Of a DNA stretch of 64,000 bases, positions 1 to 64,000 are shown one piece after another (within the stretch, counting starts at the first letter, position 1; each line of letters begins with the position of its first letter). The stretch spans positions 19,187 through 83,186 of the forward strand of contig NIVC01003679.1 of NCBI GenBank assembly GCA_002269645.1, read 5' to 3'. This DNA comes from Macrostomum lignano (taxonomy: Eukaryota). A program made the translations under genes and the position numbers. Under the pieces are notes generated by a model that saw nothing but the letters and a program-made list of their open reading frames with translations, did no database searches and was not told the origin of the DNA.

Positions 1-197
1 CCTCGCGGCAAGAAAAAAGATGTTGATGATTATAATTATGATGTTGATGACTATGATGATTATGATTTTGATTTTGATGATGATGGATTATGATCTATTT
101 TTATTTGCTGCGATTGAGATAAATTCCAGAGTTTTGCTAATTCCTGTCAGCATCCAATCCAAAATTGGTGACAGTAAACCAAGACTCTCATCCCCAC

Positions 198-1313
198 CTT
201 CTGACGCTCGTAGGCCAGCTCAGCGGCTGCCTTGGCGGCGGCCTCCTGACTCCGAGTCTCCACATCGGTGCGCAGCCTCTCCAGCTCGGCCGATCGGCCG
301 GCCAGCTGCTCCTGGCAGCGCTCCAGCCGGCTGCGCAAATCGGCTTCGGTGGCGCTGGCGGCTTTGGCAGCCTGGCCAGAGTCAGTCCGCAGCTTCTTCA
401 GGCAGGCGGCCAGGTAGTCGCGAACGTCCGCGTCGCTGCCGGCCAGGAAGCGCAGCGACAGGTGGGTCAGGTGCTTGAAGGGGTTCGTCTCCACCACGTT
501 CAGGCACCAGTGATCTGGGCCCGGCGACAGCTGGAGAATGTATCTGGGGAGGCCAGTGGGGAAAGGGAGATGTAGGTGGGTCAGGTGGGAGATGCAGGTG
601 GGTCAGGTGGGAGATGCAGGTGGGTCAGGTGGGAGATGCAGGTGGGTCAGGTGGGAGATGCAGGTGGGTCAGGTGGGAGATGCAGGTGGGTCAGGTGGGA
701 GATGCAGGTGGGTCAGGTGGGAGATGCAGGTGGGTCAGGTGGGAGATGCAGGTGGGTCAGGTGGGAGATGCAGGTGGGTCAGGTGGGAGATGCAGGTGGG
801 TCAGGTGGGAGATGCAGGTGGGTCAGGTGGGAGATGCAGGTGGGTCAGGTGGGAGATGCAGGTGGGTCAGGTGGGAGATGCAGGTGGGTCAGGTGGCAGA
901 TGCAGGTGGGTCAGGTGGCAGATGCAGGTGGGTCAGGTGGCAGATGCAGGTGGGTCAGGTGGCAGATGCAGGTGGGTCAGGTGGGAGATGCAGATGCAGG
1001 TGGGTCAGGTGGCAGATGCATGAGGTGGCACAGGAAGAGATACAGGAAAGACGGGTGTGGGATCTGAGGATCATGGGATTGGGTACAACAGACACAAGCT
1101 GCAACCAGAATTTAAGACAATATGTAATGCATAAGCTGAGAGTGCAACTGGGTGAGCAGATTTCAACAAGGGGTGAAGGAAGTGCAAATATTAACGGCAG
1201 CAGAGCACGCACTAAATCACAAAAAATTCCGACAAACTGTAATCAGTTAAAATATGCAAGAGAATTGTCGGCAGTAAAAAATTGCAACTTCAAGTGTTTA
1301 AACACACACAGAG

Positions 1314-1344
<31 letters not shown>

Positions 1345-4299
1345 TAGAGGGAGCGAAAGGAGACGGAGGCAGACGGGCTGGCGAGGCAACTCAGCAAGAA
1401 TTTAAAGTGCCACGATTTAGAGTAGTCAATCAATAGCAGTGGGAGTCAATTGGGCCCCCTCCCCGAACCCATTGGAGCCAGCTGATTTCAGACTGAGCGT
1501 TAAATAGCTGCATCTTGCATTTAGTGCACAAGTAGTAGCACAAATCTCAATTGTCCCCTACAGTACTGTCTCACTCACAATTAGACTCTCACTCACAATT
1601 AGACTCTGTCACTCACAATTCGACTCTTACTCACAATTAGACTCTCACTCACAATTAGACTCTGTCACTCACAATTCGACTCTCACTCACAATTAGACTC
1701 TGTCACTCACAATTCGACTCTTACTCACAATTAGACTCTCTCACTCACAATTAGACTCTGTCACTCACAATTCGACTCTTACTCACAATTAGACTCTGTC
1801 ACTCACAATTAGACTCTTCACTCACAATTCGACTCTTACTCACAATTAGACTCTCTCACTCACAATTAGACTCTCACTCACAATTAGACTCTCACTCACA
1901 ATTAGACTCTCTCACTCACAATTAGACTCTCACTCACAATTAGACTCTCTCACTCACAATTAGACTCTCACTCACAATTAGACTCTCACTCACAATTAGA
2001 CTCTCACTCACAATTAGACTCTCACTCACAATTAGACTCTCACTCACAATTAGACTCTGTCACTCACAATTCGACTCTTACTCACAATTAGACTCTCTCA
2101 CTCACAATTAGACTCTCACTCACAATTAGACTCTCACTCACAATTAGACTCTCACTCACAATTAGACTATCACTCACAATTAGACTCTCACTCACAATTA
2201 GACTCTCACTCACAATTAGACTCTCACTCACAATTAGACTCTCACTCACAATTAGACTCTCACTCACAATTAGACTCTCACTCACAATTAGACTCTTACT
2301 CACAATTAGACTCTCACTCACAATTAGACTCTCACTCACAATTAGACTCTCTCACTCACAATTAGACTCTCACTCACAATTAGACTCTCTCACTCACAAT
2401 TAGACTCTCACTCACAATTAGACTCTCACTCACAATTAGACTCTCACTCACAATTAGACTCTCACTCACAATTAGACTCTCACTCACAATTAGACTCTCA
2501 CTCACAATTAGACTCTCACTCACAATTAGACTCTCACTCACAATTAGACTCTCACTCACAATTAGACTCTTACTCACAATTAGACTCTCACTCACAATTA
2601 GACTCTCACTCACAATTAGACTCTCACTCACAATTAGACTCTCACTCACAATTAGACTCTCTCACTCACAATTAGACTCTCACTCACAATTAGACTCTCA
2701 CTCACAATTAGACTCTCACTCACAATTAGACTCTCACTCACAATTAGACTCTCACTCACAATTAGACTCTCACTCACAATTAGACTCTCACTCACAATTA
2801 GACTCTCACTCACAATTAGACTCTCACTCACAATTAGACTCTCTCACTCACAATTAGACTCTCACTCACAATTAGACTCTCTCACTCACAATTAGACTCT
2901 CACTCACAATTAGACTCTCTCACTCACAATTAGACTCTCACTCACAATTAGACTCTCACTCACAATTAGACTCTCACTCACAATTAGACTCTCACTCACA
3001 ATTAGACTCTCACTCACAATTAGACTCTCACTCACAATTAGACTCTCACTCACAATTAGACTCTCACTCACAATTAGACTCTCACTCACAATTAGACTCT
3101 TACTCACAATTAGACTCTCTCACTCACAATTAGACTCTCACTCACAATTAGACTCTCACTCACAATTAGACTCTCACTCACAATTAGACTCACTCACTCA
3201 CAATTAGACTCTCACTCACAATTAGACTCTCACTCACAATTAGACCCTCTCACTCACAATTAGACTCTCACTCACAATTAGACTCTCACTCACAATTCGA
3301 CTCTTACAATTAGACTCTCTCACTCACAATTAGACTCTCCCACTCACAATTAGACTCTCTCACTCACAATTAGACTCTCCCACTCACAATTAGACTTTCT
3401 CACTCACAATTAGACTCTCTCACTCACAATTAGACTCTCCCACTCACAATTAGACTTTCTCACTCACAATTCGACTCTCACTCACACTCAGACTCCGCGT
3501 CAATAAGAAATGACTTCCTAACATTTTGCAACAAACTTTCCAAAATCGGCCTTTAAATACAAACCTGGGCGCGTCGCGGCCCTCCTCAGCCTGGCACAGC
3601 TGCAGCAGGTCGATGAGCTTCTGTGCGAATGCGCCGAAATCCACCAGCAGACCCTGCTGTTGCTTGAGCACCTGTGGAGTACGGGTGTGCGGTGTGCGGC
3701 CTGTTAATTTATTGCTGCATCAATAGACACCAAAATGCACATGTTCGGTGGGGCAAGTCGGAGGCAAGGGGGAGTGAAGCTGGGGCATGCCCGGCAGCGC
3801 CAGCAGGGGTGAATCACAGCTACAACATGACAGGCAGGACAGCAGTGAGGATTTGCCAGCAGGGGTGAATCACAGCTACAACATGACAGGACAGCAGTGA
3901 GGATTTGCCAGCAGGGGTGAATCACAGCTACAACATGACAGGCAGGACAGCAGGGGTGAATCACAGCTACAACATGACAGGCAGGACAGCAGGGGTGAAT
4001 CACAGCTACAACATGACAGGACAGCAGTGAGGATTTGCCAGCAGGGGTGAATCACAGCTACAACATGACAGGACAGCAGTGAGGATTTTCCGCACCTGAA
4101 AGTCGTCCTCTCCCAGCCGGAGGGTGAAGAGGAACTGCAGGTCGGTCTCATCGGTGAGTCGGATCTGAATCTCCCTGCGCAACAGCGGGGAGGTGAGGGT
4201 TACCCGCTCAATAGCGACCTGAATTCTCGCCATGCGCTCCTCGCGCTCCTTCACGGTGACTCGGTGCTCGCAGCGGTACAGCTGCTCGCTGGAGCCCAT
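198..4299 (-). CDS. SAS6: Spindle assembly abnormal protein 6 (centriole cartwheel protein); first three exons, gene continues off the left edge
   Basis: Exons 4299-4096, 3671-3565 and 543-198 join in frame through GT..AG introns (phases 0, 2, 0). The product [83 protein letters not shown] followed by a coiled coil matches the SAS-6 head domain as I recall it. Confidence 0.93.
565..1020 (+). repeat. 22-bp minisatellite (CAGGTGGGTCAGGTGGGAGATG)n in SAS-6 intron 2
   Basis: About 20 near-perfect copies; explains the 22-aa periodic ORFs at 538-1405. Confidence 0.95.
1565..3490 (+). repeat. 18-bp minisatellite (CTCACTCACAATTAGACT)n in SAS-6 intron 2
   Basis: About 100 copies with 18/20-bp variants; source of the (SESLIV)n ORFs. 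Confidence 0.95.
3822..4089 (+). repeat. ~35-55-bp composite tandem repeat in SAS-6 intron 1
   Basis: Recurrent GCAGGGGTGAATCACAGCTACAACATGACAGG(CAGG)ACAGCAGTGAGGATTT units. Confidence 0.9.
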
Positions 4300-5218
4300 G
4301 GCGCGGCCTGAGCAGAGACTCGGACAGGTGTGAAGGCTCGGCTATGCTGAGTTGGCTGCGATTTCAACTCGGCAGTCAGAGTCAGAGGCCGGTCGCCGAG
4401 TTGAGCAGCAAGTTACAAATGAACTGAGTCTGCTCTGGGCATTCTAGAAGCCACCATTTTTATCTTTGTTGAGTAAAACAAACACATTCTCTGCCTAAAA
4501 TTGGTTACAAATTACAAATAACATTGAAGTGAAAAGCACACCAAGGACACACATAAGATGCTGATCTGACAAAATCGGACAAAATCAAAAGCATATCATA
4601 TGCATCCATGCTTATTATAATTCATTGTTGAAAAAGGAAAAAAATATTAATTTAAAAAACTCACAAGAACATAAAACTTATACCAAATACATAATTGGAA
4701 TAGATTAAAAAACCCACAGCTACCACTAACACTATGTGTATGATTTATTCATGGACTTTTTGTATATATCTATTTACTAAATAAATATCATTATAAAATT
4801 TAAGCCAAGAAGAAATCAGCTTAAGATGCTAACCAACTACCCTAGCTATGCTTTTGGGGGCATAATTGAAGGCATAGAAATATTAGCATTTAACGAGTTT
4901 AATTTCAAAGGATTTAAGGGATTCAAGTTTGGTTAAACTTAATAGTACTTATTAGGACAATAGTCTTGAACTAGATAGTTTCTATTTTCAAATTTAATAT
5001 ATCACAAAGCCTATCTGGCTCAGGTTATTTGGAAGTTAATGATAACAATCTAAGCTATTTAATATTTTTCTCTTAGCCCCTTAGATACTGATAGATTAAA
5101 TCCTATATACTAAAAATGAGTTGTCTGTATATATATCTAGATACCATTTAAATACCTAGATCTCCAACTATATCATTTGGCACAATAGGCATAGGCTCAA
5201 GTCGTGTTGAAGGTTAGG

Positions 5219-5922
5219 GTCATTTCAACAAAAAGTCATTTTGGCAACAGACATTTCAGAGAAAAGCTATAGCAAATATATAATAATATTTTTGTTATAA
5301 CCTTTGAGTATCTTATTTTTAGCTTTGATATTTTAGGTTTTTTAGGTCAAATAGAAAATAACTTTATTTTGCTATAGGAAATGAGGCCCAAGTAGAGTAA
5401 ACTTATTTTGAGCACTTGTATGCTATAGAGTATTTGCAAGGTTTAGGTCTTCATCTCAATTCTTTAGGCTTAGTAGCCCAGCTACAAAATAAACAAGTTA
5501 AGGTAATTGCAATGGACTAAGACTGGAGCTAGCTGCTCATGGAATATAATGTTTAATAGAATAATAAGAACAAGTTGTGTTTATTAATTGTGTTACATCA
5601 AGAAGCATAACATAGGCCTATATAATAAAAAATAATATATAAAGGAATAGCAATTTGTTTGTTCTTTTTGATTAATAAATAGTACAATCTGCTTAAGCAC
5701 TATTGGTATATTATGATTGTGTTACCTAATACTATTCATTTAATTTGTATAATATATACATTATAGGCCTAATGATACATTTTTATATAAGTTTTTTATG
5801 TTTTATATATTTTATATATTTAAAATAAGTTTATATATTTATACAAAATACTTAAATATTTATTGTGTCAAAAAAGCTTTTTGCTGAAACATATTGCCAA
5901 AATAGTTTTTTGCTAAAATGAA
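5219..5922. mobile_element. Old, CpG-decayed terminal-inverted-repeat element (MITE-like)
   Basis: 5219-5268 resembles the reverse complement of 5875-5922 (CATTTcaacAAAAAgtcATTTTGGCAAcagacaTTTCAG..AAAAGCT). No TSD or ORF resolved. Confidence 0.5.
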
Positions 5923-8125
5923 GTTTCTAATGTTGATATAGATGCATATGCTTAACAAGATTGATATAGGACTAAAGGAAAGCCAGGAAATTATATACAA
6001 TTTAGGTGGTGCATAGGCAATAGGCTTAATTAAAACTATAGTCTAGATATAAAGCAAAATATAAGGCTTAAACCTATATCATGACATAGCTTATAAGGCT
6101 TTGAATTCCAAAAATATAAAACAAATAAATGAATTAACTGTTTAATATGTATTGGCAGCAAAATTGTTTGTTATAATCAATTGCTATATAATGACAAAGG
6201 TATATATGTATTACTTTAATGTTGGATATTAAAAGTATGACTAAGAAATTTTACCTAAGACATATCCACCTATACTAAAAATCAAAACTATGTACCTATA
6301 GGAACCTTTGTTTAACTTGACTTTCCATATACTAAAAATGGTATTTTGGTCGGTAGTAGGTAGATAAGTATATGTGTGATTGATTTTAGCAAAAATGGCT
6401 TAACCAATTTTCTTTGAATTTGCACTATTTGATCAAAAAATTTTCTATGACAGTACATGCATCATAGCTAAGAAATTACTCAATGCTAAATCTTTATTAT
6501 ATTTGAATTTATGCATTGATATATTGGGAATTCTCACAATAGTATCAGTTTTGTGCATACAAAGCATAAAGATGAAAACATGTCTATGGTTAAAAGGCTA
6601 GGCCCTATAACAGTATAAGGGGACCTTTAAAGGGTGATCCATTTGAGATTGAAAAATTATCTACCAATTAAGTTGCTAATACTGGGATTCAAGTCAAGCC
6701 ATTGCTTACTTTTTTATTTTGGACTATTATTCTCTGGATAGCTTATGGCTAGATAACTAGTAGCCTCAGGTTCAATTGTGCCACCTGCAGAGGTATGGCT
6801 AGCTCTTAGAGTGGCAACTAAATTGATTATAACATAACTAGTATATAGTAAACTATTAATTTGTTCACTTGTTTCATTTTTGGACTCTATAAATGGAGAA
6901 AAATAGAATTCAAACAACAAAAAGAATTTAAAAATGGTTGTATAGGATAGCTGCTTATAATTATCAATATTAATGCAATATATATATATATATTAAATTT
7001 TAATAGTTAAAATGGCAAAAAGCATTTAAATACATTTTAGGGAAAATAGATGACTATCTGCTATCAATGTATTATGTCTTGTAAAACCCCATGGGTCCAA
7101 AAAACTATGCAATAATGTAAAACATATTGTTTTTTTCAAACTTTGTCTTTTTAATCAATATATTGGCTTAGCCTTAGGCCCTATCTAACTTAATAAGGTT
7201 ATCTATTTCTATTTAAAGCATAAATAATTTTGTGCAAGTGTAACTATTGATAGTTTTTTAGACTTCTAGACTTCTAATAGGTGGATAGGCCTAATTGAAA
7301 AATTCAAGTAATCTATAAATATGGTCATATGGACACTGTAAATTGTAGACTTCTAGAATCTAATGCTAAAACTTCTGTGGGACAATGAGTCAGACTATAG
7401 AGAGCCTCAGCAATGCAGAGAAGGTAGGAGGGTAGAGATGTTGGTATCTTATTTGATTTGAAATTTTTGACAGATGGACCCCTTGTCAAATAGCACTGTG
7501 ATTCTGATGCTCAAAAACCCAGATAATGCTATGCTATGCTGGCACTGATGTTGATCATGAATGGGGGGTGAATTCGGCTGGCCCAACTTACAAGTATTGT
7601 GGGCCAGTCTGCTTTAGAGGGTAGGCCTAACCGGTCCTTTTGCCCCTACCACCTGCCTACTAAACCCGTAAACCGTTCTGTTCAGACGTGCCTTCCAGTG
7701 GGTGTGGCGTGTGGTGTTGGTCAAGTGGGTGGGTGGGCCTGGGGCGGTAACCCCTCGCTGCTCAACCCCCCCCCCCACCTGAAGAAAATTTATAGCTACG
7801 CACGCAATTTCACTCAGTCAATGCTGCTACGCCCTAAGCTACAGCTGCTGAAATTAGTGAAATACGAGTTTGGACGACGTATTGGACTTAAAGACGTTGA
7901 AGGTTCAGTTAAAAATGCGTTTCTCAGAAATGCCACGTTTTTTGAAAGTTGCAATTGTTAAAACGAAGGACGCACGCAGTTAATGTTAGTCATTAAATTA
8001 AATCAAGCTTATTGTCCCTTAATATGTAGATTTTATAGTTTTTTCATTTTTGTCAAATATCAAACATTTTCCTCGATGTAAGTGGTCATATATGGCCCGG
8101 GTTTTTTATACGCCATGTGGACTAG

Positions 8126-8988
8126 TATTGGTTTTGACAATCAATATGAGAAAATGGACAATCAAAATGAAAACAGCCGTAGATCTGCATGCAGCAGCTC
8201 AGCTCAGCTTCGCAGCAGCTGCGGCTTAGGCCATAGACTTTTTGACGATCGAAATGAGAATTGGACAATCAAAATGGCAACGCGCGGTTAGTTTAGCGAG
8301 GCAGCACATTTAAGCATTAGCCAGCCATCTTTCTCAGCCATCTCTCCAGTTTGCTGGTGATGGCATCACCTGTGAGTCCAGATGACAGACGTCGGCTCAT
8401 CGAGGTAATAGATCGAGGCACGCTGTGTCCATCCGCATTCTTCCGGGATATTCACCTTTTCTGAACCCTTCGGAATTCGCCAACAGTTGCCTCAAGGCCA
8501 AGATCAAAAGCAGACTGGCGCAGCCTGACATCGTTGAGGAAGAGGCAGTTGCCCCAGAAGGCGTGAACCAGGAAGAGTGGCGTTACATGCTGCTGGAGAG
8601 AGTGGCGCGTGAGTCATTGCCTGAAGCCGTGACTCCGGACAAGGCAGCTGCGTGGGAATTGCGCTGCTTCCGTCAGCTTGGACGCTGCCTTGCTGGGCAG
8701 GAGTTCTGAACCTATGCTGCTGGACTGCTGTGTTTCCATCATTTTTCTGACTGTGTTGCCATTTCTGTTGTCAATTTCTCGTTTCTATTGTTAAAATTTC
8801 ATTCAAATAAACGCGCACACTGCTCCCGTTGCCGCTGCCGTTTTGATTGTCCAATTCTCATTCGATCGTCAAAAAGTCTATGGCCTAAGCCGCAGCTGCT
8901 GCGAAGCTGAGCTGAGCTGCTGCATGCAGATCTACGGCTGTTTTCATTTTGATTGTCCATTTTCTCATATTGATTGTCAAAACCAATA
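8126..8988 (+). mobile_element. Non-autonomous Tc1/mariner-type element (internal deletion derivative)
   Basis: Near-perfect ~155-bp inverted repeats (8126-~8280 and ~8836-8988). The interior has an N-terminal stub MASPVSPDDRRRLIEVIDRG (ATG 8360) joined to a DDE C-terminal stub with LPGYSPFLNPSE (8425-8709), the Tc1-like LPxYSPxLNPIE motif. Confidence 0.85.
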
Positions 8989-9784
8989 TCACTCACTAGA
9001 CAGACTCGATGGCGTTGATGATGATGATATTTTGCTTAAATTTTATCACATTGGCTAACACAAACTTATCATAGCCGATAGCCCTTCCTGCATTGAAAAT
9101 TCCGAATCGGAGTGTTTTTTACATCTTAGCTCGTACACTATACTTTGTGGCTTCCATTAAGACAAAAGTAAACAGCCATAGTAATTTCTTTTTTATATGC
9201 ATGTACAATGTAGTTCGGTGGCAAGCCTTCCGTCCATACAGTGTATATACAGGGTACCTAAATTAATTACCTAAATTAAAGACTAAATATACTGGTCAAA
9301 CTGTACTGTATAGTTAACTGTAGTTCTGCGGGAAAACTTCGCAGGCACGTGTACATGTATGTGCATGTATGCATGGTTTCTTTTATTAGAGTATTTTATT
9401 TTTATGTTTAGATTTTCTCCAACTAACACTGTAGAACAATCAAAGAGGCTATTTTTATTCAATTTACAACGCGAATTTAAGCGTTAAAAATGGTGATGCA
9501 TTCATTTACATGTTCTTTTGAATAAATATATGTATTCATATAGTACGAGCTACAGTACTGTCGCTTAAAACGAAAGAAACACAAACTAAACAATATTCAA
9601 TTGCCCTTAGAATAGTTGCCCTTAGGTTTATTTTGATTAAAGTTAATTAGCATCGGTTTTTAAGTTTGACAGTTTCGAATATGCGACACAGCTTGAACTC
9701 GTGAATGTACTCGAATATTCGAACTGAATGTCGAATGTCACGAATCGATTTGGTAAAAACTTCTTCAAATCACGAAACCAGTAC

Positions 9785-10519
9785 TCAGTAGACCTTGACC
9801 AGCTTGCTCCAGTCAGGGTCCGTCTCGATGGCGTCTCCAACGCTGGCATCGGAGAAGTCCAGCATTCTGCACCTGTCGTCCGCCTTGTTGTGCAGGGCGG
9901 CCCTGCACTGCCACCGGTCAGCGCAGCGGAGAGCGCACTCGGACTCCCGCCTGACGCCCGCCAGCTCGGTGAAGCAGTAGCTGGGGCTGATGTTGCCGAG
10001 GCGCAGGAAGCTGGCCCGCCTGAACCTCCCGCTGTTGGGCGTCACCAGCGGCTGGCAGATGAAGGCCTTGCGATGCTCGAACTTCACGTCGGCGATTCCA
10101 ACGGAGCTGACGGCCAGGAAGTCGTCGGTCTCCGAGCTTCGGCTGGGCGCCGCGTCGCCCCAGTCGGCATCGGCGGCCAGCAGCTGGGAGCCGTTGCTCC
10201 ACAGCCAGCCGGTGCGGTTGCGGCCGCGCTCGACCAGCAGGTCGGTGGCGCCGATCCACAGCCAGCTGGAGCTGGAGTTCAAGCTCTCGGCGATGTCGCG
10301 CACCAGGCCGAGGTCGACGGCGAGCTCACCAGCCAGGTGCAGACAGTGGGCGGCCGCCTGGCACCAGTCCAGCGGCGAATCCGTGTCGTTGTAGTAGGCA
10401 CAGGCGCCGCGGCCGCCAACAGGAAAGTACGGGCTCGGGCAGGCCGACGACCAGATGGCGGCTATGGAGATGGCAAATGCCGCGGCGGCGGCGAAGCGGC
10501 GAGCCTGGACGGCGAGCAT
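9785..10519 (-). CDS. Secreted C-type lectin domain plus C-terminal PAN/apple-like domain protein, 244 aa, intronless
   Basis: ATG and hydrophobic signal peptide; C..CAYY..WCQAAAHC..LA..WLWIGATD..WLWSNG..W..FIC lectin motifs; ECALRCADRWQCRAALHN..CRML PAN-like cysteine pattern; upstream TATA box. Confidence 0.88.
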   Translation of the reverse strand: MLAVQARRFAAAAAFAISIAAIWSSACPSPYFPVGGRGACAYYNDTDSPLDWCQAAAHCLHLAGELAVDLGLVRDIAESLNSSSSWLWIGATDLLVERGRNRTGWLWSNGSQLLAADADWGDAAPSRSSETDDFLAVSSVGIADVKFEHRKAFICQPLVTPNSGRFRRASFLRLGNISPSYCFTELAGVRRESECALRCADRWQCRAALHNKADDRCRMLDFSDASVGDAIETDPDWSKLVKVY

Positions 10520-10562
10520 TTTGCAATTGGCGACTCAAAACAGCTCAACGCACGGGGCTTGG

Positions 10563-10570
10563 CTTTTATA
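10563..10570 (-). promoter_or_regulatory. TATA box of the lectin gene
   Basis: TATAAAAG on the minus strand, about 45 nt upstream of the ATG at 10519. Confidence 0.7.
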
Positions 10571-11147
10571 AGCCAACAGACTTGGGGCCAAGGCAGCCAC
10601 CATCTGTTGGCTTTTTACAAGAAGCGCGCAGCCACAAGAAGCTAAGGGTTACAAAAAGCCGTCAGCTGAGGCCCAGAAATATGAATTTCTGAGGGTTATT
10701 GACAATGCCTAAATTCAAGGGATAGGTGTTACCATGGAAACCTGGGACTGAAACGTAGCAGGCTCTTGGAACGCTTGAAAAAAGCAGGAAAACACGAAGA
10801 CGTGGCTCGATAAAATTTCTGAGCGGCTCTGAATAGGCGCGCATCCAGATGCATCAGGAGTAGCAGCAAAGCACAATTGGGTTTATACAAACTGTATTTA
10901 TTCAGATAGCTCATCCATGAAAATATACATGACAGGTATGTACAAGCCAAACAACAGGATTTGATATGCGAGCTGCAAGCATTTAGATTTGAAGCTTGCT
11001 ATGGAAACTCTTGACACTCAGGGCATGAAGAGGGCTCTCGCTGCTTACCAATTTGCCTCAAATGCAATTTTTTATAAATTAACAGGCATAGTTTACAACA
11101 TGGTGCGACCCACGGGAGAATGGCCCACGGACGTTAGCTTTAGGACC

Positions 11148-11635
11148 CACCGACATCAGAGAATGACCCACCGACATCAGAGAATGACCCACCGATATCA
11201 GAGAATGACCCACTGACATCAGAGAATGACACACCGACATCAGAGAATGACTCACCGACATCAGAGAATGACACACCGATATCAGAGAATGACACACCGA
11301 CATCAGAGAATGACCCACCGACATCAGAGAATGACACACCGATATCAGAGAATGACCCACCGACATCAGATAAAGACCCACCGACATCAGAGATTGACCC
11401 ACCGACATCAGAGAATGACACACCGATATCAGAGAATGACCCACCGACATCAGAGAATGACCCACCGACATCAGAGAATGACCCATCGACATCAGATAAT
11501 CACCCACCGACATCAGAGAATGACACACCGACATCAGAGAATGACCCACCGACACCAGAGAATGACCCACCGACACCAGAGAATGACCCACCGACCTTAG
11601 AGAATGACCCATCGACACCAGAGAATGACACACCA
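11148..11635 (+). repeat. 21-bp minisatellite (CGACATCAGAGAATGACCCAC)n
   Basis: About 22 copies; source of the (HRHQRMT)n ORFs. Confidence 0.95.
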
Positions 11636-11751
11636 AAATAGTGCACACTGAGCCCTGAACTGAAATCGGGAAACCGAGCCTCACAATGAGTCGAACAGCG
11701 AGAATAACAAAACACACAAAAAATTATCCAAGGGTAAACTCAAGCCACAGC

Positions 11752-14700
11752 CTAAGGCGCATACACGGACTCGTCAATCGGACTGATGTAGCCGACGGCA
11801 ATGAGGATGGCGTCAACCAGTGACCAGACTCCGAAGCCGCCAAAGCTGAACAGCTTGCCGAGCCCCTCGCGCCACTGGCCCAGGTAGAATCTGTCCAGGC
11901 CGAAGCCGCCCAGCAGGGCTGTGCACCACATGCTCACCGACCATTTGTAGCCGCCCGACCAATCGCAGCGCAGCATCCGGCGAAACGAGCGGCGGCCAAG
12001 GCAGCTGGCGTTCAAAGCTGCCGTGCAGTTGGTCTCGTAGTGGCGGAACACCGGGTCCCGGACCTGGGGTTGCGGTAGTGTCAGCAGTAGTAATAGTAGC
12101 ATCAGCAGTAGTAATAGTAGCATCAGCAGTAGTAATAGTAGTATCAGCAATAGTAATTGCTGGACTCTGACTGACTCTGATCTGTTATGGACTGTGGGCT
12201 CTGGGGTCAGTGCTTGGGGTGGGTTCTTTGTCTGGTGAGGGTTTGCGTACTCTATGTACATCGTTGCTCATTCTCCATTCCATCGTGCATGCCTTATCTC
12301 TGTCACCCACCCCAATGCTATGCTGCGATACTTATTAAATGTGTTTCTGATCTAAGATTGACTTCAATAAACTTTTGTCACTACTGAGTGCTAAAGCTAT
12401 TGACTTTCACTTGGCGTCGCAAGCAGGATCGCGCATGCCTGCATACGGCCAGAACGTCTATTAAGATACGAGACCAACTGCCTCTGGAAAATTTGGACGA
12501 ACTGCGAGCCTGGGCAGAAGTGTTCGACGCTCAGGCGAGGTCCAAATGAGTCAGAGACGAGGGGAACAACCTCGGCTTGACAGACGCATTTTTAGGATCG
12601 CTGGGCGTAAGTCAACTTATGAAGGTCAAACAGCTAGTGGCTCCAAAGAAGATCGCGGGAATGCGGTGGGAGGACATCAAGAAAAGTCTTTTCAAGTATC
12701 TGGAGCCCAAGAAGAGACTTCTGATAGCCGAGAGGACAGCATTCATGGCCACGAGACAAGTCGATGGAGAGACTGTGGCCGGCTTCACTGCCAGATTGCG
12801 AGAACAGGCCATGGTTTGCGAGTTCGAGAAGTTCAAGGAAGAGCAGGCGGACCCGGCTGAGCAGCTGATTAAGATGCGCCTCATCGCTGGCCTAGTCAGC
12901 CAGGACACGAGAAACAAGGTTCTGGAGCGTGAGATGACGCAAGAGCTGACTGTAGATCAGATCACTGAGTTTGTTCAGCAGCTGCAACTAGTCAACGATT
13001 GCACGACATCAACATCGGCAGCTCAGAACATCAGAGCATTAACTGAGCCAGCTGTGCATCAGGCAGTGTCACAAGAGCTGGAGCAGCAATCGACTCACAC
13101 TGTTCACCAGTTCAAGGGCAAGTGTGGAAGATGCGGCTTGGCTCAGCATCGTAATGTGTCAGAATGTCGGGCCTTGAAAGCTGCTTGCCACAAGTGCGGA
13201 AAGCAGGGACACTTTGCCAGGGCATGTCGCGGCACCGCCAAGGCGCACTTCACGGAGCCCAAAGCCAACCCGGATGAAGCTGTGTTTTTCTGCACTGAAG
13301 GCAAGCCAGCTGACTTCTGCTTTGTGAAGATCAACGGTAAGCAGGTGAAAATGGAGAGACAGCGGCGCCTCCTACTCATTGATCTCTAAGAAAATCTGGA
13401 TCGACCTTGGACGTCCAGCACTCAAGAAGCCGAAGTCACGCATGCTGTCATATGATGGTCACGTGATGAGACAGCTTGGCCTCCTACAGTGCCTGGAGGA
13501 GACTGAAGGCAACAACGGGAGATTTGCGATAATTGAACTCCCGGTGATAGACTGTCACCAGCAATTCGGTCTCCTGGGCCGGAATCTGCTAAGCAGCCAG
13601 CAGATGCATCATTCGGAGGAGGTGAGCAACAAATATCTGAAGTTGGCTGGAATCAAGGGCGCGGTTGGAGAGATCCGACTCAAGTCCAGCGCCGAGCCAG
13701 TGTTCCAACCGGCCCGTGAGCTTCCCATGGCATTGAAACCGCTGGTGAAGAAGGAATTCGACCTGATGGAGGCGGCTGGAATTGTTGAGAAAGTGAACTC
13801 ATCAGAGTGGGGCAGCCCGATTGTAGTCACCGCCAAGCCTGGCCGGGAGACCGCGAGGATCTGCGGCGACTACACCGCCGTCAATCAGCTGATTCAAGGT
13901 CAGACGTATCTCACACCCTCCATAGAGACGGCCTTTTCGAAAGTTGACAACAAGAAGTTCTTCTGTCACCTGGATCTGTCAGACGCCTACTACCAGATTC
14001 TCCTGGATGAGCAGTCCAAGGCGGTCACCACCATCAACACCCCGTTCGGCTGCTACCGCTTCAACAGACTGCCCTACGGTATCAAGGTGTCACCATCAGT
14101 CTTTCAGCGTGAGATGGAGAAACTGATCGGTGAGCATCCGAGTGTTATTACGAGTACTTATCAAGATGATGTGCTGATTGGTGGGAGTTCTACGCTAGAG
14201 CTGCAGCAGATCAGGGAAGGTGTCTTGAAAAGACTGCGAGAGGCCAATGTCAAAATTAACGAGTCAAAGTGCGTTATGGAGGCTAATAGCCTGAAGTTTC
14301 TGGGGCACGTCATCGATGCAGAAGGCATCAAACCAGACCCAGGGATGGTTGAGAGAGTGCTACAGGTAGCCAGCCCCAAGAGTAAAAAGGACCTAGAGAA
14401 GTTTCTAGGACTCGCACAGTTCTACGGCAGACTGATTCCCAACTTCTCCGAGCGCTGCCGAGTATTGCATGAGCTGAGGAGGAGCGACAGTGCATTCGAT
14501 TGGAGCCCGGCAGCCGAGGCTGCCTTTGCCGAAGTAAAAGCATGTCTTTCCTCCAAGCCGTTTGTCAAGCCATATGACATCAATGCGCCAGTCTGCCTTC
14601 GAGTTGATGCTAGTGAAAAATCTGTTGGCGCTGTTCTAACTCAAGTAGGTCACCCGGTGATGTACCTATCGAGGATGCTCACCTCCGCGGAGTCCAACTA

Positions 14701-17680
14701 CTCTAACATTGAAAGGGAAGCGCTAGCAATAGTCTTGGCAGTTGAGCGAGCGAAGAAAATGTTGAGCAGGAAAAATTTATCTTGCAAACGGACCATGAAC
14801 CTCTGAGATTTATTTTCAACCCGAGCAAAAGCCTGCCAAAAACAGCGTCAGCTAAGCTGACTAGATGGGCCTTGAGACTGTCTGCATTCGATTACTCTGT
14901 GAAATACATTCCAGGAAAGCAGCTACTGGACGCTGATGCCTTGTCAAGGCTCAACTACACTGCAGAAGTTGATGAGGACACGGTGCATCAAGCGGATTCA
15001 GTGCTGAGCGCAGATGACTGCGACGCGTCTGGGCTGGTGACTCGGCAGGAGCTCCGGGAAGCCACACTGAACTGCTCGGTGCTGAAGAGACTGCAACAGA
15101 GAATCCAAACCGGGCGTTGGGGTCAAGTTTCTCAGGTTGAGCGACCCTTTAAAGCCTGTAGAACTTCCCTGTCGACTGATAACGGCTTGGTGATCCATGG
15201 AACTCGAGTGGTACCTCCAGCAGTGCTTCGTCGGCGGATTCTGAAAGCGGCTCATGATGAAGTGCATCCTAGCTTTGAGAGCACTAAGGCCCACATCTGC
15301 AAGGAATTCTGGTGGCCTGGATTGGATCGAGATGTGCGACAGTATGTGGAGAGATGCCGGATATGCGCTGAGTCCCGCCCGCTGTCTAATAGCAAAATCG
15401 ACATATGGCCACCGGAGACAACTCCATGGAGCCGCGTCTACATGGACCACTGCGAAGTCTCGGGAGTCGGCCTGCTGCTGCTACTGTCGGACGCTTACTT
15501 AGGCTGGCCTGAAGCCATTCCGGTTCCGGACAAGTCGACGGACACTGTCATGAGAGTCCTGAGAGCTGTCTTTGCTCGCAACGGTGTGCCGCAAACCTTG
15601 GTATCCGACCAGATTTTAAATCGACCCGACTGTCTCAGTGGCTGAATTCAATCGGATGCAGGGAGGTCCACACTCCGCCATACCACCCGGCATCAAACGG
15701 ACAGGCTGGACGGCTCGTAAGGAGCCTGAAGGACGGCCTGAGAACCTGGAACCGAGTTGTCTCATTTCAACAATTCCTGCAGAAGCTGCTCCTGACCGTG
15801 AGGACTGGCCGGCTGAGTGGATCTAGACCAGCGTCACCGGACATCATGATGTGGGGGAGGAGGCTGCGTCATCCTCTATCAATGCCCGAACAAGTCGGAG
15901 ATGCCATCTGGCTTCGGATGTTCCCAGAGACCGAACCCGTCAAGGCCAAGTTCGTGGTTCAGCATCGCCAAAATACCGCTCTGGTGACGCCAACTGATTT
16001 GCCGTCTGGAGGACTGCGCCTGGCTCACCGCAACCAATGGAGCGACCGTCCAGAGAATCAGGAGGATGACAGCACTGGCGAGCCTGAGCATCGGCAGCCC
16101 CCAGCTGGTACATCCAAGATGGTCGTTACGGACCCAGCTGACGAGCCGACGGTTCAGAATGACAGCGCGAATGCTGGTGGGCCTTCCTATGAGCTCCGAC
16201 CAAAACGTCCGGTCTGCTACAAGTGCTAATTTGATGGGGGGGGGGCAGTGCTGGACTCTGACTGACTCTGATCTGTTATGGACTGTGGGCTCTGGGGTCA
16301 GTGCTTGGGGTGGGTTCTTTGTCTGGTGAGGGTTTGCGTACTCTGTGTACATCGTTGCTCATTCTCCATTCCATCGTGCCTGCCTTATCTCTGTCACCCA
16401 CCCCAATGCTATGCTGCGATGCTTATTAAATGTGTTTCTGATCTAAGATTGACTTCAATAAACTTTTGTCACTTACTGAGTGCTAAAGCTATTGACTTTT
16501 AGTAATAGTAGTATCAGCAATAGTAATAGGGTAGTATCAGCAGTAGTAACAGTAGTATCAGTAGTATCAATAGTAATAGTAGTATCAGCAATAGTAATTG
16601 CTGGACTCTGACTGACTCTGATCTGTTATGGACTGTGGGCTCTGGGGTCAGTGCTTGAGGTGGGTTCTTTGTCTGGTGAGGGTTTGCGTACTCTGTGTAC
16701 ATCGTTGCTCATTCTCCATTCCATCGTGCATGCCTTATCTCTGTCACCCACCCCAATGCTATGCTGCGATGCTTATTAAATGTGTTTCTGATCTAAGATT
16801 GACTTCAATAAACTTTTGTCACTTACTGAGTGCTAAAGCTATTGACTTTCAGTAATAGTAGTATCAGCAATAGTAATAGGGTAGTATCAGCAGTAGTAAC
16901 AGTAGTATCAGTAGTATCAATAGTAATAGTAGTATCAGCAATAGTAATAGGGTATTATCAGTAGTTTCAATAGTAATAGTAGTATCAGCAATAGTAATAG
17001 GGTAGTATCAGTAGTATCAATAGTAATAGTAGTATCAGCAATAGTAATACGAGCTAGGGTAGTATCAGCATTAGTAACAGTAGTATCAGTAGTATCAATA
17101 GTAATAGTAGTATCGGCAGTAGTAATAGTAGTTCAGTAGGTGTATATTGTGCAAAATCAGTAATAATAGAAATACTTTTAGTAGTATCGTAAGAATACTT
17201 GCTGTAATATAGCCAGCAGTACTCAGAGAGCACTAGTCCCACCTTGCACGTGGCTCGCTTGTCGCAGGTGTACAGCTCAGGCGGCAGCTGGTGGCAGTAG
17301 CGGCATGCTAAGGTGCGCGGCAGCGGTCCCCGATCGCCGGTGCAGTTCACATCAGGCAGCGGCTCGCAGGGCACGGCGGGCACCGCGGCGCCCAGCCGAC
17401 AGCCAGCGGTGGCGTTGACGCGGCAGGACAGGCAGGCGAACGGCAGGCGGTCGCACGGCGGCGGCGGCTGGTCTGCAGTCTGCAAAAAAGTGCAAAGTGT
17501 CAGTTTGAATTGGCTGGCTGCCACAGCGCACTGCTGATCCCATCTACTCACCTGGGGACACGGCGCCGTTGCAGCCTCCGGTTCCGACTCGCTGCCGGAA
17601 GCAACCGGGACCAGCAGCTGCGGAAGCAGCAGTGCCAATAGAAGAAACGCCGGAAACTGCTGGAATTCAATGGCCGATTT
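11752..17680 (-). CDS. TM2D3: TM2 domain-containing protein 3 (almondex-like); no in-frame ATG found
   Basis: Exons 17680-17552, 17479-17243 and 12063-11752 (TAG), all phase 0 with GT..AG introns. The C-terminus CDWSGGYKWSVSMWCTALLGGFGLDRFYLGQWREGLGKLFSFGGFGVWSLVDAILIAVGYISPID is the TM2D3 signature; CRYCHQLP lies upstream and there is a signal-peptide-like N-terminus. The 5' boundary is uncertain. Confidence 0.9.
12075..12157 (+). repeat. AGT/ATC-rich low-complexity repeat (left part) that hosts the gypsy insertion
   Basis: (AGTAATAGTAGYATCAGC)-like units; the array resumes at 16502. Confidence 0.85.
12577..13389 (+). pseudogene. gag: gypsy gag with CCHC zinc knuckles (5' part interrupted by stops)
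   Basis: CGRCGLAQH..C and CHKCGKQGHFARAC motifs; in-frame TGA near 12547; frameshift just before the protease DSGAS motif near 13355. Confidence 0.85.
13379..15645 (+). pseudogene. pol: gypsy pol (protease end, RT, RNase H, integrase), frameshifted
   Basis: RT motifs LDLSDAYYQI, FNRLPYGI and YQDD; RNase H VDASEKSVGAVL..NYSNIEREALAI; integrase HHCC (H..H..CRIC) and PWSRVYMD..VSD. Frameshifts near 14775 and after ~15610. Confidence 0.9.
16502..17125 (+). repeat. AGT/ATC-rich low-complexity repeat (right part), interrupted by the solo LTR
   Basis: AGTAATAGTAGTATCAGCAAT-like units. Confidence 0.85.
16599..16851 (+). mobile_element. Solo LTR of the same gypsy family
   Basis: 253 bp, TG..CA, about 98% identical to the two LTRs, flanked by GTAAT on both sides. 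Confidence 0.95.
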
Positions 17681-17699
17681 CTAATTTGAGTCAAAGGGT

Positions 17700-18206
17700 T
17701 TGGGAGTTCAGCTGGGGGATATGGGAGTTCAGCTGAGGGATATGGGAGTTCAGCTGGGGGATATGGGAGTTCAGCTGAGGGATATGAGAGTTCAGCTGAG
17801 GGATAGGGGATTTCAGCTGAGGAATATAAGATTTCAGCTGAAGGATATGGGATTTCAGCTGAGGGATATGGGATTTCAGCTGAGGGATATAAGATTTCAG
17901 CTGAGGATATCGGATTTCAGCTGAGGGATATGGGATTTCAGCTGAGGGATATAAGATTTCAGCTGAGGATATCGGATTTCAGCTGAGGGATAGGGGATTT
18001 CAGCTGAGGAATATAAGATTTCAGCTGAGGGACATGGGATTTCAGCTGAGGGATAGGGGATTTCAGCTGAGGATATCGGATTTCAGCTGAGGGATAGGGG
18101 ATTTCAGCTGAGGGATAGGGGATTTCAGCTGAGGGATAGGGGATTTCAGCTGAGGGATAGGGGATTTCAGATGAGGATATCGGATTTTAGCTGAGGGATA
18201 TGGGAT
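17700..18206 (+). repeat. ~20-21-bp minisatellite (GGGATTTCAGCTGAGGGATAT)n
   Basis: About 24 copies immediately upstream of the first TM2D3 exon. Confidence 0.93.
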
Positions 18207-18984
18207 TACATACATGTAATGCATACAAATAAAAAAAATCGATAATAATGAAACCAAATAATAAGATTATATTGTAAAAGTTACATGCATTGCACTAAAA
18301 CACGATTGCAACGTTGACAACAGTGAAATAAAAGCACAATGATTGTAAGAAAATCTAAACATTAGTGACAAATGAATACATGAACATGCTAGCTAGTAGT
18401 ACATGTAGCTCAACAGGCCTATGGTAAATGTAAAAGTTAGAACAAGAGATTATACAGAGAGAAAAAACCACATGCTGTTCAAAAATTGGTCAGCAACAGC
18501 AGGCGATCACAGGACAAATCAAAACAAAGCTACGAGTTTCACAAGCTGCACAAACAGTTGACCTTCAAAAGTTAGGACAAAAGAACCGAGGGAAAAATCA
18601 TAAAACTGCATTGCATTGCAGCACAAGCACTGGTGGATATGCTATTGAGACTCCGGTAGTGGAACATCTGTAGATAAAAAATGGTGCAAGCAGACAGGAA
18701 TTCATTGTCCAGTGAGATTGCCGCAGCTCCAACTTAGCGATGTCTTGGAATGCAGGCGACAGCAGCTTCGGCTTCAGAGAAAAAAAGAAGAGAAAGGAGA
18801 TGACAATTTACTGGCAATAGTGAAACACAGTGCGCGGCAGAGCAGTGCTCAAAATGGTGTCTGGGAAATCAGAGGTAGATTTCTATTGCAGAAAAATATT
18901 AATACGAAAATATGGTCCCACTGAAATTGGACTGAAACAGACAGAAGGGGCACAAGAGTTTTTTAGCGTGGGGGGCGGAAGGGA

Positions 18985-19210
18985 TTAGTAAGGGGCGGAA
19001 AGGAATAGTAAGGGGGCGGAAAGGACTAGTTAAGGGGGCGGAGAGGACTAGTAAGGGGGCGGAAAGGACTAGTAAGGGGGGCGGAAAGGACTAGTAAGGG
19101 GGGAAAGGACTAGTAAGGGGGCGGAAAGGACTGGTAAGGGGGCGGAAAGGACTAGTAAGGGGGGCGGAAAGGACTAGTAAGAGGGCAGAAAGGACTAGTA
19201 AGGGGCGGAC
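18985..19210 (+). repeat. ~21-bp minisatellite (TAAGGGGGCGGAAAGGACTAG)n downstream of the MRAS stop
   Basis: About 10 copies. Confidence 0.9.
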
Positions 19211-19240
19211 AATAAAACTGCAGGGACGCGCAGGCGAGGA

Positions 19241-22200
19241 TCACATGACTCGGCATTTTCGTTTGCGCCTTGGCGGAGGCGGCGGCGCCTCGGGCGGCTG
19301 CATGCGGATGGCCTGCACCACAGAGTGGAAGGCCTCGTCCACGTTGAATGGCGGGTCTTTGGCGCTGGTCTCGATGTACTGGATCTGCGGGAAATTGGCA
19401 TAGCGGCTAGTACGATGATAGCTATGAGTGCACCACACAGCCAATCCTATGAAATGAACTAACAACCTGCATTCCTTGGCTCATCAGCAGACACCCCAGT
19501 CTCTCAGCAGACACCCAGTCCAACAGCAGACACCCCAGTCCATCAGCAGACACCCAGTCCATCAGCAGACACCCCACTCCCTCAGCAGACACCCCAATCC
19601 CTCAGCAGACACCCATTCCCTCAGCAGACACCCCAGTCCATCAGCAGACACCCAAGTCCATCAGCAGACACCCAGTCGAACAGCAGACACCCCAGTCCCC
19701 CAACAGACGCACGCGAAGGCGTATTCAGCACGCCAGTGAAGTATGAGACAGACCAGGCCTATGGGCTACGGTCTGCGATGCTTCACGCCTGCCCCTATCT
19801 TCAGCAGGTCAAGGCTGGAGGGAGGTCTGCACCCGCTATTTGCCGCTGGCAACCGCAGACCCCCCCCCTCACGCTGTTTCGCAAGTCGACCCAGGGTACT
19901 CGTCCCCGCGTGTGTTCAAGGCAGACCCTAGGGCTGCTGGACAGACTGGGCTCCGACGCTGGCGACCCATCCAGTGGCTTCGGCCGAACTTGGGTATGCA
20001 GGTCTGGCTTGCCAGCCTGCAGGCCGTGGTACTGCTTAACGTACCCCCTATTGCATAAGGTGTTTGACCGTACCGATGGGCTGGAAGGCCGGGGGGTTGT
20101 CCGGTCGCTAGCGGTCCTTTTCTTTTTCTTCTTTCCTCTTTCTTTTGTGACTCTGCTCACTCCTTCCCGCTTTCAGCTATGGCGTCATCCGCCTCTTTCA
20201 ACCCCGCTGAAGCCGGGGCCCCGGCAACTCCGGCCGGTGACTCTGGCACCAGCGCCGCCCCACCGGGGGCAGATGGGCTTGCCGCCGGCTCCGCCGGTGA
20301 CATGCCCGCACGCGCAACCGGGCCCTCCGCTGAAGCCCGACGCGCCCGTAACCAACGCCGCAACGAGCGACGACGGCGACTGCGGGATACTGCGGGCCGG
20401 CCACCGGCGGAGGGGGAACCTAGGGAGGGCGAGGCTGCTGTTGGGCCGAAAGGAGCCACAGCAACCCCTGCCCCCCAGGATACAACCCCCGCTGGTGAGC
20501 CACCCAGTAAACCTGCTACAAGCGCGGCCGGGCCTTCGGGAACCGCAGCCACCAACTACGCCTCAAAGGTCAAGCTCCAACCGGCGGTCATCGTCTTCGG
20601 GGAAGAGCAGGACCTCACGGCCGACGAGCTCGACAGTGCCTGGCGCACCATTGATGCTGCGCTCATCGACCAGCTCCTGGCGGGCCGCCCTGTGAGCGTG
20701 GTCAAGTCTGCCAAGACCGGCGGCTGCATCTTCATCTGGTGCAACTCGGAGGAGAGCAGCCGCAATCTACGCGAGCTTCTGCCAAAGCTGAACTGGCCCA
20801 AGAAGCTCGGCAAGCTCGTCTTCGCCAGCGAAGGCGAGTGACAGAAGACCCAGCGCTTTCGCGTCTGGATCCCGGCCGGCAGTGCCATTAAGTCCGGAGA
20901 TCAGCTTAGGCAAATATTGCTAAAGCTGCACCCCGACCTTGAGGTCAATGGGCTCCTACACCACGCCACTTCCCGCAAGGAGAAGGGGGCTACGGTGATC
21001 CTAGGGCTCTCTGATGACTGGGCTAAGCGCTTGCCGCCTAAGTCCACAATTCATATTGGTCTGACTAAGCTGACCATCCTCCGTTGCGAGGAGCGGAAAG
21101 CTGATGAAGCCAAGAATGCCAAGGCTTCCGAAACCGGAACTGGGGCCCAGGCTCCTCCGGCAAAGAAGCCGAGGCAAACGGTCGACCCTATGCCCGGTAA
21201 GGCAGTTCGCGCTGCTGAAACCGGAAACCGAAATCGCAGACCCGCCAGGAGCACCCGGAGGTCCGGCCTAATACAGCGCGCGCTGGACCAGGCCAAGAGC
21301 CTTCGGGCGCATCGTGAGCGGGCCCGCGCCTCTCGCGCTCCACCCCAACAGCCAGAAGGCCAGGCTCTAAGCGGGGAGGCTCCGACCGACTGGTTCGAGT
21401 CTGTGACTCACCAGGAGGCTGGCACCACCCGCATCGACCTGACCGACGAGGCAGAGGGGACGGGCAGTGACAGCAACGAAGCACGCAGGGGAGGCGACGG
21501 TAACGTCCACGCTGGGCTCACGTCCGCGGAGGACTCCACAGCCACCCTAACTGCTGAGGACGCTGAAACTCCCATGGAGGTCTGCGGGTCACCCACCACT
21601 GAAAAGGAGGATGATGATCTGCTCAACGATTCCCCAACTGCGTGATAATGATCAGCAACCAGGGAATCCATTGCCTGCAGATTAATCTGCAACACTGCGT
21701 CGCAGCCTCGGTCAACCTTATGCGTTACGCCGAGCTCGACAAGCCGGGGCTCATCCTCGTCCAGGAACCCTGGACTCTGAGAGGTAAGCCTCAAAACGCC
21801 CCTGCTGGCTACAATTGTTTTTATACTTACCCTCGCGAGGCCAACCAGCCTCCCAGAGCTTGCATCTTTGCGAGAAAAACGCTCAGTGCGTGGCTCAGAT
21901 CGGACCTGTCCAACAGGGACATCTGCGTCATCCAATCCGAGGACCTCCTTCCTGGGAAGACCACCCTCATTGCCTCGGTTTACTTACCAGGTGATGCTGC
22001 GGTCGTCCCCAGAGCCCTCGCTACGCTGGTAGAGCTTTGCTCTGCCAAAAACTACGAGCTCATGGTTGCCGGCGACATCAACGCCCACCACACTCACTGG
22101 GGCAGCACTGGCACTAATCAGAGAGGCGAAGACCTCCTAGCCTACGTTGCCTCTACGACCCTCGAGTTCTGCAACTCTGGGTCCACCCCTACCTTTGACA

Positions 22201-25200
22201 ACGGACGGTGGTCGGAGGTGATCGACGCTACGCTCGCAACGCCCAGACTCTACCAGAGTATTGGAGCGTGGCGGGTGCTTCCAGTGTCCTCACTCTCGGA
22301 TCACAAGTTCATCTCCTTCAACCTAATGGCCGCGCGTTGCGCAACTCGTGTTACGTGGAGACGGAACGCCAGAAATACTGATTGGGAAACCTTCGGGCTC
22401 GCCCTGAAGGAATTCCATCGGTCTCCTGGCCAACCATCCACGATCACGTCGTGCCGAGAGGCGGATGAGTGCGCGACTGTTTTGACAGAGACGCTAACCG
22501 CCGCCTTTGAGGCGTCCTGCCCTTTAAAAGCCTATAAAGGGAAAAAAATCCGCGCCGTGGTGGAATCCCGAGCTCGGCAACCTCCGTCGCAGGGCTAAGA
22601 GACTCCACCGCAGAGCAACTAAAACTAAGAGCCCAGCGGACCAAACCGCCTATCATGAAGCAATTCATGAGTTTAAAAGGCAGGTTAGGAATGCAAAGGC
22701 TCAAAAATGGCGACAATACTGTGAGGAGCTAGAGGGCTCACGCCCCACCTCTAGAGTTGTGAAAGCGCTCACGCTGGACAAAATGTCTAAGCTCTCCTCG
22801 GTCAAACGCACCGACGGTACGTCCACGGACAACCCAGGGGAAACGCTTGATGTAATGCTCACTGCGTTCTTCTCCAACGAGCCAGCTAACCCGACCACTC
22901 CGGATCACTCGGAGGGAGGTCACGCGCTGGCCGCCTCTATCATCACGGAGGACCGCATCGTGAGAGCGGCTAATTCCTTCAAGCCTTTCAAAGCCCCAGG
23001 ACCCGACGGCATTGTACCGGCCCTCCTAAGAGAGGCTGTTAAATGCCCAGGCTTCCTGCGCAAACTTTGCAGCCTTCTTCGGGCATGCATCACGCTTGAT
23101 TATGTCCCACAGGCATGGACCGAGGCAAAGGTGATCTTTATCCCTAAGCCAGGCCGCCCGGACTACCATTCTATCAAATCCTTCAGACCGATCAGCCTGA
23201 CCTCCTCCCTGGTCAAGCTGATGGAGAGACTGGTGCTTTGGCGCCTTCTCTCTGTTGAGCTGAAGAACAAACCTCTCAGCGAGAACCAGCACGCTTTTCG
23301 GGCGGGTCGCTCCACTGAAAGCGCGCTGCACGTCCTGGTCGATAAACTCGAGAAGGCCGTGCTTGGTAATGGCTTTGCTCTGGGGATCTTCCTGGACATC
23401 ATTGGCGCCTTCGATAACGTCCTCTTTGAGGCGTTCCGAAGAGCTCTTTGTGAGAGGCAAACGCACTCACATCTCACCAGATGGATCATGTATATGATCA
23501 GCCATCGCACGGCCACCGCCAGTCTGCTGGGCTACCAGAGGACGGTCCCCGTCTGCAAAGGTAGCCCGCAAGGTGGGGTGCTGTCTCCAGTTCTCTGGAA
23601 TATGGTCATCGATGAGCTCCTCCGGGATGTTCGGCCTGACCCCATTCTGAAAGTTGGATATGCGGACGATGTCACCGCGGTGGCATCTGGTCCGTCCCCT
23701 GATACCCTCAGGGACCTTCTTCAGAACTTCATCTACGCCGCTGAGCAATGGGCGTACCGCTGTGGTTTAAGGCTCTCTGAGACTAAGACCGCAGCGATCA
23801 TGTTCACCAGCAGGACCAAGTGGCAGATTCGGCCGCTCACGCTTTACGGAAGGGAAATCCCCTTCTGCAAGCAGACTAAATGTCTGGGTATTACCCTGGA
23901 CCACAGGCTGAACTGGTCACCCCACGTTCAAGCAAAAGCCAAAAAGGCCTTCGTAGTCCTCGCGCAATTGCGCAGGGCTGTCGGCACCACCTGGGGGCTC
24001 ACCCCCAAGCGCCTCTGGTGGATCTACACTGCAATGGTTAGGCCCGCTATCTCGTATGGCGGCCTGATCTGGGCTAGCGCCCTGCAGGTAAAGACCTGTC
24101 TAGAGGCTCTCAGGAGAGCGCAAGGGCGCGCATGTCGCATGATCATGAGCGCCCCTCCGTCTGCTCCTTACGATGGCCTCAACGCCTTCCTCAACATTCC
24201 TCCGCTGGAAATCTTTGTCCGCAGGGAAGCGGCTAAGACTGCCCGCCGTCTAGCTGACGCTGGCATTCGAATCCAGCCCCATAGGGCCATGGCTAAGCGC
24301 AAGCTTTTGCCCCACGCTGACCTCTGCCTCAAGGACTTGAGAGACAGCGGCGGGCTCCACGTCTTATCTGACGGCGAACCCCGCACTCTCAACCTCTTTC
24401 AGCGCTACAAGGTCACCATCCCCTCTAGGGATGCTGCCAATGACCACTGGAAATTCCAGGAGGTCCATTGCTACACGGACGGATCCATCAAAGACGGTCG
24501 CGCCGGCTTTGGGGTCTGCATCATCATCGACGGCCGCGTAATTGCCACGCATGCCCAGCACACTGGTAGACTCTCCACAGTCTTCCAGAACGAAGTTCTT
24601 GCCATCAGCTCTTGCGCTGCAGAGCTGAACGCCAAGGGTACGAGAGGAAAGACTATTGTCATCCACTCCGACAGCCAAGCGGCCTTACAGGCCCTTTGCC
24701 ACACCACAACGAACTCCCGGACAGTCGCCGACTGCGCCCGGCAGCTCAACCTCCTGGCCAGTAGCAATACTGTCAGGCTGAAATGGATCCCAGGGCACGC
24801 AGGCTTTCCGGGGAACGAGCTGGCAGACACCCTCGCCAAGAGGGGCGGCTCTGGCTCTTTCTTCGGCCCTGCCCCCCTGGTCCCTATGCCCTTGACAGTC
24901 ATCAATCGTCAGATCGACGACTGGGCTGACTCCCTCCACAGGGACAGATGGGCGGGCACCCAAAACTGCCGGCAATCTCGTGCCGCGGTTCCCTGCCCGT
25001 CTCGCAGGCTCAGAAACATCCTTCTGAACCAGAATCGGAAGGATATTCGAGCCCTTGTCATGACCCTTACTGGCCATGGCTACCTCGCCAGGCACTGCTT
25101 CCTCCGAGGTGACCTCGAGAGCGAACTTTGCCCCTTTTGCGAGTACGACAATGAAGATGCTCAGCACTTTGTTTGTCACTGCCCTTTCTTTAACAGAGAC

Positions 25201-26789
25201 CGGCTACGCTACCTTGGGCCGAACCCGTCCATTGACGAGGTCTGCCAGCCCGACAGCATCCCACGGCTCATCCAGTTCCTTCGGGCGACTAGACGAGCCA
25301 GTTTCTTCCCAACGGAAGATCACGCTGCAGGACGGACCGGCGGACCACCCAGACTGGCCCCACGCCTCTGCCTGTCTGCGGACCTTCAGGGGCTAGCGGA
25401 ATGGGCGACCCTCGCCTCCCCGCTGTGTCTACGGACCACCCTGCAGCTAAGTCAAGTAAGTAAGTCAAGTCCCCCAACAGACACCCCAGTCCCTCAGCAG
25501 ACACCCCAGTCCATCAGCAGACACCCCAGTCCCCCAGCAGACACCAAAGTCCATCAGCAGACAACCCAGTCCATCAGCAGACACCCCAGTCCATCAGCAG
25601 ACACCCCAGTCCATCAGCAGACACCCAAGTCCATCAGCAGACACCCCAGTCCATTAGCAGGCACCCCAGTCCATCAGCAGACACACACCAGTCCCTCAGC
25701 AGACACCCCAGTCCATCAGCAGCCGGTACCTTGAGCTGACTGGCCAGCTGTTTGCCCTCCTCCTCGCAGACCCGCCTGGAGTGCACCAGGTCAACCTTGT
25801 TGGCCACCAGAATCATGGGGTAGTGCTCCTTGTCTTTCACGCGCAGGATTTGCGTGTGAAAATGGCGCATATCGTCGAAGCTCTTACAATCGGTGACGGA
25901 GTACACCAGCAGGAAGCCGTCACCCTTGCGCATGTACTGCTCGCGCATGGCAGAGAACTCCTCCTGGCCTGCGGAGAGGGGACGGGCTGGGGAGCTGAGA
26001 CTGAGGGAAGTTGGGATTTGAGCAATTTAAGGATAGCTCAGTAGCTCTATGGTTAGATGGATTAATAAAAGACGGGGATGGGAAGAGGCAGGTAGGGATT
26101 GGATTTCAAGGATGGGAAGAGGATGGTAGGGATGGGATTTGGAATGGGAAGAGGCTGGTAGGGATGGGATTTGGAGTACGAAGAGGCTGGTAGGGATTGG
26201 ATTTAGGATGGGAAGAGGATGGTAGGGATGGGATTTGGGGTACGAAGAGGCTGGTAGGGATTGGATTTAGGATGGGAAGAGGATGGTAGGGATGGGATTT
26301 GGAGTACGAAGAGGCTGGTAGGGATTGGATTTAGGATGGGAAGAGGATGGTAGGGATGGGATTTGGGGTACGAAGAGGCTGGTAGGGATGGGATTTGGAA
26401 TGGGAAGAGGCTGGTAGTGATGGGATTTGGGGTACGAAGAGGCTGGTAGTGATGGGATTTGGGGTGGGAAGAGGCTGGTAGTGATGGGATTTGGGGTGGA
26501 AAGAGGCTGGTAGGGATGGGATTTGGAATGGAACGAGACCAGTAGGGATCCTCACAAGCAGCAAGGCAGCAGACCTACCAGCTGTATCCAGGACATCCAG
26601 CAAGTACCAGTCGCTGCCAATCATCTTGTACTGGATGTAGGAGTCCTCAATGGTTGGGTCATAGTCCTGCACAAACATCTTCTGGAAGAACTGAATGGTG
26701 AGTGCACTCTTGCCAACACCGCCATTGCCAACTACTACTAGCTTGTAAGTTTTGATGTTCTCGTCACAGTTGGGAGGTCTGTTGGCCAT
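19241..26789 (-). CDS. MRAS: M-Ras-like small GTPase, 197 aa
   Basis: Exons 26789-26579, 25968-25730 and 19384-19241 splice in frame (phases 1, 0). [77 protein letters not shown] (M-Ras-type) and a C-terminal RRKRKCRVM CaaX box. Confidence 0.93.
19480..19708 (+). repeat. 20-bp minisatellite (CAGCAGACACCCCAGTCCAT)n, left part, split by the LINE
   Basis: The same array resumes at 25468-25722. Confidence 0.92.
19709..19957 (+). ncRNA. Candidate HDV-like self-cleaving ribozyme at the LINE 5' end
   Basis: P1 GCACGCG (19709-15) with CGCGTGT (19907-13), including a G1.U wobble; P2 CCCAG with CTGGG; P3 GG(G)/(C)CC closing loop TACTCGT; P1.1 AC/GT; P4 hairpin; J4/2 CAGA. Folded by hand. Confidence 0.72.
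20179..21645 (+). CDS. LINE ORF1, split by one in-frame TGA at 20839-20841
   Basis: ORFs 20179-20841 and 20917-21645 are in the same frame, and the sequence between them is open ([13 protein letters not shown]). No CCHC knuckle seen. Confidence 0.75.
21648..25734 (+). CDS. LINE ORF2 (AP endonuclease, reverse transcriptase, RNase H, CCHC finger) with a +1 frameshift at A7 22542-22548
   Basis: APE motifs QINLQH, VQEPW, GDINAHH..WGS and SDH; RT motifs [32 protein letters not shown] and YADD; RNase [19 protein letters not shown] and [15 protein letters not shown]; [14 protein letters not shown]. Confidence 0.9.
25468..25722 (+). repeat. 20-bp minisatellite, right part
   Basis: Continuation of the 19480-19708 array. 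Confidence 0.92.
26085..26530 (+). repeat. ~30-bp purine-rich minisatellite in MRAS intron 1
   Basis: GGGATGGGATTTGG(R)GTACGAAGAGGCTGGTA-like units. Confidence 0.9.
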
Positions 26790-28147
26790 GCTGCCCCCAC
26801 TGGATGGCTCAGGAGTTCAGAATCAGTACAAAATTACATTTTGAGCATTCCCATTAAGCACAAATCCATTGACTAAGAAATACATTAAATTTAGGATAAA
26901 GATAGATATTTAAAATTTTATCAATAACTCTAAAATAGAGGTACATATCATACAGATATAAATAAAATATGATTAACGATAAGGCCATATTATTTTTAGC
27001 TGTTAGATTTTAATTTCTCTAAGGTCCTAAGATTTTTAGATTATAGGAATATAATTAGGATTCATTGGTCTATCTACTATATTAAGCATATACAGGTTAG
27101 GTTAGATAAGTTAGTTTAGGTTAGAGGTTAAATAATTTAACCTCTTTAGATAGGTTAGATAGATTAGGCAAGACTTGCATCCCAAATATGCTAAATAATA
27201 TCCCAATTATTTTATAGTCAGGATTAGGTATTCTGCCTTATTTCTATAGAACTTATAATTTTTAATATTAATAAAGAAAAACATTTTATAAATACAAAAA
27301 GTAGCAATTCAAATGTATAATTTTTAAAACATACTGTAAATATTTATTTTTAATTTTTCTTTTTGTATAGATCTAAGTGTATAGTAATGCCAAAATATTA
27401 TTTTTTTGCATAGAATTTACCTTAAATTTGTGTCAAAAGGCTATTGTTCTACCTTTTAAAATATTGAAGTGATGCCACCAATGTTGTGTTAGGGATAATG
27501 GTTCTTTCTTAAAATAATCATACCATTGCCAATAAGAAGTGATAGGGGATTTACTGCCCTCTTAACAATATTCTAGAGCTGCTACCAAACTTGTTATAAT
27601 AGGATAATCAACCTCTGAGCATAATTCTTAGAATATACTTGAGTATTTATCCAAGTATAAATTATGGAAGACCTTTTTTATTCATTTTTTGTATGCAAAA
27701 ATCTAACTTTTTATGCATTTCAAATCTACACAATTACTAAGAACAACATTTTGTTATACTGTACAAATTTTTCAAAATATTTTTCCAATTTTTTTTTCCT
27801 TTAAATAGTCAAGAAAAATAGTATAAATAGAAGCAATTTTGGGCAATGAGAAGCATGGCTCATTTGAGCTTTGAATCAGCCTTTATCCTTTACTAGTTAA
27901 TTAAGAAATTGTTAATGAGTTCCAAAGAGATCCTTTTCAAGAAGTGATTTTCCAAGCTAATTCATTTTATAATGAAGTGAAATAGGAGGGAGTGCATACA
28001 GTATATACTACTAAGTAGAACATTGGAAGGAGAAATACAAAGTAGATCTCAAAACATATAAGGACAATGACCCTCTGATCTCAGTAATGCCCAGGACTAG
28101 AAAGAATATACATGCAACATTGCAGTGTGGATACTAGTAGTAATAAT

Positions 28148-28550
28148 TAGAGGTCGGACAAGCAGAAAATTTTGGTCGGGCGTGAAATTTCGTGAAATTT
28201 TCAAAGTTGGGCAGTGATCATGATCGTGAATTTATATTTACATACACATATTTTGAGCTCGTAAGTTACAAGTGTTGAAAATAACAAAACAAGAAAAGAA
28301 ATATTTATAAATTGATAATAGCTACTCAGTAATTCTGTCAAATCAACAAATTTAAAATCTATTACTCTTTTACACATTTGTGTTCACATATTTTGGTAAA
28401 CCAAGTAGAAAAGTTATACTTCTAATAAAAATGTAATAAAGTGGAAATTCACGACTATCGTGAATAGGTTTCAAGGAAATCACGATCGTGAAAAAAATGG
28501 TCGTGAATTCACGAAATTGTGATCACGATCGTGATCACATCCGACCCCTA
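28148..28550. mobile_element. hAT-like MITE (~400 bp)
   Basis: TIR TAGRGGTCGGA (28148-58 and 28540-50); imperfect 8-bp TSD GTAATAAT/ATAATAAT; subterminal CGTGAA/TCACGA repeats. Confidence 0.7.
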
Positions 28551-29657
28551 ATAATAATAGTAATATAATTGCTTAGTCCAAATTTGCACATAATGCTAGC
28601 AGAATGACATTGAGAATGCTATTAGTATAGAGCAGAAACACTACCAATAAAAGGGATAGCAAGTGCTTAGAATAATACTTAGATTTCTTAGAATAATATG
28701 TAGATAAATACTTAGAATTATCCTAATAATAATTCTCAGTCATATACTTAGAGGCATTCTTTCATTTTACAAAACTTGTATTTTGTGTCAATTTCATTAC
28801 ATGTATAATATCCAATAGAAAATAATGAGGATTGAAAAAGTACAGCATGTTTGCAAAACAATTGTAACTAATAGAGCACAATTCTTATATGTTTATTCAC
28901 TTTCATTATATGATACCCTAAATGGATAATTTGTTAAGAATGCATTGCAAAACAAAAGTAAGAAGAGATGTAACAAAGAAACAAAAGACCCTAAAAATAA
29001 AATCCTTTTCTTGTTGAATTAAAAAAAGAGCTAACAGAATTTCATTTTGCTGCCATGGCTAGAAAGAAATAGGTATAATAATATTAAGAACTCAATGTTA
29101 CAACGATAAGAATATTGTGTGTCTATGTCCAATTCTTACTATTTCCCCATATTTTTGTTTCTATCCGCCCTCACTTTTGTTTTATAATGCATTCTTAACA
29201 AATTCTCTATTTAAGGTATTGTATAACAAAAGTGAATATAAGGATTGTGTTTTATTAAGCTACAATTATAGAATTTAGATTTTTGTAATCATGTCTACAT
29301 TTTGTCATTTATTTCAATTCTTACTATTTTCTATTGGGTATCATATAACAAAATTGATTCAAATAACCAATTGGACTAGGCCTATAGGTATTGTAATAGG
29401 CCTACAAAAGAATGCCTAGGCCTACCTAGACAATTACTTAGACTAATACCCAGACTAATTCTAAGAAATTAGCTCTAGATTTAGACCCTTGTAACAATTT
29501 TAATTAGGCCTATCATAGTAGGATATTTACAGTGAGAAGCAAAACCTTGATAATAAAATATATAAGTCTTACTTAAGTATAGGCCCTGTATCTAGGTATT
29601 TGTAGGCTGTAGCTCAACTAATCCATATATATGCTAATATATGTTGATTTAATATCT

Positions 29658-29750
29658 GTCGCCAGATTGTCTGTCACCGGATTGACTGTTGCCGGATTGT
29701 CTGTCGCCAGATCGTCTGTCGCCGGATCATCTTGTTGCCGGATTGTCTGG
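29658..29750 (+). repeat. 15-bp degenerate tandem repeat (TGTCGCCGGATTGTC)n
   Basis: About 6 copies; resembles subterminal repeats of a DNA transposon, with no partner arm found. Confidence 0.7.
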
Positions 29751-30617
29751 AAGCCGTCTTAGCATATATCTAAGTAGTTCTTACTTATTGTTCTTACTAG
29801 TGGCAGTCTACATAAACTTGAGTGGTAATAGATATTATTGTTATTAATAATAAAAATATATTTCATTTGCATTGCATGCATGATGCCTATCAGTTCCAGT
29901 ATTGGGCATTTCCAAGATTAAAAGGTCACAGCCTTTTGTATTCTTGAATACTTGACCTCAGTTTAAATTTATTTATTCTATTTTCATCTGTGGTCTATCT
30001 AAATTCATAGACAGCATAGATTACATTTAGTGACTGAGTTTAAATCTTAAATCTGGTCTGGGTGGGGGCTCTGGTGTGGTGTCCTGATTTCAGCCACACT
30101 TTAAATAAGTAACAGCCCTTAAGTACAGCATTAAGCCCTAAGCCCTCAGCGAAATCTAGATTCACTCTAGTTAGCTACAAGATTTTATTCTAGTTAGTTA
30201 CAAGGTTAAATGATATGATAGGCCTAACGGATAAGGACTATTATTATTTTTGCTACTTTAATAACTCGTAGGCCTAGTTAGTTCATGTAAACAGAAGTTT
30301 TAAAAACGCGCAATTAAATGTGTAAATTATGACTCGTTCGTTTACTACGAATAAGCTGAGAGCATTAGTGAATTTTCTCAAGGCAGGAATTACGCCTTTA
30401 CACTGATAGTACTGCATAAGAATTTTGCTATACCTGTTATTCTGCTTTTAATATAATAGCTCGAAAGCAGGTACTATGCCGATGAGAATCAGATTAAGCA
30501 TGTTCGACGAGCACGGTCAATGCAATTACGATTTCCTCTGGCGCGCAATCCTTGTTTTAAATCCCTGCGCTCCAGCTTCGAAACTCCACACTTTAACCGG
30601 ATATTAAAAGGCCTGGC

Positions 30618-30990
30618 AGGGGCGCCGTAGCCCAGCGGTCTAGCGCAGGCTCTGGTGTGCCAGCGACCCAGGCTCGATTCCAAGTGCAGTCACATTAATT
30701 TGGGGCTGAATTGGAATCTCGGCTTGGCTCTGCTCGTGCAATTAACGGCCTTGAGAGCCAACCCCCCAAGGCGCAGTGAAGTGTACATGCCTAACGATAA
30801 AATAAAGTTAGGGCCCCTGTACACTCCTGTGTGAGTGTGTGCCTGCATACGTATCCGCGCGCTTGTATGCCTGCTCAGGGGAGTCGGCGGAATGGGCAGT
30901 AATGCCTCTCGTCGGTTGTGTGCCTATGTCGCCTAAAGTGCGCCAGGGTGCACACAACCCCCCTGCCTCTAATCTAATAAAAATAAAAAA
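30618..30990 (+). mobile_element. tRNA-derived SINE
   Basis: GGGGCGCCG head; A box TAGCCCAGCGG (30628-38); B box GGCTCGATTCC (30671-81); A-rich tail TAATAAAAATAAAAAA; direct repeat GCCTGGC at 30611-17 and 30991-97. Confidence 0.75.
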
Positions 30991-31350
30991 GCCTGGCCAC
31001 GCTTAATATCTTATGCAGTACATGTTCCAGCACCCTTAATTGACTAATAACTTGCTGGAAACATTTCATGGAGTGTATTTACACTTAAGTTTTATTTTTG
31101 TTCCATGGGCATGTAAATTTACACTTCATACATGTGTATAGTTATGCTGTGGAATACTAAGAATGAGTATTATGTCAAATGGCAAACGGCAAATGATCAT
31201 TCTTACCCGCGGGCTCTTTTGGAATCTGAGTATGGTATAATGATATTTTATATAAATTTACATGATATATGTGATGAGGACGCATTTTTTCCGAATCCCG
31301 CGCTCGCACATATGGGCTCTAAACTTACTAGCCTACGAACAGTGAGCAAT

Positions 31351-31552
31351 GGGCATTTTTATCCTTTTTCTGCGAATTGTTTGGTCATGCTAGTATAGTA
31401 GTCATAATAACATAGGCGCAGCTTTTTGGGTCATAAATCATGCTTTGGGTCATAAATTTGGGCAATGGGCATTTTTATCCTTTTTCTGCGAATTGTTTGG
31501 TCATACTAGTAGTCATAATAACATAGGCGCAGCTTTTTGGGTCATAAATCAT
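31351..31552 (+). repeat. Local tandem duplication (~90-bp unit, two copies)
   Basis: GGGCATTTTTATCCTTTTTCTGCGAATTG..GGGTCATAAATCAT occurs twice. Confidence 0.85.
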
Positions 31553-34500
31553 CGCTTTCGAAGCTGGTCTGACAGCCACCTGCGCCTCACTCAGTGTTGA
31601 GGCGGGCGCCAGATGGTCTGAGAGGATGCGGGCGGTAGCTTTTTTCGCATCATTTTAACAGGCCATAAAGATTTATGAGGTCAGAGCCTATTGTTCGTGT
31701 TCACTCAAGCGTGTGACAACTTTGACAGCTATGCGTTTTACCCCCAAAAGTACTTTGGGATTAGCGATTAGTGATTTCTCTTCATTCTCTTCACTTTCTA
31801 TTTAATAAGAGCTTTTTAATGTATATTTTTTTATTAATTTTTGTCAATTCTACGCGAAAAGTCATAAATGATTTTGTTGCGATTTTGATTGATTTATGGC
31901 CGCACCTGTCATGTTTTTACGACCCCGAGGGAACTGATAGGATCTCCCGGTCACGTGATTCTGGGTAGCAACAAGCTTAGCCAATCAGAAAATTCGACGC
32001 TCATTTTAACAAATCGGCTCAGCCAATCAGAATCGACGTGTTCCATTATAACAAACTGCGGTCCAGTTGGCGGCTATTTAAACCAGTGTTTTTGGCCCGC
32101 TTGGACCAACTCAATCTGAAGTGCGAAGTGATCTAAGGAGAAGGTTAAATCTAACAGTTATTTTTATCGGTTTTATTTCTTTGTTCGCCGATGGCTCAGA
32201 TGAGTAGCTAAGCTAGTAGGCGCCGGTCACAGTGGACCAATGGCAAGGCAGTTCTCAGTCGATCAATCTATCAAATCAGTTAGCGAAATTGCCAATAGTG
32301 CAGAATCGGCGCCAGAGATGTACTCTGTGCACTCTAGGTTAGCCAAGCGGCTCGGGTAACGAATCATGCGGTCTCTGATGTTCGAGTTAGTCTATCATCA
32401 CCGCTATGAGAGGCTAGTTGGCGCGTTGAAGGCCAAAAGTACAATTCCTCGTATTTAGCAATGTAATAGTACATGTAGCTACCCCATAGTCTCGCCACTG
32501 CAGGAATCCCCTGCACAAGTCCCCTCTGTACCTGCGTGGCCAATGCGATCTAGTCCCAGCAGTGTCCCTTAACATCGGCTATGACTTCGAGATTGACAGC
32601 AAAAAGACACTAGTTGGCAGGTAAGTGCAAAGCCCCTTCTAGTCGGAAGCCCGATTTCGAGAGCCCCTGTGTGGTGAGCCAGGACGTACGGGCTGGTGGA
32701 AGCGAGTTAGCTAATCTGCGGATTAACTAATTTCTACCTTCAAAATTCTCCCTGCTCGTCTCTCGCTGTCCCTCTCTTAGCTATAGGACCTAGACTGCTC
32801 GCTACTCGATCAAGCTACCATGGGGCTGACCATCTGACAGGAGTGGGGGGCCAGGTCTCTAATTGATTTATTTCTGAGCCTGAGGCCCGAAGGCTTCCCC
32901 ACAAGGGGGCCGAAAGGTCGAAACCCATCATATGCCTTAATTGACATACATGTAATGTGCACGTGATTTTCTCTGCAAAAAATAAACTTAAATTCATATT
33001 TTTTGTTATGCATATTCTTCAACCTGCAATTTTGCTAACTATATAGGCTCCTGTAAGCTTTCCACTCATTTCCCGTCCAATCCGCAAGAGACCATGATAT
33101 TGCACTGCTCTGACACACATATTATGTACGAGTACGTAGACATTTAGTCAGTAGGGGTAGCTCACTCTGCGGCTGCAATTTAACTTGGCTAAGGGGCGCG
33201 CTGTAATTAAGCATGAACTTCAGCACTCATGCACATATCATATGCATGTACAATCCCATCTCTTTAAATTCCTATTTTAATTATGTACGTCTCCCACATC
33301 CCAAATGAGATATAGCTGGAAAGCAAACGTACCACAGTCCCACAGCGGCTGTCATGTGTATAAGCTACAGTATAATCTCAGCTCACTTAGTGTACAATTG
33401 CTTAAAAAATCGCTCGCATTGAATTACCACCAAACAATATAATATAGCATTTTCAAGCCAATTGAGCCTAATAGAAGCAAGCAGTTTAATCCTTAGTGGG
33501 AAATCAAGCTATTGAAGACTTGTTTTTCATTGAATAAATCTTGAACGCTAGCGAGTGCATCAAGATCACGAGTGAGCGTTCATGATTTCCATTCTTGTTT
33601 GAGCCATTCCTGCACGAAAGTATTAGACTGGATAGACTAGAGTGGGAAGAATGTGACGGGTGTGTGGTGTGTGGGTGTCACTTGTGACCGATAGTTTTGA
33701 CCATAGACAAATGTATGAGCGTAATTAAAGCAGTGCCTGGATGGAATGGATCAGATTTTTACCTGCGACCGAGGCCGCGTGTAGGCTCCGATGGCCTGTG
33801 GTACACAAAAAGGCAATTGGCATCAATACGCTAGGACCTACAGTGTAGGCTAAAGCGCATCTCTGCTAGTGCCGAGCTGTCGCGACCCTACACAGCGCAT
33901 TGTGTACGGCCTACTGTAGTGACGGTGCTACACGAAGCTGGAATTTCGACAAAGACTATCACGAAGGTGACTGGGCACAAGGTAATCTCCAGATTTACTT
34001 GAAGTACATTAGCTAATTAAAACAACTGGTGTCATATCCTAAATTATCTAATAATCATCCATGTTCCATTATTGATTTGCAGACAAGTATACATTGGTAG
34101 AAAGGTACATCAGGCAAGGAAGAAAGAGAGAGGGCATCATGGCCAAGATGAGCAACCACTTGACAGAGGCTCTCGCCGGGCATACGGCTCGTACGCCACC
34201 AATTGAAGGAACTAGCGGCAACGGGTCGGCCGAAATAGTGGAAATATCCGAGCAGCCTTTTGGCACAGCTTCTGCATTGCGAATTGGCGCACCGTCAAAA
34301 AAACTGAAGATTTTAGCCGACGGTACCAACAACATTGTGCCGTGTGTATTTGACATTTGACGTTCGATATTTGACATTTGACATTGCTTTTTGTATTTTC
34401 TATAGTTGTGTCCTGATCGTTTCTGTACTGTTACTAACTGTTGTCATGGATAATAAAATAAATGCGTAAAATGTGTCAGCGTGCAGGAACGCTCTCTGTT

Positions 34501-34582
34501 GGACGTTTTAATGAATATCGACCATAGACAATATCATTCCTGCACGATTTACATCATTCCCACGCGCTAGCTCAAACAAGAA

Positions 34583-36242
34583 TGTCTATGGCCCGAAAGG
34601 GGGTCTATGGAGCAACCAATTTGAGAATTTGGGTAAGAAAATAACAGATTTCGTTAGACAAACATGATATGGCAGACGAAGAATTTAGCGAGCAGAGCAG
34701 TGACGAAAGTTTTGCTACAGCCCAAGATGCAGTGGATGAGCAGAATCCTGCAGGGCGAGAACCCTATCGCAAGATAAGCAACGAAAAGTACGACCTGATT
34801 TTCGCTGCCATCGAGAGTGGTGATAGTGCTGAGCACATTTCGCGATGGCTGCACGTAAAGAGAAAAACAGATACTTCGCTTCATTCCGCGCTGCTTAAAA
34901 TAGGAAGAAATTCTCTGAACATTAATCGAGTTTGATTTCAATCTGTCCAACACTGTTCTTTGAGAGCCATGGTTTTGCCTTTGCCTGTTTTGATTGGTTT
35001 CTCTGAAATCAGTGTTAATGTCAATCGTTTTTTGATATGCCATCTATTTGCATGCAGACGTTATTTTGACTGAACTACCCAAGTCCGGACTCGGTATACA
35101 TTCTCATCCTTTTCCCAGTGTGGCTATGGAAAACAAAGTCCTCGGATGATTTCTCAAGGCCTCGGCGATATTTGGAAAAAGGAGGAGAAAATATTTAACC
35201 TTCTGAAAGCGAAAGACGCATCAATATCCAGTACAGTTAGTCTGTGGCACAAGCTATGTGACTGACTGGCTAAAGTGCTGAGAACCTAACAGCAGTTCAT
35301 CAATTTTTTTCGTCTCCTAAATACATAACAGTAACATTTTACAATGCAAGACGACTTAGATCTAATGTTAAGATATTTTGAAAGTAGAGAATCCGCAGCA
35401 ACGAATCCTGCTACTAGTTGTCACCCGTCGGCCGTCTCAGCTTGGACGGTGTTGTTCGTGAATTAACGATTCCCCTAACTGGAGTGACTGAAAGGTAATC
35501 AGTCTCTATACAAGACTTGCGCAAGTACTCTACACCGTGCTGGCTTCGCTAGAGAGGACATTGCTCGTGTTACACGGCACTCTTCGACAGCTATTGAGCG
35601 CTATATTCAGTTTCACGTGCAAGACCATGTTAAAGTATCGCATGCTCTTCTGGTGGTCAGTCATCAAGTCGGTCTAATAATACCGAGCCTGAACTCTCTG
35701 TTGAAGCTATGGAACAAAGCACGTAGTGAGTGCTAATCCTGCAAAGAAAATGAGGCCTAACATCAACAGTAACACCAAAACAGTTGAAATCACTTTTGAG
35801 TGAGTGCTTAAAAGACGCTTCCACAGTTTACATATGTTAAATGCAACTGTAGCAGGACTGAGAACTATGTATCCCCCACTTGCCCCGGGCAGTTGTCTAT
35901 GTTTTTAAGCTTTTAATTTATTTAAACCAGTACAGTAAATTATTTATTTCACTTTGCATCGATGCAAATTAATTAACTACTTTTAAGTGGTGGATACATT
36001 TCATATTATCAACTCATTTAGTTGTCTAGGGCCAAAAGCACTCGGTATCTCGCTTATTGAGATTGCTTCGCCTCGGCCAATCAACGCAGTCCTCAGTCTT
36101 GTATGTGGGCCAGATAAATCAGTCCATGGGGGTGATACCTTATACTTAATCCTTATTGGGAGAATCAAGCTATTGAAAGACTTGTTTTCATTGTCTATGG
36201 CCTGAAAAGGGGTCTATGGAGCAACCAATTTGAGAATCTGGG
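34583..36242 (+). mobile_element. Decayed Crypton-like (tyrosine recombinase) element remnant with an embedded Tc1-like HTH fragment
   Basis: 35494-35655 translates to GNQSLYKTCASTLHRAGFAREDIARVTRHSSTAIERYIQ..VSHALL (degenerate HxLR..H..Y motif, stops upstream). 34669-34870 is an HTH-like stub. 51-bp direct repeats lie at 34583-34633 and 36192-36242. Confidence 0.6.
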
Positions 36243-36940
36243 CGCGCAATTAATCCTTTTTACGGTGCTCGTATATCCTTCACGAATAACTTCTGTCTGT
36301 AGACCGGTCTAACTTAGCGTTTCTGCATACCAAATCCAAGTCCAGACTAGCTTTTCAAGACCGGACTACCCTAGACAGAGCTTTCTGTCTTTGCGCAGAC
36401 TGAGTGTGGCTTTCAGAAAAATTATGCGTAATTTCAATGAATAATGATAAATTGCATTCCTAAAAGACCACATGCAGTACGTTCGCTAATTTCATTGAAT
36501 AGATAATGAAGCGGAATCATGCAGCTAGTAAGTCGGTGTAGTAAATCGAATAAAATATTCGTAATTTCGAGACATTGCTTCAATCAGTTTTATTCACTCA
36601 GTTGGTTGGTTCAATCGTAGCTGTAAAATGTCAGACATATAGCTAATACATGTACCTGTATACACGCAAAGCAACATGAAGCCTAATTCTCAGTACCAGT
36701 AATAGTAATTAAGCCACGTTTATTAACTCTATAGCCAAAACAAAATTCTTGTAAAGAGCAGTGACGACTTTCAAGTCTATTGACTGGAGTGCACAGCTTT
36801 TTATAAACCCATTAGCAGAGCAGCTTGCGAATTAAAGCGCCGAACAGAGAGACTTGTTGGGAATTACCAGCTAGAAGCGCTTACACAATTAGAAAATGTT
36901 TGTGCCCACTCCAGTGCGTGTGCCCGCACGATCACGAGTT

Positions 36941-38632
36941 CTACTCGTACATGAAGTTCACTGCAATCTTCAGCAAAATCAGCAGCACAATGGCCGATGC
37001 GGATGGTAAAATGGCGCCAGAAGAACTGCTCAGACAATAATTTTCCGACGCATAAGATCCAACGCACAGCGAGTACTTGACAACGTGCGCAATGTACGAT
37101 TGCTCATGAGTAGCGTGGAACAGGTGAGATCCGGGACCTCTAGCGTAGATAGGCACATCCTCGGCCCCGTGCGACTCGTAAGCAAGTTTAACCACTGACT
37201 GCGGCTGGTAGTCTGGACTTTCTGTATTGACATTCGTGATGTTTGCTCGCGGACCATCAACAGCAGACGGTCCGTCACCATAGTACAGGGATGTATACGG
37301 CTTGTTGTCCTCTGCCAAGGCTTCTCCTTTGCTGTTGTAATTGTTGTTGTAAGAGTAAGTTACCTTGCCAAACACAGGTTGACCCCTGCGACTCCAGCCT
37401 CCGATGGAGAACACGTGACTGTGGTCGGCTGTCACAATTGTCAATGTGTCATCCGGTTTCGTCAACTCGCCAGCCGCCTTGATGGCCTTGTCAAACGCCA
37501 CAAGATCGTACATCGCTTTTTGCGCCAGATTATCGTGATGGCCGTGATCAATTCGACCTCCTTCGACAAGCAGAGCGAACCCGTTCGGGTTCTGACTCAA
37601 AATCTCAATCGCCTTTCTCGTCATCTCCTCCAGGGTCGGCTCCTTCCCATCCTTTTGGTTGTCCAGGTCGTAGCGAAGATGGCTCATTGCGAACAGTCCA
37701 AAGTATGCAGCTTTGGAATCCGTCGGAGTGTCTTGCAGCTCCTTGCGAGTCTCCATGTAGACCGGACGACGTCCATAGCCTTCCTGTCGCTGCTTCCATT
37801 TGTTGATGAGGTTTACCGAGTCGCTTCGGCTTCCGCTGACGTTTCTTCCAGAAATGGGATCGATTGTTATTTCGTTCTTTGGTAGAAACTTCAGCCGACC
37901 GCCTCCGAATATGACGGTATAGTTGATGGCGTACTCAACCAGCTGCTCGGCAATGTCCGGGCACATCGAACGCTCATTCACATTCGGCACGTCGCTGTTC
38001 CTTTCCGTGTCGTCCTCCCAGTCCCTTGAAGCCGTGTGCGAGTACGCAGCTCCCGGAGTCGCGTGAGTGATCCTTGTGGTGGTGACGATGCCGACCGACT
38101 TGCCGAGCTGCTGAGCCTCGTTCAGAAACGACATCACGCTGCGCTCTTTGAGCTGGGAAGTGCAGTTGCGACTAATTACCTGCTCGTTCACTCCCATGGT
38201 TCCAGACTTGGCCTTCACGCCGCACAGGAAGGCGGTGGCCGTCCCGGCGCTGTCCGGAGTCTGCATGTCCGTGTTGTACGTCTTTGAAAGACCAGTGTGC
38301 GGGAACCTCTCGAACTCCAGTATCTCCTCTTCGCCGCTGTTTCCTGCGAGCTGACCTTTGAGGATGCGTCCCACAGTGATCGAAGGCACTCCCATGCCGT
38401 CTCCGAGGAAGAGAATGGCGTTCTTCGCTCTGTTCTCCTTGGTCTGTCGCAAGACGTCAGTAGCGGTCTGCAGGTCCTGCTTGGCTATTTTGGCCCAGTG
38501 GCTCAGGTCGGAGCTCTGTGTCGCTGACTGCTTATCAACAGACCTTTTCTGAAATGTTCGGTTCGGAAAACCCTCGTTTAATGAGCATCCAAGCAGAAGA
38601 AAAACTATGAGAAGCTTTAATCCTTTCTCCAT
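36941..38632 (-). CDS. ALP: Alkaline phosphatase, secreted/GPI-anchored type, 563 aa, intronless (copy 1)
   Basis: Signal peptide; AILFLGDGMG; catalytic TPDSAGTATAFLCG; THATP; LVEGGRIDHGHH; VTADHSH; ESHGAEDV; hydrophobic GPI-type tail. Confidence 0.96.
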   Translation of the reverse strand: MEKGLKLLIVFLLLGCSLNEGFPNRTFQKRSVDKQSATQSSDLSHWAKIAKQDLQTATDVLRQTKENRAKNAILFLGDGMGVPSITVGRILKGQLAGNSGEEEILEFERFPHTGLSKTYNTDMQTPDSAGTATAFLCGVKAKSGTMGVNEQVISRNCTSQLKERSVMSFLNEAQQLGKSVGIVTTTRITHATPGAAYSHTASRDWEDDTERNSDVPNVNERSMCPDIAEQLVEYAINYTVIFGGGRLKFLPKNEITIDPISGRNVSGSRSDSVNLINKWKQRQEGYGRRPVYMETRKELQDTPTDSKAAYFGLFAMSHLRYDLDNQKDGKEPTLEEMTRKAIEILSQNPNGFALLVEGGRIDHGHHDNLAQKAMYDLVAFDKAIKAAGELTKPDDTLTIVTADHSHVFSIGGWSRRGQPVFGKVTYSYNNNYNSKGEALAEDNKPYTSLYYGDGPSAVDGPRANITNVNTESPDYQPQSVVKLAYESHGAEDVPIYARGPGSHLFHATHEQSYIAHVVKYSLCVGSYASENYCLSSSSGAILPSASAIVLLILLKIAVNFMYE

Positions 38633-41600
38633 TTTGTTGAAATTTTCAAATGATTTTTCTGTGGCTTGGTAGCGTTGGTTTCTCCTAAAGCGTTACTGAC
38701 AGTGCATTAAATAAGCACGAGACTGCGGACAGCCAAGGAGATAAACTGCATGGGTTTTGGGTGGTTGTCTGTCTTGCAACCAATGAGATATCGCAATAAT
38801 TCTGCAAAAGCTTTATGTGTGCGACACCGAATACCACTACTGACACTTCAGCGAGTCTATCATTTCATTCACCTAGCTGCTTGGTTTCACTGGTACAAGT
38901 GAAGCAGCCAACTCTCGAGTCCACCTTATAGTGTCTTCAGAGTGTCTTCAGAGTTTCGAAATGAGTGTGAAAAGTCGCTTATAGTAGAAATATTATCAGC
39001 TGCATTGTTTCTGCCGTTCTCTGCACAGATAACCCTGCTCGTGTTTTGCGTTATCGATCTGCACGCGCTGTTAAACTTGAGCATTTTAAATCTTGATGCA
39101 AAAACCAAATGCGATAACATTAAATGCGTATAACGTTAGATGGTGACGTTTCATAATGCGGACTCTAAGTTGGTAAAATACTAGGGAACCCTGGACATGA
39201 AACTCTCAATCAAGGGTTTATAAACGTGGCAGTTTATCAGTAGAGGGTCTCATTATGCGGTCCACAAAAAATCCACTATTTTAAGGTGTTGCGTTTCTCA
39301 CTAACTGGTTTATATGGTTACATGTAATTGCTTTTGCCGTAAAGCCAAAGGGCAACTAGTCTCACATAATGCCGTATGTAAAAGCCTAAGAATTCATCTT
39401 AAAAGCACACGTGACTAATCAATTATTGGTTGGGCAATTTAAAAATCTATGACAAAATCATGGGTCCTGGAATTCGAATAACAAGATAAAGAGTTTTTAT
39501 GAATTCAAGATTTGCTGGCAGTCCGAACTCAACTGTTGATGGCATCCCAACCCATTCTTTTTGCTTGCTGAGCCACGGAGTTCGAACTCAATAATCTGTA
39601 GAGAAGGAAACTGGACCTATCCGTTTCGCATGCATTTAACTCTAACACAAACAGCTTGCCTCTGAAAAATACGTGAACGATTATTCAGAATTGATGCCCA
39701 GCTCCAATCCAGATGTTGCCCGATCTGGAAGTCCTTGACTGACCGGCGTCGCATCTGTGCGCCGTTGATAAGACTGTACGCTTTGCCAAAGCTAAACCAA
39801 GCATCCGCCTGGACGCGCAGTGCCCGTCTTTCCCTGGGTCTTCAGCCTATGTGTTATCGAATTTGTAGGCTGAATAAATTTATCGTGCACCGCAATGGGT
39901 CCGCCTGAATCATAAACCCGAGGTGACAGGCTGCAGAAAGGCCTATTGGCGTTCGTGACTTGCGGTTCCCGCGAATTTCGGGGGGGGGGACCTCGGCACT
40001 GGCAAGCAAAAGCTGAAATAAATGCAATTTACATTGCAGTGCGCGGCATTTGCTGTTTTTTCAGGCATTCAAGGTTTGGTTTTTAACTGGAAAGCTTTTG
40101 GGGTAGCTTAGAGCCCCGGAATGTTGAAGCGAAATGTCGGAGTTGTTGGCAATTTTCATGACGGCTAAAGCGACTCTTTGCTACTTTGCAGATATTCTAC
40201 TGTCTGTGTAGATTGAAATGATAATACGTTAATATTTATTCTGCATGTGCAGCTACATGCGTCAATGCTGTTCTTACCTGCAAAGAAAGACTAGCTTAAG
40301 ACGCGCACCTGCTAGGGGTGTAAAGTTGGTAACTTGCGCTGCTTTCATGCCGTCGTGTAGGTCTCCGCTATAGGTAGAGAATTCGTCTGTTATCGAGTTT
40401 CTGGGTATGAGTTAAAGGTATAAAAATTTACTCCATTCGCGTACACATGGAGTAGCAGAGGCGAAATACTGCACTTAAAATTGCTGGCCACTCTACTGAG
40501 GCATTTCCGGTTCCAACAACATCTGTTGATAATCAACGTACTAATTATCGCTTCCAGAACCTCTCTTGTCCCGTGATCGCACGAGCTGGAATTCTAAACC
40601 TTAGTTAGCACGAGCTGGAATATCAAAATGCCAGCATACCAAATGAGGCGAATAACTCCCTGACTTAGCGAATGCCAATTCTTTGGACAGAGTTGATTTA
40701 AGGCCAATTATTCTGAACGCTTGTTGAATTGGTTGCGTAACCGGCCTGGTTTGGTTTTTGTGTAGGGATTTTTTCTCAACCGAAACTGTAGAGGCACTGT
40801 TTGTGGTGCAGCAACCACCACTTCGCACTGTTTGGCATTTCACCTCACCTTCCTGACTTCAATGCGCTCATAAGTCTAGCATGGGTTTACTTGGAGGTCG
40901 ATTAACAAGGAATAAAAAGCCACAGACCAGCATGGGATGAACAAAATGCAGTTAGGAACTTCAATTTTCTGCACTTCTCGAGCCTCAACTCCGATCAGCG
41001 CCTTCTTGAGTCTTTAAGACTAACCAAAAATGTCAGTTAAGTTTGCGTGGACTCTCACGTAGCTCTCAATGACAGCAGCAGAGAAATTCGCCTAAAATTC
41101 ACGATTGGTTCAACCTTTTCAATTCGGCCCCCGGCTTTTGCACTCGGTCTGCCTTGTTGTGTGTGTTTGCAATGCTAATGCTAACTTGTGCCTTGCATCT
41201 CTTTTCACAGTTCAGAACTGCGAAATGGGATTAACAATTGTCCCGAAAATTGTCCCAAATTAAATTGTCCCAATTTAATGTGAAAATTGCGCAGAATGGC
41301 AAGGAGCAAAAATACGCAAGGTCCTTCAAACATACGCTTGCATTTTATTTATTAAAACAGTTGAAAATAGTGATGAAAAATGTAAAGACTTCACTTAGTT
41401 TGTGTCGCAGAACGATGCTTAGCGATAGCATGATAAAATCGTCCATTACATGTGTTTATCGAAATAGCATTTAGTAGACATATTAGTCACGCGCGTTTCG
41501 CACAAAAGAGCAAACGAAGGAGAGAGTTAAAGCATAGCACGGATGGTAAAGTGTACGCAACAACCCCCCAGCACCCCACACAACACAAACTAAGTCACTA

Positions 41601-42029
41601 CAGAAAAGCTACCGACTTTATTTAATTTTACAAGCGTCTCATAAGCAGCTACTGTAAGTAGAAGTTAGGGAGTTTTTTAAGAAAAATTTTGCAAACCATT
41701 TTACACTAGCCAGACTGCAATACAAAACAATACGAATGAAGGAGCTTTGCAGAGATAACTATTGTTGCGTAGTTTTTCACTACAAAGTTAAATTTTCCTT
41801 GAAATGATTTACTCAAAATTACTTGCAGACCAAATAGGAACACGTAGTTATACTTGAAGGTATGTAAGGGATTTAACGTGTCACTTGAACAATGGTCTCC
41901 GACTCAAGAAAATTTGAAACGCCGCTACCAGATCTAAAAACCAGATAAAGTAGTTACCCAAGTTGAACCTGAAAACTGTAGCAGCTTTCGCCGTGTGACA
42001 TTAGCTGGAACGGGTTCTACAGGTAAGAA

Positions 42030-43729
42030 TTAGCAGAATCTGCCAATCAAAGCCGCCACAACCGACAGCAGCAGTGTGGCGGGAATCGAAGGAGAGACAA
42101 AACCCACTGAACTGCTCAGGCAGTAGTTCTCCGCCCTGTACGAGCCGACGCAGAGCGAATACTTGATGACATGAGCAATGTACGACTGCTCATGGGTAGC
42201 GTGGAACAGGTGCGACCCGGGACCCGAGCGTAGATGGGGACGTCCTCTGCGGCGTGCGATTCGATTGGAAAATTCACAACAGCTTGCTGCTTGTAGTTTT
42301 CCTGCTCGGTGTCAACATCCGTGATGTTCGCCCGGGGCCGACCGACCGGTGCGCCGGGCCCGTCGCCGTAGAACAGGGGTGTGTAAGGAAGATCGTCGAA
42401 GCCGAGCGCTTCGCCCTTGCTGTTGAACCTATTGAAATAGGAGAACTTCACCTTGCCGAAGATTGGCTGGCCTCTGCGACCCCAGCCTCCGATGGAGAAC
42501 ACGTGACTGTGGTCGGCTGTCACAATTGTCAATGTGTCATCCGGTTTCGTCAACTCGCCAGCCGCCTTGATGGCCTTTTCGAACGCCAAAAGATCGTGCA
42601 TCGACTTCTGCGCCAAGTTTTCATGATGGCCGTGATCAATTCGACCTCCTTCGACAAGCAGAGCGAACCCGTTCGGGTTCTGACTCAAAATCTCAATCGC
42701 CTTTCTCGTCATCTCCTCCAGAGTCGGCTCCTTCCCATCCTTTTGGTTGTCCAGGTCGTAGCGAAGATGGCTCATTGCGAACAGTCCAAAGTATGCAGCG
42801 TTGGGATCCGTCGGAGTGTCTTGCAGCTCCTTGCGAGTCTCCAGGTAGACCGGACGACGTCCATAGCCTTCCTGTCGCTGCTTCCATTTGTTGATGAGGT
42901 TTACCGAGTCGCTTCGGCTTCCGCTGACGTTTCTTCCAGTAATGGGATCGATTGTTATTTCGTTCTTTGGTAGAAACTTCAGCCGACCGCCTCCGAATAT
43001 GACGGTATAGTTGATGGCGTACTCAACCAGCTGCTCGGCAATGTCCGGGCACATCGAACGCTCATTAACATTCGGCACGTCGCTGTTCCTTTCCGTGTCG
43101 TCCTCCCAGTCCCTTGAAGCCGTGTGCGAGTACGCAGCTCCCGGAGTCGCGTGAGTGATCCTTGTGGTGGTGACGATGCCGACCGACTTGCCGAGCTGCT
43201 GAGCCTCATTCAGAAACGACATCACGTTGCGCTCTTTGAGCTGGGAAGTGCAGTTGCGACTAATTACCTGCTCGTTCACTCCCATGGTTCCAGACTTGGC
43301 CTTCACGCCGCACAGGAAGGCGGTGGCCGTCCCGGCGCTGTCCGGAGTCTGCATGTCCGTGTTGTACGTCTTTGAAAGACCAGTGTGTGGGAACCTCTCG
43401 AACTCCAGTATCTCCTCTTCGCCGCTGTTTCCTGCGAGCTGACCTTTGAGGATGCGTCCCACAGTGATCGAAGGCACTCCCATGCCGTCTCCGAGGAAGA
43501 GAATGGCGTTCTTCGCTCTGTTCTCCTTGGTCTGGCGCAAGACGTCAGTAGCGGTCTGCAGGTCCTGCTTGGCTATCTTGGCCCAGTGGCTCGGGTCGGA
43601 GCTCTGCCCTGGCTGCGGTCGAGTCTCCGGCAGCAGCTTGATGAAATCGCCATCCGGAAAGCTTTTGCAAACCGTAGCCAGAAGACTGCCAAGCAGAATG
43701 CTCGCTAAGAAGAACTTTGCTTTCGCCAT
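42030..43729 (-). CDS. ALP: Alkaline phosphatase copy 2 with a 1-nt deletion near the 3' end (566 aa if corrected)
   Basis: Same catalytic motifs as copy 1. Adding one C to CCC at 42223-25 restores ARGPGSHLFHATHEQSYIAH..CLSSSVGFVSPSIPATLLLSVVAALIGRFC* (TAA at 42032-30). Confidence 0.92.
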
Positions 43730-43830
43730 TTGTTGTTCGCCGTTGGTTTAGTTGGCACTACTGCACTCGTCAATTTCGTCACTTTCGTGCTCAATCGCGC
43801 TTGCTCATTTTTTTCACCCAGCAATTTAGT

Positions 43831-43838
43831 TTTTTATA
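43831..43838 (-). promoter_or_regulatory. TATA box upstream of ALP copy 2
   Basis: TATAAAAA on the minus strand, about 100 nt upstream of the ATG. Confidence 0.55.
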
Positions 43839-44434
43839 CCAATGTTGTTGTCCACCCGATACCACACCCCTTTCAAGTAGGCCGATATCACGAGCTGCCT
43901 TCTTTTTGCTTTCCGAGTCAGTTTCATGCCCGATCACAGGTGACCGCAGCGGGTGACCCAGCAGTGACTCAGTAGCATTCAAATTCATTAAAATTTTAGA
44001 AAGTTTTTTCAAGGGTATGCTATGCCTTGCGCTGCTTTATCTGGCATTAGCAGCGACTATCGGTGCGCCGTGTGAATTTTCAACTGTGCAGGTAGTGACT
44101 CAGTGAGGTGACTCCAAGAGACTTTCTCTGACTAGAAAGCTTTGAGTTGCTTTGAAGCTGCAGTTGGCCATCACGGCCATCATGCAAGTTGTCTGTCCAA
44201 GTCGTAAAAAATGATTATTTTCGAAGGTCAGATTTCTATTCTACCGTTTCACATTGTCATTTCTCGAGTCGACTTTCTTACGAGTAGTTGCAGGGCTGTC
44301 GTTGATGAGGACGTTGTTGGGTTTACTACAGAGCCCAGTGGTCTTTCACGGCTTCATGAGGTTGGGATGCTGGTGAAGGTTATGGTGGGGCGATCGCAGT
44401 TGTTAAGGACATAAGGTTTGGAGTTGATGCCAGC

Positions 44435-45495
44435 ATAATAATAATAGCCACGGGAGTGGCCAAGAGGGGGGAGCGTCAAATCGCGCGTTTCAGAGCTAGG
44501 TCTCTAACGTGCTTCACACCCGGCCGCCTGGCTGGGTGCTCGCGCATCTTCAAAAAGGCGGTCGATGTAGCGGGCTGATCGTCCCTGGCCACGCCTGCGC
44601 GGTCCCTGCGGGGTCCACAACAGGACGTCCTGCAGCGGCTCTGGGCAGTAGGCTTCGGCCCGAATGACATGTCCGGCAAGCCGCAGACGCGGCTGACTCA
44701 GCAGGGCAGAAGGCCGCGTCAGGCCTGTGCGCTTGTACAGGGACTCGGTTGTCTCGCTACCAGGGCCGCGGCGGGCGCCGAAAGCGGCGCGGACTAGGGC
44801 CGCATGCGCCGCATCGAGCTGCGCCCCAAGCGCCCCGGTCAGCGTCCAGGTCTCAGCATTGTACAGCAGGGCGGTCTCAACAACCGCCTGGAACAGCTGG
44901 GACCTGGCGCCGTCGGACAGAGCCTCGGAGAGCAGCAACGCCCGCATAGATCGGAAGGCAGCCCAGGCCTTGCCGCGCCGTCTCGCTAGGTCGTCGCCGA
45001 TGTCCGGCACCAGTCCGCCGAGGTAGACGAACTGAAGGCACTTCGGGAGCGCCGTCCCGGGGCCGTCGCCGTCTCGAAGTCGAATCTCGGCGGGTAGATC
45101 ATGCAGCACCGTCGGCACCTCGGTCTTCCTGGCGTTGAAGACGAGACCGACCCTCGCCGCCGCCGCAGTCAGGCCGTCCAGCAGCCGTTGGGCGCCTTCG
45201 GCCGTCGAAGACAGCAGGGCGAGGTCGTCCGCGTAGCCAAGGACAGACAGTTTCTTCTCCGGGTGCCGTCTACTGGTGCGCCTTTGCAGCAGAAAGCTGT
45301 CCTCTGATGTCGGCAGGCCGGTCCTGAGCACCCAGTCCATCACCAGCACGAAGAGAAAGGGCGCCAGAGTGTCACCCTGTAGCACTCCGGACGTCGTGCT
45401 AAACAGGTCCGACGGTCCGTCTAGCGTCGCTACCGCGGCGGTGGTGTCCTGATACAGCGCCATGATGGCGGCATCGATGAGTTGAAGAGGTAGTT
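44435..45495 (-). mobile_element. 5'-truncated RTE-like non-LTR retrotransposon
   Basis: RT motifs GVLQGDTLAPFLFVLVMD, LGYADDLALL, FVYLG and LLYNAETWTL; (TTA)n 3' tail at 44435-46. TSD not resolved. Confidence 0.88.
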
Positions 45496-45687
45496 TTGGT
45501 AGCCTCTCTATCACAGAAGACGTCCAGAGAGAGGAGCGGATCCATGAGAATGCGCTCATAATTACGGGACAGGTGCGGCCTCTGAGTAGATCTTGGTTTG
45601 AAGCATGAGCTAACAGTCTGTAGCACTGCCGCATATTGTACTATACAAGCTAGGGGTTTTATGGTTTAACAGCGGGATCCCTGGTTA

Positions 45688-46040
45688 CTGACCATTGCAA
45701 TCACCGGTCACTGACCAGTGCAATCACCGGTCACTGACCAGTGCAATCACCGGTTACTGACCAGTGCAATCACCGGTCACTGACCAGTGCAATCACCGGT
45801 CACTGACCAGTGCAATCACCGGTTACTGACCAGTGCAATCACCGGTCACTGACCAGTGCAATCACCGGTCACTGACCAGTGCAATCACCGGTTACTGACC
45901 AGTGCAATCACCGTCACTGACCAGTGCAATCCCGGTTACTGAAGTGAATCACCGGTTACTGACCAGTGCAATCAATTGCAATCACTCACTGCAATCCCGG
46001 TTACTGACCAGTGCAACCAGTGCAATATCACACAGTGCAA
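45688..46040 (+). repeat. 23-bp minisatellite (CACTGACCAGTGCAATCACCGGT)n
   Basis: About 12 copies, decaying to the right. Confidence 0.92.
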
Positions 46041-46577
46041 CCAGCAGAAATTCACAGGTTACAGAAATTGAACTCAAACTTCTAAGTAAGGGTTTACTAC
46101 TTTCAACCTATTAGAAGATCAAAGCAGTAAATATCGGACAACAGTGAGTTAAAATTACACTTGTAATAATTTTTTTTTCTCGATTGAAAATTATTGAATT
46201 CAAATGTTAAAACGAAATGAGAATTCGTGAAAATACATGAATTCCTGCATGGTTAATTTAGACTGGAAGGAATATTGGATTGGCATTTGAATTTGAATTT
46301 ATCCTGCGGAAATAGCAGGATAAGTGAGGCGAGTGAGCTACAGGACGGAGGAGAAGCCAGTTGTCTAAAAATATGGCAGACCGAAATTTGTAAGCATTCG
46401 TGAGACTTTTGTCCCCACAGTCCTGAAACTGCTGTGTTTCATCGTATTGAATAGCTTAGCTTGAAAAGAACTCATGTCGCAGACATGGGAATTCCCTATC
46501 AAAGACATGGAAATCCCCACCAAAGACATGGAAATCACAATCAAAGACATAGGAGTACGAGCGTACCAAAAATCACA

Positions 46578-46800
46578 AACTTGGGAATCCCCAATCGCAG
46601 GCGAGGGAATCCCCAATCGCAGGCGAGGGAATCCCATCGCAGACGAGGGAATCCTAATCGCAGACAAGGGAATCCCCGATCGCAGACTAGGGAATACTAA
46701 TCGCAGACGAGGGAATCCCCAATCGCAGACTAGGGAATTCTTAATCGCAGACGAGGGATCCCGGGTCGCAGACGAGGGAATCCACAATCGCAGACAAAGG
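46578..46800 (+). repeat. ~21-bp minisatellite (GGGAATCCCCAATCGCAGACG)n downstream of the WD40 gene
   Basis: About 10 copies; same family as 47368-47670. Confidence 0.88.
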
Positions 46801-46920
46801 GAATACCAAAAAGTCTCTGCTTTTAGAAATAAAAATCCGACTCGGAAATCCAAACAGTCAATCACGGTAAACTCAAGCATGTGCCGATTGAAGACAAACT
46901 TCATCTGCTGGTCTCTCCGA

Positions 46921-49054
46921 TCACCGCAGTCTCGCCAGCTGCAGCCTCCCGCTGCGGCACCCGACGGCCAGCCGTCCATCCTCAGCCGCGGCCATGCTGT
47001 ACACCGCCGAGTCCAGCTCCAGCCGGGCCAGCGGCTCCGGCGACGTCTCGCTGGTCACCGCGGCGGGCCATACAGTCAGGCAGCGGCTGAGAGCGCCGGC
47101 CGAGGCCACGGTGGATTTGGCGGTGAACCGGGCGCAGTAGACGTGGTCGGCTGGCCAGCTGGTGAGGGGGGCCTCGCACTGCCTGGCGTCCCAAAGCTGT
47201 AGAGCCGAGCCGGCGCGGTAGGAGCCTGCGGAGCGAATGGTTGGCATGGTTTCAGGGCTGCCAGCACAGTCAGAGGTAATCCCATGTTCACAATCAAATA
47301 TTCGAGAATCCCTGCCAAAGACTGCGTGAATTCACTCAAAGACTCGAGGAATTTAACCAGAGTCAGGAATCCCTAACAGTGACTCGGGAATCCCCAGCCG
47401 CAGACTCGGAGAATCCCCAGTCACAAACTCGGGGAGTGGGGAATCCCCAGTCGCAAAGTCGGTAAGTGGGGAATTCCCAGTCGTAAACTCTGGGAATCCT
47501 AGTCAAACTGGGGAAATCCCCAGTCACAGACTTGGGGAATCCCCAATCGCAGATCGGGAATCCCCAATCGCAGACTCGGGAATCCCCAATCGCAGACTCT
47601 GGGAATCCCCAATCGCAGACTCTGGGAATCCCCAATCGCAGACTCGGGAATCCCCAATCGCAGACTCTGAGAGACCGTAGCTCACCAGTGAGCACGCGGT
47701 CGCCTTTCACGTCGAGCCCGTCTGGACAGCAGATGTGTGGCCCGGACAGGCGCCTGACGGGTCGCCGCTGGCCAGCGGAGGTCCCAAAACTTGACGCAGT
47801 CGTCCCAGCCGAGGTCAGCAGAAGGCCGTCGGCGTTGAACCTGGCGGCGAACAGGCGAGTGGCGTGGCCTTCGGGACAATCGGGGTCGAGATCCCGGTAG
47901 CCGCTGTACTGCCGGACGGGCTGGCAGGTGCGCAGGTCGTAAACTCGGACGCTGCAGTCCGAGCCAACCGTGGCCAGGTGCTCGTCCGAGGTGTCCACTG
48001 CTGACAGATGGTTGCCCCGCTCGGTGACGACGGTGCTGAAGCCCGGGCTGCTCCAGTCGGCCTTGTAAACGTAGCCGGAAGTGGCGGCGGCCAGGATGAC
48101 GTCGGGGTGGCTGCGGATCTGCGGGAAATGCCATTTTATGACAGCATCATCACAGCATCAGCATCATTACAGCATATTACAGCATATTACAGCATATTAC
48201 AGCATATTAAAGCATTATTACAGCATATTACAGCATATTACAGCATATTACAGCATCATTACAGCATATACAGCATATTACAGCATCATTACAGCATATT
48301 ACAGCATATTACAGCATCATTACAGCATCATCACAGCATCATTACAGCATCGTCGCAGCAAATTACAGCATCATTACAGCATCATTACATCATCCATTAC
48401 AGCATCATTACAGCATCATCACAGCATCATTACAGCATCGTCGCAGCAAATTACAGCATCATCACAGCATCATTACAGCATCGTCGCAGTAAATTACAGC
48501 ATCATCACAGCATCATTACAGCATATCAACACATTACAGCATCATCACAGCATCATTACAGCATCATTACAGCATCATCACAGCATCATTACAGCATCGT
48601 CGCAGCAAATTACAGCATCATCACAGCATCGCATCGCAGCAAATTACAGCATCATCACAGCATCATTACAGCATCGTCGCAGCAAATTACAGCATATTAC
48701 AGCCCGAAGCTCATCGAGTCCGCAATCGCCCGCCCTCACCCCGCGCACGCAGGCCACCGCCAGCCCGCCAAATGGCTGGTTCTGCTTCACCGTCACCGCC
48801 TCGGCCAGAACGGCCGCCTCGCCGCCCGCCGCGAAGTCAGCCGCCAGGCAGCGAATGCCTTCGGAGCCGGTGCCCAGCACCAGCCGACGGTCGCCGTCAA
48901 CGTAGCAGAGGGCGAACAGGCCTTCGTCCTCTGGGGAGCCGGCGATGGACGGCCCAGCCTCCAGCCGGACGGGACCCCGGGGCTGGTGATGCGGCTGCCC
49001 GGCCGAGATTCTGTGCCCAGCCTGCAGTGCGTCTTCCAGATGCTTCTTTGACAT
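46921..49054 (-). CDS. WD40-repeat protein (~347 aa), with an apparent compensating double frameshift in exon 2
   Basis: Exons 49054-48749 (alternative donor near 48740), 48118-47686 and 47225-46921. WD motifs LATVGSDCSVRVYDLR, GHATRLFAARF, (G)WDDCVKFWDLR, GPHICCPDGLDVKGDRVLTGSYR and LQLWDAR. Confidence 0.82.
47368..47670 (+). repeat. ~21-bp minisatellite (GGGAATCCCCAATCGCAGACT)n in WD40 intron 2
   Basis: About 13 copies. Confidence 0.9.
48138..48702 (+). repeat. CATTACAGCAT-based composite repeat in WD40 intron 1
   Basis: Mixed 11-14-bp units. Confidence 0.92.
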
Positions 49055-49669
49055 TTCCTGGCTTGCTTGAGTGTTTCTTTTGCCTGGGTCGCTTCTAGCG
49101 GTCTGGCTTCTATACACACGCATACTCTCTCTCCTTTCTTGCCTGCCTCCAAGTTGGAGCGGTGAGTACAGGTGGGGTGGGGCTTGTTAAACTGAGTAAA
49201 TGTACACCGGCTCCCTTGCCCCACTTTTTGAGGGGCTGATGTGCGCGAGTGACTATCCAGCACTGGCTCTTCCAGTGCCCACCTGCTATCACGTGACTGA
49301 GCAATTTCATTACCAACCCCAGCTCAGCCAGTCCTCATGCCTGGCTCAAGTGGAATTGGATTTGCGACTCAAATTTTACTGTATGCAACCGGGTATCTTG
49401 CGAAGTCTCTGGTGGATTTGCGGATCTCCATCTCGCAGATGAAGGCAATTAAAATCAGGGATCCGTGCGGTGCCTCATCTATAATTCCAGCTCTTACGTA
49501 GCGTGCAGGGCTGCGCGTGATTCCGAGACACTTTATAATTCTCGTCAAAGCCTCAGGCCAGTGCTTAAATTGTACGAGCCTGCAATACGAGCGTACATTC
49601 TGTGCAGGTGTTCAACTGACATCTTTCGGGAAATCTGCACTTTTCTGGGCAGCTTCACAAACTATAATC

Positions 49670-52130
49670 TTCCCAAACTATAATCTTCACAACTATAATC
49701 TTCACAAACTATAATCTTCACAAACTATAATCTTCACAAACTATAATCTTCACAAACTATAAAATCTTCACAAACTAGAATCTTCACAAACTATAATCTT
49801 CACAAACTATAATCTTCACAAACTATAATCTTCACAGCTATAATCTTCACAAACTATAAAAATCTTCACAAACTATAATCTTCACAAACTATAATCTTCA
49901 CAAACTATAATCTTCACAAACTATAATCTTCACAAACTATAATCTTCACAAACTATAATCTTCACAAACTATAATCTTCACAAACTATAATCTTCACAAA
50001 CTATAATCTTCACAAACTATAATCTTCACAAACTATAATCTTCACAAACTATAATCTTCACAAACTATAATCTTCACAATATAATCTTCACAAACTATAA
50101 TCTTCACAAACTATAATCTTCACAAACTATAATCTTCACAAACTATAATCTTCACAAACTATAATCTTCACAAACTATAATCTTCACAAACTATAATCTT
50201 CAAAACTATAATCTTCACAAACTATAATCTTCACAAACTATAATCTTCACAAACTATAATCTTCACAAACTATAATCTTCACAAACTATAATCTTCACAA
50301 ACTATAATCTAAACTCTTCAAAAACTTCAGAATCTTCAAACTAAATCTTCACAAACTAGAATCTTCACAAACTAATGTATCTCACAAACTATAGAATTTT
50401 CACAAACTAGAAGTGGTATGTCATCACAAACTAGAACTATATTTACAAACTATAAGATTCACCAGCTATAATCTTTACAAGCTAAAATCTTCAGAAACTA
50501 GATTCTTTACAAAGATCTCAGGCAGTATTCTAATTACAAGATTCCAATTTGTGAAGATTCTAGTTTTTGAAGATTCTAGTTGGTGAATATTCTAGTTTTT
50601 GAAGATTCTAGTTGGTGAATATTCTAGTTTTTGAAGATTCTAGTTGCTTCTAGTTGGTGAAGATTCTAGTTGGTGAAGATTCTAGTTTGTGAGGATTCTA
50701 TAGTTTGTGAAGACTCTAGTTTGTGAGGATTCTATAGTTTGTGAAGATTCTAGTTTGTGAGGATTCTATAGTTTGTGAAGATTCTAGTTTTTAAAGATTC
50801 TAGTTGGTGAAGATTCTAGTTTGTGAAGATTCTAGTTTGTGAGGATTCTATAGTTTGTGAAGACTCTAGTTTGTGAAGATTCTAGTTTGTGAGGATTCTA
50901 TAGTTTGTGAAGATTCTAGTTTTTGAAGATTCTAGTTTTTGAAGATTCTAGTTGGTGAAGATTCTAGTTTGTGAAGATTCTAGTTTGTGAAGATTCTAGT
51001 TGGTGAAGTTCTAGAAGATTCTAGTTGTGAAGATTCTAGTAAGTTCTAGTTGTGAAGATTCTAGTTTGTGAAGATTCTAGTTTGTGAAGATTCTAGTTTG
51101 TGAAGATTCTAGTTTGTGAAGATTCTAGTTTGTGAAGATTCTAGTTTGTGAAGATTCTAGTTTGTGAAGATTATAGTTTGTGAAGATTCTAGTTTGTGAA
51201 GATTCTAGTTTGTGAAGATTCTAGTTTGTGAGGATTCTAGTTTGTGAAGATTCTAGTTTGTGAGGATTCTAGTTTGTGAAGATTAGTTTGTGACATTCTA
51301 GTTTGTGAAGATTCTAGTTTGTGAAGATTCTAGTTTGTGAAGATTCTAGTTTGTGAAGATTCTAGTTTGTGAAGATTCTAGTTTGTGAAGATTCTAGTTT
51401 GTGAAGATTCTAGTTTGTGAAGATTCTAGTTTGTGAAGATTCTAGTTTGTGAAGATTCTAGTTTGTGAGGATTCTATAGTTTGTGAAGATTCTAGTTTGT
51501 GAAGATTCTATAGTTTGTGAAGATTCTAGTTTGTGAAGATTCTAGTTTGTGAAGATTCTAGTTTGTGAAGATTCTAGTTTGTGAAGATTCTAGTTTGTGA
51601 AGATTCTAGTTGTGAAGATTCTAGTTGGTGAAGATTCTAGTTTTTGGTTGGTGAAGATTCTAGTTTGTGAAGATTCTATAGTTTGTGAAGATTCTAGTTT
51701 GTGAGGATTCTAGTTTGTGAGGATTCTATAGTTTGTGAAGATTCTAGTTTTTGAAGATTCTAGTTGGTGAAGATTCTAGTTGGTGAAGATTCTAGTTTGT
51801 GAAGATTCTAGTTTGTGAAGATTCTAGTTTGTGAAGATTCTATGGTTTGTGAGGATTCTAGTTTGTGAAGATTCTAGTTTGTGAGGATTCTATAGTTTGT
51901 GAAGACTCTAGAAGATTCTAGTTTGTGAAGATTCTAGTTTGTGAAGATTCTAGTTTGTGAGGATTCTATAGTTTGTGAAGATTCTAGTTTGTGAGGATTC
52001 TATAGTTTTTGAAGATTCTAGTTTTTGAAGATTCTAGTTTGTGAAGATTCTAGTTTGTGAAGATTCTAGTTTGTGAAGATTCTAGTTTGGGAAGATTCTA
52101 TGGTTTGTGAAGATTCCATAGCTTGTGAAT
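49670..52130. repeat. Two inverted arrays of a 16-bp satellite (CTATAATCTTCACAAA, then TTTGTGAAGATTCTAG)
   Basis: The left array runs to ~50500; the orientation flips near 50520-50550; the right array runs to ~52130. Confidence 0.93.
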
Positions 52131-52729
52131 ATTCTAGTAGATTCATCTAGTTGCCATAATTGTGGTTGGAACTTGCTTTCCAGATGGTCATCAGTGGCGT
52201 TCAGATGGAGAAATTTGATGCAATGAAGTGTTGAGAAGCCGAGCTGTCAGTCTTGTGATTGCAGTTTGCTGCGCAGCTATTTAAAAACACTGCGTTTGCA
52301 AAGTGTGTACAAATTAGAGTTTATTCATACACAGGCAAAATATGCAATAAACATAAGAGGGTTCATATCTGTTGCATGTTTACACCGCTGAGTTATCGGA
52401 TAAAAATATGTATATTATATAAAAATAATAAATATATAACATAGGAACAGATAAGCCGGAGGCAAAGTAAGGTGCGCGCAAGGCAGAAAAGGACCAGGGG
52501 GCAAATCAGACACAAAGCCGAACTGTAAGCATGTACCAGCCTAATTAATTGCACAGTCCGCTAGAGCCCTGCTAACTAGAGAGAGGTCTGACAGAGACAG
52601 AAATTGCGACTTGTTGCCAACAGAAGAAAAACGAGCTGCAAAGTTAAGAGGGAAACAAACCAGCTAAACTGAAGCTGAACGGGTCTGAATTTTAATACCA
52701 TAAATACTTGCTTGTTAAAAAAGAGCGGG

Positions 52730-54010
52730 CGGAGAGAGTGTGGCAAAGAGTGTGGCAGAGAGCGGAGAGATAGTGACAGAGGGTGGTGGGAGTGTGACAG
52801 AGGGCTGAGAGAGCGGGGCAGAGGGCGGAGAGAGTGTGACAGAGGGCGGAGAGAGAGAGTGACAGAGAGCGGAGAGAGTGACAGAGGGCGGAGAGAGTGT
52901 GACAGAGGGCGGAGAGAGTGTGACAGAGGGCGGAGAGAGAGAGTGACAGAGAGCGGAGAGAGTGACAGAGAGCGGAGAGAGTGACAGAGGGCGGAGAGAG
53001 TGGGGCAGAGGGCGGAGAGAGAGAGTGACAGAGAGCGGAGAGAGAGTGACAGAGCGGAGAGAGTGTGACAGAGGGCGGAGAGAGTGGGGCAGAGGGTGGA
53101 GAGAGAGTGACAGAGAGCGGAGAGAGTGTGACAGTGAGCGGAGAGAGTGTGACAGAGAGCGGAGAGAGAGTGACAGAGAGCGGAGAGAGTGTGACAAAGA
53201 GCGGAGAGAGTGTGACAGAGAGCGGAGAGAGAGTGACAGAGAGCGGAGAGAGAGTGACAGAGAGCGGAGAGAGTGTGACAAAGAGCGGAGAGAGAGAGAC
53301 AGAGAGCGGAGAGAGTGACAGAGAGCGGAGAGAGAGAGCGGACAGAGAGCGGAGAGAGTGACAGAGAGCGGAGAGAGAGTGACAGAGAGCGGAGAGAGTG
53401 ACAGAGAGCGGAGAGAGTGACAGTGAGAGAGAGCGGAGAGAGTGACAGAGAGCGGAGAGAGTGACAGAGAGCGGAGAGAGAGAGTGACAGAGAGCGGAGA
53501 GAGTGACAGAGAGCGGAGAGAGTGACAGAGAGCGGAGAGAGTGGGGCAGAGAGCGGAGAGAGCGTGACAGAGAGCGGAGAGAGAGAGAGCGGACAGAGAG
53601 CGGAGAGAGTGACAGAGAGCGGAGAGAGAGTGACAGAGAGCGGAGAGAGTGACAGAGAGCGGAGAGAGTGACAGAGAGCGGAGAGAGTGGGGCAGAGAGC
53701 GGAGAGAGTGACAGAGAGCGGAGAGTGGAGAGAGCGGAGAGAGTGTGGCAGAGAGCGGAGAGAGTGTGGCAGAGAGCGGAGGAGTGTGACAGAGAGCGGA
53801 GAGAGTGTGACAGAGCGGAGAGAGTGTGACAGAGCGGTGGAGAGAGTGTGGAGAGAGTGGGCAGAGAGCGGAGGAGAGTGTGACAGAGAGCGGAGAGAGT
53901 GACAGAGAGCGCGGAGAGAGAGTGACAGAGAGCGGACAGAGAGTGACAAAGAGCGGAGAGAGTGTGACAGTGAGCGAAGAGGCAGAAGGCGGAGAGAGTG
54001 ACAGGGCAGT
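52730..54010 (+). repeat. GA-rich 18-20-bp minisatellite (GAGAGCGGAGAGAGTGACA)n
   Basis: About 65 copies; source of the long spurious ORFs at 52576-54176. Confidence 0.93.
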
Positions 54011-54400
54011 GACAGAATTGGAGATTGAGAAGAGGATCGCAAGCAGAGGACAGGCAGCTCACAAAAGTCAGTGCGTGGGTCATATAAAAGCGCACAGAGC
54101 CGCAGAGACAAGTGCTGATATGCGAGTTTAGAATCCGTGAAGCAAACAATAAATCTGAGTAGCATTTATAAATCAACAGGTAAAAGAGCCTACAAAGAAG
54201 GAAAATATCATGGGCTAAGCACTGATTGCCAAAATTATATAGTCAAAAAGAAAAATAGAAATAAAATCAGAAATCTTCTAGGAGCAAACAAATCTGCAAG
54301 AGTTGCAGGATGAGCTGGCAGTTTGCAATCGGACAGCTTTACAGCCTGAGTTGCAGCTCAAACCCAAGTCGCCAGTCCAGTTGTTATCATGAAAAACTAT

Positions 54401-57022
54401 CTATCGATAACCATAGTAGTCCATGTACCTGTAGGAGTTTGCGGCCAGCAACGCGCTGGCCAGGGCCTGCGACTTGCGTGAGCGGCGCAGCGCCAGGCGA
54501 GTGATGCGCGCCCTCTGGCGCTCCAGCTTCTCCTCCTGGCGGCGCTGCTCTTCCTTCCTCTTGAGCCAGCTGGCGGGGTGGGGGGGTTCGGGATGGACTA
54601 GGATTCGAACTCTGGACTGTGCCACCAGCGCTTTTAACTCTGTGAACTAACCAGAGTAACTGACCTCAGGTTACCTTGAGGTGGCTAATTACAGATGGGT
54701 AACTTCAGGTGGGTAATCTCAGGTGGGTAACCTCAGGTGGGTAACCTCAGGTGGGTAACCTCAGGTGGGTAATCTCAGGTGGTTAACCTCAGGTGCGTAA
54801 CTTCAGGTGGGTAATCTCAGGTGGGTAACCTCAAGTGGGTAGCCTCAGGTGGGTAATCTCAGGTAGGGATTACGCAGCTGCTGGCGACTCGCCGAGACGT
54901 GTCAGCCCTCCAGGGGTCAGCAGAACGGGGGCTCCAGGACCTCCCTTGCTCCAGGCCCGCGACTCACCTCCTGAATGCCTTGCGACACTCCTCCGGCGAG
55001 TGGATCGCCTCAGGCGGCGGGTCTTCTTCCGTCCGCCGCCGCTGCTGCAGGTCGGCCTCGCGGCGGAGCTGCGCCCGCTTCGCCTCCAGCCAGCGCTCGA
55101 AGCTGACGCCGTCGCGCTCGGCCGCTGCGTCCCGGCGCCGATCAGTCTCGGCGCGGCGCGCCGCCTCCGCTCGGCGCTGCTCCGCCTCCGACTGTTGCCG
55201 CTTGCGGATCAGCCAGGCCTGGAAGGCGGCCTCGCTGTCCTCCGCCTTCGAGCCGCCGCCGCCGCCAGATGTTGAGGCGGACGACTTTCGCCCGCTGCCA
55301 CCGCGTTCCCGACGCTTCTTGGCCAGCCAGGCCTGGAAGGCGGCCTCGTTCTCCTCGCGGCTGTGCTGCTGCTGCGGCTGCTGCAGCTCGAGCCTCTGCT
55401 GCTCCTCCTGCTGCTGCTGCCTGCTGAAGGAGGCCTGCGGGGCGCTGGTCGGCCGAGCGGCCGCCTGCTGCCGGTTCTTCCGGCGCTGGGACTGCGGCTG
55501 CTGCTGCGCCTGCGGTTGCCGGCGGGACTCGGAGGCGGCGGCTGATTTCGGGCGCCGACTTGCCGGCCTGGGCGACGGCGAGTTCTTCGCCTCGAAGTCG
55601 GAGCTGTCGACGAACCGAATCCGACCGCCGTTTACAACGACAACCTTCTGTGATGCTTCTTTCTCTTGCTGCGGCTTCTGCTGTTGTTGCTGCTCAGCAG
55701 TGGTGGCGGGAGGCAATCTGGAAGGTGGTGCTTCATCAACATCGTCTTGGTTGGCGGCCGGTTGCGGCATTTCGCCCAGCCCGTCCGCATCGCCACTTTC
55801 TTGCTGCTGCTGCTGCTGCTGTTCCTCTTCACTGTCCTCCTCCTCGTCGCTCGTGTCCTCGTGCAGCTCACCAGCCGGCGGCTCGGGCTCGGGCGCCACG
55901 CTGACGAGATTCTCGCTGAAGCAGATTCGCGTCGGCCTACGCTGGGCCTCCATCTCTGGCAGCGGCTCGCTCTCCAGCTGGGCGTTCAGCTCGTCGATGC
56001 GCGCCCGGGTGACCTCGTAGTCCGGGGGCGGCTCTGCGGCCGGGCGGGTTGGAGGAGAATCGTTTGCGATGTGCAGCTTCACCTTTAATGATTAGCTTTT
56101 AACGTTTTCGGTTTAAATTCTCCGAAAATTGCCTTGGCCGTCATCATGGATTTTATGGTGAGGGGGCAAAGCCAAGAATTCTACCATGAATAAAGTCCTA
56201 TATTTTTTGGCGCCGCAGACACTCATTTCGGCGCCGCAGACACTCATTTCGGCGCCGCAGACACTCATTTCGGCGCCGCAGACACTCATTTCGGCGCCGC
56301 AGACACTCATTTCGGCGCCGCAGACACTCATTTCGGCGCCGCAGACACTCATTTCGGCGCCGCAGACGATTATTGCGGCGCCCTGAAGCAAAATTGTTGA
56401 TTTCCATAACGGGGTCACAAGGTGGGGCGGAGGGGACAAACCATTGGCATGTCCCCCATAGCTTTCACTTGGGGGACATCTCCCCCTGTCCCTTGTGGCG
56501 ACGCCCCTGACTATTTCTTGGAATTACACTGAGAGGATATGGAAACTGCCGTGCCTCTCTGTTTAACGTTCTCAAAATACTTGAAAAAAGCTTCCACGAG
56601 TACATCAAGGAGCTGAGTAGCTCACAGCAGTAATGCAACGGGTTTGTCTTGCATCTCGTGCCCATGAGGGCCAACCCCTCAAAGCTGAAGCTGAAAATCA
56701 TATCTAATTCTAGTTTTGCTACCGCTATGATCCTGCTCGACCTCTGCTCGAGACCGGATCGACTCGCAGACTCACCCATGAGCAGCTGCAAGAACTCCGC
56801 GTCCTTTTCCTCTGCAATGCGGAATTGCGGGGTGCGGGGCGGCGGTGCTCAAAATGCGATGAAAATCTTAAAAAATTCAAATGTAAGTCGCACGCAGCCA
56901 AGGAAGCGCTACTCACCGTTCCAGTCCTCCGGCCTGGTGCTCTGCAGCCGCTCGAGCTCCGCCATGGCGGCGCGCTGATCGTCTCGCATGCCGAAGTCGT
57001 CGGACTCTCCGGTCTGCGGCAT
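54401..57022 (-). CDS. CCDC181: Coiled-coil domain-containing protein 181-like (~496 aa)
   Basis: Main exon 56082-54968 and last exon 54569-54401 are in frame. Repeated AFxxWLxxK motifs (ENEAAFQAWLAKK, SEAAFQAWLIRK, SFERWLEAK, KAFRSWLKRK), RARIDELNAQL..ICFSENLV and VVVNGGRIRF resemble CCDC181 as I recall it. The 5' exons 57022-56917, 56811-56776 and 56690-56626 are tentative. Confidence 0.8.
54660..54866 (+). repeat. 14-bp minisatellite (CTCAGGTGGGTAAC)n in the last CCDC181 intron
   Basis: About 13 copies. Confidence 0.9.
56208..56367 (+). repeat. 21-bp minisatellite (CGGCGCCGCAGACACTCATTT)n in a CCDC181 intron
   Basis: About 7.5 perfect copies. Confidence 0.93.
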
Positions 57023-58510
57023 GCCTGCCGATGGGGGCGGCTGCTGGGGCTCGGCGGTCTGGAATATGTTTTGGTTAAAAAACAGTTCAAAAAATTGATT
57101 TTGAGCTGAAATTTCAATATCAAAACAATGTGTTAGTCACTTTGCTATAATTTACAATAACCTTCTGGACTCAACAGATAACAGATTACCAAGTTCTAGA
57201 TGGTATTTTTAAGAATAAAAAAAGTTTTATCTGTTCTGCAATGTTTACTTGAAAAAATTATTACCTAAATAATAAAAAAAGACTTCAATGATATTTTCTT
57301 TAAACTGATAGCAAATAATTTATCTAATTGTTTATTCATATCTCGTAAGTAATATAAGTAATATTTTAATATTTTTTGCTAAAGTTTTCTAGTAAAAAAA
57401 GAACACTATGTACAGGAGTAAATATACATATATATATATATATGTGAAATCCATTCAATGACATGGCAGTGAATCAGCACTCAGAATATTTAATAGACAT
57501 CTGATTGGACTTAGTCACTGGAAATTATTATAAGAACAAAATATTTAGAAAATTGATAGATCAACATATTTGTTATTTAGAATTACAGCTTTGCTTTCAT
57601 CCTAGCTTCAAAGTCTGTTCTTTTTGTTGTAATAAGGTACTGTCTCGAATTAAAAAATGCACACCTATTATATTTTTATTTTATTCTACTCGTATTATAT
57701 TCACCTAATCAAAACTAGTATAAAACTATTTATTAAGCATAGATGAAGATCAATGAGTGATTGCAATCGTACTGCAGTGAAAAATCCTTTGAATCCCTAT
57801 GACTACTTGTCATTGACTTATTTGGCAGGTTTTCATTTAAAAGTGATGCCAACGCTATTATTTTAATGATAGTTTATTTGTATGTTATTAGTTTGTGCGT
57901 CATTTTTGTTGCATTTTTTAAAAAATGCCAACAACAAGAAGTAAGCTACCAGCAAGAAAGCATTCAATAGTGCAAAAATGTTTTCAGAGCAGTGCACACC
58001 CTTTGCAAAATTAGCTCATTTTTCAACGTTAAATATGTCTCTGCATAGTTAAACAAATTACCATGACAACAATCGTTGTTCCGGTGTTGCGTAAAATTAG
58101 TTCCTTTTTAAAAGCTATTCAAAAAGCCATAAGAGTTAACTTATCAGTTTTCATTCCATTAAGGTAAAGACTATCTCAACAAATTTATCAAAAAAGTTAA
58201 AATAAACAGACAATATCATTTTTAGTAAAAATTTATACAGCTCTGACCCAAATTAATGTACATGTATAACAAGCAATTTTATCAGCACACAGAATGTTTG
58301 AGTATTTAGCCGCTAAAATGTAACAGAGCGATGCTTTGAAGAAAAGCCATACGTATTTTAACTGTGTTTTGGCTTCTCGGTTGGATTAAAGATCATAAAG
58401 CGCTTTAATTATATCTGAGTCCTCAAAAAACTAAATTCTTAGTCTCATAAATATTGGCGCATTAAGAAACAGCGCTCACTGTTTTACCGTACATTTTTTC
58501 TCAAAACTAT

Positions 58511-61399
58511 TTAATCTGAGTCACTGGAACCGCCACCTGATTTTGAATTTGGCTTTGATGCCGACTTCCGAGAGCCTGATTTGAAGCTATCACCGGATGA
58601 CTGCCTAGATCGGTCATCTCGAGACTTGGCAGACTGTCTTTTAATTTTAACTTGATGCTGACCATGAGCGTCCTTCTGTTTCACATCGGCCTGTACTTGA
58701 TTCCGCTTTTGTGAATCATCCCCAGCATTGAATTGAAGTTGGATGCCACCTGAGGCATGCGATTTCTCATCCGATTGCTGATTTGCTGGTACCACCACTG
58801 GCCGTTCAACTTGCACAGCACCTGGCTGTACAGAAACAAAAACACCTGGTTGCCCAGCGGGTACAACATGTGGTTCCTGACTTTGCGGTGCTTCAACTGG
58901 TTTTTCCTCAAGATGTGGATCTTTTTCAGCTGGTGGTTCTTCGTCAGCTGGTGGTTCTTCAGCTGGTGGTTCTTCAGCTGGTGGTTCTTCAGCCGGTGGT
59001 TCTTCAGCTGGTGGTTCTTCAGCTGGTGGTTCTTCAGCTGGTGGTTCTTCAGCTGGTGGTTCTTCAGCTGGTGGTTCTTCTTCAGCTGGTGGTTCTTCAG
59101 CTGGTGGTTCTTCAGCTGGTGGTTCTTCAGCTGGTGGTTCTTCAGCTGGTGGTTCTTCAGCTGGTGGTTCTTCAGCTGGTGGTTCTTCAGCTGGTGGTTC
59201 TTCAGCTGGTGGTTCTTCAGCTGGTGGTTCTTCAGCTGGTGGTTCTTGGGCTGGTGGCTCTTCAGCCGGTGGCTCTTCAGCTGGCGGCTCTTCAGCAGGA
59301 GGTTCCTCAATGGGTGGTTCTTCTTCAGCTGATGGTTCCTCCACTGGAGCTTCACCTATAGTCGCGGCATCAGCTCCTTCAGCTCCACCAGACCTAGAGA
59401 TTGAAACTGCAGCTGCTCCAGCCCCCTTCCTTCCATTCCCGCGACTTTTCTCTTTGTCTGGTTGGTCTGGATGCTCAGGATGCTCAGGGTGCTCAGGATG
59501 TTCCGGGTGTGCTGGATGCCTGCAAAAGAGCGTACTCGTACTTTAAACTACAAGTATAAAGCCATGGTCACTTTTCAAAAAATAAATTTCTATTAAAATC
59601 TCACCCTTTCCGTTGCATCTCTTCTTTTGTAGTCTGAATCAGCTGATTGATGTCAGTTAAAAGAATCGCGGCAAACTCTGAAGAGAAATCAATTGAATGC
59701 ACAAACTAGACCAGCCTATATTCTTACTCGAACTTTTATTTTGCGTACAAATGCAATGCAAGCAAGGTGTTCTTGCGCACTAAAATTCACCTTCATAGTC
59801 GATACGGCCGTCTCCGTTCTTGTCCACAGCGCTGAGCAGTTCGTCGAACTCCTCCTCGGAAAGCTCCACCGGCCCCATGCTGTAGATGGCGTCGCGCAGC
59901 TCCTCCCGGTCCAAGTAGCCGCTCTGGTCTTTGTCAAACACCTGGAAGCTGCTCACCAGCTGCTGGCGCACGTCCGCCTCCGGCTTGCAAAGACGCGACA
60001 TCAGCGAGGCGAATTCCACAAATTCCACGCTGCCGCTGGCGTCCGTGTCGCTCTCCGACAGCATCTGCTGGATTTCCTCCTGGCTTTCCGGTGCCTGGTG
60101 GAAGTCATGGATTGTTGGCGTTGGTTGGTCAGGTTTTCGGGGACAACTTCAGACAGAAGAGAGAGAATTACGAATATCCGTAACCTGAGCACACCCACAC
60201 GCTAGGCTACGAGCATAGGTAAGCTCCAACTGCACTCTCACCTGGCCTGAAACCTGCAGACAACTGTAAAGCTCTCCGGCATCGATGCTGTTGGATCTAT
60301 CCGCGTCGAATAGCTTGAATGTACGATAGTACTTCTTCGCTTCCTCCGCCGACACGCCCGCTGCTGAAAGCGCCTCGTGGTAGTGCTCCGGCACTTCAAA
60401 GCTGTTCGTCCCTTCCTGGAAGCGGATTCGCGTCGGCCTACGCTGGGTCTCCTCCTCCGGCAGCGGCTCGATCTCCAGCTGGGCGTTCAGCTCGTCGATG
60501 CGCGCCCGGGTGACCTCGTAGTCCGGGGCGGCTCTGCGGTCGGGCGGGGTGAGGGGAGAATTGATGGCGATGTGGAGCTTCACTTTTAATCCCTAGTGTT
60601 TTTACTTTTCCTAATTTCCTTTAATAAAATTATAATAAAATCATAAAATCATATCTAATCTTCGTTTTGTTATCGCTATGATCCTGCTTGACCTCCTGTT
60701 CCCATCACCTTTCTCACCTGCTTCTTCAGCTGCTTCTTCGGCTGCTTCAGCTGCTTCTTCAGCTGCTTCAGCTGCTTCTTCAGCTGCTTCTTCAGCTGCT
60801 TCAGCTGCTTCTTCGGCTGCTTCACCTGCTTCTTCAGCTGCTTCAGCTGCTTCAGCTGCTTCTTCAGCTGCTTCAGCTGCTTCACCTGTTTCTTCAGCTG
60901 CTTCTTCAGCTGCTTCACCTGCTTCTTCAGCTGCTTCTTCGGCTGCTTCTTTAGCCGCTTCACCTGCTTCTTCACCTGCTTCTTCAGCTGCTTCTTCGGC
61001 TGCTTCATCTGCTTCTTCAGCTGCTTCTTCGGCTATTTCACCTGCTTCTTCAGCCGCTTCACCTGCTTCTTCAGCTGCTTCTTCAGCTGCTTTATCTGCT
61101 TCTTCTGCTGCTTCAGCTGCTTCTTCAGCTGCTTCACCTGTTTCTTCAGCTGCTTCTTCAGCTGCTTCACCTGTTTCTTCAGCTGCTTCTTCAGCTGCTT
61201 CACCTGTTTCTTCAGCTGCTTCTTCAGCTGCTTCACCTGTTTCTTCAGCTGCTTCTTCAGCTGCTTCACCTGTTTCTTCAGCTGATTCTTCAGCTGCTTC
61301 AGCTGCTTCATCTGCTGCTTCACCCGCTTCTTCGGCTGCTCCTTCGGTTGCTTCTTCAACTGCTGTTTCTTGAGCAGCTTCCACTGCTTCTCCGTCCAT
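58511..61399 (-). CDS. 802-aa acidic chimeric protein: E/A repeat, CCDC181-derived segment, calmodulin-like four-EF-hand domain, (EEPPA)n tail
   Basis: Exons 61399-60718, 60582-60242, 60094-59791, 59677-59605 and 59519-58511 total 2409 nt and give one open frame through GT..AG junctions. EF loops DADRSNSIDAGE, DTDASGSVEFVE, DKDQSGYLDREE and DKNGDGRIDYEE. Confidence 0.85.
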
Positions 61400-62011
61400 T
61401 TTGCCCAGTTATATGTTGACCTTGATTCTCAGTGACTTTTTCAAAAGCCTCGCCGCTAGCTTTCAGTTTAATCTACTCGAAACAGTTTCTCGTTTCGATG
61501 AAGTTGAGCTTGAAGTTGAGTAGGCAAAAATACTCGGACTAAGACTTAGAGTAAGTGATAGAAAGGTGTAGAAAAAGATCGGAGAGAGACCCGTTGCTAA
61601 GTAGACATTTTCATTTTCTATAGAGTGCCTTAACAGGCTGCCCGCCGAATAGCAGTGCAGCAGCAGCTCTTGTACAATGCGTTCGCCCTCAGCTGCCGCC
61701 AGTGTGCCACTTGCAGAGCAAGAGCGAGTGAGAAATTGCTAGCAGTAGCTTAGCACTTTGGCCAGTAGGGAGCCCGCCAACTGTGCCACAGTTCTGACAC
61801 TATAGGGGGAAAGACAGACAGGCAGACAGAGCTGTCGGCGCGCAGCTTGGCAGTTTTTAGTGGAATTATCATTTTCTAGAGCTTTTAACAATGCGCGTTC
61901 TTATTTAGCATTTTGCATTACAATGTACGGTGTAAAAAAACTTCATGAATTTAGAACGAGTCGATGAGCATTGATGAGCATGAGTCGAAGTTACTCGTGA
62001 TTACCCCAAAT

Positions 62012-62737
62012 TCACTGCTGATTGCCTCGACGATTCCTACTACGCGACGCTGTTGGCAGCGCTGGAAGGCCGACAGTTTTCATCGGCTGGTCGGGAGCGC
62101 TCGGCAGGTCCACGATAACCGCGGCGGGGGCGGCGGTCACTCGGCCGTGGCCGCAGCTGTAGCGCGAGTAGAGCTGCTGACGGATTCTCGGTCCGGTGCG
62201 GCTGAACAGCTCCCAGCCGGTGAGCTGCTGCTGTTGCTGGGGCTTAGCAATCCGGACAGATAGGTCGTCTTTCTGTTGCGCCGCCTGCACCACGCGGCCC
62301 AGGTTCTGCCTCAGCAGATGCCAGCGTCGGCGGGCTCGAAGCTGCTGATACCTGAGCTGCTGCTGCTGCACTCCGGGACTCTTCTTAACGCTGCAGCTCT
62401 CCGTGCCATCCGGACCCGTCGATGCCGTCGCCGCCGTCGCCGCTGCCTCCGGCGCCTCTGCAGCCTCCTGCCGCTTGGCCCGCAGGCGAGTTTCAATCAG
62501 AGCGCTTCGGAAATTCCGGCTAAAGTTCTGCCAGAGGACGCTGCCGCCGGTGCCGACGCCGCTGCCAGCCGCTCCGAAATCCTCCGACGGTTTACTGATC
62601 CCATTGTCAATGGCCGAGCTCTGCTGCTGTTCAGGCAGCTCTAGCAGCCGATGCAGTTGGTGGTGCTGCCGCCACTGATGATGATTCGGCTTTCTGCCAT
62701 GCCCAGCAGAGCTCAGCCGCAGATGCTGCTGTTGCAT
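62012..62737 (-). CDS. Uncharacterised 241-aa Q/A-rich protein (single ORF)
   Basis: ATG-initiated GC-rich ORF with composition like the neighbouring genes; no family recognised. Confidence 0.55.
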   Translation of the reverse strand: MQQQHLRLSSAGHGRKPNHHQWRQHHQLHRLLELPEQQQSSAIDNGISKPSEDFGAAGSGVGTGGSVLWQNFSRNFRSALIETRLRAKRQEAAEAPEAAATAATASTGPDGTESCSVKKSPGVQQQQLRYQQLRARRRWHLLRQNLGRVVQAAQQKDDLSVRIAKPQQQQQLTGWELFSRTGPRIRQQLYSRYSCGHGRVTAAPAAVIVDLPSAPDQPMKTVGLPALPTASRSRNRRGNQQ

Positions 62738-63364
62738 GCTGGCTATATGGACACTGCGGCAAGCCGAGAAGGCGATGAAAGATTAATTTGACTGGCGAGT
62801 TGAATAAGCGCTGGCGCGCAGGTACATGTACCGCTTATTACTGTACAAACTCTGACATTATCGCTGCAGATGACGCTTCTCACAATCGCGAATGCATGTA
62901 TTTATCGATGGAAGGAATAGCTAAGTTAAAATATATATGCTAACCATAATATGTATACACAGAAATATATATTGTATTGTACTGAATGTTGCTATAGAAA
63001 CGCCAGCTCACGGTGCGTTTGTTGCATGGGCGCGCGTGTAGCAACTGAAAAACCTGACACAGGTGTGAGAGATTATTAATTACAGCAGACTGCAAACTCA
63101 CGTGACCTGCGACCCGCTGCATGTGCAAGCATTGCAGGCATTAAATATTAACAGACAAAGGATTACAGTTGGAAGGCTGGTTGGTGAGTTCCGCATGCGC
63201 AGACTAACTCGTAAATAGCTGGACGCCATGTGGAGAATTCATGATGAGAAGTCATGGCCAATGCGACTCAGGGCAGGCGGATGCAGGAATTAACGGCTTA
63301 GATCAGATCTCGGCCCGGATTTGAGAATTCTGCGTTGGGAAACCCCCAAAACACAGTCAGACAT

Positions 63365-64000
63365 TCGGAATACGGAGACTCAGGATTGTGAGATTCGGAA
63401 ATTCAGGATTGTAGGATTCGGAAACTCGGGATTGTACTCGTAGGATTCGGAAACTCGGGATTGTGGGATTCGGAAACTCGGGATTGTAGGATTCGGAAAC
63501 TCAGGATTGTAGGATTCGGAAACTCGGGATTGTGGGATTCGGAAACTCAGGATTGTAGGATTCGGAAACTCAGGATTGTAGGATTCGGAAATTCAGGATT
63601 GTAGGATTCGGAAATTCAGGATTGTAGGATTCGGAAATTCAGGATTGTAGGATTCGGAAATTCAGGATTGTAGGATTCGGAAATTCAGGATTGTAGGATT
63701 CGGAAATTCAGGATTGTAGGATTCGGAAACTCAGGATTGTGAGATTCGGAAATTCAGGATTGTAGGATTCGGAAATTCAGGATTGTGGGATTCGGAATTC
63801 AGGATTGTAGGATTCGGAAATTCAGGATTGTGGATTTGAAATTCAGGATTGTGGGATTTGGAAATTCAGAATTTTACATGTCTGATTCAGAAATTCTGGA
63901 TTGCAGGATTCGAAATTCATGATTGCAGTACTGCTGATTGCAGGATTGTAGGATTGGAAATTCGGATTTAGGATTCGGAAATTAAGGATCGTATAATTCG
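63365..64000 (+). repeat. 23-bp minisatellite (GGATTGTAGGATTCGGAAATTCA)n, running off the right edge
   Basis: About 25 copies. Confidence 0.92.

What the first reader, a model, noticed from the sequence alone, without database searches (positions are those of the whole stretch)
19709..19957. HDV-like ribozyme fold begins at the exact first nucleotide of a full-length LINE
Seen: the TSD ends at 19708, and G19709 opens P1 (GCACGCG with CGCGTGT 19907-13, G.U wobble at position 1). The rest follows in HDV order: P2 5' CCCAG (19890-94), P3 GG(G), L3 TACTCGT, P3' CCC, P1', then GT (19914-15) pairing with L3 AC as P1.1. That is an A-U pair in place of the usual C-G, which looks like covariation. Next come a P4 hairpin (GCAG-a-CC[CTAG]GG-CTGC), J4/2 C19942-A-G-A (CNRA, putative catalytic C) and P2' CTGGG, with a possible GTCG/CGAC extension. 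J1/2 is about 170 nt and holds its own hairpins (GGCGT/ACGCC, CAGACC/GGTCTG). Caveat: G19894 is needed by both P2 and P3, so P3 is 2 bp or a G is missing from the run. Known: HDV-like ribozymes process the 5' ends of R2, RTE and LOA-type retrotransposons. Inference: self-cleavage defines this element's 5' end and could free it from read-through transcripts. I do not know whether it has been described in this lineage.
Basis: partly seen in the sequence, partly recalled or inferred. Interest (0 to 1): 0.85.

Follow-up and report, generated by a model that had tools for sequence, protein, structure and literature searches.

The report
HDV-like ribozyme heading a flatworm LINE
The first 249 bases of a 5.8-kb LINE retrotransposon in the flatworm Macrostomum lignano fold like a hepatitis-delta-type self-cleaving ribozyme, and two related elements keep the fold through compensating base changes, so it is a new example of a known way for LINEs to trim their own RNA 5' end.

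Summary
A 5761-bp LINE (19709-25469; endonuclease, reverse transcriptase and RNase H) lies between perfect 13-bp target-site duplications inside a 20-bp minisatellite. Its first base, G19709, opens a 7-bp P1 helix with a G.U first pair. The remaining helices follow in HDV order: P2 with an extension, P3, L3, P1.1, P4 and J4/2.

Two relatives from public assemblies keep the same fold: L002 (ORF2 62% identical) and L001 (ORF1 66% identical). Between them there are seven fully compensated base pairs, in P1, P2, the P2 extension and both P1.1 pairs. Contig L002 begins exactly at the G of its own, differently spelled, P1. Under dinucleotide shuffling, a descriptor match anchored at base 1 occurs 9 times in 40000 (window) and 20 in 40000 (L002).

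Both relatives have separate P2 and 3-bp P3 strands, so this copy is one G short. It also carries an ORF1 stop and an A7-run frameshift, and may be a crippled copy.

The 169-nt J1/2 is a conserved, closed multi-hairpin domain, within the known size range. Self-cleavage was not tested, and no Rfam model matches. Verdict: new member of a known kind, of moderate interest.

The parts
19696..19708 (+). Left target-site duplication TCCCCCAACAGAC, a variant unit of the 20-bp minisatellite 19482-19708.
   Evidence: Identical 13-mer at 25470-25482 (15-mer if the AG shared with the LINE tail is counted)..
19709..25469 (+). Whole LINE copy, 5761 bp: 5'UTR with ribozyme, ORF1, ORF2 (APE-RT-RNase H) and 3'UTR with a TAAGTCAAG-type tail.
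   Evidence: Pfam Exo_endo_phos_2, RVT_1 and RNase_H. Best protein hits are 94-96% identical Macrostomum lignano entries. No second copy in the window.
19709..19715 (+). P1 5' strand GCACGCG. The predicted cleavage site is immediately 5' of G19709.
   Evidence: 7 bp with 19907-13, first pair G.U. L002 has GCCTGC/GCAGGC with two pairs changed on both sides.
19716..19884 (+). J1/2 peripheral domain, 169 nt. It is a closed multi-hairpin fold. The closing helix is 19719-21/19880-82, 19723/19879 and 19726-29/19873-76. The best-conserved hairpin is 19740-19782.
   Evidence: MFE -70.9 kcal/mol, z -3.0. L002 counterpart -83.3 kcal/mol, z -2.8, with the same architecture. RNAalifold gives 12 of 39 pairs changed on both sides.
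19885..19888 (+). P2 extension, 5' strand GTCG.
   Evidence: Pairs with 19954-57. U-A in the window is C-G in L001 and L002.
19890..19894 (+). P2 5' strand CCCAG. G19894 is also needed by P3.
   Evidence: Pairs with 19946-50. L002 has CTCAGA/TCTGAG and L001 has CCCAAA/TTTGGG, with compensated changes.
19894..19896 (+). P3 5' strand GGG. It is only 2 bp if G19894 stays in P2.
   Evidence: GGG/CCC is invariant in all three sequences. The relatives have a separate full P3.
19897..19903 (+). L3 loop UACUCGU.
   Evidence: U at position 1 and CG at positions 5-6 are kept in L001 (UUCUCGU) and L002 (UCUCCGU).
19904..19906 (+). P3 3' strand CCC.
19907..19913 (+). P1 3' strand CGCGUGU.
19914..19915 (+). 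P1.1 3' strand GU, pairing with C19899 and A19898 of L3.
   Evidence: L002 has AG pairing with U and C of its L3, so both pairs are compensated. L001 keeps only the inner pair.
19916..19941 (+). J1.1/4 (UCAA) and the P4 hairpin: G19920.U19938, 19921-24/19934-37, 19926-27/19932-33, loop CUAG.
   Evidence: A hairpin is kept in L001 (8 bp) and in L002 (10 bp, with a different sequence).
19942..19945 (+). J4/2 CAGA, with C19942 as the candidate catalytic cytosine.
   Evidence: A C lies exactly 4 nt before the P2 3' strand in all three sequences (CAGA, CGUG, CUGC).
19946..19950 (+). P2 3' strand CUGGG.
19954..19957 (+). P2 extension, 3' strand CGAC. The 1x3 internal loop (A19889 against C19951-C19953) has the same size in all three sequences.
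19958..20178 (+). Rest of the 5'UTR, partly conserved with L001 and L002 (for example the GGC-UUCG-GCC hairpin at 19977-86).
20179..21645 (+). ORF1, interrupted by TGA at 20839-41 where L001 and L002 have Arg.
21648..25469 (+). ORF2 (APE, RT, RNase H, C-terminal Cys/His motif) and the 3'UTR. There is a +1 frameshift in the A7 run at 22542-48, and no stop codon in frame before the element ends.
25470..25482 (+). Right target-site duplication.

Best explanation
The first 249 nt of this Macrostomum lignano LINE (APE-RT-RNase H type) encode a large HDV-like self-cleaving ribozyme.

Proposed mechanism:
1. The element is transcribed as part of a longer RNA, either read-through from the surrounding minisatellite or host transcription unit, or from a promoter of its own.
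2. The RNA folds into the nested double pseudoknot: P1 stacked on P1.1 and P4, and P2 stacked on P3.
3. A structured 169-nt J1/2 domain, closed by its own helix, holds P1 next to P2.
4. The J4/2 cytosine (C19942) and a bound Mg2+ catalyse attack of the 2'-OH of C19708 on the phosphate 5' of G19709.
5. The released RNA starts with a 5'-OH at G19709 and still carries the whole ribozyme. Every full-length cDNA copy therefore begins at that base and can repeat the trick at a new locus.

What is shown: the exact element boundary, the fold, its conservation and its covariation. What is inferred: the cleavage itself and its chemistry.

This particular copy is probably weakened or dead. It is one G short at the P2/P3 junction, it has an ORF1 stop and an ORF2 frameshift, and its upstream flank can extend P1 at the expense of P1.1.
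For: 1. Boundary. A 13-bp TSD and restoration of the minisatellite phase put the 5' end at G19709.

2. Fold. All HDV elements are present in the canonical order, with a G.U first pair, a 7-nt L3 of the form U..(U/C)CG., a 2-bp P1.1, and a C located 4 nt before the P2 3' strand.

3. Covariation.
- P1: A-U to C-G, C-G to U-A, and G.U to G-C.
- P2 extension: U-A to C-G.
- P2: C-G to U-A, and G-C to A-U.
- P1.1: C-G to U-A, and A-U to C-G.
- P3: GGG/CCC invariant.
- P4: kept as a hairpin with a different sequence.

4. L002, an independently assembled contig with ORF2 62% identical, starts at base 1 with the P1 strand of its own ribozyme.

5. Anchored shuffle test: 9 of 40000 and 20 of 40000.

6. 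The J1/2 domains of the window and L002 fold into the same closed architecture, z about -3 each. A helix in J1/2 that pinches P1 and P2 together is known to activate large HDV-like ribozymes (PMC4908430).

7. Precedent. HDV-like ribozymes cleave at the 5' end of R4, Dong, Baggins and L1Tc, and R2 has J1/2 loops of 216-498 nt (PMC3774820). The ribozyme persists in the mRNA after cleavage (PMC3185411).
Against: - No cleavage assay or RNA 5'-end data exist.
- Only three sequences are available. L001 lacks the P1 5' strand because its contig is 5'-truncated.
- No Rfam HDV-type model matches the window or L002, even at E<=10. The models cannot span a 160-170-nt J1/2.
- In the window G19894 is shared, so P3 is 2 bp or P2 is 4 bp.
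- The J4/2 motif CNRA is met only in the window (CAGA). L001 has CGUG and L002 has CUGC.
- The first P1 pair in L002 is G-C, not G.U.
- The outer P1.1 pair in L001 is U.U.
- P1' can also pair with a second GCACGC at 19728-33 (6 bp).
- More distant relatives (30-46% identity) show no such fold in their upstream regions.
Confidence: 0.8

Rival explanations
1. The family encodes a working ribozyme, but this copy no longer cleaves. It is a fossil of a cleavage that happened in its parent RNA. It has a one-base loss at the P2/P3 junction and coding defects.
For: The relatives have 9 nt where the window has 7, and a separate 3-bp P3. The copy has a TGA in ORF1, probably by CGA-to-TGA (L001 and L002 have Arg there). 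It has an A7 frameshift. Flank bases -1 to -3 (GAC) can pair with G19914, U19915 and U19916 and compete with P1.1. This effect has been described for L1Tc and R2 (PMC3185411).
Against: Both length anomalies, GGG and A7, sit in homopolymer runs, where long-read assemblies often err, so the real sequence may be intact. Tolerance of a 2-bp P3 is unknown.
Confidence: 0.5
2. The conserved fold is a structured 5'UTR that serves another purpose: translation initiation, protein binding, or, as DNA, an internal promoter. The 5' end is set by transcription initiation, not by cleavage.
For: The J1/2 hairpin 19740-19782 is about 83% identical to L002, more than the flanking UTR (alignment). This suggests a sequence-specific role. 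L1Tc's first 77 nt are both promoter and ribozyme (PMC3383444, PMC3185411).
Against: A promoter or protein site does not explain compensated changes in two pseudoknotted helices (P1, P1.1) or the HDV order of all elements. Dual function would add to cleavage, not replace it.
Confidence: 0.1
3. Chance resemblance: a GC-rich 5'UTR happens to satisfy a loose HDV descriptor.
For: The loose descriptor gives chance matches in the window's two strands and very many in high-GC bacterial DNA.
Against: Anchored at base 1, the match occurs in about 2 and 5 per 10000 shuffles in two independent elements. There are seven compensated pairs.
Confidence: 0.02

Closest known systems
[quoted passage not shown]
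   Same: Position at base 1 of the element, the double-pseudoknot order, cleavage 5' of a G that opens P1, and retention of the ribozyme in the transposed copy. The host element carries APE, RT and RNase H, an architecture that from my own knowledge is that of the I, LOA and ingi groups (PMC3774820, PMC3185411).
   Different: The host phylum is a macrostomid flatworm. No sequence similarity to those ribozymes was detected, and Rfam models including drz-Agam do not hit. J1/2 is much longer than in L1Tc, whose ribozyme is 77 nt in total. The exact LINE clade was not determined here.
R2 element ribozymes
   Same: Large J1/2 insertions (216-498 nt in silkmoths; P1 and P1' up to more than 700 nt apart), a variable P4, and few invariant core bases. 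An R2 ribozyme is predicted in the planarian Schmidtea (PMC3774820).
   Different: R2 has a restriction-like endonuclease, inserts in 28S rDNA, and often cleaves 28 nt upstream in the rRNA. This element has an APE, inserts with a TSD in a minisatellite, and would cleave at its own first base.
drz-Agam-2 'large' HDV-like ribozymes with a P1.2 peripheral helix
   Same: A helix inside J1/2 that brings the outer ends of P1 and P2 together. Here the closing helix starts 3-4 nt after P1 and ends 2 nt before the extended P2 (PMC4908430).
   Different: The domain here is a roughly 160-nt multi-hairpin structure, not a single helix. Its activating role is untested.
Twister-variant ribozymes of Schistosoma mansoni Perere-3/SR3 LINEs
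   Same: A flatworm LINE with an APE endonuclease and a TSD carries a 5' self-cleaving ribozyme that is kept after insertion (PMC8501958).
   Different: A different ribozyme class (twister, not HDV-like) and a different LINE lineage.
Genomic HDV ribozyme
   Same: From my own knowledge of the HDV ribozyme, the following match. A 7-bp P1 with G1.U37. A 3-bp P3. L3 UCCUCGCU against UACUCGU here. A 2-bp P1.1 to L3 positions 2-3. J1.1/4 GCAA, which is identical in L002 and UCAA in the window. A catalytic C followed by 3 nt before P2.
   Different: J1/2 is 169 nt against 2-3 nt. P1.1 has A-U and G-C pairs instead of two G-C pairs. In the window and L001 two extra bases lie between P4 and the C.

Membership tests
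HDV-like self-cleaving ribozymes | Nested double pseudoknot in the order P1, J1/2, P2, P3, L3, P3', P1', P1.1, P4, J4/2, P2'. | tested here: met
   All segments are present in that order in the window, L001 (except the P1 5' strand, which is missing from the contig) and L002.
HDV-like self-cleaving ribozymes | P1 of about 7 bp that opens with G at the cleavage site, usually as a G.U wobble. | tested here: met
   Window: 7 bp with G19709.U19913. L002: 6 bp with G1-C194, so no wobble there. Two P1 pairs are compensated.
HDV-like self-cleaving ribozymes | A 3-bp P3 closing a 7-8-nt L3 that carries the conserved U and G. | tested here: inconclusive
   L001 and L002 meet it fully (GGG/CCC, L3 7 nt with U1 and G6). 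In the window G19894 must serve both P2 and P3, so P3 is 2 bp unless a G is missing.
HDV-like self-cleaving ribozymes | P1.1 mini-helix between L3 and the bases just 3' of P1. | tested here: met
   Window: C-G plus A-U. L002: U-A plus C-G, both compensated. L001: C-G plus a U.U mismatch. A one-pair P1.1 is known in L1Tc (PMC3185411).
HDV-like self-cleaving ribozymes | Catalytic cytosine at the start of J4/2 (CNRA in published descriptors, from my own knowledge). | tested here: inconclusive
   A C lies 4 nt before P2' in all three sequences. CNRA is met only in the window (CAGA); L001 has CGUG and L002 has CUGC.
HDV-like self-cleaving ribozymes | Mg2+-dependent self-cleavage giving 2',3'-cyclic phosphate and 5'-OH ends. 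| not testable with these tools
   No biochemical or RNA-end data are available.
HDV-like self-cleaving ribozymes | A match to a curated covariance model (Rfam HDV_ribozyme, CPEB3, drz-Agam and similar). | tested here: not met
   No hit at gathering score in the window. No hit at E<=10 in 19600-20200 or in L002 1-620. This is expected with a 160-170-nt J1/2, and it does not test the fold.
Ribozyme-terminated non-LTR retrotransposons | The cleavage site coincides with the first base of full-length copies. | tested here: met
   The TSD-defined start at G19709 is the first P1 base. Contig L002 starts at its own P1 G. These are only two elements, and other genomic copies could not be reached.
LOA / I / ingi-type LINEs (APE-RT-RNase H) | ORF2 with APE, RT and RNase H domains, ORF1 upstream, and a TSD. 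| tested here: met
   Pfam hits and the TSD. Assignment to one named clade was not tested, because no reference RT set was available.

The most novel reading that the evidence does not exclude
The roughly 160-nt J1/2 insert may be more than a spacer. It could be a conserved regulatory module. Its closing helix is spelled like a second copy of P1: the 5' strand mimics P1' and the 3' strand mimics the P1 5' strand. The RNA could therefore switch between two states. In the active state P1 and the closing helix both form. In the alternative state the 5' end is locked in a local hairpin (bases 3-6 with 11-14) and P1' pairs locally. In L001 that alternative is itself a complete compact HDV-like ribozyme. 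Together with the 83%-conserved hairpin at 19740-82, this could make the 5' end a combined promoter or protein-binding site and a conformationally gated ribozyme. It would be the first described in a flatworm APE-type LINE.
Probability: 0.2. Interest if true: 0.6.

Novelty: new member of a known kind. Interest (0 to 1): 0.42.

Why it matters
[quoted passage not shown] The only ribozyme-bearing flatworm LINEs I found described are the Schmidtea R2 element (predicted) and the twister-variant elements of Schistosoma.

It gives a clean test case: a TSD-defined 5' end, a homologue with a fully canonical core, and a large conserved J1/2 domain whose role in folding could be measured.

For annotation, it explains why full-length copies of this family should all start at the same G. 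It also offers a marker for telling full-length copies from 5'-truncated ones.

Tried and rejected
- Rfam, at gathering score and at permissive E-values, on the window and on L002. No HDV-type hit. The only matches were weak miRNA, CRISPR-repeat and snoRNA matches, which I take as chance.
- BLAST of the element against the window. No second copy.
- Protein search with ORF1. One relative only. A search with a trimmed ORF1 profile found none.
- A 60%-identical Logan relative, P0004.
- Metagenome scan with an APE profile. It returned 80 loci, all 30-47% identical in the best matching segment and mostly from the same few sample series. My strict descriptor found no plausible ribozyme in them: 8 scattered hits in about 0.69 Mb counting both strands.
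- Three longer contigs of 38-44% relatives, with 450-900 nt upstream of ORF1. No HDV-like candidate, even with L3 unconstrained.
- Viral contigs, by DNA pattern and by two protein profiles. Nothing.
- Genome contigs, by DNA pattern. Five matches in high-GC bacterial sequence, which I take as chance: none gave a match comparable to the window or L002, and the relaxed descriptor used there matched throughout these high-GC loci.
- A covariance model or R-scape on three sequences. Not built. MAFFT misaligns P4 and J4/2, and three sequences give no statistical power. I counted pairs by hand in a script instead.
- The identity of run ERR14788467 and of the JGI sample could not be found in the paper library.
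- The idea that L001's local P1 (GCTCGC at 76-81) marks its true 5' end. Rejected, because L001 bases 1-75 are homologous to the window's J1/2.
Full report
**What is there**

The window is from the flatworm Macrostomum lignano. The reverse-transcriptase reading frame is 94-96% identical to UniRef entries of that species.

Bases 19709-25469 are one LINE copy of 5761 bp. ORF2 carries an APE-type endonuclease, a reverse transcriptase and RNase H. The 3' end is a short TAAGTCAAG-type repeat.

The copy sits inside a 20-bp minisatellite, consensus unit CAGACACCCCAGTCCATCAG, found at 19482-19708 and 25478-25722. It is flanked by a perfect 13-bp duplication, TCCCCCAACAGAC, at 19696-19708 and 25470-25482. 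This is a one-off variant of the repeat unit. Joining the two flanks restores the 20-nt phase of the array. [quoted passage not shown]

The copy is full-length in extent but not intact.
- ORF1 has a TGA at 20839-41 where two relatives have arginine.
- ORF2 shifts frame in an A7 run at 22542-48.
- No stop codon closes ORF2 before the element ends.

There is no other copy in the window.

**The fold**

- P1: G19709-G19715 with C19907-U19913, 7 bp, first pair G.U.
- P2 extension: GUCG 19885-88 with CGAC 19954-57.
- P2: CCCAG 19890-94 with CUGGG 19946-50.
- P3: GGG 19894-96 with CCC 19904-06.
- L3: UACUCGU.
- P1.1: G19914-C19899 and U19915-A19898.
- P4: a hairpin at 19921-37.
- J4/2: CAGA, starting at C19942.

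The order is that of the HDV ribozyme.

**Is it more than chance?**

A descriptor of my own, run with loose length limits, is not specific on its own. With the shared G allowed it gives nine matches over the window's two strands. These comprise one at 19709 (seen in two L3/P1 registers), one at 19728 using the same core, and five loci elsewhere. In high-GC bacterial DNA it gives very many.

Anchoring changes the picture. I required the cleavage site to be base 1 of the element. Only 9 of 40000 dinucleotide-preserving shuffles of the first 300 nt matched. For the relative L002 the figure was 20 of 40000.

**Relatives**

Protein searches led to two related elements.
- L001 is a 4148-bp JGI metagenome contig, with ORF1 66% identical over the aligned full length.
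- L002 is a 6492-bp Logan contig from run ERR14788467. Its ORF2 is 62% identical and its ORF1 37%.

Both have a homologous 5'UTR.

L002 contains a complete HDV-like fold that passes the strict descriptor.
- P1: GCCUGC with GCAGGC.
- P2 extension: GCCG with CGGC.
- P2: CUCAGA with UCUGAG.
- P3: GGG with CCC.
- L3: UCUCCGU.
- P1.1: AG.
- J1.1/4: GCAA, as in HDV.
- P4: 10 bp.
- J4/2: CUGC.

The contig begins exactly at the G of P1.

L001 is cut about 90 nt short at its 5' end, so its P1 5' strand is missing. It keeps the P2 extension (GCCG/CGGC), P2 (CCCAAA/UUUGGG), P3 (GGG/CCC), L3 (UUCUCGU), P1' (CGCGAGC), P1.1 (GU), an 8-bp P4 and J4/2 (CGUG).

**Covariation**

The pair table shows seven pairs changed on both sides with pairing kept.
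- Two in P1: A-U to C-G, and C-G to U-A.
- One in the P2 extension: U-A to C-G.
- Two in P2: C-G to U-A, and G-C to A-U.
- Both pairs of P1.1: C-G to U-A, and A-U to C-G.

There is also one one-sided change, G.U to G-C at the first P1 pair. P3 never varies. P4 is kept as a hairpin with a different sequence.

P1 and P1.1 are the two pseudoknot-forming helices. Their compensation is hard to explain by any model other than the HDV fold.

Exceptions are few. L001's outer P1.1 pair is U.U; a single-pair P1.1 is known in the active L1Tc ribozyme (PMC3185411). L002's first P1 pair is G-C rather than the wobble. Only the C of J4/2 is conserved.

**The shared G**

Both relatives have nine bases where the window has seven: CUCAGAGGG and CCCAAAGGG against CCCAGGG. 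They have a P2 3' strand of six bases against the window's five.

With a 4-nt J4/2 in all three sequences, the window's 3' strand (CUGGG) calls for CCCAG plus GGG. That is one more G than is present.

The ORF2 frameshift is also a one-base length change in a homopolymer. Both could be assembly errors or real slippage mutations. The ORF1 stop is a substitution, probably CGA to TGA, and is more likely real. I could not reach reads or other copies.

**The long J1/2**

Bases 19716-19884 (169 nt) fold on their own into a closed multi-branch domain, -70.9 kcal/mol with z -3.0. L002 bases 7-164 do the same, -83.3 kcal/mol with z -2.8.

In both, a closing helix starts 3-4 nt after P1 and ends two A's before the P2 extension.
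- Window: 19719-21 with 19880-82, continued by 19723/19879 and 19726-29/19873-76.
- L002: 11-19 with 154-162.

RNAalifold on the two sequences finds 12 of 39 pairs changed on both sides. With two sequences that is suggestive, not a test.

The hairpin at 19740-82 is about 83% identical between the two elements, more than the rest of the UTR.

Long J1/2 regions are known. They are 216-498 nt in silkmoth R2 ribozymes, and P1 and P1' can be more than 700 nt apart in honeybee R2 (PMC3774820). [quoted passage not shown]

**How it most likely works**

By analogy with R2, R4, Dong, Baggins and L1Tc (PMC3774820, PMC3185411), I expect the following.
1. The element RNA folds during transcription.
2. It cleaves itself 5' of G19709.
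3. It is thereby released from any upstream transcript with a 5'-OH.
4. The ribozyme lies wholly downstream of the cut, so it is reverse-transcribed with the element. Every full-length copy then starts at the same G.

The exact boundary, the fold and its evolutionary maintenance are shown. Cleavage, its chemistry and any role in translation are inferred.

At this locus the upstream bases GAC (19706-08) could pair with G19914, U19915 and U19916. That would lengthen P1 at the cost of P1.1. Such an effect lowers cleavage in L1Tc and R2 (PMC3185411). Together with the short P2/P3 junction, this copy may cleave poorly or not at all.

**What argues against, and what I could not do**

- No Rfam model of the HDV class hits the window or L002, even at E<=10. 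I put this down to the long J1/2, but it does mean that no curated model supports membership.
- Only three sequences were available.
- Searches of metagenome, viral and prokaryote-genome collections found only distant LINE relatives or chance matches. The upstream regions of three 38-44% relatives show no HDV-like fold. The ribozyme may be confined to this sub-lineage.
- P1' can also pair with a second GCACGC at 19728-33. The TSD-defined start favours 19709.
- An internal promoter cannot be excluded and could coexist with the ribozyme, as in L1Tc (PMC3383444).

**Comparison with what is known, and novelty**

This is the known class of ribozyme-terminated non-LTR retrotransposon, in a host and LINE lineage where I found no report. 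No paper in the searchable library joins the phrase 'HDV-like ribozyme' with any of the flatworm terms searched. What I did find for flatworms is a predicted R2 ribozyme in Schmidtea (PMC3774820) and twister-variant ribozymes in Schistosoma LINEs (PMC8501958).

I rate it a new member of a known kind, of moderate interest. The most novel reading left open is that the conserved J1/2 domain acts as a gate or a second functional module. Its closing helix is spelled like a second P1, which allows alternative pairings. These include a complete compact alternative ribozyme in L001.

Noticed in passing
window 19709-19734 and 19870-19884; L002 1-19 and 151-162; L001 76-81: The 5' strand of the J1/2 closing helix resembles P1', and its 3' strand resembles the P1 5' strand. 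Alternative pairings are therefore possible. Bases 3-6 of the element can pair with bases 11-14, and this pairing covaries between the window and L002. In L001 the local GCTCGC pairs with P1' to give a complete compact HDV-like fold with a 7-nt gap between this P1 and the 6-bp P2 (2 nt, AA, if the P2 extension is counted). The window also repeats GCACGC at 19728-33.
   Followed up: partly
window 19740-19782 (L002 33-74): A hairpin inside J1/2 is about 83% identical between elements whose ORF1 proteins are only 37% identical. It is more conserved than the ribozyme helices. It could be a protein-binding site or, as DNA, a promoter element.
   Followed up: partly
window 22542-22548: The ORF2 frameshift sits in an A7 run. 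Relatives read [13 protein letters not shown], which needs one A fewer. It is the same kind of homopolymer length anomaly as the short G run at 19894-96.
   Followed up: yes
window 20839-20841: The in-frame TGA in ORF1 aligns with Arg in L001 and L002, probably a CGA-to-TGA change. It suggests the copy is truly mutated rather than only mis-assembled.
   Followed up: yes
window 19706-19708 with 19914-19916: The flank bases GAC just upstream of the cleavage site can extend P1 by C-G, A-U and G.U pairs and so compete with P1.1. Upstream bases that extend P1 in this way (a G at -1 in L1Tc clones) reduce cleavage in L1Tc and R2.
   Followed up: no
window 20107-20114 and 25392-25399; 19977-19986: The motif GCTAGCGG occurs near the end of the 5'UTR and again in the 3'UTR. 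It is also in the L001 5'UTR, and as TTAGCGG in the L002 3'UTR. A GGC-UUCG-GCC tetraloop hairpin follows the ribozyme and is kept in L001.
   Followed up: no
window 18000-18207, 18971-19209, 19482-19708 plus 25478-25722, 26075-26549: The region is a patchwork of minisatellites with periods of 21, 21, 20 and 32 bp. The LINE inserted into the 20-bp array.
   Followed up: partly
window 25330-25469: ORF2 has no in-frame stop before the element ends and reads on into the flanking repeat (ORF listed to 25734). L002 has a TGA about 115 nt before its tail, so the window copy has probably lost its stop.
   Followed up: partly
L002 5954-6492 (minus strand): Contig L002 runs about 540 bp past the LINE's 3' end into unrelated sequence with a 142-aa minus-strand ORF, yet stops exactly at the LINE's first base on the 5' side. 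This would fit an RNA-derived contig or an assembly break at a repeat boundary. The nature of the run is unknown.
   Followed up: partly

Follow-up and report, generated by a model that had tools for sequence, protein, structure and literature searches.

Within the window, the 64,000-nucleotide stretch of Macrostomum lignano DNA analysed here, a calmodulin-like gene no longer has its original 5' end or start codon; immediately upstream, in frame with it, stands a ~280-bp partial copy of CCDC181. The parental CCDC181 homologue and the chimeric EF-hand locus are both on the minus strand, the parent 1.5 kb downstream of the chimera. Two parental sequences with a defined breakpoint and transfer direction were identified, CCDC181 and the EF-hand gene Mlig028917. 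The fusion is real at the DNA level. An earlier sequence-only reading had proposed that a partial CCDC181 duplicate was captured by a calmodulin-like gene. This holds for the adjacent upstream copy, in frame with the EF-hand coding sequence, and for exons 3, 4 and 5 with the acidic C-terminal arm, but not for the single 802-residue reading frame: translation of all parts as one such protein is unproven, given that it depends on a weak splice site at 60582. The explanation we favour, tentatively and at a little short of even confidence, is that of a young, lineage-specific chimeric gene of M. lignano, with a history that would include an in-frame birth and the later reduction of a run of five C to four (C4).

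The copied CCDC181 segment

The parent CCDC181 homologue occupies 54401-57022 (minus strand), with exons at 57022-56917, 56811-56776, 56033-54968 and 54569-54401. It is 96% identical in alignment to the M. lignano UniProt model 'CCDC181' (P0016). Against the Pfam family CCDC34 (PF13904) it scored 32.9 bits, under the cut-off of 35; its 96%-identical relative carries PF13904. The duplication pairs 60419-60590 with 55918-56089 at 90.8% identity over 173 nt (E about 1e-63) and has sharp edges, confirming the nucleotide copy previously placed near 60418-60583. Intron sequence was copied as well, as had also been noted, with 60645-60695 (minus strand) corresponding to 56694-56744 in the 5' part of CCDC181 intron 2 at 88% identity. 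In total, the copy comprises most of this intron with both its ends, its acceptor and 116 nt from the start of exon 3; the parental promoter and first exons are absent. The 3' end of the intron (60534-60590, minus strand; 85.7% identical to parental 56034-56089, one T having been inserted) carries the acceptor for an exon starting at 60582 and also, from the ancestral acceptor, the AG and its polypyrimidine tract. The exon 3 start (60419-60533, minus strand; 94.8% identity to 55918-56033) encodes (A)APDYEVTRARIDELNAQLEIEPLPEEETQRRPTRIRF.

The copied piece had been described as the start of the CCDC181 main exon, with this exon beginning at 56082. We find the exon start at 56033, where P0016 and three divergent paralogues join '...LLM' to 'EP.PDYE'. 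Thus, the first 116 nt of the exon are indeed copied, but about one-third of the described piece is intron. Since the parent exon starts at 56033, 56034-56082 is intronic; therefore only the last residues of 'PTRPAAEPP' belong to the CCDC181 protein, and 'VKLHIA...PTRPAA' is CCDC181 intron. From the conserved N-terminal motif of the CCDC181 protein, the chimera has 'PDYEVTRARIDELNAQLE.EPLPE...RRPTRIRF', with 95% identity at the nucleotide level. In contrast to the full motif, EP.PDYE.T.ARL.QLNA.LE.EP.P...R[IV]RFSENLVQVAP, the chimera stops at RIRF and continues into EF-hand gene sequence, with SENLVQVAP missing. The C-terminal CCDC34-like region of CCDC181 with its F..WL..K repeats is absent from the chimera, and the 802-residue model has no PF13904 match. 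The copied motif is kept even among CCDC181 paralogues with no more than 34-44% identity, indicating transfer from CCDC181 to the EF-hand gene. No additional copies of any module were found within the whole window. No inverted repeats (a MITE) were found in the 550 additional nt that the parent intron carries, and no tRNA-derived element was detected by ARAGORN in the last CCDC181 intron. An EF-hand neighbour beside other CCDC181 paralogues, as would represent the pre-fusion state, was absent at the P0019 loci.

Satellites flank the region, two minisatellites lie within it and M. lignano assemblies are known to be difficult, so that the duplication or its junction might stem from wrongly joined repeats, the genome being polyploid and rich in them. 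We consider such an artefact extremely improbable. The two copies differ by 5-14% plus indels, the breakpoints are sharp, and every exon has a clean ORF and splice sites, leaving only the repeat-array lengths and the C4 run at risk. Moreover, the junction peptide RRPTRIRFQEGT, as RRPTRIRFQEGT(D/N)SFEVPEHY, is found in two UniProt models (P0002 and P0023) that derive from a different assembly. Thus, the fusion is not a local mis-assembly, an outcome that the sequence-only reading had allowed for. Two 1-nt indels distinguish the copy, a T insertion in its intron-derived part and a C5-to-C4 deletion just past the ancestral acceptor (C run at 60525-60528, C4 in the chimera versus C5 in the parent). 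C4 is also implied by P0002, which argues against a simple assembly error. Exact look-ups of the upstream 241-aa ORF, the alkaline phosphatase ORF and P0023, made to find other genomic copies of the locus in which to check the C4 run, returned nothing, and a homology search with the 241-aa ORF gave no match.

The calmodulin-like recipient and its acidic arms

The five exons that had been proposed to splice into one 802-residue frame were reproduced exactly, with GT..AG at all four introns. The candidate exon 1 is an E/A-rich ORF at 60718-61399 (minus strand), a 33-nt minisatellite that is open for 227 codons. Its ATG (61399-61397) stands in the context AAAATGG, with an in-frame stop 4 codons 5', and it terminates at the sole consensus donor there, GCAG/GTGAGA (phase 1; donor at 60717). 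A donor scan of the repeat gave this one GT[GA]AG site and 13 weaker GTGAA sites, every one of them in phase 1. Without splicing, the ORF would comprise 252 aa and stop at 60641-60643. The EF-hand-gene part of exon 2 (60242-60418, minus strand) encodes an N-terminal helix followed by EF-hand 1. From 60592 to 60152, spanning the 60418/60419 breakpoint, the reading frame of exon 2 is uninterrupted. The EF-hand-gene part has no in-frame ATG, with an ACG near the position aligned to the Mlig028917 ATG. Between the breakpoint and Met351 there is likewise no in-frame ATG, yet EF-hands 1 and 2 are still canonical.

Exon 3 (59791-60094, minus strand) encodes EF-hands 2 and 3 as well as the part of EF-hand 4 before a split codon; its junctions are supported by the UniProt models P0001, P0002 and P0023. 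Exon 4 (59605-59677, minus strand) completes EF-hand 4 (DYE/EFAAIL) and adds a C-terminal helix. Exon 5 (58511-59519, minus strand; junction with exon 4 backed by P0001) is open for 343 codons and consists of (HPE)n, a linker, the (EEPPA)n array (58925-59323; 15-nt period, 26 copies) and a basic Ser/Lys/Arg tail, with its stop at 58511-58513 and an ATTAAA 101 nt further on. Both repeat tracts of the sequence-only reading are present with their respective periods. Overall, UniProt models from the other assembly support junctions 2-3, 3-4 and 4-5 and also join the E/A region to exon 2; the two models with the junction peptide use two distinct acceptors, neither of which is 60582. Because their frames are riddled with 1-nt shifts, these models may lack a transcript basis. 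Note, as a practical warning, that the public models A0A1I8F511, A0A1I8FI97 and A0A1I8HPY9 for this locus are frame-shifted fragments or merged genes.

The four EF-hand loops reported earlier are found at aa 320, 357, 395 and 432 of the 802-residue model (DADRSNSIDAGE, DTDASGSVEFVE, DKDQSGYLDREE and DKNGDGRIDYEE). They follow the canonical 12-residue pattern (D1, D/N/S3, D/N/S5, G6, hydrophobic 8, E12), except for N at position 6 of loop 1. Pfam EF-hand_7 (PF13499) matched two stretches with 100.8 bits (cut-off 30; 5e-29), and EF-hand_1, _5, _6 and _8 were over cut-off too. The AlphaFold (AF2) model contains eight EF helices forming four hands, and the best solved matches are calmodulins across all four sites (E 1e-27 to 1e-29). 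The chimera shares with calmodulin the four EF-hands in two pairs, but adds an N-terminal helix, a C-terminal helix and several hundred residues of low-complexity acidic sequence. An orthologue of calmodulin is ruled out: identity is only about 30-39% to calmodulin-like matches, and 31-39% to the closest non-Macrostomum relatives. The recipient is a calmodulin-like, putative four-site Ca2+-binding protein.

Within M. lignano, the recipient is a paralogue of the unfused Mlig028917 (PAA88635.1, BOX15_Mlig028917g1-g4), with 55% identity over 173 aa without gaps. Both have four EF-hands, an extra C-terminal helix (TDI..I.T.K), a phase-1 intron splitting DY./EF and a basic Ser/Arg-rich tail. In contrast to the chimera, Mlig028917 (228 aa) starts at an ATG of its own behind a long contiguous 5' UTR, lacks the CCDC181 segment, the E/A exon, (HPE)n, (EEPPA)n and an intron in the C-terminal exon, and resides at a separate locus with other neighbours. 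The Mlig028917 ATG aligns with the breakpoint, and the chimera aligns without gaps from Mlig028917 residue 7.

Variation among the repeat units was used to evaluate coding in the two arms. Counting unit variants as independent, although they are not, we obtained 11 synonymous versus 2 non-synonymous variants for (EEPPA)n (P=7.7e-6), and 10 synonymous and 9 non-synonymous for the E/A repeat in the E/A frame (P=0.005). The same E/A units read in the K/Q frame gave a ratio of 3:16, plus a stop. Most variation among the units is thus synonymous, an excess that is strong in (EEPPA)n and moderate in E/A. The (EEPPA)n array looks to be under strong purifying selection, suggesting that exon 5 is translated. 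GC3 of the E/A exon 1 is 0.06, versus 0.68-0.84 in confident exons (exons 2-3: 0.73). The alternative frames, K/Q-rich in exon 1 and KNHQL in exon 5, have a GC3 of 0.95-1.0, which fits the preference of the genome, but are excluded by the variant pattern and the stop codon. The locus shows exonic minisatellites that would form long acidic arms already bearing a signature of purifying selection.

Splice acceptors and the start of translation

The acceptor chosen in the sequence-only reading, 60582 (aaaag/TG), is an AAG behind a purine-rich tract (pyrimidine fraction 0.27). The ancestral acceptor, ccgcag/AG (exon start 60533), lies 49 nt downstream and is intact, with a pyrimidine fraction of 0.77. 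However, it is out of frame because of the C5-to-C4 deletion: with C4 the frame breaks and stops at aa 243, whereas with C5 an intact 786-aa ORF results. Judged both by local comparison and by the published CAG / [T/C]TNCAG motif, the strongest acceptors were 60533 and 60415, both out of the E/A-exon frame. The in-frame acceptors of the same intron are 60582 and 60531, the latter a tandem GAG 2 nt after the CAG. The E/A exon thus joins the chimeric exon in frame only via one of these weak sites, or given C5. Across the breakpoint, the native CCDC181 frame runs directly into the EF-hand frame, and the phase-1 E/A donor has the phase that the CCDC181 acceptor expects. The 'compensated frameshift' reported here earlier does not stand as evidence of selection, since an in-frame, stop-free upstream AG appeared by chance in 37-84% of neutral simulations; one is also found in the unmodified parent intron combined with C4.

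The acceptor strengths and the frame break are compatible with a decaying 5' end. The chimera would once have been in frame and C4 would be real, the dominant splice from 60718 to 60533 leading to the premature stop at codon 243. The locus would then yield mostly unproductive transcripts, an EF-hand product initiated at Met351 (exon 3) without EF-hand 1, or be an incipient pseudogene. P0002 implies C4 too, P0001 begins MLSESD, as a Met351 product would, and chance suffices for the 'compensated' frame. Furthermore, M. lignano is a hidden polyploid (PMC10468722) and its redundant copies would relax constraint; three to four copies of the paralogues are present. Nevertheless, we regard decay as unlikely, given the strong purifying selection on (EEPPA)n, the canonical EF-hands 1 and 2 and an exon 2 that is open over its full length. 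A protein starting at Met351 would also leave EF-hand 2 unpaired, and re-initiation past a 242-codon upstream ORF is improbable.

The lost start codon could also be supplied in trans. Use of the 3' AUG of a flatworm spliced leader (SL) as initiator is documented in schistosomes. The M. lignano SL (CGGTCTCTTACTGCGAAGACTCAATTTATTGCATG) ends in ATG, and its acceptor motif is [T/C]TNCAG (PMC8629364). The sequence TTCCAG at the fusion breakpoint (60416-60421, minus strand) fits this motif, and an exon starting there at 60415 would be in phase 0 with the EF-hand frame. The locus would then represent two cistrons: the EF-hand mRNA would be trans-spliced at TTCCAG, or at a CAG at 60478 or 60442, and initiate at the SL ATG, while the E/A ORF would be a separate 252-aa upstream cistron or uORF. 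The CCDC181 piece would be a non-coding outron, at most providing acceptor context. The product of ~520 aa (MEGTNSFEVPEHY...) would keep the acidic C-terminal arm, with the N-terminal arm gone. Joining the SL ATG at 60415 indeed gives a 520-aa ORF starting MEGTNSFEVPEHYHEAL, in frame and stop-free up to the conserved domain; the predicted N-terminal peptide is MEGTNSFEVPEHYHEALSAAGVSAEEAK (or des-Met), the N-terminus being (M)EGTNSFEVPEHYHEALSAAGVSAEEAK.

We consider this two-cistron arrangement possible, if rather unlikely. The N-terminus of the SL-AUG ORF equals that of Mlig028917 in length and position, both strong acceptors are out of the E/A-exon frame, and the stop of the unspliced E/A ORF is followed 15 and 50 nt later by ATTAAA, about 90-200 nt before the candidate acceptors. 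Trans-splicing affects 30-39% of M. lignano genes, and polycistronic precursors make up about 7% of the assembled transcripts; P0023 has the layout expected of such a precursor, extending from the 241-aa ORF upstream via E/A into the EF-hand exons. The chimera resembles flatworm SL-AUG mRNAs in having an ORF without its own ATG, a motif-fitting phase-0 acceptor and the SL ATG in frame. It differs from them in the consensus cis donor upstream (60717) and in a paralogue without this mechanism. A consensus cis donor upstream normally favours cis- over trans-splicing (PMC8629364). Mlig028917, with its own ATG and long contiguous 5' UTR, is not trans-spliced beside its ATG. Motif and phase may be due to chance, with an estimated probability of roughly 0.04-0.15 that the relevant 60 nt contain a site of this kind. 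Trans-splicing would furthermore reduce the continuity of the CCDC181 and EF-hand frames and the phase-1 donor match to coincidences, and an SL joined at the strongest acceptor, 60533, yields a dead-end 32-codon ORF.

Both routes might operate in parallel. The breakpoint, with TTC from CCDC181 and CAG from the EF-hand gene, would have made or kept an SL acceptor whose AUG replaces the lost start, and a cis route would add a 230-residue polyanionic arm and the exonised CCDC181 piece. Competing splicing would then give short and long putative Ca2+-binding proteins, a scheme we regard as decidedly doubtful.

Proposed origin and the role of the copied segment

A young chimeric gene, the explanation favoured here, would have arisen as follows. 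Upstream of the CCDC181 copy lies an acidic ORF, encoded by a minisatellite and equipped with a good ATG and a phase-1 consensus donor; at the birth of the gene, the inherited CCDC181 acceptor would have joined it into a single in-frame ORF. A 15-nt minisatellite encoding (EEPPA)26 expanded in the last exon, and a later C5-to-C4 deletion would have moved the frame of the inherited acceptor. The full-length protein of about 785-802 aa (pI about 4) would now arise only through minor use of an in-frame acceptor, either 60582 or the tandem 60531 AG, unless the C4 run is an assembly error.

The sequence-only reading had suggested that the CCDC181 segment targets the protein to cilia or sperm. CCDC181 is a protein of the sperm flagellum and motile cilia. 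The copied protein part amounts to 38 residues of a truncated N-terminal motif, and the functional regions mapped in mouse CCDC181 are C-terminal (HOOK1 binding at aa 393-448, conserved domain at 337-494; PMC11491787). Because this known C-terminal functional region is not in the copy, a targeting role is unsupported. In the AF2 model, the CCDC181-derived segment has low confidence and shows no docking, and the parent protein gave zero matches in the PDB. We therefore reject a CCDC181 targeting module, and the locus has no bearing on cilia or sperm biology. The CCDC181 piece is more plausibly a largely disordered bridge that would contribute a splice acceptor and frame. The working part would be the four-site EF-hand Ca2+-binding domain, held between disordered polyanionic arms that are probably extended, low-affinity cation-binding or spacer segments.

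Chimeras formed by partial duplication from neighbouring genes are known, for example Drosophila Sdic (AnnX plus Cdic) and jingwei, and the present locus would be a young one of this kind. As in those cases, a fragment lies beside another gene, the 5' end of the recipient is replaced, former intron sequence is in or near the new 5' exon, and the intact parent is adjacent. Different here are the small size of the contribution (just 38 codons plus an intron remnant) and an inherited acceptor that is out of frame as assembled. If expressed, the locus would offer a datable case of a gene born by partial duplication, in a flatworm model for which transgenesis is available. The two parents persist, CCDC181 next to the chimera and the unfused EF-hand paralogue elsewhere. 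Having lost its start codon, the gene would rely for translation on captured sequence or on a spliced-leader AUG. The product would end in a basic tail, as in Mlig028917, and predicted peptides of the locus include EEAVKLHIAINSPLTPPDR and EEAAAPDYEVTR.

CCDC181 DNA in the chimeric gene and direction of transfer

The chimeric gene (58511-61399, minus strand) lies next to a CCDC181 homologue on the same strand (54401-57022), referred to here as the parent. The candidate exons had their best protein matches in UniProt and NCBI entries from Macrostomum lignano, a free-living flatworm. Two blocks match the parent at the nucleotide level: 60419-60590 is 90.8% identical to 55918-56089 (E about 1e-63), and 60645-60695 is 88% identical to 56694-56744. 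The copy described in the sequence-only reading is thus real and far above chance. No other sequence resembling the chimeric gene was found in the rest of the 64-kb window. However, the copied segment had been taken for the start of the CCDC181 main exon, and this part needs correction. In the annotated CCDC181 of M. lignano (P0016), '...FLQLLM' is followed directly by 'EPPPDYEV', and the same join occurs in three paralogues of just 34-44% identity. This places the start of the parent main exon at 56033, just after the acceptor ccgcag|AG, and 56034-56082 ('VKLHIANDSPPTRPAA') is parent intron. The copied DNA consists of both ends of intron 2 and only 116 nt of exon 3; the parent promoter and first two exons are absent from it.

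The intron-derived blocks diverge from the parent by 12-14%, compared with 5% for the exonic block. Constraint acting only on the parent could account for much of this gap. The coding part of the copy belongs to a motif that is shared across the CCDC181 family and that the breakpoint (60418/60419) cuts after RIRF. Because the motif is family-wide, transfer was from CCDC181 to the EF-hand gene. These comparisons demonstrate the chimeric DNA structure and the direction of transfer. Partial duplication is an established source of chimeric genes, and this case is an undescribed member of that class.

Note that the parent motif (55918-56033, minus strand) carries EEE to EME and RIRF to RICF changes relative to P0016 and the paralogues; the captured copy retains the ancestral residues at both positions. 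Parent intron 2 (56090-56693) contains about 550 nt missing from the copy, including a 21-nt tandem repeat at 56205-56382 (8.5 copies, 96% matches). This extra sequence was either inserted into the parent after duplication or deleted from the copy; a search for inverted repeats in it found none.

The calmodulin-like domain and its gene models

The five-exon, 802-aa model was reproduced exactly, with GT..AG at every intron. The four EF-hand loops proposed after the CCDC181 piece were borne out by a loop scan and by Pfam (EF-hand_7, 5e-29), with calmodulin as the closest solved relative over the whole EF domain. AF2 returned a standard four-EF-hand domain at moderate confidence, with an extra C-terminal helix. 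The complete model has 233 D+E and 53 K+R residues, a computed pI of 4.05 and a basic tail.

The junctions of exons 3-4 and 4-5 recur independently in the UniProt model P0001 (A0A1I8HPY9; 97% identical). Those of exons 2-3 and 3-4, together with the fusion peptide RRPTRIRFQEGT, are found in P0002 (A0A1I8FI97) and P0023 (A0A1I8F511). Since these models come from another assembly, the fusion junction is not a local mis-assembly, and mis-assembly is highly improbable as an explanation of the locus. All three are riddled with 1-nt frame shifts, and P0023 additionally merges an upstream 241-aa ORF, making them poor evidence of reading frame. Either their frame changes at apparent 1-nt homopolymer deletions every ~60-100 nt, or they break off within repeats; they give a false picture of the protein of this locus family.

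An exhaustive search identified a paralogue in M. lignano that lacks the fusion, Mlig028917 (PAA88635.1, four copies), 55% identical over a gapless 173 aa. The DY.|EF intron is common to both genes and the paralogue likewise ends in a basic (Ser/Arg) tail, but it lacks the acidic repeats. In the alignment, the paralogue's Met1 falls only a few residues from the breakpoint (MAAVSAVPEQYY vs ..TNSFEVPEHYH), indicating that the original 5' end of the chimeric gene was lost. The first in-frame ATG past the breakpoint is that of Met351, in exon 3.

Acidic repeats and the 5' end

In the (EEPPA)n array of exon 5, single-step unit variants were 11 synonymous to 2 non-synonymous in the modelled frame (expected synonymous fraction 0.24, P=7.7e-6), as against 1 to 10 in the alternative open frame. 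The modelled frame is open for 343 codons, across non-repetitive flanks. The E/A array of exon 1 (60718-61399) showed 10 synonymous to 9 non-synonymous variants in the E/A frame (P=0.005), and 3 to 16, plus a stop, in the K/Q frame. Both P values are optimistic, because variants were duplicated with their units and are not independent; the direction, a synonymous excess in both modelled frames, is clear. GC3 of the repeats is 0.06-0.07, compared with 0.68-0.84 in confident exons, as expected for young minisatellites. An acidic calmodulin-like protein whose (EEPPA)n arm is under selection is a well-supported product of the locus. The two minisatellites (58925-59323 and 60718-61364, minus strand) have the core CAGCTGAAGAA in common, and GC3 is near 1.0 in their alternative open frames (KNHQL or KQLK) and about 0.06 in the coding-like frames.

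The E/A exon ends in GCAG|GTGAGA (phase 1), the sole consensus donor in the region. The modelled acceptor (exon start 60582) reads aaaag|TG and follows a tract rich in purines (pyrimidine fraction 0.27). In six supported acceptors from the two genes, this fraction is 0.50-0.77, and each of them ends in CAG, the enriched cis-acceptor motif of M. lignano (PMC8629364). The exon 1-2 junction is the weak link of the single-ORF model. The copy retains the ancestral CCDC181 acceptor (exon start 60533, pyrimidine fraction 0.77). Immediately past it, the C run of the parent (C5) is one base shorter in the copy (C4, as also implied by P0002), so that the E/A frame via 60533 stops at codon 243. A 5' end in decay is unlikely in our estimate. 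A hypothetical C5 at this site would give an intact 786-aa ORF. A full acceptor scan found seven in-frame AGs, including gcagAG|CC at 60531, 2 nt beyond the ancestral site (785 aa). The sequence-only reading had seen a compensated frameshift here. In neutral simulations (parent intron with a C deletion), 37-84% of runs yielded an upstream AG that was in frame and free of stops, and the unmodified parent intron with C4 already has two, so compensation carries no weight as evidence.

The spliced leader (SL) of M. lignano ends in ATG (PMC8629364), with 30-39% of genes undergoing trans-splicing. TTCCAG| falls exactly at the breakpoint (exon start 60415, phase 0) and matches [T/C]TNCAG; joining the SL ATG at this point gives an ORF of 520 aa (MEGTNSFEVPEHYHEAL...), and the CAG at 60478 or at 60442 works too. 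Unspliced, the E/A ORF ends after 252 aa (stop 60641-60643), with ATTAAA 15 and 50 nt beyond. These features make a two-cistron arrangement possible. However, a consensus cis donor lies upstream, and Mlig028917 has a long 5' UTR and initiates at an ATG of its own. We judge SL-AUG initiation or separate cistrons to be less likely than not. Our preferred reading, held tentatively at somewhat short of an even chance, is a single protein that comprises the E/A arm, the CCDC181 piece and the EF-hand part. A 241-aa ORF (62012-62737, minus strand), 600 nt upstream of the E/A ORF, had no Pfam match and no homologue in our search. Its presence with the EF-hand exons in P0023 points to either a polycistronic precursor or an annotation that runs genes together.

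The captured segment and the genomic surroundings

The CCDC181 piece had been proposed as a ciliary or sperm targeting segment. It contributes only 38 residues of a truncated motif, with AF2 pLDDT mostly <50, one short helix and no confident docking. In mouse CCDC181 the HOOK1-binding segment (aa 393-448) and the sole predicted domain (337-494) are both C-terminal (PMC11491787), a region not in the captured piece. As this functional region, the promoter and the first two exons were not copied, the captured DNA gives no grounds for such a role in targeting, nor for expression in the testis.

The two genes are surrounded by four satellite or minisatellite arrays: a 16-nt unit x70 (51014-52138) and a 21/42-nt unit of about 1.2 kb (52747-54004) nearby, a 14-nt unit x12 within the final intron of CCDC181 (54692-54864), and a 23-nt unit x27 (63373-64000) that continues past the window end. 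An uninterrupted 537-aa alkaline phosphatase ORF (42116-43729, minus strand; PF00245, E 1.7e-121) has no gene with an identical product on record in the contig collection. A 376-aa ORF with a reverse-transcriptase domain (44504-45634, minus strand; RVT_1, E 1.6e-10) is probably a retroelement fragment. In the UniProt model P0021, whose end resembles this ORF, CCDC181 is run together with a WD-repeat gene and RT sequence.
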